Assembly (NCBI RefSeq): GCF_006345805.1
Contig: NC_043006.1
Location: 67,952,001-68,016,000, forward strand
Direction of reading: 5' to 3'
Source: Octopus sinensis
Lineage: Eukaryota
DNA length: 64,000 bases
The translations under genes and the position numbers were made by a program. The stretch's first letter is position 1; every line of letters begins with the position of its first letter. Under the pieces are notes generated by a model, which was not told where the DNA came from, ran no database searches, and was given only the letters and a program-made list of their open reading frames with translations. Shown in pieces: positions 1 through 64,000 of this stretch.

Positions 1-780
1 TGGCACGGGGCTCTTGCAGGCCAATCCTCTTCATCAGGGGGAGCAGCATTAGCACTTCCACTGTGGAGGACGAGTCTTCTCGAGTTCAGCAAGGAGCCAG
101 ATATCTCAAAGTTCGCCTTGAACCTATGTGGGTCTGAATTCAATTCTTATTTCTTTATTGCCCACAAGACGCAGGAGTGGCTGTGTGGTAAGTATCTTGT
201 TTACGAACCACATGGTTCCGGGTTCAGTCCCACTGCATTGAACCTTGAGCAAGTGTCTTCTACTGTTGCCTCAGCTGACCAATACTCTACAAATGAAATT
301 TGGTAGCTAGAAACTGTGTAGAAGCCCACTGTATATGTATGAGTGTGCCAGAGAGAAACTACCAAAACATCAATGGCTCAAACACAAATACATTGTGTTA
401 CACAGACATTCTCTATCATTCTCCTCATTGGAAATGCAGTGACAGACTCTTTGGAAACCTGAAATCTGTGGTGCTATCGTTCACAAAGGCATGACTGAGA
501 GGAACTAAAAAAGCTAAAAAGATATCATCATCATCGTTTAACATCCGTTTTCCATGCTAGAATGGGTTGGATGGTTCAACCAGGAGGCTACACCAGGCTC
601 TAGTCTGATCTGGCAGTGTTTCTACAGCTCAATGCCCTTTCTAACGCCAATCACTCCATGAGTGTAGTGGGTACTTTTTACGTGCCACCAGTACAGGGGC
701 CAGAGGAGGCTGGAAACGGCCACGATCAGATGGAGCTTTTTATATGTCACTGGCACAGGTATCACAACTACAATTTCCAT

Positions 781-1385
781 TTGATTTTCATTTTGATGTT
801 ATGTACTTGACTCAATAGGTCTCCTCAAGCACAGCAGGTCGCCCTACAATCCAAGGTACTTTTGAATGGGCTGGGGCTGGTTAAGCTAAACTGGTATAGG
901 ATACAGCCATGAACTCACTTTATTTGCTGGGTCTTTGCAGTCACAGCATATCTCCAGAGGTCTTGGCCTTTCGTCATTGCCTCTGTGAGGCCCAAAGGTC
1001 ATGCTTGACCACCTCATGCCATGTCTTCCTGGGTCTACCTCAACCCCGGATTCCTTCAACTGTTTGGGAGTGGCAGTTCGCACACATGCATCGTACAATC
1101 TACCTTTCACTCTGAGTGAGAGGCCCTTTGTCACCAGCAGGGGTAAGAAGCTTTCTAAACTTTGCCCAGGCTATTCTTATTCTAGTGGTGACACTCTCTG
1201 AGCATCCACCCCCACTACTAACTTGATCACCTAGGTAGCGGAAGCTATCAACTACTTCTAGTTTCTCCCACTGGAGTGTGATGGAATCTGTTTTCTGAGC
1301 ATCTGTGATGTTTATTGCCCCTGTGCATCTGCTGCACATGAAAGCTACCTTCTCAGTTATCTTTCTTTGATGTTGCTGCACCTCT
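781..1385 (-). mobile_element. RTE-clade LINE 3' fragment with internal deletion
   Basis: KLEVVDSFRYLGDQVSSGGGCSESVTTRIRIAWAKFR and KGLSLRVKGRLYDACVRTA, then a jump to an RGRPRKTW-type segment. Confidence 0.85.
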
Positions 1386-2235
1386 TATGTGTTCATAACT
1401 TACACTGGGTACATCTTATATAAAAATATATTTAGAAGTAAATGACTGAATACAAAGTAAACTTTGGGAAATAGAAAAGACATGAGTTATTTCCCTTACA
1501 ATGTCAACCATTATTTCTTTCTATTGTCATTGCAAAGATTTTGTCAGTTTGATACATTAAAAATATATTAAAACATGTTATAACATCAAACAGTAGAGTC
1601 TATTACCATATAAATCATAGTTTGAATGACAACAAATCAGGTTCAATATAATTTTAGCTTCCACCTCGGTCGAGGGCAAGTCCAATTATTGTTTTTGACT
1701 GACCAAACATAGATCAATGATGGATATTATATAATATCTAGATTAAAACTGACAACTAGTTCTTTTCACTAGCAGGCTTATGATCAAAGACATTCCAACC
1801 ACAATCATCCTATCTTTTATTCAGACATTGCTCAACATGTCCTTAGATAGAAGGGTATAGTTTAAGGGAGATTTGGCTGCTATTTTCAGCAAGTCAAGCA
1901 ACCATGTAGATCATTAGATCATAGTTAAGGATTGTGTCAGAGAGAGTGATCTGCACTCACTAATCCCTTGGTGACCATACTTCTACAGAATTCCATTGGC
2001 TATGTTTCAGTTAATTTCAAAATTAATCCAGAATTTTAGGATTTAGTACAATAATTAAAATGATGTCCATTATAAAATTTGTGTTTGGAACAAAGTTCTC
2101 AGAAAGTGCAATGAAAAGATTAAATTTAAAAATCAAAGATTTCAAACAAGAAGTTTCGTATGATGGAATCAGCAGTGGTAGTTACAAGTGGATTTATATC
2201 TTAAAGGGTGAAAATAAAATTGCTGAAAAACTTAC

Positions 2236-2330
2236 CTGAATGAGATGAAATCATCAGAATTAGAAAATGTCATAACACGTTTACTGTCTTCTTTTGGGAC
2301 GGGATATAAAAATTTTAGAATATTTTTCAC
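2236..2330 (-). CDS. IMP4: IMP4 exon 7 (95 nt); later exons lie left of the window
   Basis: atttttctag|...|gtaagt. Encodes VKNILKFLYPVPKEDSKRVMTFSNSDDFISFR. Exons 1-7 splice into one open frame of 689 nt. Confidence 0.96.
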
Positions 2331-2984
2331 CTAGAAAAATCATGTTAACATCTTTTAATATAAACATCACCTATGTGGAATACTTCACACCATCCACATA
2401 TTTATCTTAAAATATTTACATTAGAAAAAGCAATCATCATGTACAAACAGTTTGTTTACATTTGTTTCAAGTGAACGTGATCCCAAGATGTGTATTTTAC
2501 TAGACAAAACAAGACATTTCTAAAGATAAAAATCTGCTGAAATGCTTTTAAAGCAAATTTAAAAGTTTGGATTCAACTAATAGCTAATCAACTTATTTAA
2601 CATTCAGATTACTCTGTCAAATGTAATGCTTATTTATTGATAGTTTTGAATTAATCATGCAATATTTCATAGTTTCAAGATATCAGTGATGTGATTGTTT
2701 ATTTTTAGAATGACACTGTATGGCTGGTATGAGAGGCCAGATCTGACTAGTTTTAACTTAAACCAGGTAAAACATTTGAGCTGGATATGACCAATTTAAA
2801 CAGTAAGAGGTTAATAGTTTCAGTGTGTTGTATATTCTGATAACAGGATATACAGACACAAACACCACAGTCTGTAACGTTAAAGAAAAGTTAATTCTCT
2901 AAACTGGTCTTTAGGGAGTTATGCGTGTTTATATTTAATACATTTGACAAAAGGTTCATCATTTAAACTATCAAGACTCTCTTT

Positions 2985-3322
2985 GAGGAGACCCCCTTTA
3001 GTCATGAATGACCATGGGATTGCACCTAGAAAGTTACCCTCCGAGGCACAAGTCTGGGTAAGGTTTTTATGGAAGGCCAGCAGTCGCCCATGCATACCAG
3101 CCTCTCCCTCCACACCACTGATGTTATCCAAGGGAAAGACAAAGGCCAATACAGCTTGGCACCCATGATGTCGCAAACACATTTCTACAGCTGAGTGAAC
3201 TGGAGCAACGTGAAATAAAGTGCCTTGCTCAAGAACACAACACACAGACTGGTCCGGGAATCGAACTCACAACCTCACGATTGTAAGCTCAACGCTCTAA
3301 CCACTAAGCCATGAGCCTTCAC
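2985..3322 (-). mobile_element. tRNA-headed CORE-like SINE; second copy at 43193-43527 with 15-bp TSD
   Basis: Head ggcttagtggttagagcg...ggttgtgagttcgattccc, then gtgttcttgagcaaggcact...ctcagctgtagaaatg. The 43.2-kb copy is flanked by agcta(c/t)gatataaag. Confidence 0.75.
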
Positions 3323-3477
3323 AACTCTCTTAGAGACATGATTTTAAAAGGATTAAAGAAGTCTTTTCTCTACCCTAATTTTCTTTTGTGTATAGATGCA
3401 TGCATTTATTATTCTACAATTACAGGGATTGGCAATTTAGTAACATAAAAATCAACATGAATTATTACTTCACTTAC

Positions 3478-3632
3478 TCTTCTTCCAAGCCGTGTACCGA
3501 AGTTGTGGAATATAAGGTGTGGGTAAGCTTCTGACATGGTTCCTACATCAAGGATATCATGTCTCATGATGACATTGAACATGGAAAAGTAAGCTGTCGG
3601 CCCATAGGGGAGATGAGAGATTGTTAATGCAT
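3478..3632 (-). CDS. IMP4: IMP4 exon 6 (155 nt)
   Basis: cttccatgtag|...|gtaagt. Encodes [52 protein letters not shown]. Confidence 0.97.
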
Positions 3633-3864
3633 CTACATGGAAGAGAGAAGAAAGAATGAAATAAAGATGTGCACTTTTGAAGGGACTGTTTTACAGCATA
3701 ATAATATAAATCACTTGAACATGGGGTGCAATGTGGCAAGGTAGCAAGGCACGGATATTAAATAAGTAGGATGTGCAAAGGTTAGAAGAAAACAACTTCT
3801 GCTGGATGCTAACGAGTATGAACAAGAGATTACAGATGAACAGAGAAAAAAAAAAAGATAAGTA

Positions 3865-4257
3865 ATAGATGGGATGGAAGCACTCCGTCGGTTCCGACAA
3901 CGAGGGTTCCGGTTGATCCGATCAACGGAACAGCCTGCTCGTGCAATTAACGTATAAGTGGCTGAGCACTCCGCAGACACGTGTACCCTTAACGTAGTTC
4001 TCGGGGATATTCAGCGTGACACAAAGAGTGACAAGGCCGGCCCTTTGAAATACAGGTACAACAGAAACAGGAAGTAAGAGTGAGAGAAAGTTGTGGTGAA
4101 AGAATACAGCAGGGATCACTACCATCCCTGCCGGAGCCTCGTGGAGCTTTAGGTGTTTTCGCTCAATAAACACTCACAACGCTCTGTCTGGGAATTGAAA
4201 CCGCGATCCTATGACCGCGAGTGCGCTGCCCTAACCACTGGGCCATTGTGCCTCCAC
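3865..4257 (-). mobile_element. Young tRNA-derived SINE in IMP4 intron 5 (older relative at ~59570-59880)
   Basis: Head ggcacaatggcccagtggttaggg...ggtttcaattccc. CpG-rich body. Confidence 0.7.
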
Positions 4258-4624
4258 TAGCAATAGAAGAACCAGCCATAGTATGCAAAATAGGGAAACA
4301 CTGACTATATGGTGGTGTGATGTAACAAAGTACCAAACAATTCAATGGAAGAAAACAAGATAGGAGAGGAAGACACAAGCAATGAGATATAATCTCAGAC
4401 AGTGAAAGAGATTATGAAGGACTACAGCCAGAGGTAAATGGCAGTATTGAGACAGACACACCTAATTTATGATGCTTGTATGAGAAAACAGGCCTAAAAT
4501 GATGATTATAGTTGACATACACAAGGAGAATGTAAAACTCAGACTAGCAACAAAAGGAAGTGAAAACTGTGAATAAACTTTACAACAGAGTTTTATGAAT
4601 TCAAACTCATACATCATGTATGCG

Positions 4625-4655
<31 letters not shown>

Positions 4656-4656
<1 letters not shown>

Positions 4657-5047
4657 TCTTTTACTCTTTTACTTGTTTCAGTCATTTGACTGCTGCCATG
4701 CTGGAGCACCGCCTTTAGTCAAGCAAATCGACTCCAGAACTTATTCTTTGTAAGCCTAGTACTTATTCTATCGGTCTCTTATGTTGAACCGCTACGTTAC
4801 GGTGACATAAACACACCACCATCGATTGTCAAGCGATGTTGGGAGCACAAACACGAACACATATATATATGTATATACATATATACAACGGGCTTCTTTC
4901 AGTTTCCGTCTACCAAATCCACACACAAGGCTTTGGTCGGCCCAAGGTTATAGTAGAAGACACTTGCCCAAGGTGTCATGCAGTGGGACTGACACCCGGA
5001 ACCATGTGGTTGGTAAGCAAGCTACTTACCACACAGCCACTCTTGCA
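4656..5047 (-). mobile_element. Dominant bipartite SINE (tRNA head + central TA/TG microsatellite + tail); representative copy
   Basis: Same consensus recurs at about 6303-6610(+), 9550-9910(-), 21600-21980(+), 31052-31400(+), 36101-36460(-), 48848-49200(+), 57173-57545(+), 57712-58125(-), 60605-61005(-) and 61440-61815(-). B-box ggttcagtccc, cttgggcaagtgtctt core, gagtaaaa tail. Confidence 0.88.
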
Positions 5048-6935
5048 CCTATATATATATATATATATACATACACACACACACACATATGTTGGCGGAC
5101 TCAGAATCATAATTAGTGTTGAAATGCCTCGCTGAATTTAGAGTTATGGCCCTTCACATTATAATTACAATTCCTATTAAGGCTGATTTTGTTTCATAGA
5201 CTTTTATTAAACCCAAAAATTTATACCACTCATCATCTATAGATACAGTTGATTACTGAAAGACCAAGCAACTGACTGAGCAAATGACATGCAAGCACAC
5301 CATGACATAGTGTTGAACTGGATAATGAGTTAAGCGTGTCACCGATAGGCTACCAGTTTCTGTCTATTGATTTTATCGAGGTTTTGGTTGACCCAAATCT
5401 ACTATAGAAAACACTTATTCAATGTGCTATGCAATGAGGTTGGAGCTATATATATTTAATGTAGTGAATATAAAAAAAATATTATTAATAATTATGCCGT
5501 CAGAAAACAAACAACCTTGCTCAGTGTCAAATGTGAATTTTATGAAGGAGTGTGGGGCCAAGTAGTTAGGGCATTGGGCCCTCAATCATGGGATCATGGA
5601 TTTTACTTCTGGAACAGGTTCAATGGGTCAAAGGATAGGAGGGTTGAGAGGATGTCCATGTCTGCTCAGGACTACATAGGCACCTAAAACAATTAGCAAA
5701 AGCACGTACAAGCTACCCGTTTGTAAGCAACAGCTAAGGTAAGCTTTTAATATTAACCTAATCTCAAAGCAGCAAGTTGGCAGAATTGTTAGCATGTCAG
5801 GGTAAAATGCCTAGTGGCATTTTGTCCATCTTTACGTTCTGAGTTCAATTCCATGTGAGGCTGACTTTATCTTGCATCCTTTTGGGGTCAATAAAATAAG
5901 TACCAGTTGAGCACTTGGGTTGATGTAATCAACTTACCCACTCCCCAGAAATTGCTGGCATTGTGCCAAAATTTGAAACCAACATTAATCTAACCCTTTC
6001 AACACATATGGAGGACAACTCTGGTCATATTTTGGACCTCCTCAGTGAAACAGACACCACCATATTTACTGAAGTAGTGATGAGAAACCCACTAAGATGA
6101 TGTACAATATTGTATATGAGTAGGTGTGAATAATTAGCATATTTTAAGAACTTTTAGAAACTAGTTCACTTAGGTTAATTACTCAGACTCATTGATGTAT
6201 GAAGTTTACTTTTTGTTGAAGAAAGTTTTTACTATTGTCAGCACCACTCCAGGGGTTTTGTCAATCAGACTGACTCCAGTGTCATTTTTGTCTCATGTTA
6301 GGTGCAGGCATGGCTTTATGATAAGAAGTTTACTTCCCAACCACAAGGTTCCAGGTTCAGCACCACTGCATGGCACCTTGGGTAAGTGTCTTCTAATACA
6401 GCCTTGTGAGATGGAAACCGAAAGAAGCAAAATGTGCATGCATGTGTGTTTCTTAGTGTCTGGGCCTCACCACTGCTTGACAACTGGTGTTGATGTGTTT
6501 ATGCCCCCATAACTTAGCAGTTCAGCAAGAGACTGATAAAATAAGTATCAGGCTTGAAACAAAAATAGTGGGGTCGATTCACTCAACTAGAATTCTTCAA
6601 GGTGGTGCACTCTGGTTAACAAATACACAGATACAAGATGGATTTTTGCATTGTTTCCATCAATCGAACATCCCTTACAAAAAACTGATCAACACAGAAG
6701 CATAGTAGAAACGTTTACTGCTATGCCAAGCAGTGGGGTCAATTCCAGAATCACAGGATTACAAAACAAATTTAACCACACAGCAATGTCTCTGCCAATA
6801 TGCAAATGTTTAGATTTATAAGAATATTCCACCCACACCAGCTGGAACAAACTCAGTACATAACACTTGAAGAAATGAAAACTTTTCATCTCGACTAATA
6901 CGGACAAAAATAGAAAACTGAAGCAGGCTTCTCAC

Positions 6936-7068
6936 CTGGAACTCCTCGATGTTCATGTAACAGGATCAAATCAGTGACATTATTGGCACGACAAGCATCT
7001 ACTAACTGTTTCAGTTCATAATTTCCTCGATTGATTTTCTTACTGTTTGGCAAGATTAATCGAATTTC
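6936..7068 (-). CDS. IMP4: IMP4 exon 5 (133 nt)
   Basis: ttttattgcag|...|gtgaga. Encodes EIRLILPNSKKINRGNYELKQLVDACRANNVTDLILLHEHRGVP. Confidence 0.96.
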
Positions 7069-9216
7069 CTGCAATAAAAGAATTATAATTATAATAATAA
7101 TAAAGACAGCAACTCAAATCAAGTATATGTTAACTAATATGTCCTTGTCTTAAGACTGTACAGAGTGTTGAGTGATTTGGCACTATTTCTAGCAAGTTGA
7201 TTAAGTATGTCATCACTTAAGAAGAGTTCTGTAATGGTAAGGAATAATATCAGCACAAAAAGTAACTGCCAGAAGGGGTTCTCATGACTTTTACAGTTCC
7301 TCCAAGATTGGTGAATGTAAACTGGACAGAGAAGGAATCCCAGAGGTGGTCCTAGATAGGAAGGATCAAGTAAAATAGCATTTGTTTTTCAGGTGGAAGT
7401 CTGCTACAATAAAAGACAATCCAGTCATGACTGTTGTATCTGTTTTTCAGACAGTACACCCAGGACCAAATTATACAATGTGTCCTACTTTTCTGAGACA
7501 GTAAACTGTGATTTGAGAGGGAGATTTAGCTGCTATTTCTAGCAGGTCGAGCAACCATGTAACAACATTCTCATTGTCTCAAACTAAGTAAAGTTTCTAG
7601 TACCAGATGGAGGCAGGGGCAGTTAAAGACAGTAGAGATAATAAGAGATGTGGTTTCATTCAGTGAACCTGATTCATAGGGGTAGAGGTAATTAAATAGT
7701 AGAAGAAAAGAGACAGTGAAAAAAAACCCAAAAATCCTTATATGTGAGAGTTAGCAGTTGTAGTGTGTTAAGTGTTGGATGTTTGTGTACAGCATCATCA
7801 CTATTGCAGATATATGAATATTTCAGCTTTGTAACAGGTTGTGACAGTGTTTGAGATGTCAATTTGGTAACATTATACATGTTAGGTTTCCTTGAGCAAC
7901 CAAAGATTATGACACTAATCATTTGTTACACTTAGTTGCTTGTTGTTCAAGCATAGAGAGAATATAGTACTCTATATAGAATATGCTTAGCTCGGTAGTA
8001 TTTCCACACTTACTGCCTATTACAACCGTTAATATCTATTGCTTTTGTGTAACTGAAGACAGAGAAACAGAACTTCAGATTTAATATAAAACTTACACAT
8101 TGCTCAGATGGTTTACATGTTATTGAGAATTATTACTATTATGCAGAGACAGGCATGGCTGTATGGTAAGAAGTTTGCTCCCCAACCACATGGTTTTGGG
8201 CAACTGTCTTCTGCTATAGCCCTAGGCTGACCACAGCTTTGTAAGTGGATTTGGTAGATGGAAACTGAAAGAAGCTCGTTGTGTGTGTGTTTATGTGTAA
8301 ATGTGTCATTATTCAGTTTTATTTCAAGATTGCTTGCCAATAGAGAAAGAGCTGGTTTCTAACCTAGATCTAAGGCTCCTTCATTGGAATTTCAACATCA
8401 ATGACAAGAATTTTAGAGGGTTGTATCCTTCCTTTTTTCTTTGTGTCAAAGTTTGAGTGTATGAAGCATGTGCTGTTTAGTGTCAGGTCAACCCTGATTG
8501 AATAGACCTTTGGCCTCCCAGTTCCTTTCATCAGGAATAGTGTATCTTACACATTACCCAATCTGTCCTTTTCTTTAAAACAATAGCAAGTGATTTCAGG
8601 GAAAATCGACTGCTATTTCTAGCAAGCTGAGTAATCATATAGATGCTTCTTGATTGGTTCAAAAGAAGTGCGGTAATGCAATGAAATAGTGAATGTAAGA
8701 AGTTGTTGCACATTTCTTATTTTAAGCCTTTTACTACAGAAATCAGATATATCCACCCAAAATTTCATTCACCTTAACTGTACAAAGCAGTTTTATAGAC
8801 CAATCTTTTTTTTTTTTTTGTGGAATGTCATGTTTGAAAGTATTCTTTATTGAGATATGTCAAGTTCAATGAGGCAATATGACTTGCAGAAAAAACCAAT
8901 TCTATTTTTTGGTAGATATTTAACATCTTTACTGGAATAATCATGAAATTTAATTCTGCAGTGAAAAGGTTTAATAGACTCTCTCTCTCTCTCTCTCACA
9001 CATATACACATATATATCAACTGAGGACAGTTCACAACTTGCAGCTGCAACTTCTTAATTGAATAGGAGATTCAAGATATACAATCCAAGAGCTCTCTCG
9101 TGGTATGTTGAAGAGTTATGACTAGAGATTAAAACTTGATTCGTAGTGTTCTATAGTCCTGTTCACCAGAAAATACAAACAGTTGATGTAATGAAGCTTT
9201 TATGAAAATCACTGAC

Positions 9217-9326
9217 CTTCGCAAATTGTTTGAGTTTCGCACTAGGATCGCGTGAAGTTGTGACCATTAACTGAGGGTCTTCAATACCAGCAGATTTATA
9301 TTCATCATCCATACTATTGATGATCC
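9217..9326 (-). CDS. IMP4: IMP4 exon 4 (110 nt)
   Basis: atgttacag|...|gtcagt. Encodes GIINSMDDEYKSAGIEDPQLMVTTSRDPSAKLKQFAK (Brix-domain TTSRDPS motif). Confidence 0.96.
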
Positions 9327-10843
9327 CTGTAACATAAGAGAATCGTAAAGTGTTAATAGTTTAAACAGTAAACAAGCATGGCTGTGAGGTTAAGAAGTTT
9401 GCTTCCTAACCACATGGTTTTGAGTTCAGTGCCACAGTGTGGTATCTTGGAGAAGTGTCTTCTATCATAATCCTGGGCCGACCCAAGCCATGTGAGTGGA
9501 TTTGGTAAGCAGAAAACTGAAAGAAACCCATCAAATGTGTGGGTTTTACAATCACTTATTTCAGTCATTGGACTGTGGCCCCGCTGGAGCATTTCCTTGA
9601 AGGGCTTAGTCAAACAAATTTACCTATGGTACACATTTTTAAAGTCTGGTACTTATTCTATTGGTCTCTTTTGTTGAGCTACCAAGTTATGGAGATGTAA
9701 ACAAACCATCAGTAGTTGTTACGTGGTGAAGATGGGGGCACACGCATTTATAACAGACTTCCATAAAGTTTCTGTCAACCAAATTCACTGAAAAGACACT
9801 GGTTGGCCAGGGGTCCTGGAACCATAGTAGAAGCTCAAGGTATTGCACAGTAGAACTGAACTTCAACCAAGTGATTGTGAGGTAAACTTCTTAACCACAC
9901 AGCCATACCCATATAGCTTTCAATTTTTTAACAAGAAATATAATTATTTGTACAATTGAAGCAATTCCAAATTAAATGATGTTTTTAGTTGTGGTTCTTA
10001 ATAGTAATTAGTTTTAAAATCTTTGCATAAAATGTAAGCAAAAACTAATGTTGCTGTATTAAACAAGTTTTTAAAAAAAATCTTTTAGCCAAGAGGGAAG
10101 GCAGTGTCTATGATCCTTTTCAGAACCTCCAAGACAGGTGGGAAGGAGAGAGAAAAATATCCTCAAACCAGAATCCCCAAAATTTGCAACAGCATGGACT
10201 CTATCAACAGCACAGAAAATGCCAGTGACGAGATGACAAGTTATTTCTTACCACCCAAGTAAGCCATGGCAGGATTTGAACCCTGAACACAAAGTGCCAG
10301 ATCATATAACTGCAAGGCATCTAGTCCAACATTATTCTTACAGTTCCATCAATTCTCTACATTGAATTGGTACTTTTTTTAATCAATCCTGAAAGGATGA
10401 AAGACAAAGCTAATCTCAACTAAGTTATTTTATCATCGTTCCCACCAGTTTCAAGGCTGCAGCACTGCTTCTACTCCTTTAACGAAACAATACAAAACAT
10501 GATATAGAATAAAAACAAACGTCCGTGTTGGTGACACATAAACGCACCAACCGATCGTGACCGTTTGCCAGCCTGCTCTGGCTCCTGTGCCAGTGGCATG
10601 TAAAAAACACCCACTACACTCACAGAGTGGTTAGCGTTAGGAAGGGCATCCAGCTATAGAAACACTGCCAAACCAGACTGGAGCCTGGTGCAGCCTTCAT
10701 GGCTTACCAGACCGCAGTCGAACCGTCCAACCCATGCTAGCATGGAAAACAGACGTTAAATGATAATGATGAAACATTATAAAAGGATATGACAATGGCA
10801 AAGTTACAAAGCGATACGAAATATATAAAAACAAGAGACCTAC

Positions 10844-10927
10844 CATCTGCTCCACTGTCATCCCATTCTGAACTTTTCTGGAGTCTAATGGCATCTTTCC
10901 TTATTTCAGGAGCAATAGGAACATTTT
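10844..10927 (-). CDS. IMP4: IMP4 exon 3 (84 nt)
   Basis: tctttttcag|...|gtaggt, phase 1-1. Encodes ENVPIAPEIRKDAIRLQKSSEWDDSGAD. Confidence 0.93.
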
Positions 10928-11399
10928 CTGAAAAAGAGATCAAATATAATACATAGAAAATTATGATGAGATAATGAAAGCAAAAATGACACTTTATCAT
11001 AAACAAGAGTAACTATTTAAAATAAAACACACTGAAATTTAATTTCTCGCTCATGTTCTGAATAAGTAGTGAGAGAAAATAATTCAAAAAGTGAAAAAAC
11101 ATCAGCCCTAAATATTCATATGTAAATGGTTTATATTTACTGGACTAAACCTCCAGATGGGAAGACATTGCAAATAATTGTTCTTGATGGAGGCAAGAGT
11201 TTAAAAAGAAGAGAGAAGTCGAGGCTCGTTACTGAAGAAAACATCATGACAACACTGATGGGTAACACCTACAAATGTGGTTGCTACAGCTGTAATTGTC
11301 ACTCCTGCATGGACTGTTATAGCTACAACAGTCACTATTCGATGAACACAGATTGAGACAAAACTTTTCAGGTGCACACTGATGGTCCCACAAGATGAA

Positions 11400-11980
11400 A
11401 GGATGCTATAGCAAACCTCTAGCTTCTCTCAGCACAGGATAATAATCGTCTGGAAGCCGTTCAGTGACGTGCAACCAAGAGAATACCCTCCATCAGGCAT
11501 TTGCCATATTCTGAACGCCTTACTTCCCTGGGCATGGATACATTGAAACTCCAACGTCTGGCAGCTGACTTGGCAGACACTCACAAAATTATTAACCATC
11601 TTACAAAACAATAACTCTGAGCACCTTTTCAAACTCCATCTGTCTAACACCTGTGGACATGTTTACAAAGTCAGAAAACAGCACAGCTCCCATGACTTTC
11701 AGAAACATTTTTTCATGCTAAGAGTTGCTGAAGCATGGAAAAAGCTGCCGGCATCAGTCGTTAGTTGTCAGAGCACTGAATCCTTCAAAACTTCCATGCT
11801 TCCTGAGATTCGCCAACACTACACCTGATTTTCTCACCTCCATACACATGCAAGCATGTATCTGACTCATACACTGTTCGCTTTCCAGACATTTGTACAT
11901 TACTGCATATACTTTATACGCACTTTTGACAAGTTGTGGTGCACCTGAGCACTGCATAAAATAATTTCATTATTATTATT
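11400..11980 (+). mobile_element. CR1-clade LINE 3' fragment in IMP4 intron 2 (antisense)
   Basis: LEAVQ*RATKRIPSIRHLPYSERLTSLGMDTLKLQRLAADL...HFFMLRVAEAW, ending in an (ATT)n tail. Shorter relatives at ~26745-26890 (-) and ~56175-56385 (+). Confidence 0.88.
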
Positions 11981-12071
11981 ATATAAAATCATATCTAAAA
12001 ATAAGTTAAAAGTAACTGAAATTGCAATATCTTCTAAAAACAAGGAACAAGACCAATCACAAGCAACTGAC

Positions 12072-12180
12072 CTTCAATTGACTGCAGCAGACGTTGTTTT
12101 TTCTCATGAATAGTTCGTTGTCTGTCTTCAATTGCTTTACGATAAAGATATTCTCGCCGCAAACGGGCTTGACGTCTCAG
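12072..12180 (-). CDS. IMP4: IMP4 exon 2 (109 nt)
   Basis: ttttttacag|...|gtcagt. Encodes LRRQARLRREYLYRKAIEDRQRTIHEKKQRLLQSIE, matching the conserved IMP4 N-terminus MLRR.ARLRREYLYRKA. Confidence 0.96.
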
Positions 12181-12257
12181 CTGTAAAAAAGTTACAAGAA
12201 TGAATCAACAGAGACACATATTGTAAGATAACACAAAATGTGAAAAATGCTGCATTT

Positions 12258-12520
12258 ATACTACTGATGATCCCTGTAACACAAGAGAATCATGAAGTGT
12301 TAATAGTTTAAACAGTAAACAAGCATGGCTGTGAGGTTAAGAAGTTTGCCTCCCAACCACATGGTTTTGAGTTCAGTGCCACAGTGTGGCATCTTGGAGA
12401 AGTGTCTTCTATCATAATCCTGGGCCGACCCAAGCCATGTGAGTGGATTTGGTAAGCAGAAAACTGAAAGGAACCCATTAAATGTGTGGGTTTTACAATC
12501 CCTTATTTCAGTCATTGGAC
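12258..12520. repeat. 263-bp dispersed duplicate of 9311-9573
   Basis: Same length and orientation, about 10 substitutions counted by eye, and includes non-SINE unique sequence. Flanked by catttatac at 12253-12261 and 12520-12528. Confidence 0.92.
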
Positions 12521-12970
12521 ATTTATACATTTATGTATTTATTCTCCTTAAGACAGCTGTTATTACTGAGACAATAATGTTTGTAAGATATTGTGGAATG
12601 TCAGACAGATGTACCGACATATAGACCTACTCCAGAAACTATTTGCAAACATACACACTATGTTGTAGAAGTTGCTATAGTCCAGATTATCCTTATAGAG
12701 TAAGCCAATAATCAGAGGGCATATCAGCCATGAATACCCTGTCTTTTCGTATACATGTGACATTATTCAATATCCTTCCAGTGATAATATGGCAAGGTGT
12801 GATTTAACAGAATATGGATTCTATTTCTAAGGGTTCGAGCAAACACATAGCAGCTCCCTTGTTAGCTCCTGTTGTGGAAATCAACTGTCAAGGTGAACGA
12901 CACTGATGGTCAACAATTAACTAGATCGCCACCAGTTACAGTTAATAGTGAACAAGTTAGTGAGGTATAT

Positions 12971-13427
12971 GCATAACTACAGATGTGCCCACCTTGTCCC
13001 CACCCCGAATTTTGTTTCTTTGTGATATGGAAAACACAGAAGAGAAGTGGGTAATTAACACACCTCATCAAAACGTACGAGGAAACCAAGTTGGGGTGTG
13101 TGAATTATCAGACCCCATCCCCAATCCCACACACACATAAAATCCCAGCCTAATCGTCATCCACACCATCAGAAACGTATTTGCAGACGATTTTACTTTA
13201 AAGAATTATCCAGTTTTCAGAAAGTTAAGAGGAAACAAATCGAGGTGTGTGAATTATCCGAAACTCCGCTCCACCGGTCTGAATGATTCTTTCACAACAA
13301 ATTCCGATATAATCCAAATCTATACCATTTAAAATGAATCAAGAAATTTTCTTTAAAAAACATGCACCTTTCATGAAGTTATTAAGAAACAAAATCGGTG
13401 ATGGAGGGCACACGTCTGTAGTTACGC
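12971..13427. mobile_element. MITE-like element in IMP4 intron 1
   Basis: Inverted ends gcataactacagatgtgccc / gggcacacgtctgtagttacgc. Internal direct repeat gtgtgtgaattatc. Confidence 0.5.
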
Positions 13428-14014
13428 AGATGGTTATCTCATTGACCATCTCTACATGTAAACTAATAAGATTCAAGAGAATCCAGTACTGCAAATATAT
13501 GAAATGGTTTTAATTTGTAGTTATTATTTCATTTCTGACACTGAGATTGTCAAAAGACTTCATATATAGAGAGAAGTCAGTTCGTTTATCAATGTAAAAC
13601 AATGTTCTTCTCTCCAAATATATGAACTTCACACAGGCTAATGAGTTTCTGATATAGATTACCACTACGAGAACGACATAAATATGACACAAGATCGCTT
13701 CTCTAAACATTATATATTATGTTTAAGCATAAATATTATATGCGTGTGTGTGTGTGAGAAAAAATACATAAGGAATTGGCTAAAACTGAGAGTATGTAGA
13801 AACAATAAAAAATTCTAAAAGGAACAATAAAATCGAACGAAAATAGTAGTTGAACGAGAAGATCTGGAATATAAAGTCGATACTTTAGATTTAAAGTTAA
13901 AGTTTACATAAGGAAAGAATATATATAAGGATATGTAGAAAATATATGAAATATATATGTAAGAATCATCAGAATATATTAAATTATTGTAAAAATAATA
14001 TTGAAACAACTCAC

Positions 14015-14017
14015 CAT
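14015..14017 (-). CDS. IMP4: IMP4 coding exon 1 (start codon only)
   Basis: Minus strand reads tcaacATG|gtgagt: ATG in good context followed by a canonical donor. Phase 0 matches exon 2, which begins LRRQAR. Confidence 0.8.
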
Positions 14018-14044
14018 GTTGATTTATATATAAAAACACGTGGT

Positions 14045-14200
14045 GGAAACAGAAGAGTGGAAAGAGGGAAGTAACTCTATATATCGAAGCTCGACACTGC
14101 AAAGAATCCTATTGGAATAAAAATGAAAATAGTGTATTTTAATGCAGACGAGAATATATAAAGGCTAACATAGTAGGACTCACAACTTAATATATCGATA
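14045..14200 (-). promoter_or_regulatory. Putative IMP4 core promoter: TCT/5'TOP-like pyrimidine tract plus upstream DRE-like TATCGATA
   Basis: Minus strand has cttccctctttccactcttctgtttcc about 30-55 nt upstream of the ATG (CTCTTTCC at 14066-14059). Exact TATCGATA at 14193-14200. Confidence 0.5.
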
Positions 14201-14984
14201 CTATAGAGTAGAAAGAAACTTTAGTCTCTACTTTATCCTATAACAAAATTTATATCACTTTTAATTTTTCTTTAGTCACATTTATAAGAACGAAAAAGTC
14301 ACATTTCTTATCTCCCTTTAATTTGTTCTGCTGTTTTATGTCGTCCTTTAACATTCTTTTAGATAACACTTTATCAAACTTGAGTTTCATTAGGCATTGG
14401 GCTCGTAGAAACTTTTAATTAATTAACCTTCAGCCAATGCAATCTCTCGACACCCATTTCTTTCCAAGTTTATCCCCCACAAAAGTATTGAAGTCAGCAT
14501 TATAGATGAATGAAACTGTTGTTGATTTTATCATGGCTTACAACAGTGAATAGTTCCAACCTTGTTATATCTACTTATGACTAGGAGAACTGCACCATTT
14601 GAGAGCTACAGTAGTATCTTTTTACAATTAGGTGGTCTAGACTATCTAAAATAAACTGTGTTGGTTAAAAGATATGAACTATTGCCATTTTTGCTTGTCA
14701 CCTGACAACATAATTACTCTGCCAACCAGCTTCTCTTATCACAACCTTTTATTATAAATCCTGTTATGTTACATGCAGCACAACGAAGTATGTAAGAATA
14801 TCAGTTCAATGTTCCCTTGTAATTTGGGGTTAGCCATCTAATTCTACACAATGAACGGACTATTGTTCTATCTACAGTTGGAGATATCTTTCTCAAATGA
14901 GATAGGTATGGATGTGTGGTTACAGTGTTTGTTTCATACCAACATGGTATGAAGTTCAATCTCGCTGCATGTCACCTCAGTCAA

Positions 14985-15117
14985 GGGTTTTCTATCATAT
15001 CCTTTGCTTGACCAAATGAATGTGAGTAGAATTTTATTGATGGAAATTGTGGGTTTTCTATCATATCCTTTGCTTGACCAAATGGATGTGAGTAGAATTT
15101 TATTGATGGAAATTGTG
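14985..15117. repeat. 66-bp tandem duplication within a decayed SINE
   Basis: gggttttctatcatatcctttgcttgaccaaatg(a/g)atgtgagtagaattttattgatggaaattgt occurs twice. Confidence 0.88.
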
Positions 15118-16936
15118 TAAAGGCCATTAGAGTAACTGTTCTTGTTCTTTAGTGACCGATCACCTAGTTAAACACTTCCCACTAGGGCATAGGTAATTTA
15201 ATAGCACCCACCCTGTAGCTAACATTCATCAATGTGAGGATTACTTTCCATCTCCATTAGCCACTCTCAGAGGCCCACAAAAATGTCTTGAGCGTATTTC
15301 TTCGTCCTCTGATTAAACCTTAAAAGAAGCTCAAACTAGTTAAATTTGCAATAACTGGATGCTTGTAACATTTGAATACAACAGGAAACATATTTGTACT
15401 AATTTTTAGCTAAACCAAATTGTTGCATCATATGTTGTACTAATATTAACATAACTGTGTTGTTAAAAATTACAACATTTTTATTAATGATAAAAAATAA
15501 TACATCCATTCAAAACAGTGTGAGAAACCATTGATACAATTCTTACCTTAAGACTTAACCACTTTTTATTTAACAGAAAATTATTACAATAATTTGTAAA
15601 TGTTATGCTGCTTTTTATGGCAATGAAATTTTTGGCACAACCACAGTTTGGTCCCCCCTCTGCTTGCCTCTGAACTGTCTACTGAACTGACAAAATGTTA
15701 ACAATTAATCATTTTATTGCTTGATAGAACACACAACCATGAAATAAAATTATTTCCCTAAATTTACAAGAACCAATGCAAAACCAGCTCCTCAGACTGC
15801 AATAAATAGATGTAGAACAAAAGAAAAGAAAATAGAAACATTTTATGAATTCTTAGAATATTTCACTTTCATTCTAAAGGTGGGCAGTGGAGAAGTAGAA
15901 CCATTAGATTGATTGGAAAAGTGCCTTTGGGTATTTAGTTGCATCCCTTTACAGTCCAAATCCTGCTGGGGTTGATTTCATTTTACATCTTTCTGGGTTC
16001 AACGATATGAGTACAAGTAGAGTACTGGATCAGTAAAGATTAACTGTTCCATCTTTTTATCCAAATCAATGGGGGACATCACCCATTGATGGATACCTGT
16101 ACTCAGTGACATGTCAAATAATTGAATCTTTTTATCTATGCTGGTATTTGGATAAGTAATAACAGCAGCAGTAATATGTAGAGACTATAGAAATATAATG
16201 ATTATAACAACAACGACAACAACAACAATAATAATTTCTATTATAGGCATGTGGACTGAAATATTGAGGAGAGGGGCTAGTCAATTGCATTGGCCCTACA
16301 CTCTACTGGTACCTATTTTATCAGCCCCAAAGGATGAAAGGCAATGTTAATCTTGGTGGAATTTGAACTCAGAATGTAAAAGTTCAAATGTCACTGAAGT
16401 CGACTTTGCCTTTCATTCTTTCATGGTTAGCAAAATGAGTACCAATTGAGTACTGGAGGGAATGTAACCAAGTACCCACTCCTCTAAATATCTGACCTTG
16501 TGTTTATATCAGAAAGACAGAATTATAACTTGGTATAATAATAATTTTTTCTACTCTAGGCAAAAGGCCTGAAATTTTTTTTGGGGGGGAGTCGATTAGA
16601 TCGACCCCAGTACGCAACTGGTATTTAATTTATTGACCAAAAGGATGAACGGCAAAGTCAACTTCAGCAGGATTTGAAGTCAGAATGTAAAGACAGACAA
16701 AATACATTTGACATAATAATAATGATAATCATAATGATTTCAAATTTTGACACAAAGGCAACAATTCTGGGGGAGGAGGCAAGTTGATTACATAGACCCG
16801 AGGGCTCAACAGTTACTTCTTTTATTGACCCCAAAAGAATGAAAGGCATAGTCAACCTCACCAGAAATTGAATGGCTGAGATGTCGCCAAGTATTATGTC
16901 CAGTGTGCTAATGGTTCTGCCAGCTTGCTACCTTAA

Positions 16937-16983
<47 letters not shown>

Positions 16984-17006
16984 TAATAATAACAATAATA
17001 TTAATG

Positions 17007-17330
17007 ACTAGAGCACTCTGCCAAGGCAAAACCAATGTCTTCTCAACGATTAACCAGAGATGATTTTCAAAATGAGAATATCTGAAATAAATTCGACTGC
17101 TCTCACAAGTGAGAATACTAAAAATGAACCTGACTGCTCTCAAAAATTAAGTAAAGAAACAGGAAAAATAATTCAGGATCCTTGTCTGGTACTGAAGCGA
17201 TTCCAAAATCTAATAAGTTCATGCCAGTCATGAGGCCAAACATCCCTGTAAGTTTCATCTGAATCCATCCAGCAGTTCTTAAAATATCTGAAAACAATAC
17301 CTCTGCCTTCACTAAGGCAGAAGTGATAAT
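17007..17330 (+). mobile_element. Helentron-associated (HINE-like) element
   Basis: ACTAGAGCACTC start. 3' hairpin CTGCCTT-cact-AAGGCAG before gtgataat. Confidence 0.5.
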
Positions 17331-17333
17331 AAC

Positions 17334-17890
17334 AAATGCCTTGATAACTTACCAGGTAGTGACTCTCATGGCTTCTGATCTTAACTGATTGGAAGTGTCA
17401 TCATGTCCATGTTTTGTATTGGTGTAAATGATAGGCTACAATCAATATTCAGCTCAATACCACAGAATTGCTTAACCTTAAGTAGTGGCTGACAATATGT
17501 GCATCTCTGATCATGAACAGGAGTAGTGTAGGAGCATCATAGCCTTGTTAAGAGGAATTCTTTAGGTTTGAATAATTCACCCCTGGAAAGAAACATGGGT
17601 GTTTTGTTCATCATCCTTAAACAATCCTTATTCAGGGACCTCTTGAGTGAGATGAGCTATTTGACTTGAAGAAAATTCTAACAGGGCTCCACCTACAGGT
17701 CTTGCGCTGTTTATCTCGATATGAGACCACCATGTTGTGCACATATGGTTGTGATGTATGTGCCTGTGTACCTTTTTCAGCAGGGTAATCATGATGGGTG
17801 TATTAGGCTTCTTATATTTGTACCTCAATGTCACTTTGATGGCATGCACTGCTCTCTCGCTCAATAATAATAATAATAATAATAATAATA
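17334..17890 (+). repeat. Unclassified ~530-bp interspersed repeat with (TAA)n tail; second copy at ~62659-63220 (-)
   Basis: Both copies start AAATGCC, share the body (ttattcagggacc, ttgaataattc, catcatgatggg) and end ctc(a)ctcaat(aat)n. Confidence 0.7.
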
Positions 17891-18478
17891 ATCCTTTCTA
17901 CTATAGAGGTTAGAGCACTGGTCTTGTAAACCAGGGGTCATGAATTCAATTCTCACTGGGGGCATCATAAAGATCTTTAAATGGCGGTGCCCCAGCATGG
18001 CCACAGCTTGTGAGCTGATGAAATAAAAATGAAATATAGGCACAAGGCCTGAAATTTTGGGGGAGGGGTAAGTCACTTACATCGAACCCAGTGATTAACT
18101 GGTACTTATTTCATTGACCCTGAGAGGACGAAAGGCAAAGTTGACCTCGGCAGAATTTGAACTCAGACCATAAAGACGGATGAAATACTGCTAAGCATTT
18201 TATCCGGTGTGTTAAGGATTCTGCCTGTTTGCCGCCTTTATAATAATAATAGTAATAATCATCATCACCATCATTTAATGTCCGTTTTCCATGCTGGCAT
18301 GGGTTGGACAGTTTGACATGGTGCTGGTCAGATGATGAACTGGATAGACTCTAATTGTCTGTTGTGGAACGGTTTCTATGGCTGGATGCCCTTCCTAATG
18401 CCAACCACTTTACAGAGTGTGCTGGGTGCCTTTTATGTGCCTCCAGTATGGATGCGTTTACAGAGCACTGGCATGAGT

Positions 18479-18544
<66 letters not shown>

Positions 18545-19550
18545 TTAGTGATTGCAGTAAAGGTGATAATGCTAATGATAATAGTAATAATAGTAGTAAA
18601 AAAATATTATGTATTAGAATTGGTCCTAGCTTTGCAGTAGGAAAAATAATGAAAGATTCTAACCAATTTTTTTCATTCACTATAGATACTTTTACCCCAC
18701 CCACTCCTCCTCTCCAACCTATCCTTAAACTTACATAATTTGGACATTGTTAAGAAACTATCAACTATCAAATCTCTTGTCTTCATTAGCAAACATTTAG
18801 CTTTAAGGAATTAGAAGCTTTGTTTCTGTTGAAACAATGTTTCTTTGTATTTGGAATATTTTGTCCATTGAATCACTATCTGTAACATCGTTCATACTTC
18901 TTTTATCTCCTAAAATTTCCTGTTGCTAATTAATAATTCGTACAACAACATCAAAAGCAGCAGCAGCAACATTTTACCTTCTGTTAGAGTGACTGCAAAC
19001 AAAAGCACATTGTAAATTATTATATGCGATTATTGAGTATACAATTGTATACAGGCCTTCAGATGGATTACTCTTGTAACAAATACTTCTGTCTCCAAGT
19101 GTTTAATTGAAGCAAATGACTTATAATATTAATTATGCATATCATAAATAGATTATTATTTTTATCATAAAATACCAAACACTAGAATGTAATGACGATG
19201 GTCTGTAATTTTACGTAACTGTATTCATCCTTCATTGTATAGAACCACAATAAAAACTGAGGGTTAAGTTATAGGAAATGCATCATCATATGTTTGTATA
19301 TTATATTGTCCCCCATGTTGTATCCCTTGTTGAATCTTGTCATTTATCTTTTACTTGTTTCAGTCATTGGACTGCAGCCATGCTGGGGCACTACCTTGAA
19401 GGGTACAGTCAAACAAATTGAACCCCCACTATTTTTAAGCCTGGTACTTATTTTATTGGTTACTTTTACTGAAATTCTAAGTTACAGGGCCATAAACAAA
19501 CCGATACCAGTTGTCAAGTGGTGATGATGGTGGTGGTGGTGGACATACAC

Positions 19551-19708
19551 CAGGGGTGGACTGAGAGTGTTAAGGGCTTTTGGGCATAACTGTTTACTGG
19601 GCCCCTTTGAATGTGTGTTTTAGTAGAGTTACCATGTAGAGTGCAAGCCCCTCAGAGCTCCGGCCCCTCGGGCAGTGCCTGATTGACTGACAGCTCAGTC
19701 CACCCTTG
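19551..19708. mobile_element. hAT-type MITE
   Basis: TIR CAGGGGTGGACTGAG / CTCAGTCCACCCTTG. 8-bp TSD ACATACAC on both sides. Confidence 0.85.
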
Positions 19709-20183
19709 ACATACACAAACACAAATACACACACACATATCCATACATACATACATACATACATACATACATACATAATCACCATCATCATTTAACACCT
19801 ATTTTCCATGCTGGCATGGGTTGGATGATTTGACAAGAGCTGGCAATGCCAGGAGCTGCACCAGATTTTATTGTCTGTTTTGGCTCGGTTTCTACAGCTG
19901 GATGTTCTTCCTAACACCTACTACTTTACAGAGTGTACTGGGTGCTTTTTATATAGTGCCAGCACCAACAGGATCACCAAGAACCTTGCACAGCAAATCT
20001 TGCATACCAAAAAAAATCCCTCAGCTGAGAGTGAAGTAGTAGTATTGAGTGGGTTTGGCTTTGTGCCAGTTGAGAGATTTAAATTAAAGAGGGGACAGAT
20101 AAAAGTATTTTGCTGTAGATACATGGATGCTGTAGTTGGAAAGCAAAATGAGAGTGAGTTGGAGAGTAAGATAAAGAAAGTGA

Positions 20184-20624
20184 AAGGTGGCGAGCTGGCA
20201 GAAAAGTTAGCACGCCAGGCGAAATGCTTAGCGGTATTTCGTCTGCTGTTATGTTCTCTGCTCAAATTCTGCTGAGGTCGACTTTGCCTTTCGTTCTTTC
20301 AGGTTCGATAAATTAAGTACACACTGGGGTCGATGTAATCGACTTAATCCTTTTGTCTGTCCTTTTTTGTCTTCTCTATGTTTAGCTCCCCTGTGGGCAA
20401 TAAAGTAATAAGAAACGTTAGCACGCTGGGCAAAATGCTTAGCGGTATTTCATCTGCCGTTACGTTCTGAGTTCAAATTACGCTGAGGCCGACTTTGCTT
20501 TTCATCCTTTCAGGGTCGATAAATTAAGTACCAGTTACGCACTGAGTCAATCTAATCGACTTAATCCCCTTGTCTATCCTTGTTTGTCCCCTCTATGTTT
20601 AGCCTCTTATGGGCAATAAACAAA
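20184..20624 (+). mobile_element. Two head-to-tail family C SINEs inside one 17-bp TSD
   Basis: TSD taagataaagaaagtga at 20167-20183 and 20625-20641. Other family C copies at ~26505-26725(+), 46070-46290(+), 56395-56600(+) and 62335-62565(-). Confidence 0.8.
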
Positions 20625-20739
20625 TAAGATAAAGAAAGTGACGGTGAGAGGGATGATGATAGAGTTGTGTCAGGACATACCTCTGAGGTACATACATGCA
20701 TGCATACATACATGCACACACACACACACGCACGCACAC

Positions 20740-20775
<36 letters not shown>

Positions 20776-21189
20776 CACGTATATGATGGGGTTCTTTCAG
20801 TTTCTGTTTACCAAATCCTGACTTTGGTTGGCCTGGGGCTGTAGTAGAAGACACTTGCCCGAGATATCACACAGTGGGACTGAACCCAAAACCACGTGCT
20901 TGGAAGCAAGTTACTTAAACAATCTTCTTTATTTTGATCTTTTGTTTAGTAAATAATCTTATTTTGTGAACAATATTTGATCTGGAAAACAAGCACAAAT
21001 GAACTTAAGTTTCAGATGTCAGTTTTAATTTCTTAAAGTTTAATTTTTAGACTATTGTCAGATAAACAGTGTTCCAGCATTTGATATTTGTGGAAATAGT
21101 TGTCAATGTTTGTTTAAAATACATGTCGTGACTCTTATGGATATAACTTACTACACAATATATTCATTGACATTTTACATTTTATAAAA

Positions 21190-21589
21190 TACTAGCAGTA
21201 TCGTCCGGCATTGCTCGGGTTTGTAAGGGAAATAACTATGTAAGCATTTTTAGAGATGTAAAGTATAATAGCCATCTCAATATGGCTAACCACAAAGGGG
21301 GGTGTTACTGTAGCTTTTTACGTTCTGAGATTTAATAATACATTTTTAGAGAGTTACTTCCCTTATATATGCCAAAAATGCATTAATAATGGGAAAAAAT
21401 GATGGTAATTTTTTTTTTTAAATCGTAGACTTATCGTAGACGCGCGCTAATACCCAGAAGGGCTCGATATGAATCACGACTATAAGATACCCGCTTTTGG
21501 TTAAACTGTACCGCAAAATGTGGGAGTAGTTAGGAATCTAAATCGTAGGAGACAGACACCACACAACCTCACTTTTATATATATAGATT
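21190..21589 (+). mobile_element. Helentron/DINE-1-like non-autonomous element
   Basis: Starts TACTAG with a subterminal ccggcattgctcgg hairpin and ends acttttatatatatagatt, a typical HINE layout. Confidence 0.6.
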
Positions 21590-22247
21590 TCAAAATCAGG
21601 CGCAGGAGTAGCTATGTGGTAAGTAGTTTGCTTACCAACCACATGGTTGCAGGTTCAGTCCCACTGCGTGGAAGCTTAGGCAAGTGTCTCCTACTATAGC
21701 CTTGGGCTGATCAAAGCCTTGTGAGTAGATTTGGTAGATTGAAACTGTAAGCCTGTCGTATATATGTATATATGTATGTGTGTATATGTTTGTGAGTCTG
21801 TGCTTGCCCCCCCCCCCAATATCGCTTGACAACCGATGCTGGTGTGTTTACGTCCCTGTAACTTAGTGGTTCGGCAAAAGAGACCGATAGAATAAGTACT
21901 AGGCTTAGAAAGAGTAAGTCCTGGGGTCGATTTGCTCCAGCATGGCCACAGTCAAATGACCGAAACAAGTAAAAGAGTAAATCAAAAGACTTTTGTCTTC
22001 AGAACATGTTCAAATTACTTTGTGACATAATTTGAAACATAACTCAGAGATTTGGAACCATTTACACTGAGAATAATTTTTATTTTGGGTTTTTCTAATT
22101 CCTTTATCAATTCACTTCAGCTCCTTTATATATATATATATGCATGCATGTATGTTTTTATTCATTTTATTTCAAAATTTTTTGCAAATAGAGAAACAGC
22201 TGATTTCTAGCCTAGATCCAAGGCTGCTTCATTAGAATTTCAGCAAC

Positions 22248-22809
22248 ATCATCATCATCATCATCATCGTTTAGCGTCCGTTTTCCATGCTAGCATGGGT
22301 TGGACGGGTCAACTGGGGTCTGTGAAGCTGGAAGGCTTCGTCAGGCCCAGTCAGATCTGGCAGTGTTTCTACGGCTGGATGCCCTTCCTAATGCCAACCA
22401 CTCCGCGAGTGTAGTGGGTGTTTTTTACGTGCCACCTGCACAGGTGCCAGACAGAGCTGGCGAACGGCCACGAACGGATGGTGCTTTTACGTGTCACCGG
22501 CACGGGGCCAGGCGATGCTGGCAACGGACACGAACAGATGGTGCTTTTACGTGCCACCGACACGGGGCCAGACAAAGCTGGCAACCGGCCACGAACGGAC
22601 GGTGCTTTTACGTGTCACCGGCATGGGGTCCAGCCGAGGCTGGCAACGGACGCGAACGGATGGTGCTTTTACGTTCCACCGACACGGTTGCCAGACAGAG
22701 CTGGCAAACGGCCACGATCGGACGGTGCTTTTACGTGTCACCGGCACGGGGGCCAGCCGAGGCTGGCAACGGACACGGACGGATGGTGCTTTTACGTGCC
22801 ACCGACACA
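22248..22809 (-). mobile_element. V-domain-like SINE ((GAT)n tail) carrying an internal 60-63 bp tandem array
   Basis: Reverse complement contains ggttggcattaggaagggcatccagccgtagaaa (V-domain-like). Family also at ~525-780, 10530-10770, 24250-24510 and 51480-51680. Confidence 0.75.
22417..22809. repeat. GC-rich minisatellite, 6 full units plus a partial unit of 60-63 bp, alternating A/B
   Basis: Units start with ggtgc(t)tttacgt at 22417, 22480, 22540, 22601, 22662, 22724 and 22785. Confidence 0.92.
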
Positions 22810-23354
22810 ATAACATCAACAGGATATTTTGTATATAAGTATATGTGCAGATTTGTATTTTTTGCATTATCTATGTGTTCTCATGCACATAGTTGAATGT
22901 GTAAACATGCTCATATATACTTAAAAGTTATGTATGTATGTCTATATAGCATTTGCCACTTATTCTGATGAAGGTATCCTGGTTTTGCCTAACGGATCCA
23001 TACACCCATGCTATTGTGGGTCTTTATTATGTATGAACATGGTTATGATATAAGCGTTGTCCTTCCAAAGCAGCTGTCAAGATAAGCCTATTTCATAACT
23101 TCTATTTTCTTTATTTCTTCTTTCTGTACTCTATACTTTGTATTTGTTTTCCATGAAAATATATACATTAAGACAGATTTTGTTTATTTTTCTACTTTCA
23201 TGTATATGTGTGTATATACATACATAGATACATACATACATATAAATACATACATACATATACGTATATATATATATATATGTGATCTCTTGAGCACCAC
23301 CAGCAAAAATATTTTTTCCTCTGTCTTCCCTTCTTGGGATCTTTCCTTCTCCTT

Positions 23355-23389
23355 GTTTCCGACGAAGAGCTCCGCTCGAAACGTTAAAC
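23355..23389 (+). ncRNA. Minimal type-I hammerhead-ribozyme-like motif (U4C variant)
   Basis: GTTT-CCGACGA-A-GAGC-tcc-GCTC-GAAA-CGTT-AAAC: stem I, core, stem II, GAAA, palindromic ACGT stem III and a GUU site. Confidence 0.55.
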
Positions 23390-23532
23390 CCTCCTTCCCT
23401 TCTTTCCTGAGTGTGAATAATACTTTAATTGTTCCACGTCCTTGCGTTGCTGTTTTTTTTCTTTTTTTCTGTGTTTTCTTGTTTGGATTAACTTTATATA
23501 TATATATATATATTATATATATATATATGTAA

Positions 23533-23582
<50 letters not shown>

Positions 23583-23583
<1 letters not shown>

Positions 23584-24226
23584 TACAACTGCACTCATAA
23601 TGTTTTGGGTACAATATGTAGTCACACCCAACCCAATTTTGCGGAATCAGTGCCCCATCTTTATTTTGATCTTTTTAATAACATTTATGAACTTTCATCC
23701 CTTCTGTATCGAAGTTGATGGAATTAAAATAAAAAATCAAGCTCTAATTCAAACTTAAAAGCAAAACAGCTGTTGAATAGTAATTGTTTTTGTGCACTAG
23801 CTTACAGACTGCGTAAGCCTTTGATACAAGAAAAAATATCAATAAGCCTTTGCAGACAAACGGGAGCAAAATTCACCTTCACCCATGCCACGAAAAAGCA
23901 GCGGCAACCAAAAAAAAGTGACCAGTAAAAGTTTTTTGAAATAATCTAGCCTTGTTTGCGAAAATTTCCAAAACTTTTTGCATACATTTGATGCAAAAGA
24001 ACCTGAGGTTCATGCAGTCGTGTGTTTTATTGAAATTGTGCAAAAAACACGACCTCTACACCCCCAAATGGATCGAAAGAACCTTTTTTTTTGCCCTAGA
24101 GGCCATTCCTTTCAATTGAGCAAACTCAAAGTTGCCATGCAAACTCCCAGCACTTTTAACATAGGTGGGCAAATTTTCAGATCAATCTGACCATGCTTAC
24201 TAACACTTTTGCCTGCACAACTGCAT
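23583..24226. mobile_element. Possible Tc1-type non-autonomous DNA element
   Basis: Weak inverted ends tacaactgcactcataatgtt / aacacttttgcctgcacaactgca next to TA repeats. Confidence 0.3.
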
Positions 24227-26006
24227 GTGAGACAGCGACCACCCTTTTCACTGGCTCCTGTTCAGGTGACACATAAAAAGCACCATTTGAGCATGGCCGT
24301 TGCCAGTACCGCCTGACTGGGCCTCGTGCCGGTGGCACATAAAGCACTCACTACACTCTTGGAGTGGTTGTCATTAGGAAGGGCATCCAGCTGTAGAAAC
24401 TCTGCCAGATCAGATTAAAGCCTGGTGCAGCCATTTGGCTCACCAGTCCCCAGTTAAACTGTCCAACCCAAGCTACTATGGAAAGCGGATGTTAAATGAT
24501 GATGATGATGATATATATATATATGTAAATACACAAACACACACATGCATGCATGTACGCATGCGCACACACACACACACACATACACATCAATATATAC
24601 TGCCATATATAGTGTCTATAAGATACTCGGAATTCAAAATATCTGATTACTAGACCATCATGGCTTCAACCACCAGTAATTTGAAAAGAGGGGAGAGAGA
24701 GTTGGAAAGAGAGAAAGGTGGAAGATAGAAGGAAAGAGGAAGGAGAGGGGGAGAGAGTGAGAAGGAGAGACAGGGAAGGTAGGGTGATGATAGAGCAGTA
24801 AATCTGAATAAGAGCTGAATCAGACCATGACAAGCTATCTAAACCATGTCAGCATGGATTGTGGCCATAAGATGATAATATGTACAGGTGTGCCATGTAA
24901 TTGAGAATAAAACTGAATATGATGAAAAACAACGACACTAGATAGACAGAAAAAAACTATAGTTTAAGTAAAATGGCATACACAAATATACTAAAGAAAC
25001 ATTCAATAAAATCTCCCTTAGTCTCAATGATGACCTCAATTCAATCTAAAAAGAATCAGGTTCTCAAATATGTTGTCCATCATGCATACAAATAAAGCCC
25101 TCAACAAGTCCAGAGTGTTGTGGAACCACTTGTTGGTCTCCTTCTCAGTGTTTATGCCCTGAGATATGATGATCATGAAAACACTTTGTCATTCACTTGG
25201 GAAGAGAAGCTTATTATTATCATTATTATTATTATTATTATCATTATTATTATTATTATTATTATTATTTCCCTAAGGTTGACTTTACTTTCCATCCTTT
25301 CGGAGTTGATAAAATAAGTACCAGTTGAACACTGGGGTTGATGTAATTGACTAGCCCCTTCCCCCAAAATTTCAGGCCTTGTGCTTATAGTAGGAAGGAT
25401 TATTATTATTTAAATAGAGTCAACTACTGCTACTTGGAAGTTATCTTGAAAGTGACCAGTTTTCAGAGGCTGGATTGTTGCAGTGCACAACAGCAAACTA
25501 AACAGCTACCCATCAGAACTGTTTTGCATTGCAAGCTCAGTCTGTCAGGGCTACTTACAGTCTCCTCTTCTGTATGTGCTGGTTCTCAAGTCATGGCCGT
25601 AGAGGTCAGAACAGTTGAGAGGCATCCCTTTCAAACTTGGATATGGGAGGACAGTGTTGGCATATGTGGACATCATGTCATGGTGTCAGATGCCTCCAAA
25701 GTAGAGATAGTTGGTACCATTCTGAGGTAATACAAGTCGATTGCAGGGACCAAAATCAACGCTGACAAGTCAGTGGGTTTGTAGTTGGGCATCTGGACAG
25801 GCAGATCAATGCTGTTGGACAGCATTGTTGGATGCTAGACTGGCAAACCAGTTAAACTGCTCAGATTCTAGTTCAGTCCCAACCTCCAGTTGGATAAAAA
25901 CTGAACAGGATGACAGGTCTTACCCAGAAATGGGCAGAAAGGAAGCTGTCCCTGAAATGTCAAGCAAAAGTGGTGAATGCCTATATAGCTTCCCTCATTA
26001 TTTATA

Positions 26007-26237
26007 TATTTCTTTACTGCCCTCAAGGGGCTAAACATAGAGGGGACAAATAAGGGCAGACAAAGGGATTAAGTCGATTACATCGACCCAGTGCGAAACT
26101 GGTACTTTATTTATCGACCCCGAGAGGATGAAAGGCAAAGTCGACCTCGGTGGAATTTGAACTCAGAACGTAACGGCAGACAAAATACGGCTACGCATTT
26201 CGCCCGGCGTGCTAACGATTCTGCCAGCTCGCCGCCT
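26007..26237 (-). mobile_element. tRNA-derived SINE (family C, Meta-domain-like core), young copy fused to the tRNA-Tyr half
   Basis: aaggcggcgagctggcagaatcgttagc...ttctgagttcaaattcc...gcctttcatcctctcggggtcgataaataaagtaccag...aaagaaata tail. CpGs are retained. Confidence 0.85.
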
Positions 26238-26250
26238 TATTAAATTCTTA

Positions 26251-26287
26251 CTACAGTTCTCCGCTCTACCAACTGAGCTATCGCGAG
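26251..26287 (-). pseudogene. tRNA-Tyr(GTA) 5' exon only, retroposed fragment
   Basis: CTCGCGATAGCTCAGTTGGTAGAGCGGAGAACTGTAG aligns to positions 1-37 of eukaryotic tRNA-Tyr, ending exactly at the canonical intron site. No 3' half is nearby. Confidence 0.8.
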
Positions 26288-27240
26288 AAACAAATTATTT
26301 ATAGCCTGACCATCATGCCCTGCCTCAGTTACTGCTTGATGAGGTTGGAGAATCTCTTATTCATCTTCTTTTGGAAGGGACATGTTCCAACTGTTAGGTG
26401 GTCAGTCTGCTACCAGCACCCTCTGTGTGGTGGCTTAGGCATGCTGTGGCTGCTGATGCAGGGACATGCACTGAGGTTGCACCTCCTGCAATGATTTCAG
26501 GAAGGGCAGCAAGCTGGGAGAATCGTTAGCACACCGGGCGAAATGCTTAGCGGTATTTCGTCTGCAGTTACGTTCTGGGTTCAAATTCCACCGAGGTTGA
26601 CTATGCCTTTCATCCTTTCGGGGTCGATTAAATAAGTACCAGTTGCGCACTGAGATCGATGTAATCAACTTAATCACTTTGCCTGTCCTTGTTTGTCCCC
26701 TCTCTGTTTAGTCCCCCTGTGGGTAATAAATATATAATAATAATAATAATAATAATAATTGTGTACAGTGCTCAGGTGCACTACAACTCATCTAAAGTGT
26801 ATATATAATCAGGTGTAGTTTCGGCGGATTTCGGAAAGCATGTGGGCCTTAAAGGATGCAGTGTCATGGCAGTCAACAACTGACGCAGGCAATATATATA
26901 TACACATACATTTGATCACTTTAAACAAATGATTCGTGCAGGTCATATGTCGTCACCGACGGGAGAATCCACCATACAAACACACACACACACATTAAAG
27001 TTAGATAAGGCCGGTTTATGAGATTACTTTAGATTTCACGTTCATGAAGAGTTTAGTGTTATGACGTATCACCAGACCCCAAAACCTGTTGGCTTTTGGG
27101 ATTTGATGATACAAGGTAATCCCATAAAGCTGCCTTACCTAACTTTCATATACTGCTCTAAAGAGTGCGTCTTTTTTTCGGATTTGTTTTTACAAGCGAT
27201 ATATATATATGTGTGTGTGTGTATGGATATGTCCGTATAT

Positions 27241-27275
<35 letters not shown>

Positions 27276-27872
27276 GAAAAAGAGAAGAGAGAGAGAGAAA
27301 AGGAGAAAGAGAAGGAGAGAGAAAGTGTGTGTGTGTGCGCGGGCGTGCGTATGCATGAATATATCAGAATGTCCGAAGTTATGACAATGACCGTGGTATA
27401 AATGGACAAAGGTATTTATAATTGTGTCAGTAGGAAACAGTTGAGGTTGATAGGAGAGGTGTTTATTAAGACCATATGCCTACACTATGCATTGCTTTTT
27501 GCTAAGGACAGTAACCGACTTAATTGTCTTTTTTTAGTGCATATCTTCTCCATACTACAACTTTAGTTAATAACTTTCGGACGTTTGCACGTAATATATG
27601 TGCATGATTTTGTCTATATTCTAAGAAATGTATCTATATATGAATATATAAAATATATATGCATATGTATTTGTACGTATTCATAAAAAACATGCATGAG
27701 GCAGACATTCCGATCTATCCACCGTATGTTGGCCAGCAACAATGTGTTTTTAGTTGGTTGCTCTTTCTCTAATTTTTGTGGACAAAGATAGTCGCTGACT
27801 GACACACACGCACTTGTTCCGAGCCACTGTTCACCCTCCCCTTCCTCTCCCTCTCTCTCTATCTATTGCTAA

Positions 27873-27972
27873 NNNNNNNNNNNNNNNNNNNNNNNNNNNN
27901 NNNNNNNNNNNNNNNNNNNNNNNNNNNNNNNNNNNNNNNNNNNNNNNNNNNNNNNNNNNNNNNNNNNNNNNN
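27873..27972. other. Assembly gap (100 N)
   Basis: Run of exactly 100 N; true size and contiguity are unknown. Confidence 0.99.
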
Positions 27973-28559
27973 AATGTCTTGCTTTGAAAAACTGCATTTA
28001 GGTATGATTAGTATAATTTTGGTAGTAATGACTTTGTCCCTCTTAGTGTGAGGCATTTATGTGTAATAATGCCCTCTATACAATATAGATATAATTAATT
28101 TGTTCAAAAGAAAAAATTATTTTCGAATCTTTCTTTTATGAGGTTTTCACGCTAACTACCCGATAATTTCTTGTTAAGATCCTTATTAAGAGATTATCCT
28201 TAATTGTTAAAATATATATATATATATATATATCTGTGTTATTATATTTAAGGATGGTAATCTTATGGCAATGAACACATGCACTATTTATTTGACCTTC
28301 ACTTTAACTTTATTATTATTACTTTAGTTGTCAGATTTGTTTCATCACACATTCCGTGACCGCTTGAGTAACTTTCTGGCCCTCATGTCTGTTCTTCTCT
28401 CTGGTCTTTTCCTGCCTATTCCATTTTATCTTCATGTGATATATATCCCTATCTGTGCATGTGTTTACATCCGGATCTGTGCGTGTGTATGTGTCATGGG
28501 TTTGTATATTACAGTTTGTACCTATGCCTGTTATTTATTTCTTGTCTTTAGTCATCAGG

Positions 28560-30730
28560 TTGCATAGTGTTGTGGCGTGTGGGAAGTTATTCCATTCACA
28601 TTTGCTGTTGAGGTTTGGTTTATCTTCTATTATGTGTGTGTGGCCTCTGTAACATGTCTCAGTGTCATTTCTGTTCTCCATGTTGATAGGGTCCTAACAT
28701 GTATGCTATCTATTGGGTCCCATGTTCTAATTTAGCATGTTAGTATATCACTGATGAGCTTTTCTCCTCCTTGAGTTCCTACTAATGTTCACTTATCTCC
28801 TCTCTTATGCTGTGGGCTGTCTCTTCAATGTATCTTGTCCTGTTTCTGCACGATCCCTCTGTACACCTTATACTATAGACTACATTCCTAGTTTTATGGC
28901 ATATCTGTGGGCTTACGCACTATGCACAGAAACTTCTTTCAAATGGGCATGCTCTACAGATCAGGGATTTTATGGGAGTTCCTGACTTTTTTACTGTTTT
29001 AATCTGAATATTCATCTTGCTTAAGGTTTTTTAAAAATGATATGCTAGTTTGCCCCCAGGAGTAGTATCAACAAACATGACACTCTGGTAATTTTGGCTG
29101 TCATACCATGAGTTGACCTAACCTTTCTTGCTCTTAGCACTTTTTATGCTATTTCATGATTTACTCATGTGTAGTGGACAGGCCCTGTTTGCATCCTCTC
29201 CTGTGATGGTCTTTTGCCATGGCTCCTTTATACACCCTGATCCTGTCTCTTTGGCTATACCCAGAGAACTGCATGTGGTGGATAAAGAGTATGTATCTCT
29301 CTAATTCTGTTGGGTTGCACATGTGGGATACATTTCTCATCACCCTTGGCAATTGCTATGATCTGGTAATTGGAGGCCATGGCTTTGGCATAGTGTGAAT
29401 AGAAGATTTGGACCTTGTTATTCCTAGTTTCCAGCCAGAGTTCAGTGTTAAACAGTCTGTAGTTGAGGTGCTTACTCAGGTAATGTACTGTTACCTGAAT
29501 ACTTTAGTGGATGCTCTCCATGGTACCAGCTTCTAGTTCATAGATATTGTCTTGTGGAGGTGCTTTTGCTGCTATGTTGATATCTTCAACATAGCACGAA
29601 TACATGTTTAGGGCTATGGGGCTTTCTGCTATGTGTTGAGTCTCCTATCCCACCATACCATAAAGAGGTTGGCTACTTCTCCAATCATATTGCCACTGAT
29701 GGCTGCATCCTCTTCTTGAGTTTATATTTTGTTATTGAACTTAAACATGTGGCCCTTTAATATAGCTTTGGTACTCACACCTACTGCATGTGTGACTGTT
29801 TTTCTCATCTGATCATGGTTGTTGGGGGCTCTGTATGGCTCTGGTCCACCTGTTCCATCTTTTTTTAGTGGTTTTCTTCGATATTGAGATTATAGTGGGA
29901 GATCTGCCTTGTATTGGTCTGCCGAAGCAGAAACATCTATAGTTGTGTTTGTCGAGTTACTCTTTGTCACATGTAAGTCTAAGGAAGAAGCCCAGTTCCT
30001 CTACGTCAACACCACAAAACTCCACATTGCTTTCACTGATCATCTCCATGCATTTATCCACTGCAAAATCAACGTCGATGGATAGGTATAGGGACACCAC
30101 ATTCATACTGCCTCTTATGCATCCTGTCAGGTCTTAGGTGCAGTTGCTTTCTTTGATTCTGCTGAGGAGGTCTTCTGTGTTGTCATACACATTTGGGGAC
30201 AGCTTGATTCTGGGGTGTATGATCATAGAGAGGAAGTAGGAAACTCTGTAGTTGCTAGCAATCTTAGCTCCACAGACCAGTCTTGATAGTAGTCCTCGTA
30301 CTGGACCAGTGTTCATTTTGTGATTGTTGTGGAGTCCATACAGCACTGGGATGTTGTTTTTTTGCAGCTTGGAAATTGTTGGCTATGCTTTTCTTTGGTC
30401 CCAGGATGTTTGCTCACATCATCATGTGAGCATAGAGGATTTTTTCTCTCTCCTCATATGTTTGTAACATTGTTTTTCTCATGTTGGTGATGTGAGGTTT
30501 ACATTGCCTGGATGTGATTTGGCAGAATGTCTATCAGTATTCTGCTGGACTTGTCTGTGGGGAAGCACACAACCTCCTTATTTTTTGTGACTTTTCCATT
30601 GAGTTACTGAGCCTCTCTCCTACTCTGTCTCCTACTGTACCATTCTAAAATCTAAGACCTGTCCTAGCTATGGTGAATTGTGCTTCTGTTTGGGCGTTTG
30701 TCTGTTGTGAGATACCTACACTTTTTGTTG
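28560..30730 (-). mobile_element. Decayed Penelope-like retroelement (RT plus C-terminal GIY-YIG endonuclease)
   Basis: Minus-strand motifs in order: VVCFPTDKS, LYGLHNNHK..PVRGLLS, NTEDLL, GEVANLFMVWWD, MQFSGYS, then CHKTRNVVYSIRC...RYIEET (GIY-YIG) and LNSKCEWN. Many stops and frameshifts. Confidence 0.8.
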
Positions 30731-31899
30731 AAAGATGGGGTTGTTGGATAAATACGGCTCATCGTTTACACTTCTCTGTATATTTCTGTGTTTGTCCCCC
30801 ACCACCTCTTGAAACCGGTGTTGGTATGTTTACGTCCGCGTAAATTAGCAGTTCGGCAAAGGAAACCGATAGAATAAGTACAAGGCTTTAAAAAATAAAA
30901 ATACTGGGGTAGATTCATTGACTAAAATTCTTCGAGGTGGTGCTCCAGCATGGCCGTAGTCTAATGACTGCGACAAGTGAAAGTTAAAAAAGGACAGACA
31001 TTATATATATATAACATGTATGTATATATATTTTGTATTTATATGATATATAGGCGTGTGGTAAGTAGTTTGCTTACCAACCACATGGTTCCGGGTTCAG
31101 TCCCACTGCGTGGCACCTTGGGCAAGTGTCTTCTACTATAGTCTCGGGCCGACCAAAGCCTTGTGAGTGGATTTAGTAGACGAAAACTGAAAGAAGCCCG
31201 TTGTATATGTGTGTGTGTCCCCAACATCGCTCGACAACCGATGCTGGTGTGTTTACGTCCCCATAACCTAGCGGTTTGGCAAAAGAAACCGATAGAATAA
31301 GTACTAGGCTTATAAAGAATAAGTCCCGGGGTCGATTTGCTCGACTAAAAAGGCGGTGGTCCAGCATGGCCACAGTCAAATGACTGAAGCAAGTAAAAGA
31401 GTATATGCATTGTCAGAGTATATAATTGTGTGTATATCATTACGTTCATTCATTCATACATACTATACATATAGCCACGTTCGTATGTACTCGACACATT
31501 CACATGTATACATGTATGTTTAAACAGTCTTTTTATCAAACAAACCCCTATTATGTCGTATTTCTTTTTTAATGTTTTCAACTGTAGTTGTTTTATTTAA
31601 AATTGTCAAGGTCTTAGGGAACAGCATATATGCCACTTACACCGTATTTTTTTCCCTCCTTCCAAACATCACGATCTTCGTGTATATTATAAAGAAATAC
31701 ATTTTGTTGATATCGAGGCAATAATATCTTAGCAAACCGATTTTGTCCATCAGTATTTCGTTTGCGGCGTTAATATAATTGGAAAGTGCATGACCATCTC
31801 TTCTTTGTTTTGCCTGTTGCCAAAATTTTTAAATAATAAAAATTCTTCTTTGTATTTATGTCATTACAATTTATAAATCTCGTTTTCCCTCCGCTGCAT

Positions 31900-33090
31900 T
31901 TGTTTCAGTATTTCCAAATAATATTGGTGATATAATCTTACAAAAAAAATTAGTGAAAGAAAATATATTCTCCTCCTCAGTATTAATTAATTAGCCAGAC
32001 TGTAAACACCTGTCATTTACAGGTAATAATTAAAGTCCAGTTGCACTCAATTTTGAGTATTTTGATGTTTAACCGCGTTACACAAACATCATAAAGCTCG
32101 GTTATAATTTCAACATATTCAGTTGTGTTGAGTATATAGCTCGGTTAAATCTCAAACACACCCGCTAATGTGTAATTGTGTGTGTTTTCGAGACTTGCTG
32201 GAAAGATGTTTCATTAAAAAAAACCAAAAATTAATTAAAAAAATTTACGGCAGTCGCTAAAGAACCTGGTAGCTACGAAGTTGAATCGGTGAGTGACACC
32301 AACTACAGCAACCTGTTGAAGAAAGCAATAATACGAATGAACGAGGAATTAGGCTAATTGTTTAGCTTCTTAATTGGTTCTAAGTTGAAGGTTTAATAAT
32401 ATTTTGTATTTACTGTTGAATAGATTGTTTTTTTTTCCTCAATGTTTGTCAGCTTGTTAGTTCGATAGCTCGTATCTGTTAAAATTGTTTGTTACACCAA
32501 CCCAGATAGGTATACTACCACCCCCATCATCATCATCATTATTATCACACTAGTGAACTACTACTACCACTTCTACACACATAAATACACACAATACTCT
32601 TCCAATACTATTGACATTACATCTTCAACTCTTGCTGAACGAATATTGATCGATTACTTTAAAAACCCTCACTAACCTCCCTCCACCGAACACTTCACCT
32701 CACGTGTCTATACACTACAGTTTTCTTTACTGTTCTGATTCTTTTACAATTTCTGAGTGAGAGGAAGGCATGCTTCCCGTTTTTTCCAACAACTGTCAGT
32801 TCATTTTTAGTATTGCTTATATATTTATCGATTACAGATTTGCATATACATCCATTTATTCCCCTAGAGTTGTCTGAAATTTGTCTGTGGTTTGTAATTG
32901 ATAACAGAGGCAAAGAAGCACGGTATTGTCTATATATATAGACAATATCTTGGATGTTTTAATGGCTGTTGTGAGTGAAACGACGGGGAATTCCTTGTTT
33001 TGTCAGGTCTCTCTTTATTCGGAATTAGGTAGAATAATCAAATAGAACAAAATAAAGAGAGCGTGGCGATAGTGACGTGACCTTCCTGCG
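31900..33090 (+). promoter_or_regulatory. Probable promoter and 5'UTR exons of the RhoGAP gene
   Basis: Non-repetitive, CpG-retaining region. Donor TCG|gtgagt at 32288/32289. Candidate UTR exon 33007-33090 (ttttgtcag|...GCG|gtaata). Confidence 0.4.
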
Positions 33091-33529
33091 GTAATATTGG
33101 TTACTCTTTCGAATCTACTTTTACTTTCTATTTACCTACTTCCAACATTCTGTCTCTCCACTTTGTCTTTCTCTATCACACATACATGTATGTATAATCA
33201 ACTGATATATCTTAATTTGATTTTTTTAATGTATAATTCACTAGGGTTTGTAATAGTTTGATATCAGTTCAGTTCATGACAATACTTGTAAAAGGTCAAT
33301 CAGATGCAACAAAGCTATTTCATATAAATTATTTTCATATAAATTAGTTGTAATTAATCACAAAATTATGAAAATTTATATTTAATTTACCTACTTAAAT
33401 CTATAATTATTTAATGTTACCATGTAACTATGTCTTTTCTCATGTTCAACATTGCTTTATTATTTCTTGTTTGACTGAAGAATTAAGATTTCTTTTTCTC
33501 TTTCTTTCTCTTACAATATGTAGGGCACG

Positions 33530-34759
33530 ATGACTACAAGCAACAATAATAATAATAAGACATGTGTGGGTGAACCACTGTCTTTACACAACTTGTCTTT
33601 AAGCAGCAACGGCAGTGATACATATGAGGAGAAGGAGCTGTCTCCTGCTGTCATTTGTGATGACAGTGGTATGCAGTCCCTTGATGAGAGTAGCGACAGC
33701 ACTAGGGAAAGTGTGTCTGAGAAAACAGAGCAAGATGAGTTGGAAGATGATGTTTTTCTAAAAGCTCTTTATAACTATGAATATAGTTACGACAATGGAG
33801 ATAAAGTGACTATGGTTAAAGGGGACATATACCGGCTGGTGTCAAATAGTGCTGATGACTGGTGGCAAGTTGAAAAAATAGAAGATGGAAATGTAATCTA
33901 TGTTCCTGCTGATTATGTATTTAAATTGGAGGATTATTACCCAGGCAACAACAGACCATTGCCACCAATTATTGCCAAAGATACATCTGATAATAGTACT
34001 AAACCAGTTGAAACTAAACCACTTCAAATTAAACCAGCTGAAATCAAACCAGTTGAAACTCAACTACTTGAAACTAATCTGTTTGAAACTAAACCAGTTG
34101 AAACTCAACTACTTGAAACTAATCTGTTTGAAACTAAACCAGTTGAAATCAAAACAGTTGAAGCTAAACAAAAGCCTCATGCTACTGGTGAGAAAAGGAA
34201 GAAACATCCTGCTCCTGTTGCCACACCCGAGATGTTAGCTGCTGCCAAAGCAAAGGCTCCAACCAGACCAAACACAACTGTACTGAACCGAAGTTTTAGT
34301 AGTGATAATGCTGGAACAGTTCCTGTGACTACCTCCTCATCTTTTGGGTGGCCCGATTCATCAGAAACCTCTTCTCAAGCCAATTTTTCTATAAACAACA
34401 ACAACAACAACAATAATAATAACAATAACTTTGATGCTTGTATCCAGGTTGTGGTTAATTCTGATAATCAGTACCCCCAAGAGATATTGCGAAGTGGAAA
34501 TTATAGTACTTTTGGTAAAGGTTCAATCAATCCAATCAGAACATTGGAAAGGCCCAAAAGCTATCACTATGGGGCATCCAGCAGATATCTTGAAAGCCCT
34601 GAACATGGGCATGAAAAAACAATTCAATTAGGGAAGTGTCAACATTCTCAAAGCAATAGTGATTATATAAACCTTGATGAACTGGGTCCTGTTTTAAAAT
34701 ACCAAAAGGAACCTGAAAATGGAAGTGTGGAAAGTCTTACCAATCCAAAAGACAGAAGA
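33530..34759 (+). CDS. ARHGAP12: First coding exon (410 aa) of an ARHGAP9/12/27-family SH3-containing RhoGAP
   Basis: Acceptor tttctc...atgtag|G at 33523/33524, ATG at 33530, donor AGA|gtaagt at 34759/34760 (phase 0). SH3 domain ALYNYEYSYDNGDKVTMVKGDIYRLVSNSADDWWQVEKIEDGNVIYVPADYV resembles the ARHGAP12/27 N-terminal SH3 (YDYEY...DDWWQV...YVPAQYV), with a downstream DYINLDEL motif. The exon is well supported; the paralog symbol is only a nearest match and the GAP domain is not in the window. Confidence 0.75.
34001..34165 (+). repeat. Coding 15-nt (pentapeptide) repeat x11 with an exact 45-nt tandem duplication
   Basis: KPVET KPLQI KPAEI KPVET QLLET NLFET KPVET QLLET NLFET KPVEI KTVEA. 34046-34090 is identical to 34091-34135. 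Confidence 0.92.
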
Positions 34760-36744
34760 GTAAGTAGAATAAATATTCTTTTTTGTTTACAAGTTTTCTT
34801 CAAAACTTTTTTTTCCCTTCATATTAAACCAGAACTAACATCCATTTCTAGCATATTATCTCCCCTAAGAAGATGCTGGCTATCAAATATCTGAAACTGT
34901 TTCTTTCTGTTGGCTATGTCTTTTTGTTTAAGAAGGAATTTTCATTTCTGCTGTTTGAATTTGCTATCTCAGTTCAAATACTTGTGCAACCCCCAAATGT
35001 TTTGAAATTATCTTGCCCACTACTCTAATTTCTATAGAATGGCAGATAACATCTCTTGTTTTCTCTGTTGTTTTAATGGCTCTTGGCATTCTGCTGTCCT
35101 TATAAGGCTCAGACATAACTTGCAGTTTAAACATTGATATGTCATTTTTTTGTGAAGGCATGTGGCCTAGTGATTAGGCAGTTGCACCTCACAATCACTA
35201 GATTGTGGGTTTGATACCCTGATCAGATGGTGCGATGTGTTCTTGAGTAAAACACTTCATTTCACATTGCTCCAGTCCCCCTTTCGATTGGGAGGAATGT
35301 TGGCCTGCTTGCTTAGCCAGCGAGGATGGGAGGGTATCATTTGAAGGCCAAAACAATGCAAAATGCATTGTAACTTGTGATGTGTAACAACATCTGATAG
35401 CCTCATCAGTCATGTGGTCACATGATGTTGTTTTTTTGTGGTGAGATTCTGAATATCTGCCTGATAGGTGTAAGGCCTGAAATTTTGGGAGATGAGATTA
35501 GTTGATTTCATCAACCCCGGTTCTTGACCAGTACTATTTTATCGAACCTGAAAGGCAAAATCAACCATAGCAGAATATCTGCCTGATAATGCCATTGTGT
35601 TTGTGTCATTTATACAGTTAGGTGTTGATATATCTCTCATCATTAGATAACTTTGTTTTACTTCACAAATCCTTACCTGAAATCCTATAAGCCTTTACCC
35701 ATTTCATCATGGTTCTGATACAGGTGCATGAGATGTATTTACCTTCATTATTGCTTGTTTCGCAATTCACTAGATATCTATTTCTGGCTAAGGTAGCAGG
35801 TCCAGAATAAAAATTCTTTGACCTTCTGACCATATCTTTGCTTAACATACTTTTTGTTTGCATTCAACAACAAGGAAAGTCTATAACATTTCCCATAAGC
35901 TGCAAGTGTGGGTCAGTATTTTGACCAGATTGATCATATATTGGCTTTATAGTTATGCAAAGAACAGGGAATAAAAGAAAGTCTTAGCTACTAACAGTTG
36001 AAGAAGATGACTTGTTTCTCGTTTAATTTCTAATGCTTTAGAAGCTGAGGTATTTATTCTGATAAGTATGGATAATATATACAAAGATAGCTTAGTTATT
36101 ACTCTTTTACTTGTTTCAGTCATTTGACTGTGGCCATGCTAGAGCACCGCCTTTAGTCGAGCAAATTGACCTCAGGACTTATTCTTTGTAAACCTATTGG
36201 GTTTTTTTTTTGCCGAACCACTAAGTTACGGGGATGTAAACACACCAGCATCAGTTGTCAAGCGATGTTGAGGGGACAAACACAGACACCCCTCTCCCTC
36301 ACACGACGGGCTTCTTTCATTTCCTGTCTACCAAATCCACTCGCAAGGCTTTGGTCGGCCCGAGGCTATAGTAGAAGACACTTACCCAAGGTGCCACGCA
36401 GTGGGACTGAACCCGGAACCATGTGGTTGGTAAACAAGCTACTTACCACACAGTCACTCCTACACCTATAACCATTTTGTTACCATATTTCTGTTTAAAT
36501 GCACTGGCTTTGCTTCAATTAATTTTGAAAATAAAGTATTTAGTAAAATAATCTTGTCATTATCAAGCTGGTATTTGGAATGTAAATTAGCATGAAATTC
36601 TGATGGAAACCTTTTAGATCACTTTAACCCTTTAGCATTTAAAGAGGCTATATCTCGCCAAAACATTCTCCTTATTTTGTGTTTAAACTGGCTAGATCTG
36701 GTTTCTCACATCAAACCTACAATCATCATCATACATACATATAT

Positions 36745-37475
36745 ACATACATTATGGCTGCCCCCTTGTTATCGAGTATGGCCATTGCACGAAGCTTAAC
36801 TGTTACTGGTACTGTGATCAAATGTGACTTTTTAGCCCAGCTAAAGATCTACAATGTCTTGTACAAAATTGGCAACTAAAACCTTTACTTGTAATAGCCG
36901 GCAGTAGTTGTAACTGGGCTTCATATACTTTTGCATGTTGTTTAAGTCCTCCTGCTGAATTACACTCTCTTCCACATGCCCGACAGATATGATTAGTATG
37001 GTGTGTTACACTACCACCAGTGGCCAGGTTGTCACTCATCTGTCTCGTTTTATGACTACGAAGATGACTCATGAATCCTGCTTTACTGAGGCAGGGTCTT
37101 GCACAGACATTGCATGTCAGAATCAAAGGAAGACCCTTCCCTTCTGGAAGTGTAACAGCGATGCCCTTCCTGACATCCCTCCTTACTTTCTCATGTGCAA
37201 CTCGAGATTTCTCAAACGTGGCTGTCCCCTCATGCACAATCCTTCTCCACCTGCTACGATCAATAGCTATGCCTTCCCATGTGTCAAGAGTGATGCAGGC
37301 ATCTCTTAAGGAAGCCTTCAGCAAGTCCTTATACCTCTTTTTTGGTTTATGTGGAGGTCGTTCTCCTTTAGCTAACTCTCCATAAAAGAGTTGTTTTGGC
37401 ATCCTTGAATCCTTCATTCTGACCAGATGACCACTCCATCTGAGCCTTTGCTTTAACACAAGAGCTTCTATACAT
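36745..37475 (-). mobile_element. RTE-BovB-like LINE 3' end with three C2H2-like zinc fingers
   Basis: LRWSGHLVRMKDSRMPKQLFYGEL...IAIDRSRWR, then CNVC..SHLRSH, CRAC..KQHAKVY and CQFC..KSHI. Short 3'UTR with (ATGT)n tail. Confidence 0.88.
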
Positions 37476-38729
37476 ACATACATACATACATATATACATC
37501 ATCATCGTTTAACGATCACGCTCGAATAGTGCTTTTTACGTGCCGCCGGCACGGAAGCCAGTTTGTTGCTCTGGCAACGATCATGCTTGGATGGTACTTT
37601 TAGCGCTCCACTAGCACAGATGCCAATCATCAAATTTGATTTTGATTTTGAGGCAAGTGAAATTGAAATTGAAATCAAATTCGATGACTGGCATCTTTCT
37701 AAAAACGAAAAGTCAAAACCTCAAAACTACCAGATAATGCAAGATTAATTCAAAACATGTGAAGAAACAAGCTTTACTTTTGACAGAATAACGTGGATGC
37801 CAAAGGGCTAAAACAAGAAGTTTGTATCATAGAACCAGAAGTGGTATCAAAAGTGCTAAAGAATCTAGAACCAGATTGGATTTGAGTAGAGAAGAGGTGT
37901 AAGTTGACATGTCTCTGTGTGAAGTAGACACTAATATTGGGTTTACAGCTGGAGTATTCTCCAACTTTAAACCTAATTTAAAACATTAATCTCTATGGCA
38001 TGCCAATAATATAAACCCCTCTTGTTTTATTGTGATATTTAGTTTTTACATCCAAGAATACAAAAAACCAATGGGGGATGAACAAATCCCATGTGAGTTT
38101 TTTGATATTCTTAATTTGTTAGCAGTCTGAAATTAATTTAAACACTGTCTTCTTTTGTTCATATTAGCTTTACTCTGGTTTCAAATTAACTCAGTTCCAT
38201 TTTGACAGCCACCAAAGAAATATCTGCACCTCCAGGCATAATTTATAACAGTTTCACTATCAGTGACCACTGATTTTATTTTTATCTTTATAAATTATAT
38301 TATCTTTGTTGTTATCATGGATCTTTGTTCGAACTACATATTTAGATTAACTAATGATGTGTTTAATGGTTTGAGAATAAAGGCTGTAGGTTGTTTATCA
38401 ACACTGTGTGTATATTTTTCATTGTTTAATCTATGAAACATGGAGAGATGAGAAGTTCTACTAATTTCAATGGGATTTAAATCTCAAACTGTAGTGGTCA
38501 ATTTAAAATTCCCTGTTAAGCTATTGTTCAACCTGATATCTTGTTGTTGGGTACTGTTGGCCAGCTCTGCTTAAGGATTTGACCCATGGCACAGAGGCAG
38601 ATAATCAGATGTTTAAATCTATGGCATATGAGTTCCTTAATGTATTTTGATGAGGTATTCATCATGTAGTACCACTTGATGGTGTGATTATACAACCTAG
38701 CATGGCTGGAACCAAGACATACCATGGAG

Positions 38730-39035
38730 CTGTGCTGTCTGGTTTAATGGGGGTATGTTGCCTGGTTTAATGGGAATATGCTATCTAGTTTAATGGGGCT
38801 GTGTTTGGTTTAATGGGGGTATGTTGTTTAAATTAATGGGAGTAGGTTGTCTGGTTTAAGGGGATTATTTTATCTGTTTCAATTGGCGATTTGTTGTCAA
38901 GTTTAATGGAGCTATGGTACCTGATTTAATGAAGGTATGTTGCCTGATTTAATGAAGGTATATTACCTAGATTAATGGTAGTATACTGTCTGGCTTAGAT
39001 GGGTGGTGTATGTTGTTAGCTTAATAGGACTATGT
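38730..39035. repeat. Degenerate ~23-bp minisatellite
   Basis: Recurrent tgttgcctggtttaatgggggta-like units. Confidence 0.75.
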
Positions 39036-40832
39036 TGGCAAGTTGCCACAGCATCCCAATGAGTACTTTTGTTGTAGCAACTTTTGTCAGTTGGCTAAAT
39101 TGTTAAATTTCAACCTCCTCGCCTACATAGTAAATTATGAAAAAGATTTGAAACTGACTTTTTGACTAGTATTAAATGTTTGCATGCCAGAATAGTCTGT
39201 TGTTATCAAACCTCAAGTTAGACCTGATTCAATAGACCTATAAACAAAGTCAGTTGTGAACATCCCATTTATTTATCTGCAACTACATTATCTAATGTGC
39301 CCTTCCTTTTAATACAATAGTGTGAATTGAGGGAGATATGGCTTCTATTTCTAGCAGATTGGATAGCCAGCTAGAAATAGATGTAAGCTTTCTCATTGGC
39401 TTGTCAAACAAGGACAATTTAGAAAGAGTTCAGTAAATTGAGTTTTTATTGAGTAGTGAGAAAATATAATATTTTAAGGAGAGAGAGAGAGAGAGGTGTT
39501 GACATTAGGGGATTTGATACAGATGTGTTGAGGTCTAGTTGATACATGTGGTTCTAAGTTCAGCTTCATTATTGTTGACTCAACATTTTAGGACTTCTGG
39601 CTTAACCTAAGGAATGTCAATAACATTGAGTTTGACTTTGTACCTCTTGTACATCTCTTACAAAAAACAAATAAAGTAAAACAAAATGAAAAAATTGAAA
39701 CCTTGACTTTTAAAATAAAAATAAAATATGCAACTATGATATTACATTTGTTAACATCGAGTATTTACTTTTATCTGTTAGTTCTAACTGGATGGCCATT
39801 GGCTCGCAAGGAACTCGCCCATCCTTTGACAGGTCTTGTTATTTGTCCTCCTGGGTGTCCAGACATTCAGCAGGTCTAAATTAAATATATGGGAATTAGA
39901 GGAAAATGAACTGGAAATATTGACTGTTAAATATATATCCTGTGATTTTTTTATCAAATGTTTCTGACAGAATCTTTGAGATTCTAACAGTTGTTGTACG
40001 CATGTGTTTCTTGGAGTTAATTACATTGTAAATCTGAATAAACTGCAGTTTTCCCTAAAACACCAAACACTTCTTCCTCTAAGATCAATACCTACTACTA
40101 CTAAAATAAACAACTGCCGTCATTACACCTGAGTGTGTTGTTAGGTCTGTTAGGTTATGTGAGCAAGCTGGATATTGCAGTTGTAAGAAATGAACTGAAT
40201 GAAACATACTCAGCATGCTGAGATATTACTATGGAGCTTAGATACCAGTTATATACTGGTGTCATTCTTGTTAACTATGTCTGTAAAAATTTGGCTTTGT
40301 TCTTACCCAAGATCAATTTATATTTCTGTTTAACTCTTTTTATTGACACATTGAAGTTAGCTTTAGTTTCAAGGACAGCCACATATAACTATAATTGGAA
40401 AGCGAATATTTTACGTCAGGAAACTTGTTAATTTATATTGTTAGATACTGTTGAATCTGGTGATAGGTGTGTCAACTTTTGATATTTACTACTACAAGAA
40501 AACACTGTAGACTTCTGATAATGATAGCTAAATTAAGACTAAGTTTACTCTATCATATAACTCACATAGCAAGCTTATTACATTTATTTGGTTATGGTTA
40601 GGAAATAGTTTATTGTAGCATCAGCAATCTCGACATCCTCATCTACTAACTTTAGCAGATATTATACCAAAATATTTACCAATGATTTTTTAATGAATTT
40701 TACTGAAGCAACTCTATTTTGGCATTGATTATTTTGACTGTTTGATGGCACTTTGCCAGGCAGCAAACTGTGAAAGAAAGTGTATAAAGAAAGCTAGTGT
40801 GTGTGTATATATGGTTCAAGAGAGGCACAAGA

Positions 40833-40841
40833 TACTATATA

Positions 40842-40930
<89 letters not shown>
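40833..40930. repeat. (TA)n microsatellite, ~100 bp (one of many; others at ~23260-23585, 55075-55140 and (CAG)/(TAG) at 18478-18545)
   Basis: Direct inspection. Confidence 0.95.
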
Positions 40931-40933
<3 letters not shown>

Positions 40934-42386
40934 TGCTGTGGTATTTGTTATCCTGCTGTTTAGAGTTTAGATACTACTGCACTGCTTGAAATAGGAACCA
41001 GTATAATATTGAAATCAATTTAATCAATACAGTTTGCCCTTAATTAAAGATGCTTTTTTTTTCTGTATTCTCTTTGAATTCATTTTAAAAATTAGAATGT
41101 TATACTTCTTCAATGTACAAAACATTATTTGTTAGATAACAACACTTTTTCATATGCGGTTGTCTAAGATTACTGAAGGAGTAACCTTTTAAAATGTGAG
41201 AGCTTCCTGAAGTTGTGATAAAATTGTTATCTGGTTGTGTTTTATTGTTTATATGTATAGCTGATTAATGACATCAATGAGTTAATGATTCATAGTTTAA
41301 TTAGATAGTTAATTGTCTGAAATAAGTTATTGAAATTATAGTTCAAAATTTCAGGACATTGTGTTGTAGATAACAGTTTGAGTTTAAAACCATTTTTAGA
41401 CGAATTAAGAAAATAAGACACTGGAATGATAAAAAAGGAAGGATTAGGATAATCTAAATCATTAAATTCTCTGCTATTTAATGCCTGATTTGCAAAACTT
41501 TTTGATTCTCTGTTGTTTTTTAATTATTTTTTTTTATCATTTCTTTTAGAAATAAATGATTATTCCATTGAACTTAGTAACAAAGTTTGTTCAGTAAGGG
41601 TAAACTCCTGGGGTGTGAACTTCCTGAGCCAGCTGTGATTTCTGTTTGTAGCCAATTACTTTACTTACTACACTAATTGCGCTCACTCTCCTAATTGCTT
41701 AACTGAAGAATGTCTCGATCTATATAGCATCATATTCTCTTGGTACCGCATACCCTTGCAAGAAATTATTTTTCTCTGATGCTTGCATAAAGAACATCTG
41801 TATGTCACATGACTATCACAACCAATGAAAGAAGTTTTTATTTTGTAATATTTTTTAAGCTTAGAGGATAGAACGCAGTACCTCTGATACTAGCAGGGTG
41901 AATAAACTAGATAGCTAGTACGAATGCTTACAACAGTGTGGAATCTGCAAAAAGTACTGAATGACCAAGTGGCAAAAGGTACTGAATGACCAGGTGATGG
42001 TGTTAAACTGGGCAACAGCTCATTATGTTTACCACCCCCAAAAACAGGCACAGTTCTTCCAATAGGCATGTTCCAATTGCATCAATGCATCTTAACTTAT
42101 AAGGCTTAAGATGACTGAGGCTGCCATGCAGTGGAATTGAATATGAAAATTCATAGTTGCAAAGTAAATCTAAAAAAACATGGCCATATCTGTATTTCAA
42201 AGAAAATGACATGACATGCAAATAACAGACAAATTTCTCTTGAAAGAAAGAACCACGTGTTCTAAAATACTATTACCATGACAACATATTGGACAATGGT
42301 TAGATAGATAGATAGATAGAGATAAATGAACCCAACACTTAGTTCAATTTGGCTGTCTGGCTCTATTATCAGTCCTAGTCATGCAT

Positions 42387-42432
<46 letters not shown>

Positions 42433-45400
42433 GTGACATCTAGTCCACTGATGGCAAACCATTTTAACCTATTGTGTCAACATTTTAGTCTCTTACATAA
42501 ATCTATTATTGTAGTATCACTTGCATGTTATACATGTATTTTAATTTTAGGTAAGTGCTTAGAGATAAAGCTTTTTGTATTTGTTATTGCAAGATTGCAA
42601 AATGTTTTTCAAACTTCATATACTGTTGCCTAAAGACCCGTGGCATGTCACTGCTGACATGCCACAGTGTGTCAGAGCACAAATATATCTACCACATATC
42701 TATAACATCTCTTACTCACAGGTATATCTATGAAATCACTTTGTCACATGTATATCTATGACATTGTTAGGTCACACGTACATTTGATATTCCAACTATA
42801 GCTATCTCATCTCTTTATTTTCAAGCATAATATCCTCTGGATTACATTACATCACCTTCCTGTCCTACTCCACCTTCATACACCACACAACCCCATATAC
42901 CCTGCCACTACCACCAGTTTCCTCTATCAGCTCCCTACACTTCACAAAACTGATGTCAAGAATTATGGGAGTTGGATTAAAATTTTTTTTTCTACGGCTC
43001 TTTGTTTTGACAATGAGGATTCTGTTGATCAGTTGCTTTAAGCCTTTTGCATTTAAACTGGCCATATCCGGCCCAAATATCCTACCTATTTTATTTTCAC
43101 ACCAGCCAGATCTGGCCTCACACACCTACCTAACAATGTCATTCTAAAAACAGACAATCATATCATCAAAATCTCTTAGCTACGATATAAAGACCGCCTT
43201 TGGCCATAAATGACCACAAGATTGCACCTAGAATGTGCCCCTCGAAGGCACAAGTCCGGACAAAGTTGTTTATGGAAGACCAGCAGTCACCCATGCATAC
43301 CAGCCTCCCCTCTCCATGCCACCAATGTTATCCAAGGGAGAGGAAAAGGCCAATACAGTTTGGCACCAGTGATGTTGCAACTCATTTCTACAGCTGAGTG
43401 AACTGGAGCAATATGAAATAAAGTGTCTTGCTCAAGAACACAGCATACAGCCTGGTGTGGAATTTGAACACACTATCTCATGATTGTGAGACCAATTCTC
43501 TAACCACTTAGCCATGTATCTTCACACAGCTATGATATAAAGTATGATTAATTCAAAACAACATAAATAAATATGCATTACATTTGACTGAGTAATTTGA
43601 ATGCTAAATGGTTAACACAATGGTTCTCAACCATTTTTTGCATATGGACCCCTTCAATTTTCCTTTTACCCAGGTGGACCCTCATTGCCATTTGATATTT
43701 TAAAAGATTCTATTATATTTGTTATGATTAAATATAATTAGGAACTGTATAAAGAAAAATTGTTAAAATGTTTTGTGTATTGTAGAAGTATGACCAATTT
43801 ATTGTGCATAATCTTTGACAACAAAATCTTGTATAGACAACCAAGGGCCATATGGATCCTGGTTCATGACCAGTGTAAGTGGCTGAGTATTCCACAGACA
43901 TGTATATCCTTAATATAATTCTCACATTACTATACTCTATACAAATAACTACTGTATGTTCAGTAGACAGTGGAAAGAGCACAGCATGCTACATTGTACT
44001 CCACACCAACCCTTTCATTACTATATTTATTTTGAGATGCTCTGTGTTTCTTCCAATTACTTAAAATATAACAAAGAATTTAGTAAAATAACTTAGTTGT
44101 CATTCAGCTAGTGTTAGGAACATAAATTGTGACTAACTTTTTGTGAAAGATTTTAATTCAAAACTTATGAAAACAAGACATTTGTATTCAGAGCCAGAGC
44201 TGGTTTCAGCCTGTTTGGTAACGAAAGGGTTAACCACTGTCATACATACAGTCAAAAGAATACATCTAGATTGCCACACTGTACTCTGTCATTAATTACT
44301 GTACTATGGTACAATAAATAGAAAGGGTACACAACTAGATTGCCACACTGTACTCTCTACCATTAACTACTATACTATGTACAGTAGACAGTGGTAAAAG
44401 TACATGCTTTGATTGCTGCACACAACTCTACCATTAACCAATGCTTTACATACAGCAGACATCAGAAAGAGTACATGTTCAGATTGCCACACTGAACTCT
44501 TTACCATCTACCACTGTAATATATTCAGTGAGCTTCTCAGATAGGCATAGTATATATGGAATTATAGCTTTGTAATTATTTGGCTGACTATCTATAACTA
44601 GATGAGAGTTGACTAGATTCACACAAATTGAAGTAGCCATTGTTTTCTCAAGAACCTCTAAAGATGTTGCGACATAGGAAATGATGAGTTTGGCTCTCCC
44701 ATTCTCTCTCAGAAAAAAATAAGATTCAAAGACTATTATTGTATAATGAACTGGGGGACTTTAATCTGTGCAGACATCACCTTCTACCTTTGTCTCTCTC
44801 TGAACTTATCATTGCAGTCTTATCACATTTTTACCAATGCTACTAATGTATCAATAATGTTAATTGGGACTGATAGCTTCACTGGCGTTATTGTTTGTGT
44901 TGGTATGTATGTTGTTTCATTGATAAGTTCACTAAATTTTTTTCCTTCTTAAATTTTCTCCTATTCAATAAATATTCTTTCCATTTGAAGTAAATAACTT
45001 TAAGAATGTTACCCTCACCACCTGCTTTGCAGTCACTGCCCATCATCATCATCATCATCACTTTTATTCCTGATCTACCATGCTAAGTTATTCCTGATCT
45101 ACCATGCTAAGATATTTATTTATGAAGATCCTGTGTTGTTCCATGTGTAAAGCCTACACTGTTTCCTTGTAAGTAGACTCTTTAATCTAGATCCATGACA
45201 ACAACTTCACATTAGCAAGTCTTAATCCCTATTCACCTTCTATGTATCCCTCATTGCCATTACATGTCCACTCTAATGCAGTCATTTTCCCTCTATAAAT
45301 TAATCAATTCTGTCAATGATTAACCGCTTTTTCAATTCTCCCTTCCTTGAAAATTAATGCTGTACATCTAGTGGTGGGTGGGGGAAATCAATGCAGATTG

Positions 45401-48400
45401 AAGCATAATGAGGTACTACTAGAAATAACATCTGAATTTCTCCTAAATCATAACACTACAGATTTAAAAAAAAAACAAACAGCAATAACAAAAAAGATAA
45501 ATTGGATAATGTAGCTCAAAATTCAATTGGGGATAAACAACAAAACCTGTTACATAGAAGGGGGCGCTGAAAAGTTCCTGGCTTTTGAGTAAAAGAAAAT
45601 ACAGGAAGATCAGTTAATTATGATTTTATTCAACATATTCCTTTCAAAGATTCATACATTTATTGCAGCAGTCCTTCACTTTTTCTAAGCCATGTAACAG
45701 AATCAGGCCTTTAAAGCCATGAACTTTTCAGCACCCACTCATATAGTCCACTTCATTCACTGTCAGAGTTTTACTGCCATACACCATCTTACACATACCA
45801 CATGCAGTTCTCTATATTCACTATCCATGTTTCACTGCTACACGCCATCATTCCTCTTATATACTTCACATGTAGTCCTTTCCAGTCACTGTTCATGTTT
45901 CACTGCCATACACCATTGCACATCTGACACACACCACATTCTTCAGTCTTCTCCATTCATTGTCCATGTTTCACTATCACGCACCATCACACGTCTCACA
46001 CACCTTTGTAATGAGAGAGAGAAACCCATTGTTACTAATAAGAACTAAGGTCTATATATTTATACACAAGGTGGTGAGCTGGCAGAAACATTAGCATGCT
46101 AGGCGAAATGCTTAGCGGTATTTTGTCTGTCTTTACGTTCTGAGTTCAAATTTCGCTGAGGTTGGCTTTGCTTTTCATCCTTTCGGGGTTGATAAATTAA
46201 TTACCAGTTGCATACTGGGGTCGATCTAATTGACTGGCTCCCACCCCCAAAATTTTGGGCCTTGCCCCTAGAGTAGAAAAGTATATATTTATACTAGATC
46301 TATATTTAAGCAATTCATTATTTCATTCTTTGGCAACTATTGCTGCTACTAATTGCAATGGAGTAGATTGTGCAGCAATGTTCTGGTTCCTTGTGAGTCA
46401 ACCATTATTTACTCTGTTAATATATTTAGTTCTTAAGGCAGTGAGTTATCAGAATTGTTAATATGTTGGACCAAATGCTTAGCAGCAGTTCGTTTGTCCT
46501 TATGTTCTAAGATCAAATTCCACCAAGGTTGACTTTGCCTTTCATTCTTTTGGTGTCGATAAAATAAATACCAGTTGAACACTAGGGTTGATGTAATTAA
46601 CTTACCCGTTCCCCTGAAATTGCTAGCCTTTGTCAAAATTGGAAACCAATGTATTTAGTTCTCACTTCTCTTTCATCAAACAAAACTACTTTCTGGTTAC
46701 TACTGATCATTCTAGCAATGAATTGTCTTAAAGATTTGTGTCTCACATCCATCCCAAATCTGTAGCTTAAGGCAGTCCTTAGTCATAGTAAGAGCTGCAT
46801 CATCCTTCTGGCTTCCCTTCTCACCAGTGACTTCTCACTAATCCACTACATTACAACATATGAGATATTAGTAACATTTCGTTTCTTCTTTTTCATCATT
46901 TTGCCCTTTACATAAGGGGCAGCCTATGGCGTAAGAGATATTCTCCACTCAACATTTGTCAACCCACTTTCACTATTGATCCTCATCTTCCACCATTGAT
47001 ACTGTTCCATGGTCAAGCCAACACCACCACTAAATCTATCACTGCAGCTAATGTCGTTGCTGCTTAGTCCAAAGTCAACTTATAACTACTCATCCCAGTC
47101 ATGACCGTCCTGCCTTTTCATGGTCATGTAAGATTACATCGTCTAATGTGTTTGAAGGAGATTTAGCTGCTGTTTCTAGTTCCATTATTGACTTGTTGTA
47201 TCCAATACTGCAAAGTTAAATCTGCTTGATCACTGCTGACAATTACATCACTAAAGAACAAGGAGGCATTATTTGGATGTTACTGAATTAAGTATTAAAA
47301 GTCCATATCATTTATTGTTCTTGTTGTTAATGTTCTTGTTGGTGTTTACTTTCTGCTCAGTTCTGATTGACTAGAACTATGGTCAAAAATGTCAGTCTGG
47401 ATATATTGTATAGGTTACAGAATGTGGTGGTGTGGTTATATTTTTCATATTACAATGTGATGCCAGCTGCATAAGAAACAATGTGTTGACATAATTAATA
47501 CAAAGATCACTAAGCATTTAACCAGAGTTACTCGTATGGTGTTGACAGCATTGCATAATGGTCAGAATATATTATTTTCATTTTGTTTTATTGTCCAGTT
47601 TGTGTGTGTGTTGTTGCTGTGGCATATGATGTGTTTTGGAGACATTCAAATTGGGTAGAGTGCATCCCTGTCCAGGAGAAACCTTGATTAATTTCTGGAG
47701 AAGAGCAAAAGAAGAGCTAACCTTTTTTTACTGGACTTATATTTAATTTATTTAGGCACAGTGATAAAGGCAGAGAAAAGGGAGGATGAGGGGATTGAAC
47801 AGGAGGAAAAACAGTGTTACACTACATTGGAGAAATGGGGACAAATTGCTTCTATGTTCACCCTAAGCTTCAACAGAATAGCACTTAAGCTAGTAACTAC
47901 TCCCCACTTAACCAACAAAAGTAGAGAAAAAAATGTACTTAAAGAAGCCCATAAGTCACAAAACACCATCAGTAAAGATGACACATCATATGCCATCTAC
48001 ATTGACTAAAAAAATGTTTTGCATTGTGGGTGAGGTGTGGCTAATTAGTACTCAAATATTATATTCCTTATTTCTTTGAGTTATTAGAATAAAAGAGGAG
48101 GCGTCATTATATGTTAATTTGATCTGTACCATCCTCAAAATACGTAAAGCCACTGGGCTTAAATTTCTATGCATGCGAACACATGTACTGATGCAGTCCA
48201 CCTACACGCTTGCAATCCATTCAAAAAGACAAAGGCACTTATCATAAAATAAATGAATATGTATAAAAAATACACATTTAACCATCCATACCTTTCTCTC
48301 ATGGAATCCACATCATATACATGACCACATGCGTGCGTGCGTGCATGCACACACACACACACGCACACACACACACATGAACAGGCTCACACCTGTACTC

Positions 48401-49421
48401 TTTCACACACAAAATCCACACCATACACATACACGAATGTTTGTGTACACATGCACACATTCACACAGACACACACTTTCAGACTCCACGCTATTTCACA
48501 CAAACGTGCATTTGCACACATGCACATTGGTGTGCACACATGCATGAACTTGCATTCAAACCCTCCCACACATACACACACGGCTTTGTTTTGGCAGCAA
48601 ACTATTTTATATTCAATATCTCACCTGTTCAGTATTTCATGGTAGACACCATACAAGTAGTCCTTAAAGGCCATTCATAAAACCTGCAATTTTGTTTGCA
48701 TCCAATGGTGCAGACTAGTTTATTTTTGGGGTAAAAGGAGAGAGTGGGGTTTGTCCTGTACAAGGTCATTCTTCACTTCAAAGAGCTTCAAGCACTGGTA
48801 TCACTTGATTTTCAACATTTTTATTAAAAAAAACTTTACCATAGGCACAGTAGTGGCTGTGGTAAGTAGCATGTTTACCAACCACATAGTTCCATGTTCA
48901 GTCCCGCTGCATGGCACCTTAGGCGAGTGTCTTCTACTATAGCCTCGGCCTGACCAAAGCCTTGTGAGTGGATTTGGTAGTCAGAAACTGAAAGAAGCCC
49001 ATTATATATATGTGTGTGTGTGTATGTTTGTGTGTCTGTTTGTCCTCCACCATCGCTTGACAGCTGATGTTGGTGTGTTTACATCCCCATAACTTAGCAG
49101 TTCAGCAAAAGAGAAGTCCTGGGGTCGGTTTGTTTGACTAAAGGCAGTGTTCCAGCATGGCCACAGTCAAATGACTGAAACAAATAAAAGAAAAGAGAAA
49201 AGAAAAGAATGAATTACATACAGTGGTTGGCTGTAGCTCAAAAAGGCAATATATATATATATATATACATACATAGATACACACACACATATACACACAC
49301 ACATACATACACACATACATACACATATACATACACACATACACATAAACACATACATCTACACACATACATACACACATACACATAAACACATACATCT
49401 ACACATACATACACACACATT

Positions 49422-50343
49422 TATGAGGTGGTATCAAAAAGTTCCAGGACTAGTTATGTTTCATAAAAAATAACTTATTTACCTCAGTTTTAACATCTTC
49501 TCTTTCGAAATAGTCACCTTGTGCAGCAATACAACGGTCCTAGCATTCCTGCCACTTTTGGAATCCAGCCTGAAAGTCGTTTTCCGTCAGCAAGTTGAGG
49601 ACCTTCTGTGATTTGCTCTGGATCTTGACAACGGTGTTAAAACAGCAACCCTTGAGCCGTGTCTTCATCTTGGGGAAGAGATGGAAGTCTGCAAGTGCTA
49701 AATCAGGTGGATAGGGTGGGTATGGAAATGATACCATGTTTTTGGCGAGAAACTCATAAGTGAAGCGAGCTCGGTGACAAAGTGTATTGTTGTCGTAAAG
49801 AACCTAATTCTTCGTGCCCCACAGATCTGGTAGCTTTTGCCAAATGTCCTCCCTCAAATGTTTCAAAGAATCACAATAGAACTCTTGATTGAACAGTCTG
49901 GCCCTAGGGGGAGAATTTTTGATGCACCATACCACATTTCTGGGGGTAATGCTTGTGGTAGGTTCTCCAGATTGCTTTTTATCTTCTAGGGATGCTCTTC
50001 TGCTTTTGAAGCACCCGTACCACTTGAAACATTGCATATGACCCATTGCCTTGTTGCTGAAAGCTTACTGAATCATGCTCAATGTCTCTGTCGCAGACTT
50101 CCCCAGTTTAACACAAAATTTCATGTTGGCTCTTTGTTTCTGTTCATGACAAGATCGCAGACTACAGCTTACATGTGATCACAAAAACACAAATTTCACA
50201 ATCTGCGAAGTGAACACAAAGATGTCACTTGACTCACTGCCTCATGAAGGTCACTGCTAGGTCTCATTGTGTACACAACCGTGTGCTGCCATCTGTTGGT
50301 GCATTACAGAACTAGTCTGAGAACGCTTTGATACTACCTTGTA
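49422..50343 (-). mobile_element. Internally deleted mariner with degenerate TIRs
   Basis: PYPPYPPDLALADFHLFPKMK (YSPDLAP motif). Ends tatgaggtggtatcaaaaagttccaggactagtt and aactagtctgagaacgctttgatactaccttgta are inverted repeats with TA flanks. Confidence 0.82.
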
Positions 50344-50699
50344 TATATATTCATATGTATATATTTTATGATTTCATTTAGGCATTGTGATACAAACAAA
50401 AAGTTGTTAGAACTCAGAATAAAGTATTAGGCGAGTACTGAGCATAATATTACTTATTGAATGACAAGGGAACAGGTATTATGTAATCAGCTTCATTTCT
50501 TCATTTCCTTATAGCTGTTTCTGCTACAAGAAGCAATGCATTTTGAGTTGAACCCTTGTGTAACATTTTAAATGAGGTTTATATCTAATTTGGAAAGCAT
50601 TTCAGTAATCTGTCTATCTAACTATCTATCTGTTCGTCAGCTTTTACATATGAGCATATATATGTATGTACCCACCATACACAAACAGATTGCAGTCAG

Positions 50700-51260
50700 A
50701 ATACACAGGGCCATGGTGTATTGGAAACCCAAAGTCAGAATCAGTGTATGGCCAGGGAATTCACATGGCAATGCATCATTTGTTGTACATAATTACATAG
50801 AGGCCAACAATGTGGTTGGTTGGATTCTGAGAGTAATCAGAACACAAAGAAAGGAAATCATGCCATTCCTATGGAGAACATTTGCTCTCAGTTACCTGGA
50901 TTACTTCTTCCCATTATTGTTACCACAAAGTGTGAGATTAACAGCAAAACTCAAGGCAATCTAGCACCCCTACATCAAGAAAATCGCTTCAGTACCATAA
51001 TTTGATTTCTAGGGGAGGCTAAAAGAACTGAGGCTCTACTCCCTAGAGAGAAGGTGTAAACTATATGCAATGATAAATATATATATATAATGTACCCAAC
51101 TTTCTGATTGAAAGCTATATCAATCCCTGGGTTGGATGTGTCACCATTCAGAATAAGAACACAATACTGTAAGAGCCTAGAGATTAAAGGCCTGCTGCTT
51201 TTGCAGTACCTTGCCAGAAAATCTAAAAAATATCTGAGGTGCTGATGTGGATGTGTTCAA
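50700..51260 (+). mobile_element. Older CR1-type LINE fragment
   Basis: ANNVVGWILRVIRT...LWRTFALSYLDY...RLKELRLYSLERR. Confidence 0.75.
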
Positions 51261-54019
51261 AGGCCATCATCATCATCCGATAATGTCTATTTTCCATGCT
51301 GGACAAAATAAATTTTTATCTGATGTACCAGTTGAATCCACATCACAGCAAGAAACACAGAGAAGAGCAGCTCTGTTCAACTCACTTCTTCACTGGGACT
51401 GATTCCGGAGACAGGACCAGGAAGTGAATCTAAGATAAACAAGCATTAGTGCCTCTAGTTGAAAGTGATAATTACTATGTAAAAAGCACTGGTGCTGGTG
51501 CTACATAACAAGCACCCACTACACACTGTAAAGTAATTGGTGTTAGGAAGGGCATCCAGCTATAGAAAGCAAGACAAAACAAATTGTGGAACCTGGTGCA
51601 GCCCCTAGCCTTGTCAGCTTCTGTCAAGCCATCCAACCCATACCAGTATATAAAACAGATGTTAGATGATGGTAATGATGATCATGATATAAGCTTACAC
51701 ATGTGTGTGTATGTGTGTGTGTGCATCCATGTGTGTACATGTGCATGATGTTTATATATCCACTCCACGCACAACTGCAATTTATATTTTGTGCTTTGGA
51801 TAAATATATTTTCTGCTACACAATGGAAGGGGGTGAGCCAAAGATTGATTCAATACAGCTTTTAATATGATAATTTGTGTTATGTTAGTTTATAAATAAC
51901 TTTAAGCTCTATAGGGTACAGAGTGTTGTGTTTTGAATTCAATTGTCAGACTTGTCTAATTGACCACATAAATTGTAAACAATTAAGATTGGTTTTATCT
52001 GGAACACAATGTAATTAATACCCATCTAATTTTGTCACTAGATTTCTATGGCTTCAGTTAACTATTTTAATTGTAATCTACCCAAGAACCATATTTAGTT
52101 CCAAGTTTACTTACACCTCATATCATTCTTGTGTTTCAGTTTTAAACTCATTCTCACTTTTACCTGAATGATAATGTTAGGATTTGATAGAAATGAAAAT
52201 AAAAAAACTACTGTTGTATTCCAAACATAACCAACAAATAAAGTTGCAATTTATTTTTTAAATAAAGCTCCCTGCAAATTCTTTATTTTAAAAAATTTAA
52301 TTAAAACACACAGTTAATACATTCTTGTTATTCTTAAAAGTTATCTCTACAGATATACTATAGAAATTAGAGCCAGCAGTTATTTACTTATAAGCCTTTA
52401 ATATACTTGCTAGTCTGTTGTGGTTGTATAATGAAATACAGTGTCCCTGCCAGCAATTAACATTCTTGTTGGTGAAAAAGATCATGAAAAGGTCAAGGAA
52501 TTTGTTTCTGATTTCTTGAATTGAAGTCTTCCTTATGAATCTAGTTTACAAATATTGTTTTAATCACACTATTCATGTAGCTATATCTGCTGGGTATTGT
52601 ACTGAACTGACATATAGGCTACATTCACCAATAATGAATATTTAAAACTTGCTTTATTGATTTCTCACACTACAAAGAGTAAAGCTGTTCAAATTTACCT
52701 CAACAGTCAATAGTTTGATTGAATTTTAGCATTATGACTTCTAGTAGTGACATAATTATACCTATTCCTTCATATCAGTTCTCTTTACTTCTTTTTTGTT
52801 TTTTTACTCTTAACTGCTTTATATCATTGAAGGTACCACAGAGAGAATGAATTCTCATGGATCTAATTACTTCAAGATCTAATGAAGATACACCAGTTTT
52901 TTTCCAGTTGCTTAATAAACTTCACACTGGTAAAACCCTTGACTCTGCTGCATTCAATGGTGATTTGTACCTACTTATGGCACCTATTTTTCTGAGGTAG
53001 CAAGAGAATGTAAATCGGTGACTTTTGCCCAGCAGTCAGCCACACAGTTGACTCCTCTAAAGTGTGTTTCAAAGTTTGATGTGGAGTCTTTTAAAGTTTA
53101 CCACTTTTGCTCCACATTCTCCAGGGATATGAGAAAGCAAACTTCAGAGATTTCTCTTTCTTTAATTTTCACTTCATTCTCAAAATGTCACAGAATTATT
53201 GAGCATCTGAGAATTCTACCAATTTCAGAACTCCTGGGCATCTCTTGGGATGAGGTCTGTTTGAGACTTCATGTCTCTGGTAAGATTTGACTGAATTCAG
53301 TAATGTGGCCTCAGAAAACACTAGTTTATATCCTAGTTGTACTGCTTATTATAGTGATGGCTTTGTCAAGTATACAGTATATAGAGGTGATTAGTATCTT
53401 TTTGTGGTGAAAATTTAAATTTAGGTTAACTGTGTTTTCCAGTAACACAGCTTATCATTGATGTTGATACTATGATATGAACTCCTGACCCTTTGATCAA
53501 TAAACCGGCCCTCCAGTTATTAACTTAGGAGTAATGAGTTAAGAACTCTACAGTTGGTAGTCACGACAGGAATTGTTTTGAAAATTAGAAGTAGACAGAT
53601 CTGGAAGAATGAAAGCATATCATTGATGAGGTTGTGAATGAGGTCAAAAGAGCTCTGGTAAATCAGCTGACTGATTGATTGATCCAATTTGTAATCAAGG
53701 AATCAATTAATTAATTGGTTAACTAATTGACTAATAATAAGAAGAAGAAAAAGAAGAAATGACCATGTGGTTAAGAAGTTTGCTTCCCAACCACATGGTT
53801 TTGGTTTCAGTTTCACTGTATGGTGCCCTGACCAAGTGTTTACTACTATAACCCCAGACCAACCAAAATCTTGGGAGTGGATTTTGAAGATGGAAGCTGA
53901 AAGATGACCATCATACATTAATTTAAGCTCCTCTTACTAATAACTGCATTGTTTCTTTCTAGAGAAACGGACATCTTACCTTCCAAAGAAGACTTCAAAA
54001 GTAACTAGTAGCTATAAAT

Positions 54020-55073
54020 ATAGACAAAATTTAGCATCCTGGTGTTATCAAGTACCTGTAGAAAAAAGGGTCTAACCCCTGCCAAGGACATTCATGCTTA
54101 CATGGTTGTTATATTAGGGGATGATGCTCCAACTTTATTGACAATGCAAAAGTGGGCAGCTGAATTTTGGAGGGAAGGGAGAGTCTTGAAGATAACCAAG
54201 ATCTGGACGTCCTGCAATTGCCACCATCGAGAAAAACATTGATCATATTCACCACATGCTGAAGGATGATAGGCGATTGACTATAAATCAAATAGCCAAT
54301 GCTATTAGCATATCCCGTGAGAGAGTTGAAAATATTCTGCACAATGAACTTGGCATGAGGAAGGTTTCTGCTTTATGGGTGCCACATCTTCTGACACCTG
54401 ATCAAAACCACACCAGGCTGATCATATCATGGGAAAACTTGGCATTGTTTCATGCAGCTCCAGCTGGTTTCCTTGAATGTTTCTTAACTGAGGATGAGTG
54501 CTGGCTTCATCATTTTGTGCCAGAGACAGAGAAGGCCAAGGTCATTTCATCTGCAGAGAAAGTGATAGCCTCAGTTGTTTGGTATGCAAAAGACGTGTTT
54601 ATTTACTATCTTGAAAAGGACCACACCATCAGTGCAGTGTACTATGCCAACTTGCTGAGGCAGTTACAAAAGGCTATAAAGACCAAACATCCAGAAAAAC
54701 TGACAAAAGGGGGTCATGTTTCATTAGGACAATGCTCCAGCACACAGGTTCTTGGTTTCAATGACTGCTGTGTGTGACTGTGGTTTTGAAGTGTCTGACC
54801 ATTCTCCTATTTCCTATCTCACTGTTGTCTGTTTCCCAACATGATAAAAACACTTGGCTGGGAACTAGTATCACAGTGATGATGTTATCATATTTGTTGT
54901 TGATGACTTTTTTGAGCAACAGGATGAAAGCTTCTTTAATGGAATCCAAGTGCTGCAACACTGATGGAAGAAATGTGTGGAGCGCAAGGGGGACTATGTT
55001 GAAAAATAAACCTCATTCGGTCACATTCCATGAGAGTATCTTGGCCAGACTATGAACTTTTCAGCTGACCCTC

Positions 55074-55076
<3 letters not shown>
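54020..55076 (+). mobile_element. Decayed mariner (Tc1/mariner) transposon
   Basis: DDRRLTINQIANAISISRERVENILHNELGMRKVSALWVPHLLT (WVPHEL-like), LTEDECWLHH, YYANLLRQL. 3' TIR-like end aacttttcagctgaccctcatta. Confidence 0.88.
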
Positions 55077-55115
<39 letters not shown>

Positions 55116-55664
55116 CATCTGTCTTTATATATATATATATATACTGTAATTGTGTATGATTTCTGTTTGGTCTTGACATCACTTGATTGTTGTAAAAGAA
55201 TGTCATTCATTTCCAGTATACTGCAAAAACATGTCTGGCCATGGGGAAATATTACCTTGCTTGGAAACAGGTGATGAGTGGCAATGGAGATGGCATCTGG
55301 TCATAAAAAACCTGGCTCAATAAACTCTGTCTGATCAATGCTAACATGGAGACATAGATGTGAAAACAACAACGATGGTGATGATGATGATGGATAAAAA
55401 AAGTGAAACGGAACAGGTGCAGGCTTCTTGTTGGCAAACTGATCCACTCAAGATACAACAACAGTTTCAAAAATACCTTTCAATTATGAAGTTTTAAACT
55501 TTTCTATATAAATTTCTGTTTTGGAACATATCCATATTAAATTATTGGGTGGCATATATCCACATTAAGTCTTTATTGTTCAGATTATTTAAAAATCATT
55601 TAATCAAAGTTGTTGGAACAAAGTTGTATCAATTTTTGTTGAGTAAGCACATTGCCAAAGTTTG

Positions 55665-55890
55665 TTAACCCATTTAGCAATCGAACCAGCCATATCTGGC
55701 CAGAATATTTAACTTATTTTATATTGAAACTGGCCAAATGTGACCTCTCACACTGACTCTACAATGTCATTCTAAAACTAAACAATCACATCAAAATCTC
55801 TAAACTACAAGATAATGCATGATTAATTCGAAGCAATATAAATTAACAAATGTTGCATTTGATAAAATAATCTGAATACCAAAAGGTTAA
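55665..55890. mobile_element. piggyBac-like (TTAA) MITE; related copies at ~2590-2815, 36625-37812 (split) and 42985-43615 (split)
   Basis: TTAA-CC(C/A)TTTAGCA...TRCYAAAGG-TTAA ends, with a shared internal sequence across copies. Confidence 0.65.
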
Positions 55891-56895
55891 GGAAGAGAGT
55901 TTGTTTAAGTGATTTGATGATCAATATATCATTGGTATTATTTTTTGACTGATGGCAAAGGAAGTACTACTAGGATTGAAATTCTAAGACCACACATACC
56001 CAAGTCTGCTGTCCAATCAACCTCATTAACCCATCCCACTCTGTCTCTGTCTCTTTGTACGTCAGCAATTTGCATTATTATTTCTGTATAATTTCAAAAT
56101 GTGGGTGTATATGTGCATGCATGGGCTTGTGGGTAAATTGTGTAGGTGCTGATATATAAACAAAATAACACAGTGCCCATGACTTTTGGAAACATTTTTT
56201 CACACTCAGAATTGCTGAAGCATGGAAAGTTGTTAGCTGTCGAGTTGCTACATCCTTCAAAACTTCCTTGTTTCTTGAAATTCGCCAACAGTACACCTAA
56301 TGCCATTTTTAAAAACTTTCTTTAAAATTTTTTAGTTGTAGTGCACATGAGCATTGTATACAACAATTTCATTATTATTGTTTTTATTATTAAGGCAGCA
56401 AGCTGGCAGAATCATTAGTATGCTGGGCGAAATAACAGTATTTCTCCCGTTGCTACGTTCTGAGTTCAAGTTCTGCTGAGGTCGACTTTGCCTTTCATCT
56501 TTCCAGGGTCAATGAATTAAGTACCACTTGAGTACTGGGGTCAAGGTAATTTACTTAACCGCTCCCCCCAAATTTCAGGCCTTGTGCCTATAGTAGATTA
56601 TTACCATTATTACTTTTTGTTGGTGATGTATTATTCACTGGTTTTTCTGTACTAGAATGAATAGCTCAAACCAGTAGTAAGTTACTGTATAATATCATTT
56701 TTGACTAATGGTATGTATACTAAAACATGTTTGACCAGTGATATATATATATATATATATATGTATATGAAACATGTGTATCTGATGGTGTGTATAGTAT
56801 AATGTTTAACTAGTGGTATGGTAAAACAATGTTTGACTATTAGAAAATTACTATTTTTAAATCTCACAATGTGAGATATTCAGCAACAGTACTTA

Positions 56896-57115
56896 GTAGT
56901 AAAGATTGTTTGCCAACATAACATGGAAGTCCTGGTGTAGGACGAATGTCGCTGTAATTTAGCCCCGAAAATATGCTGCTGTAATTTAGTCCAAAAATAT
57001 AAGGACACATCTTGTCGTATAGCCAGCTGGAGACAATGTCTCCTGGGGTTAAATTACAGCAACATTCGTCCTAAAACAGGACTGCCATGTTATCTTGGCA
57101 AACAATCTTTACTAC
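56896..57115. mobile_element. Foldback MITE with ~70-bp inverted termini
   Basis: gtagtaaagattgtttgccaacataacatggaagtcctggtgtaggacgaatgtcgctgtaatttagcccc pairs with the reverse complement of 57045-57115, with about 7 mismatches. Confidence 0.8.
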
Positions 57116-57544
57116 AATATTTGACCAGTAGAATGTATGGTAGAACATGTTTGATTGTCTTTCTATAATCACAGGCATGGCTGTGAGGTAAGTAGCTTGC
57201 TTACCAACTACATAGTTCTGGGTTTAGTTTCACTGGTACCTTGGGCAAATGTCTTCTACTATAGCCTTGGGCCAACCAAAGCCTTGTGAGTGGATTTGGT
57301 AGATGGAAACTGAAAGAAGCCCGTCGTATATATATATGTATGTGTATGTGTGTGTGTTTGTCCCCCTCACCATTGCATGACAACCGATGCTGGTGTGCTT
57401 ACATCCCCGTAACTTAGTGGTTCGGCAAAAGAGACTGATAGAATAAGTACTAGGCTTATAAAGAATAAGTTCTGGGATTGATTTGTTCAACTAAAGGTGG
57501 TGCTCCAGTATGGCCACAGTCAAATGACTGAAACCAGTAAAAGA

Positions 57545-57672
57545 GTGTGTATGGTAGAATATGTTTGACTGATGGTGTGTATGGTAGAATAGGTTTGACT
57601 GATGGTGTGTATGGTAGAATAGGTTTGACTGATGGTGTGTATGGTAGAATAGGTTTGACTGATGGTGTGTAT
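57545..57672. repeat. 30-bp minisatellite x4
   Basis: gtgtgtatggtagaataggtttgactgatg repeats. Confidence 0.88.
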
Positions 57673-58452
57673 ATCAGATTGTTTGAACAGTGGCATGTGT
57701 TCTTATATTTTTTTTACTTGTTTCAGTCATTTGACTGCTGCCATGCTGGAGCACTGCCTTAAAGGGTTTTTTTTTTAGTCAAGGAAATTGATCCCAGGAA
57801 TTTTTCTTTGTAAGCCTAGTTCTTATTCTATTAGTCTCTTTTTGCTGATTTGCTAACTTATGGGGATGTAAACACACCAACATCAGTTGTCAAGCAATGA
57901 TGGTGGGAACAAACAGACACAGACACACACACCCACATAAATACACACATGCATGTGTGCACACACATACACAACAAACTTCTTTCAGTTTCTGTCTACT
58001 AAATCTACTCACAGGACTTTAGTTGGCCCAAGTCTGTAGTAGAAGACACTTGCCCAAGGTGCCATGCAGTGGGACTGAACCTGGAACCATATGGTTGGGA
58101 AGCAAGCTTCTTACCCCACAGCCATGTCTGTATCTGTATGATACAACATTTTTAACCAGTGGCATATATAATAAAACATGTTTGACCAATGGTATATATG
58201 GTAAAAAAAAAACCTGTGGCATTTGATAAAAATTAAAAGGTGGTCAGTTTTTACATTGATGGTCATCTTCATATTTTCATCTATTTGTGGTCATTCTAGA
58301 CCATAATGTACAGCATTTGTAGTTACTGACCAGACATAACATACCTGCAATTATATTACTTTGTGTGTGGTATGGACATCTGGTTGTGAAGGTTGGGTTG
58401 GTGGCCGTGGAGGTGGTGTTGCTAGTTGTGTGTGTGTGTGTGTATGTATGTA

Positions 58453-58484
<32 letters not shown>

Positions 58485-58886
58485 GTTAGTGATACTGAAA
58501 TTACTTTATACTGCTATGTCCATTAGCTATTACAGCACCAGAAATAATTACTTTATTTTGTTTAAAAAGTAATTTGTTTTAAAATGACATTTGTTTAAAA
58601 GCATTAGGGTGTGATTTGAGGGTGATTTGGCTGCTATTCCTAGCAGGTCAAACGAACATATAGATGTTCTTTTATGGACTATAAGTCTATTGAATGTTGA
58701 TGAATTTTGGTGAGAAGCTACTGTTCTTTCAAAAAGAAGCTAAATCCTCAACATTTACAATTTACTTCTAAATTTCCTTATTTGTTTTTACATGTTAGCT
58801 TCTAGGTAACTCACAAAGAAAACCAACAGGAATTCTGTATTGCAGAAATGGAAGAAGTGTGTTCTTTGAGTTTTGTCCTTTTAGAC

Positions 58887-59105
58887 CAGTGGTTTTCAAC
58901 CTGGGTTTTGCGGAACCTTAGGGTTCCGCCAGTACAGTCCAGGAGTTCCACAAGAAGTTACAAAACTTCTAAAATCGGCAGTAATTTTTAATTCTCCTGT
59001 GCAGATATGTGTGCATAAGACTATTAGATTATTGCACAGGGGTTCCTCGAGCCAGTGGAATGTTTCCTTGGGGTTCCGCTCCAGCAAAAAGTTTGAAAAG
59101 CACTG
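58887..59105. mobile_element. hAT-type MITE
   Basis: TIR CAGTGGTTTTCAAC / GTTTGAAAAGCACTG. Perfect 8-bp TSD TTTTAGAC at 58879-58886 and 59106-59113. Confidence 0.88.
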
Positions 59106-62100
59106 TTTTAGACACTGCTAACATATTGGACACTTGAATTAGGTCATGTTATCGTTATTTATAAAGATATATGTAATATTTAATGGATTGAACCCAACAC
59201 TTAATTATACATCCCCGTCCCATCCCATCTGGAATTACTGATGAAAAATGTGTTACAACATTTCACCATTCTTCTACCATAATTCTTTTTATTCATCATC
59301 TACATAGTCACTTCAATGGTTACATTCGTCTTTGCTGTTGCCTCTATCTCCACCATCACCCCCTACCTCATCACCACCCCACCTCTACTGTTTCCCTACC
59401 TCCACTGTCACCTCCGTTGTCATTCCTACTTCTGTTGCTGTCGTCATCCTCATTTAAAGTAATAACACTAATGATATAATTAGTCCCACTTTTACTGTGT
59501 GTTGAGCCTTAAAGACTGATTAGAAAGAACAGTCTATGTTTCCTGGTTGTGAATTCTCTCTCATTCTCAACAATGAGTAAACAGTTGTTTGACCAAGGTT
59601 GACCACCTGTTCATGAAATCAGTGTGTAAGTGGCTGAGTACTCCACACACACACATGTACCCATAATGCAGTTTTTAGATCGATTCAGCATGATACAATG
59701 TGACAAATCTGAGCCTTTTAGGTTACAGGTACATTTCAATGGGGAGGGGGGAATAACGACCCTCTATACCGAATTGCTACTTTATTGGCGGCAAAAGAAT
59801 GAAAAGATAAAGTTGATTGTAGTGGAATTTGAGCTCAGAGTGTCAAGAAGCAGAACAAATACTGCGAAGCATTCTGTCCTGATGCTCAATCAAATCTTTC
59901 TTTTTGCCATCTTGTTTGCTACTACGGGTAAACTAACCTAGTTGTCCTCTCAGATACTCTTATGTGGTTTTAAATTGAGTTTTTACCTCAATTTAAAACC
60001 AAACAACAATTTGCTAACAAAGGATACAAAACAATAATTTGAATTCTTAAATTACCTTTTTAATCATGAAAATCTCAAAGTTTGAAGTATTTTGTTGGGT
60101 GGATGTAGTTTGCGAGTGATATATTATTACCTTCAGACTATCGGAAGCCTTTACAGTCAGAAATATGCTTGTTATTTAATAATACTTTGTTTAGTATGCG
60201 ATGGTTCAGTGGATTTGTTCTGACCTCAATTTCTTTGTTGAAGCATTTGAAATGCTAGCAGAGACAAGAAAACAACGTTATCTTTGTTTTATTATTTTTT
60301 TTTTATCTTTAGCTTTGCTAGGTTTCATAGTACATTGTTTAAGAAGTGTAACAATGAAACAGTGAAACCTGAATTTTGTAAATATTGCAGCCTAATTTAC
60401 AACAGAAGCAAAGAAGTATTTGTTAGAAACTAAAAAAAAAAAATCATCTTTTTAGGTGACTTTCACTAAAATATCTACTTTTTTTACATTCCTAACTAAA
60501 CATGGCAAGGAATAACATTTATTTTTCCCATTAGTTTTACCATCACTCATCTCATTTCTATAATCCAATCCTTATATTAGTTACTATACACATCATGAGA
60601 GATGTTTACTCTTTTACTTGTTTCAGTGATTTCACTGTGGCCATGCTGGAGCACCGCCTTTAGTCAAGCAAATCGACCCCAGGACTTTTTCTTTGTAAGC
60701 CTAGTACTTATTCTATCGGTCTCTTTGGCTGAACCGCTAAGTTACGGGGATGTAAACACGCCAGCACTGGTTGTCAAGCGATGTTGGGAGGGACAAACAC
60801 AGACACATAAACACACACACACATATATATACATATATGCGACAGGCTTCTTTCAGTTTCCATCTACCAAATCCACTCACAAGGCTTTGGTCGGCCCGAG
60901 GCTATAGTAGAAGACACTTGCCCAAGGTGCCACGCAGTAGGACTGAACCTGGAACCATGTTGTTGGTAAGCAAGCTACTTACCACACTGCCACTCCTGCG
61001 CCTATGTTTGTGAAATATTTTTAACTAGATTTTGCCTATTTTAAATATTTGCTTAGATATTGATATTGTATGCTTTGAGAAACCAAGGACATATAAACAG
61101 TTCTAATTAAAACTCTTTGTTTCTGAAATGATTTTTATCTCAGTTGTTTATAGTGAGATGTCATTAGTCTTGTTATTTGATTTTGGGTGATAAAAGTAAG
61201 AGAATGATGCACAAAATAGCTTGTGGTATTCAGATATAGCTTTTTACATTCTGAATTAAAATCCAGCTAAGGTTAACTTTGCATTGCATCCATCTTTATG
61301 GTAGTGTATTATGTGGTTGTTGTTGTCACTGTTGTTATACCCCAGATTTTCAGGCCTTGAGTCTTTAATAGAAACGATGATGATTATTGTTACCAATAGC
61401 TGTGAGCTGGCAGAATTGTTCCCATGCAAGACGAAATGCTTACTCTTTTACTTGTTTCAGTCATTTGACTGCGGCCATGCTGGAGCACCACCTTTAGTCG
61501 AGCAAATCGACCCCAGGACTTATTCTTTGTAAGCCTAGTACTTATTCTATTGGTCGCTTTTTGCCGAACCACTAAGTTACGGGGACATAAACACACCAGC
61601 ATTGGTTGTCAAGCGATGTTGGGGGACAAACACATACACACATATATATATATATACATATATGCAACAGGCTTCTTTCAGTTTCCGTCTACCAAATCCA
61701 CTCACAAGGCTTTGGTCAGCCCGAGGCTATAGTAGAAGACACTTGCCCAAGGTGCCACGCAGTGGGACTGAACCCGGAACCATGTAGTTGGTAAGCAAGC
61801 TACTTACCACACAGTGCCTATATGCTTAGTAGCATTTTCCCCTTTCTTCTATAGCCTGTAGTAGAAAGGATTATTAGCATTATTAGTTTCTTAGGGCCCT
61901 GGTGGCCAGATAAAAGAAATTAGTTTTTTGTACATCATTTTGTTACTTTATTGCCCTTAGTCAAATAACAAGAATAGTGATAGCTCGTTATAAACAACTG
62001 AGATGAAATCATTTCAGAAACAAAGAGTTTTAATTAGAACACAACTGTTTATATGTCCTTGGTTCCTCTAAGCTTACTATACCAATATCTAAGATAATCT

Positions 62101-62658
62101 CTAAGCAAACATTAGTAATAGGTAAAATCTAGTTAAAAATATTTCACAAACATCTCTCATGATGTGGATAGTAACTAATATAAAGATCAGATTATAAAAA
62201 CGAGTTCAGTGATTAAAATCTGGTAAAACCAATGGAAAAAATAATCTGTTTTTCCTTACGTATTTAGTTGGGAATGCAAAAAATGCAGATATTTTAGTGA
62301 AGGTCAACTAAAAAGATCATGTTTTTTAGTTTCTTATTTCTTTACTGCCCACAAGAGGTTACACACAGAGGGGACAAACAAGGACAGACAAACGGATCAA
62401 GTCGATTACATTGACCCCTGTGCATAACTGGTACTTATTTAATCGACCCCAAAAGGATGAAAGGCAAAGTCGACATCAGCAGAATTTGAACTCAGAACAT
62501 AGTGGCAGACGAAATACCGCTAAGCATTTTGCCTGGCGTGCTAACGTTTCTGCCAGCTCGCCGTCTTATGTTCTTTAGTTTCTAACAGTCAAGTACTCGG
62601 ATTGATGGTATTGATTAAGACCCCCCACCTCAAAATTGCTGTGCCTAAATGAGAAACA

Positions 62659-62693
<35 letters not shown>

Positions 62694-63220
62694 TGAGTGA
62701 AAGAGCAGCACATGTCATCAAAGTGACACTGGGATAAAATCTACGAAGCCCAGTATACCCATCATGACTACCCGTCTGATAAGGGTACCCCAAGCACATG
62801 CATCACAACCATATGGGCATGACATGGTGATCTCATATCAAGATAAATAATGCATGACCTTGCAGGTGGGGCCTAGTTAGAATTCTCTTCAGGTCAAGTA
62901 GTCCATCCCACTCAAAAGGTCCCTGAATAAGGGTTGTTTAACACCCATCTTTCCAGAGGAGAATTATTCAAATCCCAAAGAATTCCTCTCAACACATGGC
63001 TATGATGCTCCCCCTGTACTTCTGCTCATGATCAGAGATGTACTTATTGTTAACCAATAAGGGACATGCTCAACTGGTTATGGTCAAACAACTGACAAGC
63101 AAATCTATGGTATTGAGCAGAATGTTTGCTGTAGTTAATCTTTTATACCAAGACATAACAATGTGTGTGATAGCACTTCCAAAGATCAGAAACCATGAGA
63201 GCCACTGCATCAGGGCATTT

Positions 63221-63431
63221 CTTCTTCTTCCTCTTCTTCTTATTATTCAGTAGTCTTATTGTTATCATGTGCTTTCACTACATTACTGAGTGCAACTCTG
63301 TGCACCTTGGATATGTGCTGTGGTTTGTTGTGGTGCTCTTATTTTCACTTTATGTAGGATGTGTGCGGTGCCTAGTAGTGCTATTTTCTGTGTGTTATAT
63401 ATACTTTTAGTTCTGATGTTTTTGTTATGTA
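63221..63431 (-). mobile_element. R4/Dong-clade LINE 3' terminus with AAT/AAG tail
   Basis: Minus strand YITKT...QKIALLGTAHIL, short 3'UTR, then (aat/aag)n. Confidence 0.7.
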
Positions 63432-63433
63432 TA

Positions 63434-64000
63434 TATATACAACATATTGAAGGTGGTAGAGACCTTATACAGCTAGAAAACTATTACAAAATAACCACCA
63501 TAGGACTACAGAAATACCTACTTCAGAAGCAAGGAAAACTAATACAAATAGACACAAAACACAAACAAAGCAAAAAACTGTTTTTTGTCTTTAAGGAAGC
63601 TGAAAAATACAAAAAAGAAGTCATAGAACCTAACAACTGTAAAGAAAAAGAAGAAATAACAAAAGCTGTACAAGAACTGAAATCCAAACTAAAACTGGAA
63701 CAGCAACGGATCATGATAAAACAATGGCAAGAAAAGCCCTTTCATGACAAATATTGGGTTAAACTAAACAGAAAAGAAATAGACAAAGCAAAATCCCAAC
63801 AATGGCTGAGAAGCTCAGGACTCAAAGCAGAGACTGTAGGATTTTTAATTGCAGCACAAGACCAAAGCCTCCCCTCCAGAAATTACCAAAAACATATAAT
63901 GAAAAGAAATATAACAAGTAACTGCAGAATATGTGGAAATGGACAAGAAACAATAAACCATATTGTCTCTGGCTGCCCAGTCCTGGCCAAGAAGGAATAT
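63434..64000 (+). mobile_element. R4/Dong-clade (RLE) LINE internal segment, open frame to the window end
   Basis: YIQHIEGGRDLIQLENYYK...WQEKPFHDKY...WLRSSGLKAETVGFLIAAQDQSLPSRNY...CRICGNGQETINHIVSGCPVLAKKEY (CCHC knuckle). Confidence 0.88.

What the first reader, a model, noticed from the sequence alone, without database searches (positions are those of the whole stretch)
25997..26303. Chimeric retroposon: unprocessed pre-tRNA-Tyr 5' half fused to a SINE, inserted as one unit
Seen: on the minus strand, a 6-nt leader (TTGTTT), the exact 37-nt 5' exon of tRNA-Tyr(GTA), ~13 nt of intron-like sequence (TAAGAATTTAATA) and then a complete family C SINE. The whole cassette sits between a perfect 10-bp direct repeat ATTATTTATA (25997-26006 and 26294-26303). 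Removing the cassette and one repeat restores the host L1/Tx1 frame (…NAYIASLIIY|SLTIMPC…), so both parts arrived in one event. Established: eukaryotic tRNA-Tyr genes have an intron after position 37. Inference: leader plus intron means the template was a primary Pol III transcript. Either a SINE landed in a tRNA-Tyr gene's intron and created a composite Pol III unit, which would be a new SINE subfamily at birth, or reverse transcriptase switched templates onto pre-tRNA.
Basis: partly seen in the sequence, partly recalled or inferred. Interest (0 to 1): 0.75.

Follow-up and report, generated by a model that had tools for sequence, protein, structure and literature searches.

The report
Pre-tRNA-Tyr fragment fused to a SINE
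One retroposition event inserted a hybrid DNA copy here, made of the first half of an unspliced tyrosine tRNA precursor joined to a complete short repeat (SINE); it is a clean example of a known kind of reverse-transcriptase "template jump", not a new kind of element.

Summary
On the minus strand, 26303→25997, the sequence reads:
- TATAAATAAT
- TTGTTT
- a 37-nt tRNA-Tyr(GTA) 5' half
- about 12 nt that cannot be mature tRNA
- a full-length SINE
- TATAAATAAT

The 10-mer occurs nowhere else in the 64 kb (chance about 4e-4). Neither part has its own target-site duplication. Removing the cassette gives a continuous LINE-like reading frame, and a paralogous LINE copy is uninterrupted at that point. 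So both parts arrived in one event.

About ten other SINE copies in the window start at AAGGYGGCGAGC, four of them directly after their own duplications. None has the Tyr head, so the head is not part of the normal consensus.

Best explanation (about 0.55): the LINE reverse transcriptase reached the 5' end of the SINE RNA, jumped onto a nuclear pre-tRNA-Tyr, and copied it to its 5' end. The main rival (about 0.3) is a SINE that had landed in a tRNA-Tyr intron and was transcribed from the tRNA start site. Only a genome-wide search can separate the two. None was possible, because the available collections hold no matching DNA.

Verdict: a new member of a known kind (chimeric retrocopies; pre-tRNA retropseudogenes). 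Interest is moderate to low.

The parts
26294..26303 (-). 5' target-site duplication, TATAAATAAT (ATTATTTATA on the + strand)
   Evidence: Only two copies exist in 64 kb, exactly at the two ends of the cassette.
26288..26293 (-). TTGTTT, six bases between the duplication and tRNA position 1. Candidate 5' leader of a Pol III primary transcript.
   Evidence: for the sequence. The leader reading is inference, because no reference tRNA-Tyr gene was available.
26251..26287 (-). 37-nt 5' half of tRNA-Tyr(GTA), positions 1-37. It holds a perfect A box, TAGCTCAGTTGG.
   Evidence: Rfam tRNA, 3'-truncated, model positions 1-36, 16.8 bits, with GUA aligned to the anticodon; unique in the window at up to 3 mismatches. 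A-box pattern.
26239..26250 (-). TAAGAATTTAAT, intron-like filler that begins exactly at the canonical 37/38 intron site of eukaryotic tRNA-Tyr. The boundary with the SINE is uncertain by 1-2 nt.
   Evidence: It cannot pair as positions 39-43 of a mature tRNA. The intron origin is inferred.
26007..26238 (-). Full-length tRNA-derived SINE, AAGGCGGCGAGCTGGCAG ... GGGCAGTAAAGAAATA, with a B-box-like GTTCAAATTC at 26162. It is the youngest-looking copy in the window.
   Evidence: alignment with 9 other copies, with the 5' and 3' ends coinciding with TSD-defined ends of other copies; 17 CpG retained against 11 or fewer in the others.
25997..26006 (-). 3' target-site duplication, TATAAATAAT
25340..26504 (+). 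Host: decayed non-LTR retrotransposon fragment (region downstream of the reverse-transcriptase motifs). It is interrupted by the cassette and bounded by other SINE copies at about 25276-25352 and 26505-26747.
   Evidence: the frame is continuous across the empty site; paralogue L001 is uninterrupted at the site and carries AYVDN ... KINVDKS ... LGSW motifs upstream; no Pfam hit.

Best explanation
The cassette is a bipartite chimeric retrocopy made at the RNA level during one target-primed reverse transcription.

Proposed steps:
1. The endonuclease and reverse transcriptase of the SINE's partner LINE nicked the AT-rich site ATTATTTATA inside an old LINE fragment.
2. Reverse transcription started at the SINE RNA's 3' tail (...AAAGAAATA) and copied the SINE to its very 5' end (AAGG...).
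3. Instead of stopping, the enzyme moved onto a second RNA, a nuclear, unspliced, 5'-unprocessed pre-tRNA-Tyr. It entered about 12 nt into the intron.
4. It copied that RNA to its 5' end, through the 5' exon and a roughly 6-nt leader.
5. Second-strand synthesis then produced a single 10-bp target-site duplication around the whole unit.

Shown by the sequence: the architecture, the single duplication, the full-length SINE, the non-mature nature of the tRNA piece, and the clean empty site.

Inferred: that the junction arose by template switching, and that the extra bases are a real leader and a real intron.

The product is probably a one-off, dead-on-arrival insertion. It does carry a tRNA A box 118 nt upstream of the SINE B box and a T4 run about 28 nt downstream of the element, so Pol III transcription of the composite is conceivable.
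For: - One event: a perfect 10-bp repeat sits exactly at the outer ends and is unique in the window (chance about 4e-4). No repeat longer than 4 nt flanks either the SINE alone or the Tyr piece alone.
- Clean empty site: the frame is restored and a paralogue is continuous there.
- The donor was copied to its end. The SINE starts at the same AAGG as copies whose 5' ends are fixed by their own duplications, namely those at 46068, 46434, 62569 and 20184.
- The acceptor is not a mature tRNA. The bases after G37 cannot form the anticodon stem, and extra bases precede position 1.
- The Tyr head is absent from all other SINE copies in the window.
- Precedent in the literature:
  - LINE reverse transcriptases copy unprocessed nuclear pre-tRNAs (Schmitz 2004, as cited in PMC5322556 and PMC4476161).
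  - Half-length (1-37) tRNA/LINE-1 chimeras with a single TSD exist in primates (PMC13174262).
  - SINE head replacement by template switching onto a tRNA has been proposed for PittSINE (PMC5729268) and for mollusc SINEs (PMC4758252, PMC4824008).
- End-to-end template jumping from a donor's 5' end is a biochemical property of the R2 reverse transcriptase (Bibillo and Eickbush 2002/2004; my own knowledge, not checked here).
- A possible second chimeric insertion lies in the same window: a SINE-SINE pair inside one 16-bp duplication at 20168-20640.
Against: - Nothing in the sequence separates this from a fused source gene. Both predict a Tyr transcription start at the 5' end, a full-length SINE and the SINE tail at the 3' end.
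- An end-to-end jump would be expected to land on a 3' end of the acceptor RNA. The 12-nt piece does not look like a complete intron, because it has no G three bases from its end to pair with C32, as the conserved anticodon-intron pair of eukaryotic pre-tRNAs requires (established knowledge). So the acceptor end must have been a degraded or internal site.
- The leader starts with T, whereas Pol III usually starts at a purine.
- The primate tRNA/LINE-1 chimeras are mostly antisense, and this one is sense.
- Copy number in the genome is unknown.
Confidence: 0.55

Rival explanations
1. Composite source gene, or 5' transduction. A full-length SINE had earlier inserted, in the same orientation, about 12 nt into the intron of a tRNA-Tyr gene elsewhere in the genome. 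Pol III, directed by the tRNA's A box and upstream region together with the SINE's B box, started at the tRNA start site and read through the SINE. The LINE enzyme recognised the SINE tail and retroposed the leader + exon 1 + intron stub + SINE as one RNA. The family could have several copies, which would make it a nascent dimeric-head SINE subfamily.
For: - The architecture is equally compatible with this reading.
- The intron stub TAAGAATTTAAT resembles the AT-rich target sites this SINE family uses in the window: AAGATAAAGAAAGTGA, AGAAACTAAAGAACAT, TATTTAGTTCT, TATATATTTATAC.
- The composite keeps a perfect A box at +8 of the tRNA part and a B-box-like motif 118 nt downstream, with no T run of 5 or more inside. 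The one TTTT is a CpG-to-TpG change relative to the TTTCG of other copies.
- The SINE is very abundant, with about 10 or more copies in 64 kb, so a hit in a tRNA-Tyr intron somewhere in the genome is not far-fetched.
Against: - The target is tiny, only a few dozen nucleotides per tRNA-Tyr gene.
- No second copy of the junction or of the Tyr head exists in the window.
- 5' transduction by SINEs is rarely documented, whereas template-switch chimeras are common.
- It needs two rare events rather than one.
Confidence: 0.3
2. Two separate insertions that happen to abut. Either a tailless pre-tRNA-Tyr retropseudogene landed first and a SINE later inserted exactly at its 3' border, or the order was reversed.
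For: - Retroposons nest densely here. SINE copies lie at about 25276-25352 and 26505-26747 on either side, and a SINE-SINE pair lies at 20184-20636.
- 3'-truncated, tailless pre-tRNA retropseudogenes are a known class (PMC5322556).
Against: - Each insertion of this SINE family in the window makes its own 10-16-bp duplication.
- Here the longest repeat around the SINE alone is TAAT, and around the Tyr piece alone it is AGGC.
- The second element would have had to land to the nucleotide between the first element and its duplication, and without making one of its own.
Confidence: 0.07
3. Not a real biological junction. It would be an assembly chimera, or a chance resemblance of AT-rich or tRNA-like sequence to tRNA-Tyr.
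For: - The window is a draft-type assembly with a 100-N gap at 27873-27972.
- The tRNA match is below Rfam's gathering score, which is inevitable for a half molecule.
Against: - The 32-mer GATAGCTCAGTTGGTAGAGCGGAGAACTGTAG was never matched, even at up to 3 mismatches, in 100 shuffles of the window.
- The perfect duplication and the precise restoration of the host frame would not arise from misassembly.
Confidence: 0.03

Closest known systems
Bipartite chimeric retrogenes made by LINE reverse-transcriptase template switching (U6/L1, U3, 5S, 7SL and Alu chimeras, Buzdin et al. 2002/2003; tRNA/LINE-1 chimeras, PMC13174262)
   Same: - A small Pol III RNA sits at the 5' side and a retroelement at the 3' side.
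- One target-site duplication surrounds both parts, and the 3' part ends in its normal tail.
- The tRNA portion is a half molecule ending near position 37, as in the primate tRNA/LINE-1 set.
   Different: - The 3' partner is a full-length SINE rather than a 5'-truncated L1.
- The tRNA part is in the sense orientation, whereas the primate cases are mostly antisense and are ascribed to twin priming of cleaved tRNA halves.
- It carries leader and intron bases, so the template was a precursor rather than a cleaved mature half.
- The host is apparently a mollusc, and the reverse transcriptase is not mammalian L1.
Tailless pre-tRNA retropseudogenes (Schmitz et al. 2004; PMC5322556)
   Same: An unprocessed nuclear tRNA precursor, 3'-truncated in a single-stranded region, has been reverse-transcribed by a LINE enzyme and integrated.
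   Different: Those elements stand alone. Their truncated 3' end abuts the target-site duplication and primes on the target. Here the truncated end is joined to the 5' end of a SINE, and priming took place on the SINE tail.
SINE head exchange and dimerisation by template switching (PittSINE from TguSINE1 + tRNA-Asp, PMC5729268; 5S/tRNA composite DeuSINEs and BivaMD-SINE1, PMC4824008; mollusc jigsaw SINEs, PMC4758252)
   Same: A SINE RNA and a tRNA-type RNA are joined 5' to 3' in one retrocopy. That is the event postulated as the origin of new SINE heads.
   Different: Those are established multi-copy families in which the new head replaced or extended the old one and is an intact promoter unit. 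Here only one copy is known, the old head is kept in full, and the added piece is a half tRNA with an intron stub.
Octopus tRNA-derived CORE-type SINEs (OR1/OR2, Ohshima and Okada 1994)
   Same: By recollection only: a tRNA-like head with a B box, followed by a core resembling the MIR/CORE segment (...TTTCATCC...GATAAATAAAGTACC...ACTTAA...). The window's base composition (37% GC) and repeat load fit a cephalopod genome.
   Different: Not tested, because no reference SINE sequences or cephalopod DNA were reachable. The identity of both the family and the organism is a lead, not a result.

Membership tests
Template-switch chimeric retrocopy (U6/L1-type bipartite retrogene) | Two unrelated RNA-derived modules joined head to tail in the same orientation | tested here: met
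   the tRNA-Tyr 5' half plus filler is directly followed by a full-length SINE, both on the minus strand.
Template-switch chimeric retrocopy (U6/L1-type bipartite retrogene) | A single target-site duplication encloses the whole unit, and neither module has one of its own | tested here: met
   a 10/10 repeat sits at the outer ends only (p about 4e-4). The longest inner repeats are 4 nt.
Template-switch chimeric retrocopy (U6/L1-type bipartite retrogene) | The 3' module ends in its normal 3' tail at the duplication, showing that priming took place on the retroelement | tested here: met
   the tail ...GGGCAGTAAAGAAATA is identical in extent to copy 62569 and abuts the TSD.
Template-switch chimeric retrocopy (U6/L1-type bipartite retrogene) | The 5' module begins at the true 5' end of its RNA | tested here: inconclusive
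   Six extra bases precede tRNA position 1, which is a plausible Pol III leader length. No tRNA-Tyr gene of the organism was available for comparison.
Template-switch chimeric retrocopy (U6/L1-type bipartite retrogene) | No genomic source gene carries the same junction, meaning the fusion was made at the RNA/cDNA level | not testable with these tools
   Collections hold no DNA of this organism. The SINE-head control pattern gives 0 hits in metagenome, genome and viral contigs.
Composite (dimeric-head) SINE family | Several copies share the junction but have different target-site duplications | tested here: inconclusive
   In the window there is one copy, and none of the roughly 10 other SINE heads carries it. 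Genome-wide this is not testable (all came back empty and are uninformative).
Composite (dimeric-head) SINE family | An internal Pol III promoter able to drive transcription from the composite's own 5' end | tested here: inconclusive
   Pattern match only: A box TAGCTCAGTTGG at 26280 and B-box-like GTTCAAATTC at 26162, with a T4 run at 25969 downstream. There are no expression data.
Tailless pre-tRNA retropseudogene | The 3'-truncated tRNA end directly abuts the target-site duplication, with no other element between them | tested here: not met
   the truncated end is joined to a 232-nt SINE.
Functional intron-containing tRNA-Tyr gene | Complete cloverleaf with a 3' exon (B box, acceptor 3' strand) | tested here: not met
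   ARAGORN finds 0 genes and Rfam finds 0 matches at gathering score. No 3' exon follows the SINE, and the flank is LINE sequence.
Octopus CORE-type SINE (OR1/OR2) | Sequence identity to the published consensus, including the CORE domain | not tested
   No reference sequence was available. The resemblance is recalled from memory only.

The most novel reading that the evidence does not exclude
The junction is not unique. This locus would be one copy of a young composite SINE lineage whose 5' end is a Pol III-transcribed tRNA-Tyr leader, 5' exon and intron stub. That is, a tRNA gene disrupted by a SINE became a new master gene, or this chimera itself became transcribed. It would be a SINE head acquisition caught at its origin, with the intron stub as a built-in marker of the precursor template.
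Probability: 0.2. Interest if true: 0.55.

Novelty: new member of a known kind. Interest (0 to 1): 0.35.

Why it matters
New SINE heads and composite SINEs are generally explained by reverse transcriptase jumping from a SINE or LINE RNA onto a tRNA. That explanation rests mostly on old, multi-copy families whose origin can no longer be seen.

This locus is a young, unambiguous single-event product of that kind in an invertebrate. The leader and intron bases point to an unspliced precursor, which by established knowledge is nuclear, so the acceptor RNA was probably picked up in the nucleus at the integration site.

It adds a data point and a searchable junction for asking how often such chimeras arise and whether any become active. 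It does not reveal a new mechanism.

Tried and rejected
Searches that came back empty, and why they say nothing about copy number:
- I looked for more copies of the junction as translated peptides. Two homologous-protein searches covered the antisense frame across the junction and the antisense SINE ORF. One full HMMER scan of 1.84 billion representatives used the sense-frame junction peptide. All were empty. Even the very abundant SINE itself returned nothing, so short non-coding ORFs of this genome are not in those libraries.
- Exact-product look-ups for five window ORFs found nothing on record. These included the junction ORF, the flank-SINE ORFs and the 454-aa SH3 ORF, which might have brought in the locus from other assemblies.
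- A DNA pattern scan of the metagenome contigs for the tRNA-Tyr 24-mer gave 0 hits. The SINE-head control pattern also gave 0 hits in the metagenome, bacterial/archaeal genome and viral collections. So no cephalopod-like DNA is held there.
- A literal sequence and run-accession search of the paper library gave 0 papers.
- Schmitz et al. 2004 (PMC524414) is not held.
- Pfam on the decayed host LINE gave no hit, so the L1/Tx1 label stays unverified.

Readings I rejected:
- A mature tRNA or a cleaved mature 5' half as the template. Bases 38 onwards do not fit, and a leader is present.
- This locus being the interrupted tRNA-Tyr source gene itself. There is no 3' exon, and the flanks are continuous LINE sequence.
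- A splicing intermediate cut at the 3' splice site as the acceptor. The 12-nt piece lacks the G at -3 needed for the conserved C32-intron pair.
- The Tyr head being part of the ordinary SINE consensus. Other copies start at AAGG directly after their own duplications.
Full report
**What is in the sequence**

Read on the minus strand, 26303 to 25997 has six parts:
- TATAAATAAT (26303-26294).
- TTGTTT (26293-26288).
- CTCGCGATAGCTCAGTTGGTAGAGCGGAGAACTGTAG (26287-26251).
- TAAGAATTTAAT (26250-26239).
- A 232-nt SINE, AAGGCGGCGAGCTGGCAG ... GGGCAGTAAAGAAATA (26238-26007).
- TATAAATAAT again (26006-25997).

ARAGORN and Rfam at gathering score find no tRNA in the window. That is expected for half a molecule. 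When the searched stretch is cut at the exon end, the Rfam tRNA model aligns the 37 nt to positions 1-36 as a 3'-truncated match (16.8 bits). The D arm is canonical and GUA sits in the anticodon position, so this is the 5' half of a tRNA-Tyr(GTA). A 32-nt core of it is unique in the window even at 3 mismatches, and was never matched in 100 shuffles.

The bases after G37 are TAAGAA. They cannot be positions 38-43 of a mature tRNA, which would have to read A + TTCTC to pair with GAGAA at positions 27-31. Eukaryotic tRNA-Tyr genes carry their intron exactly between positions 37 and 38 (established knowledge). The simplest reading is therefore an intron stub. Together with the six bases ahead of position 1, this points to an unprocessed precursor as the template. 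I could not compare either piece with a tRNA-Tyr gene of the organism, so 'exact exon', 'leader' and 'intron' remain inferences.

**The SINE is complete, and the Tyr piece is not part of it**

BLAST of the cassette against the window finds about ten further SINE copies, all starting at cassette position 61-68. With their flanks, four have 5' ends fixed by their own target-site duplications:
- 46068: TATATATTTATAC.
- 46434: TATTTAGTTCT.
- 62569: AGAAACTAAAGAACAT.
- 20184: AAGATAAAGAAAGTGA.

In each, the element begins (T)AAGGYGGCGAGC. The cassette's SINE begins at the same base. It ends at the same ...AAAGAAATA as copy 62569. None of the other copies has anything tRNA-Tyr-like upstream.

The cassette's SINE keeps 17 CpGs against 11 or fewer in every other copy. 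Several of its differences from the window consensus are retained CpGs or bases of subfamily a rather than decay. With the perfect duplication, this marks it as the youngest copy in the window.

**One event**

- The 10-mer occurs only twice in the 64 kb, at the two ends of the cassette.
- Shuffling the 120 nt upstream of the SINE recreates it in 84 of 200,000 trials.
- The longest repeat flanking the SINE alone is TAAT. The longest flanking the Tyr piece alone is AGGC. This SINE family regularly makes 10-16-bp duplications.
- Deleting the cassette and one repeat gives a 99-aa open frame...KWAERKLSLKCQAKVVNAYIASLIIYSLTIMPCLSYCLMRLENLLFIFFWKG.... It has the look of the segment downstream of a non-LTR reverse transcriptase.
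- The one database relative found is a Logan contig, L001 (70% identity at the protein level). It reads ...KWAERKLSLKGQVEVVNAYVAS-IIYHLT.... At the DNA level it has ATTATATATCACCTGAC where the reconstructed empty site has ATTATTTATA|GCCTGAC. So the target 10-mer is single-copy and uninterrupted in a paralogue.
- L001 also carries AYVDN ... KINVDKS ... LGSW motifs upstream. This supports a LINE host, but Pfam recognises nothing in the decayed window copy. 'L1/Tx1' is therefore unverified.

**Mechanism**

Two readings fit every feature.

(A) Template switching. The partner LINE's enzyme primed on the SINE tail and copied the SINE RNA to its 5' end. It then continued on a pre-tRNA-Tyr from a point about 12 nt into the intron to that RNA's 5' end.

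(B) A fused source gene. A SINE sitting in a tRNA-Tyr intron elsewhere in the genome was transcribed from the tRNA start site and retroposed through the SINE tail.

I favour A, at about 0.55, for three reasons:
- It needs one rare event rather than two.
- Each ingredient is documented:
  - LINE enzymes copy nuclear unprocessed pre-tRNAs (PMC5322556, PMC4476161).
  - Half-length tRNA/LINE-1 chimeras with a single duplication exist (PMC13174262).
  - Switching from a SINE RNA to a tRNA is the accepted route to new SINE heads (PMC5729268, PMC4758252, PMC4824008).
- The switch occurs exactly at the donor's 5' end, as in end-to-end template jumping of the R2 enzyme (my own knowledge).

B keeps about 0.3, for these reasons:
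- The intron stub looks like this family's preferred AT-rich target.
- The SINE is extremely abundant.
- The composite retains a perfect A box (26280) and a B-box-like motif (26162).
- It has no strong internal terminator. Its one TTTT corresponds to the TTTCG of most other copies, a CpG-to-TpG change.

The stub lacks a G three bases from its end to pair with C32. It is therefore probably not a whole intron, and a splicing intermediate cut at the 3' splice site is unlikely as the acceptor.

Nested independent insertions (about 0.07) and an artefact (about 0.03) are disfavoured by the duplication pattern.

**What could not be done**

The decisive test is the copy number of the junction in the genome and a comparison with the species' tRNA-Tyr genes. 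That was out of reach.
- Peptide searches across the junction and across the SINE found nothing.
- Exact-ORF look-ups found nothing.
- Pattern scans of the metagenome, genome and viral collections found neither the Tyr 24-mer nor the SINE-head control.

Because the positive control fails, these negatives say nothing about copy number.

The organism is probably a cephalopod. The evidence is a SINE recalled as octopus OR/CORE-like, 37% GC and the heavy SINE load, but this is a lead only.

**Verdict**

It is a new member of a known kind, namely chimeric retrocopies and pre-tRNA retropseudogenes. It is notable for its clarity, its sense orientation, the presence of leader and intron bases, and its occurrence outside mammals. 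Interest 0.35.

Noticed in passing
window 20168-20640 (+): A full-length SINE (20184-20410) is joined directly to a 5'-truncated SINE (20411 to about 20624, starting near SINE position 22). The pair is enclosed by one perfect 16-bp repeat, AAGATAAAGAAAGTGA. This is a second candidate template-switch chimera. A nested insertion at the tail/duplication border (shared AATAAGA) is not excluded.
   Followed up: partly
window: SINE copies at 5766, 18069, 20184, 20411, 26007, 26505, 46068, 46434, 56387, 62335: The SINE family comes with two different 3' tails on the same head and core. One is ...TTGTCCCCTCTATGTTTAGCCCCTTGTGGGCARTAAAGAAATA and the other is ...CTCCCCCAAAATTTCAGGCCTTGTGCCTATAG. This suggests two LINE partners, or a past tail exchange.
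   Followed up: partly
window 33530-34894 (+): A 454-aa open reading frame with an SH3 domain (Pfam SH3_1, E 3.9e-6) and low-complexity Asn and Pro/Thr/Glu-rich repeats. It is probably a large exon of a host gene.
   Followed up: partly
window 54256-54777 (+) and 36818-37483 (-): A mariner-type transposase fragment (Pfam Transposase_1, E 1.8e-11), and a 221-aa ORF with C2H2 zinc fingers. The N-terminus of the second (RLRWSGHLVRM...) resembles the C-terminal end of a LINE ORF2.
   Followed up: partly
window 22423-22808: A GC-rich tandem array with a 61/123-bp period (about 6.3 and 3.2 copies, 81-90% matches). It generates long spurious ORFs on both strands. A (TA)46 microsatellite follows at 23495-23585.
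   Followed up: no
window 27873-27972: A run of 100 N (assembly gap) lies 1.6 kb from the cassette. The assembly is therefore draft-grade around the finding.
   Followed up: no
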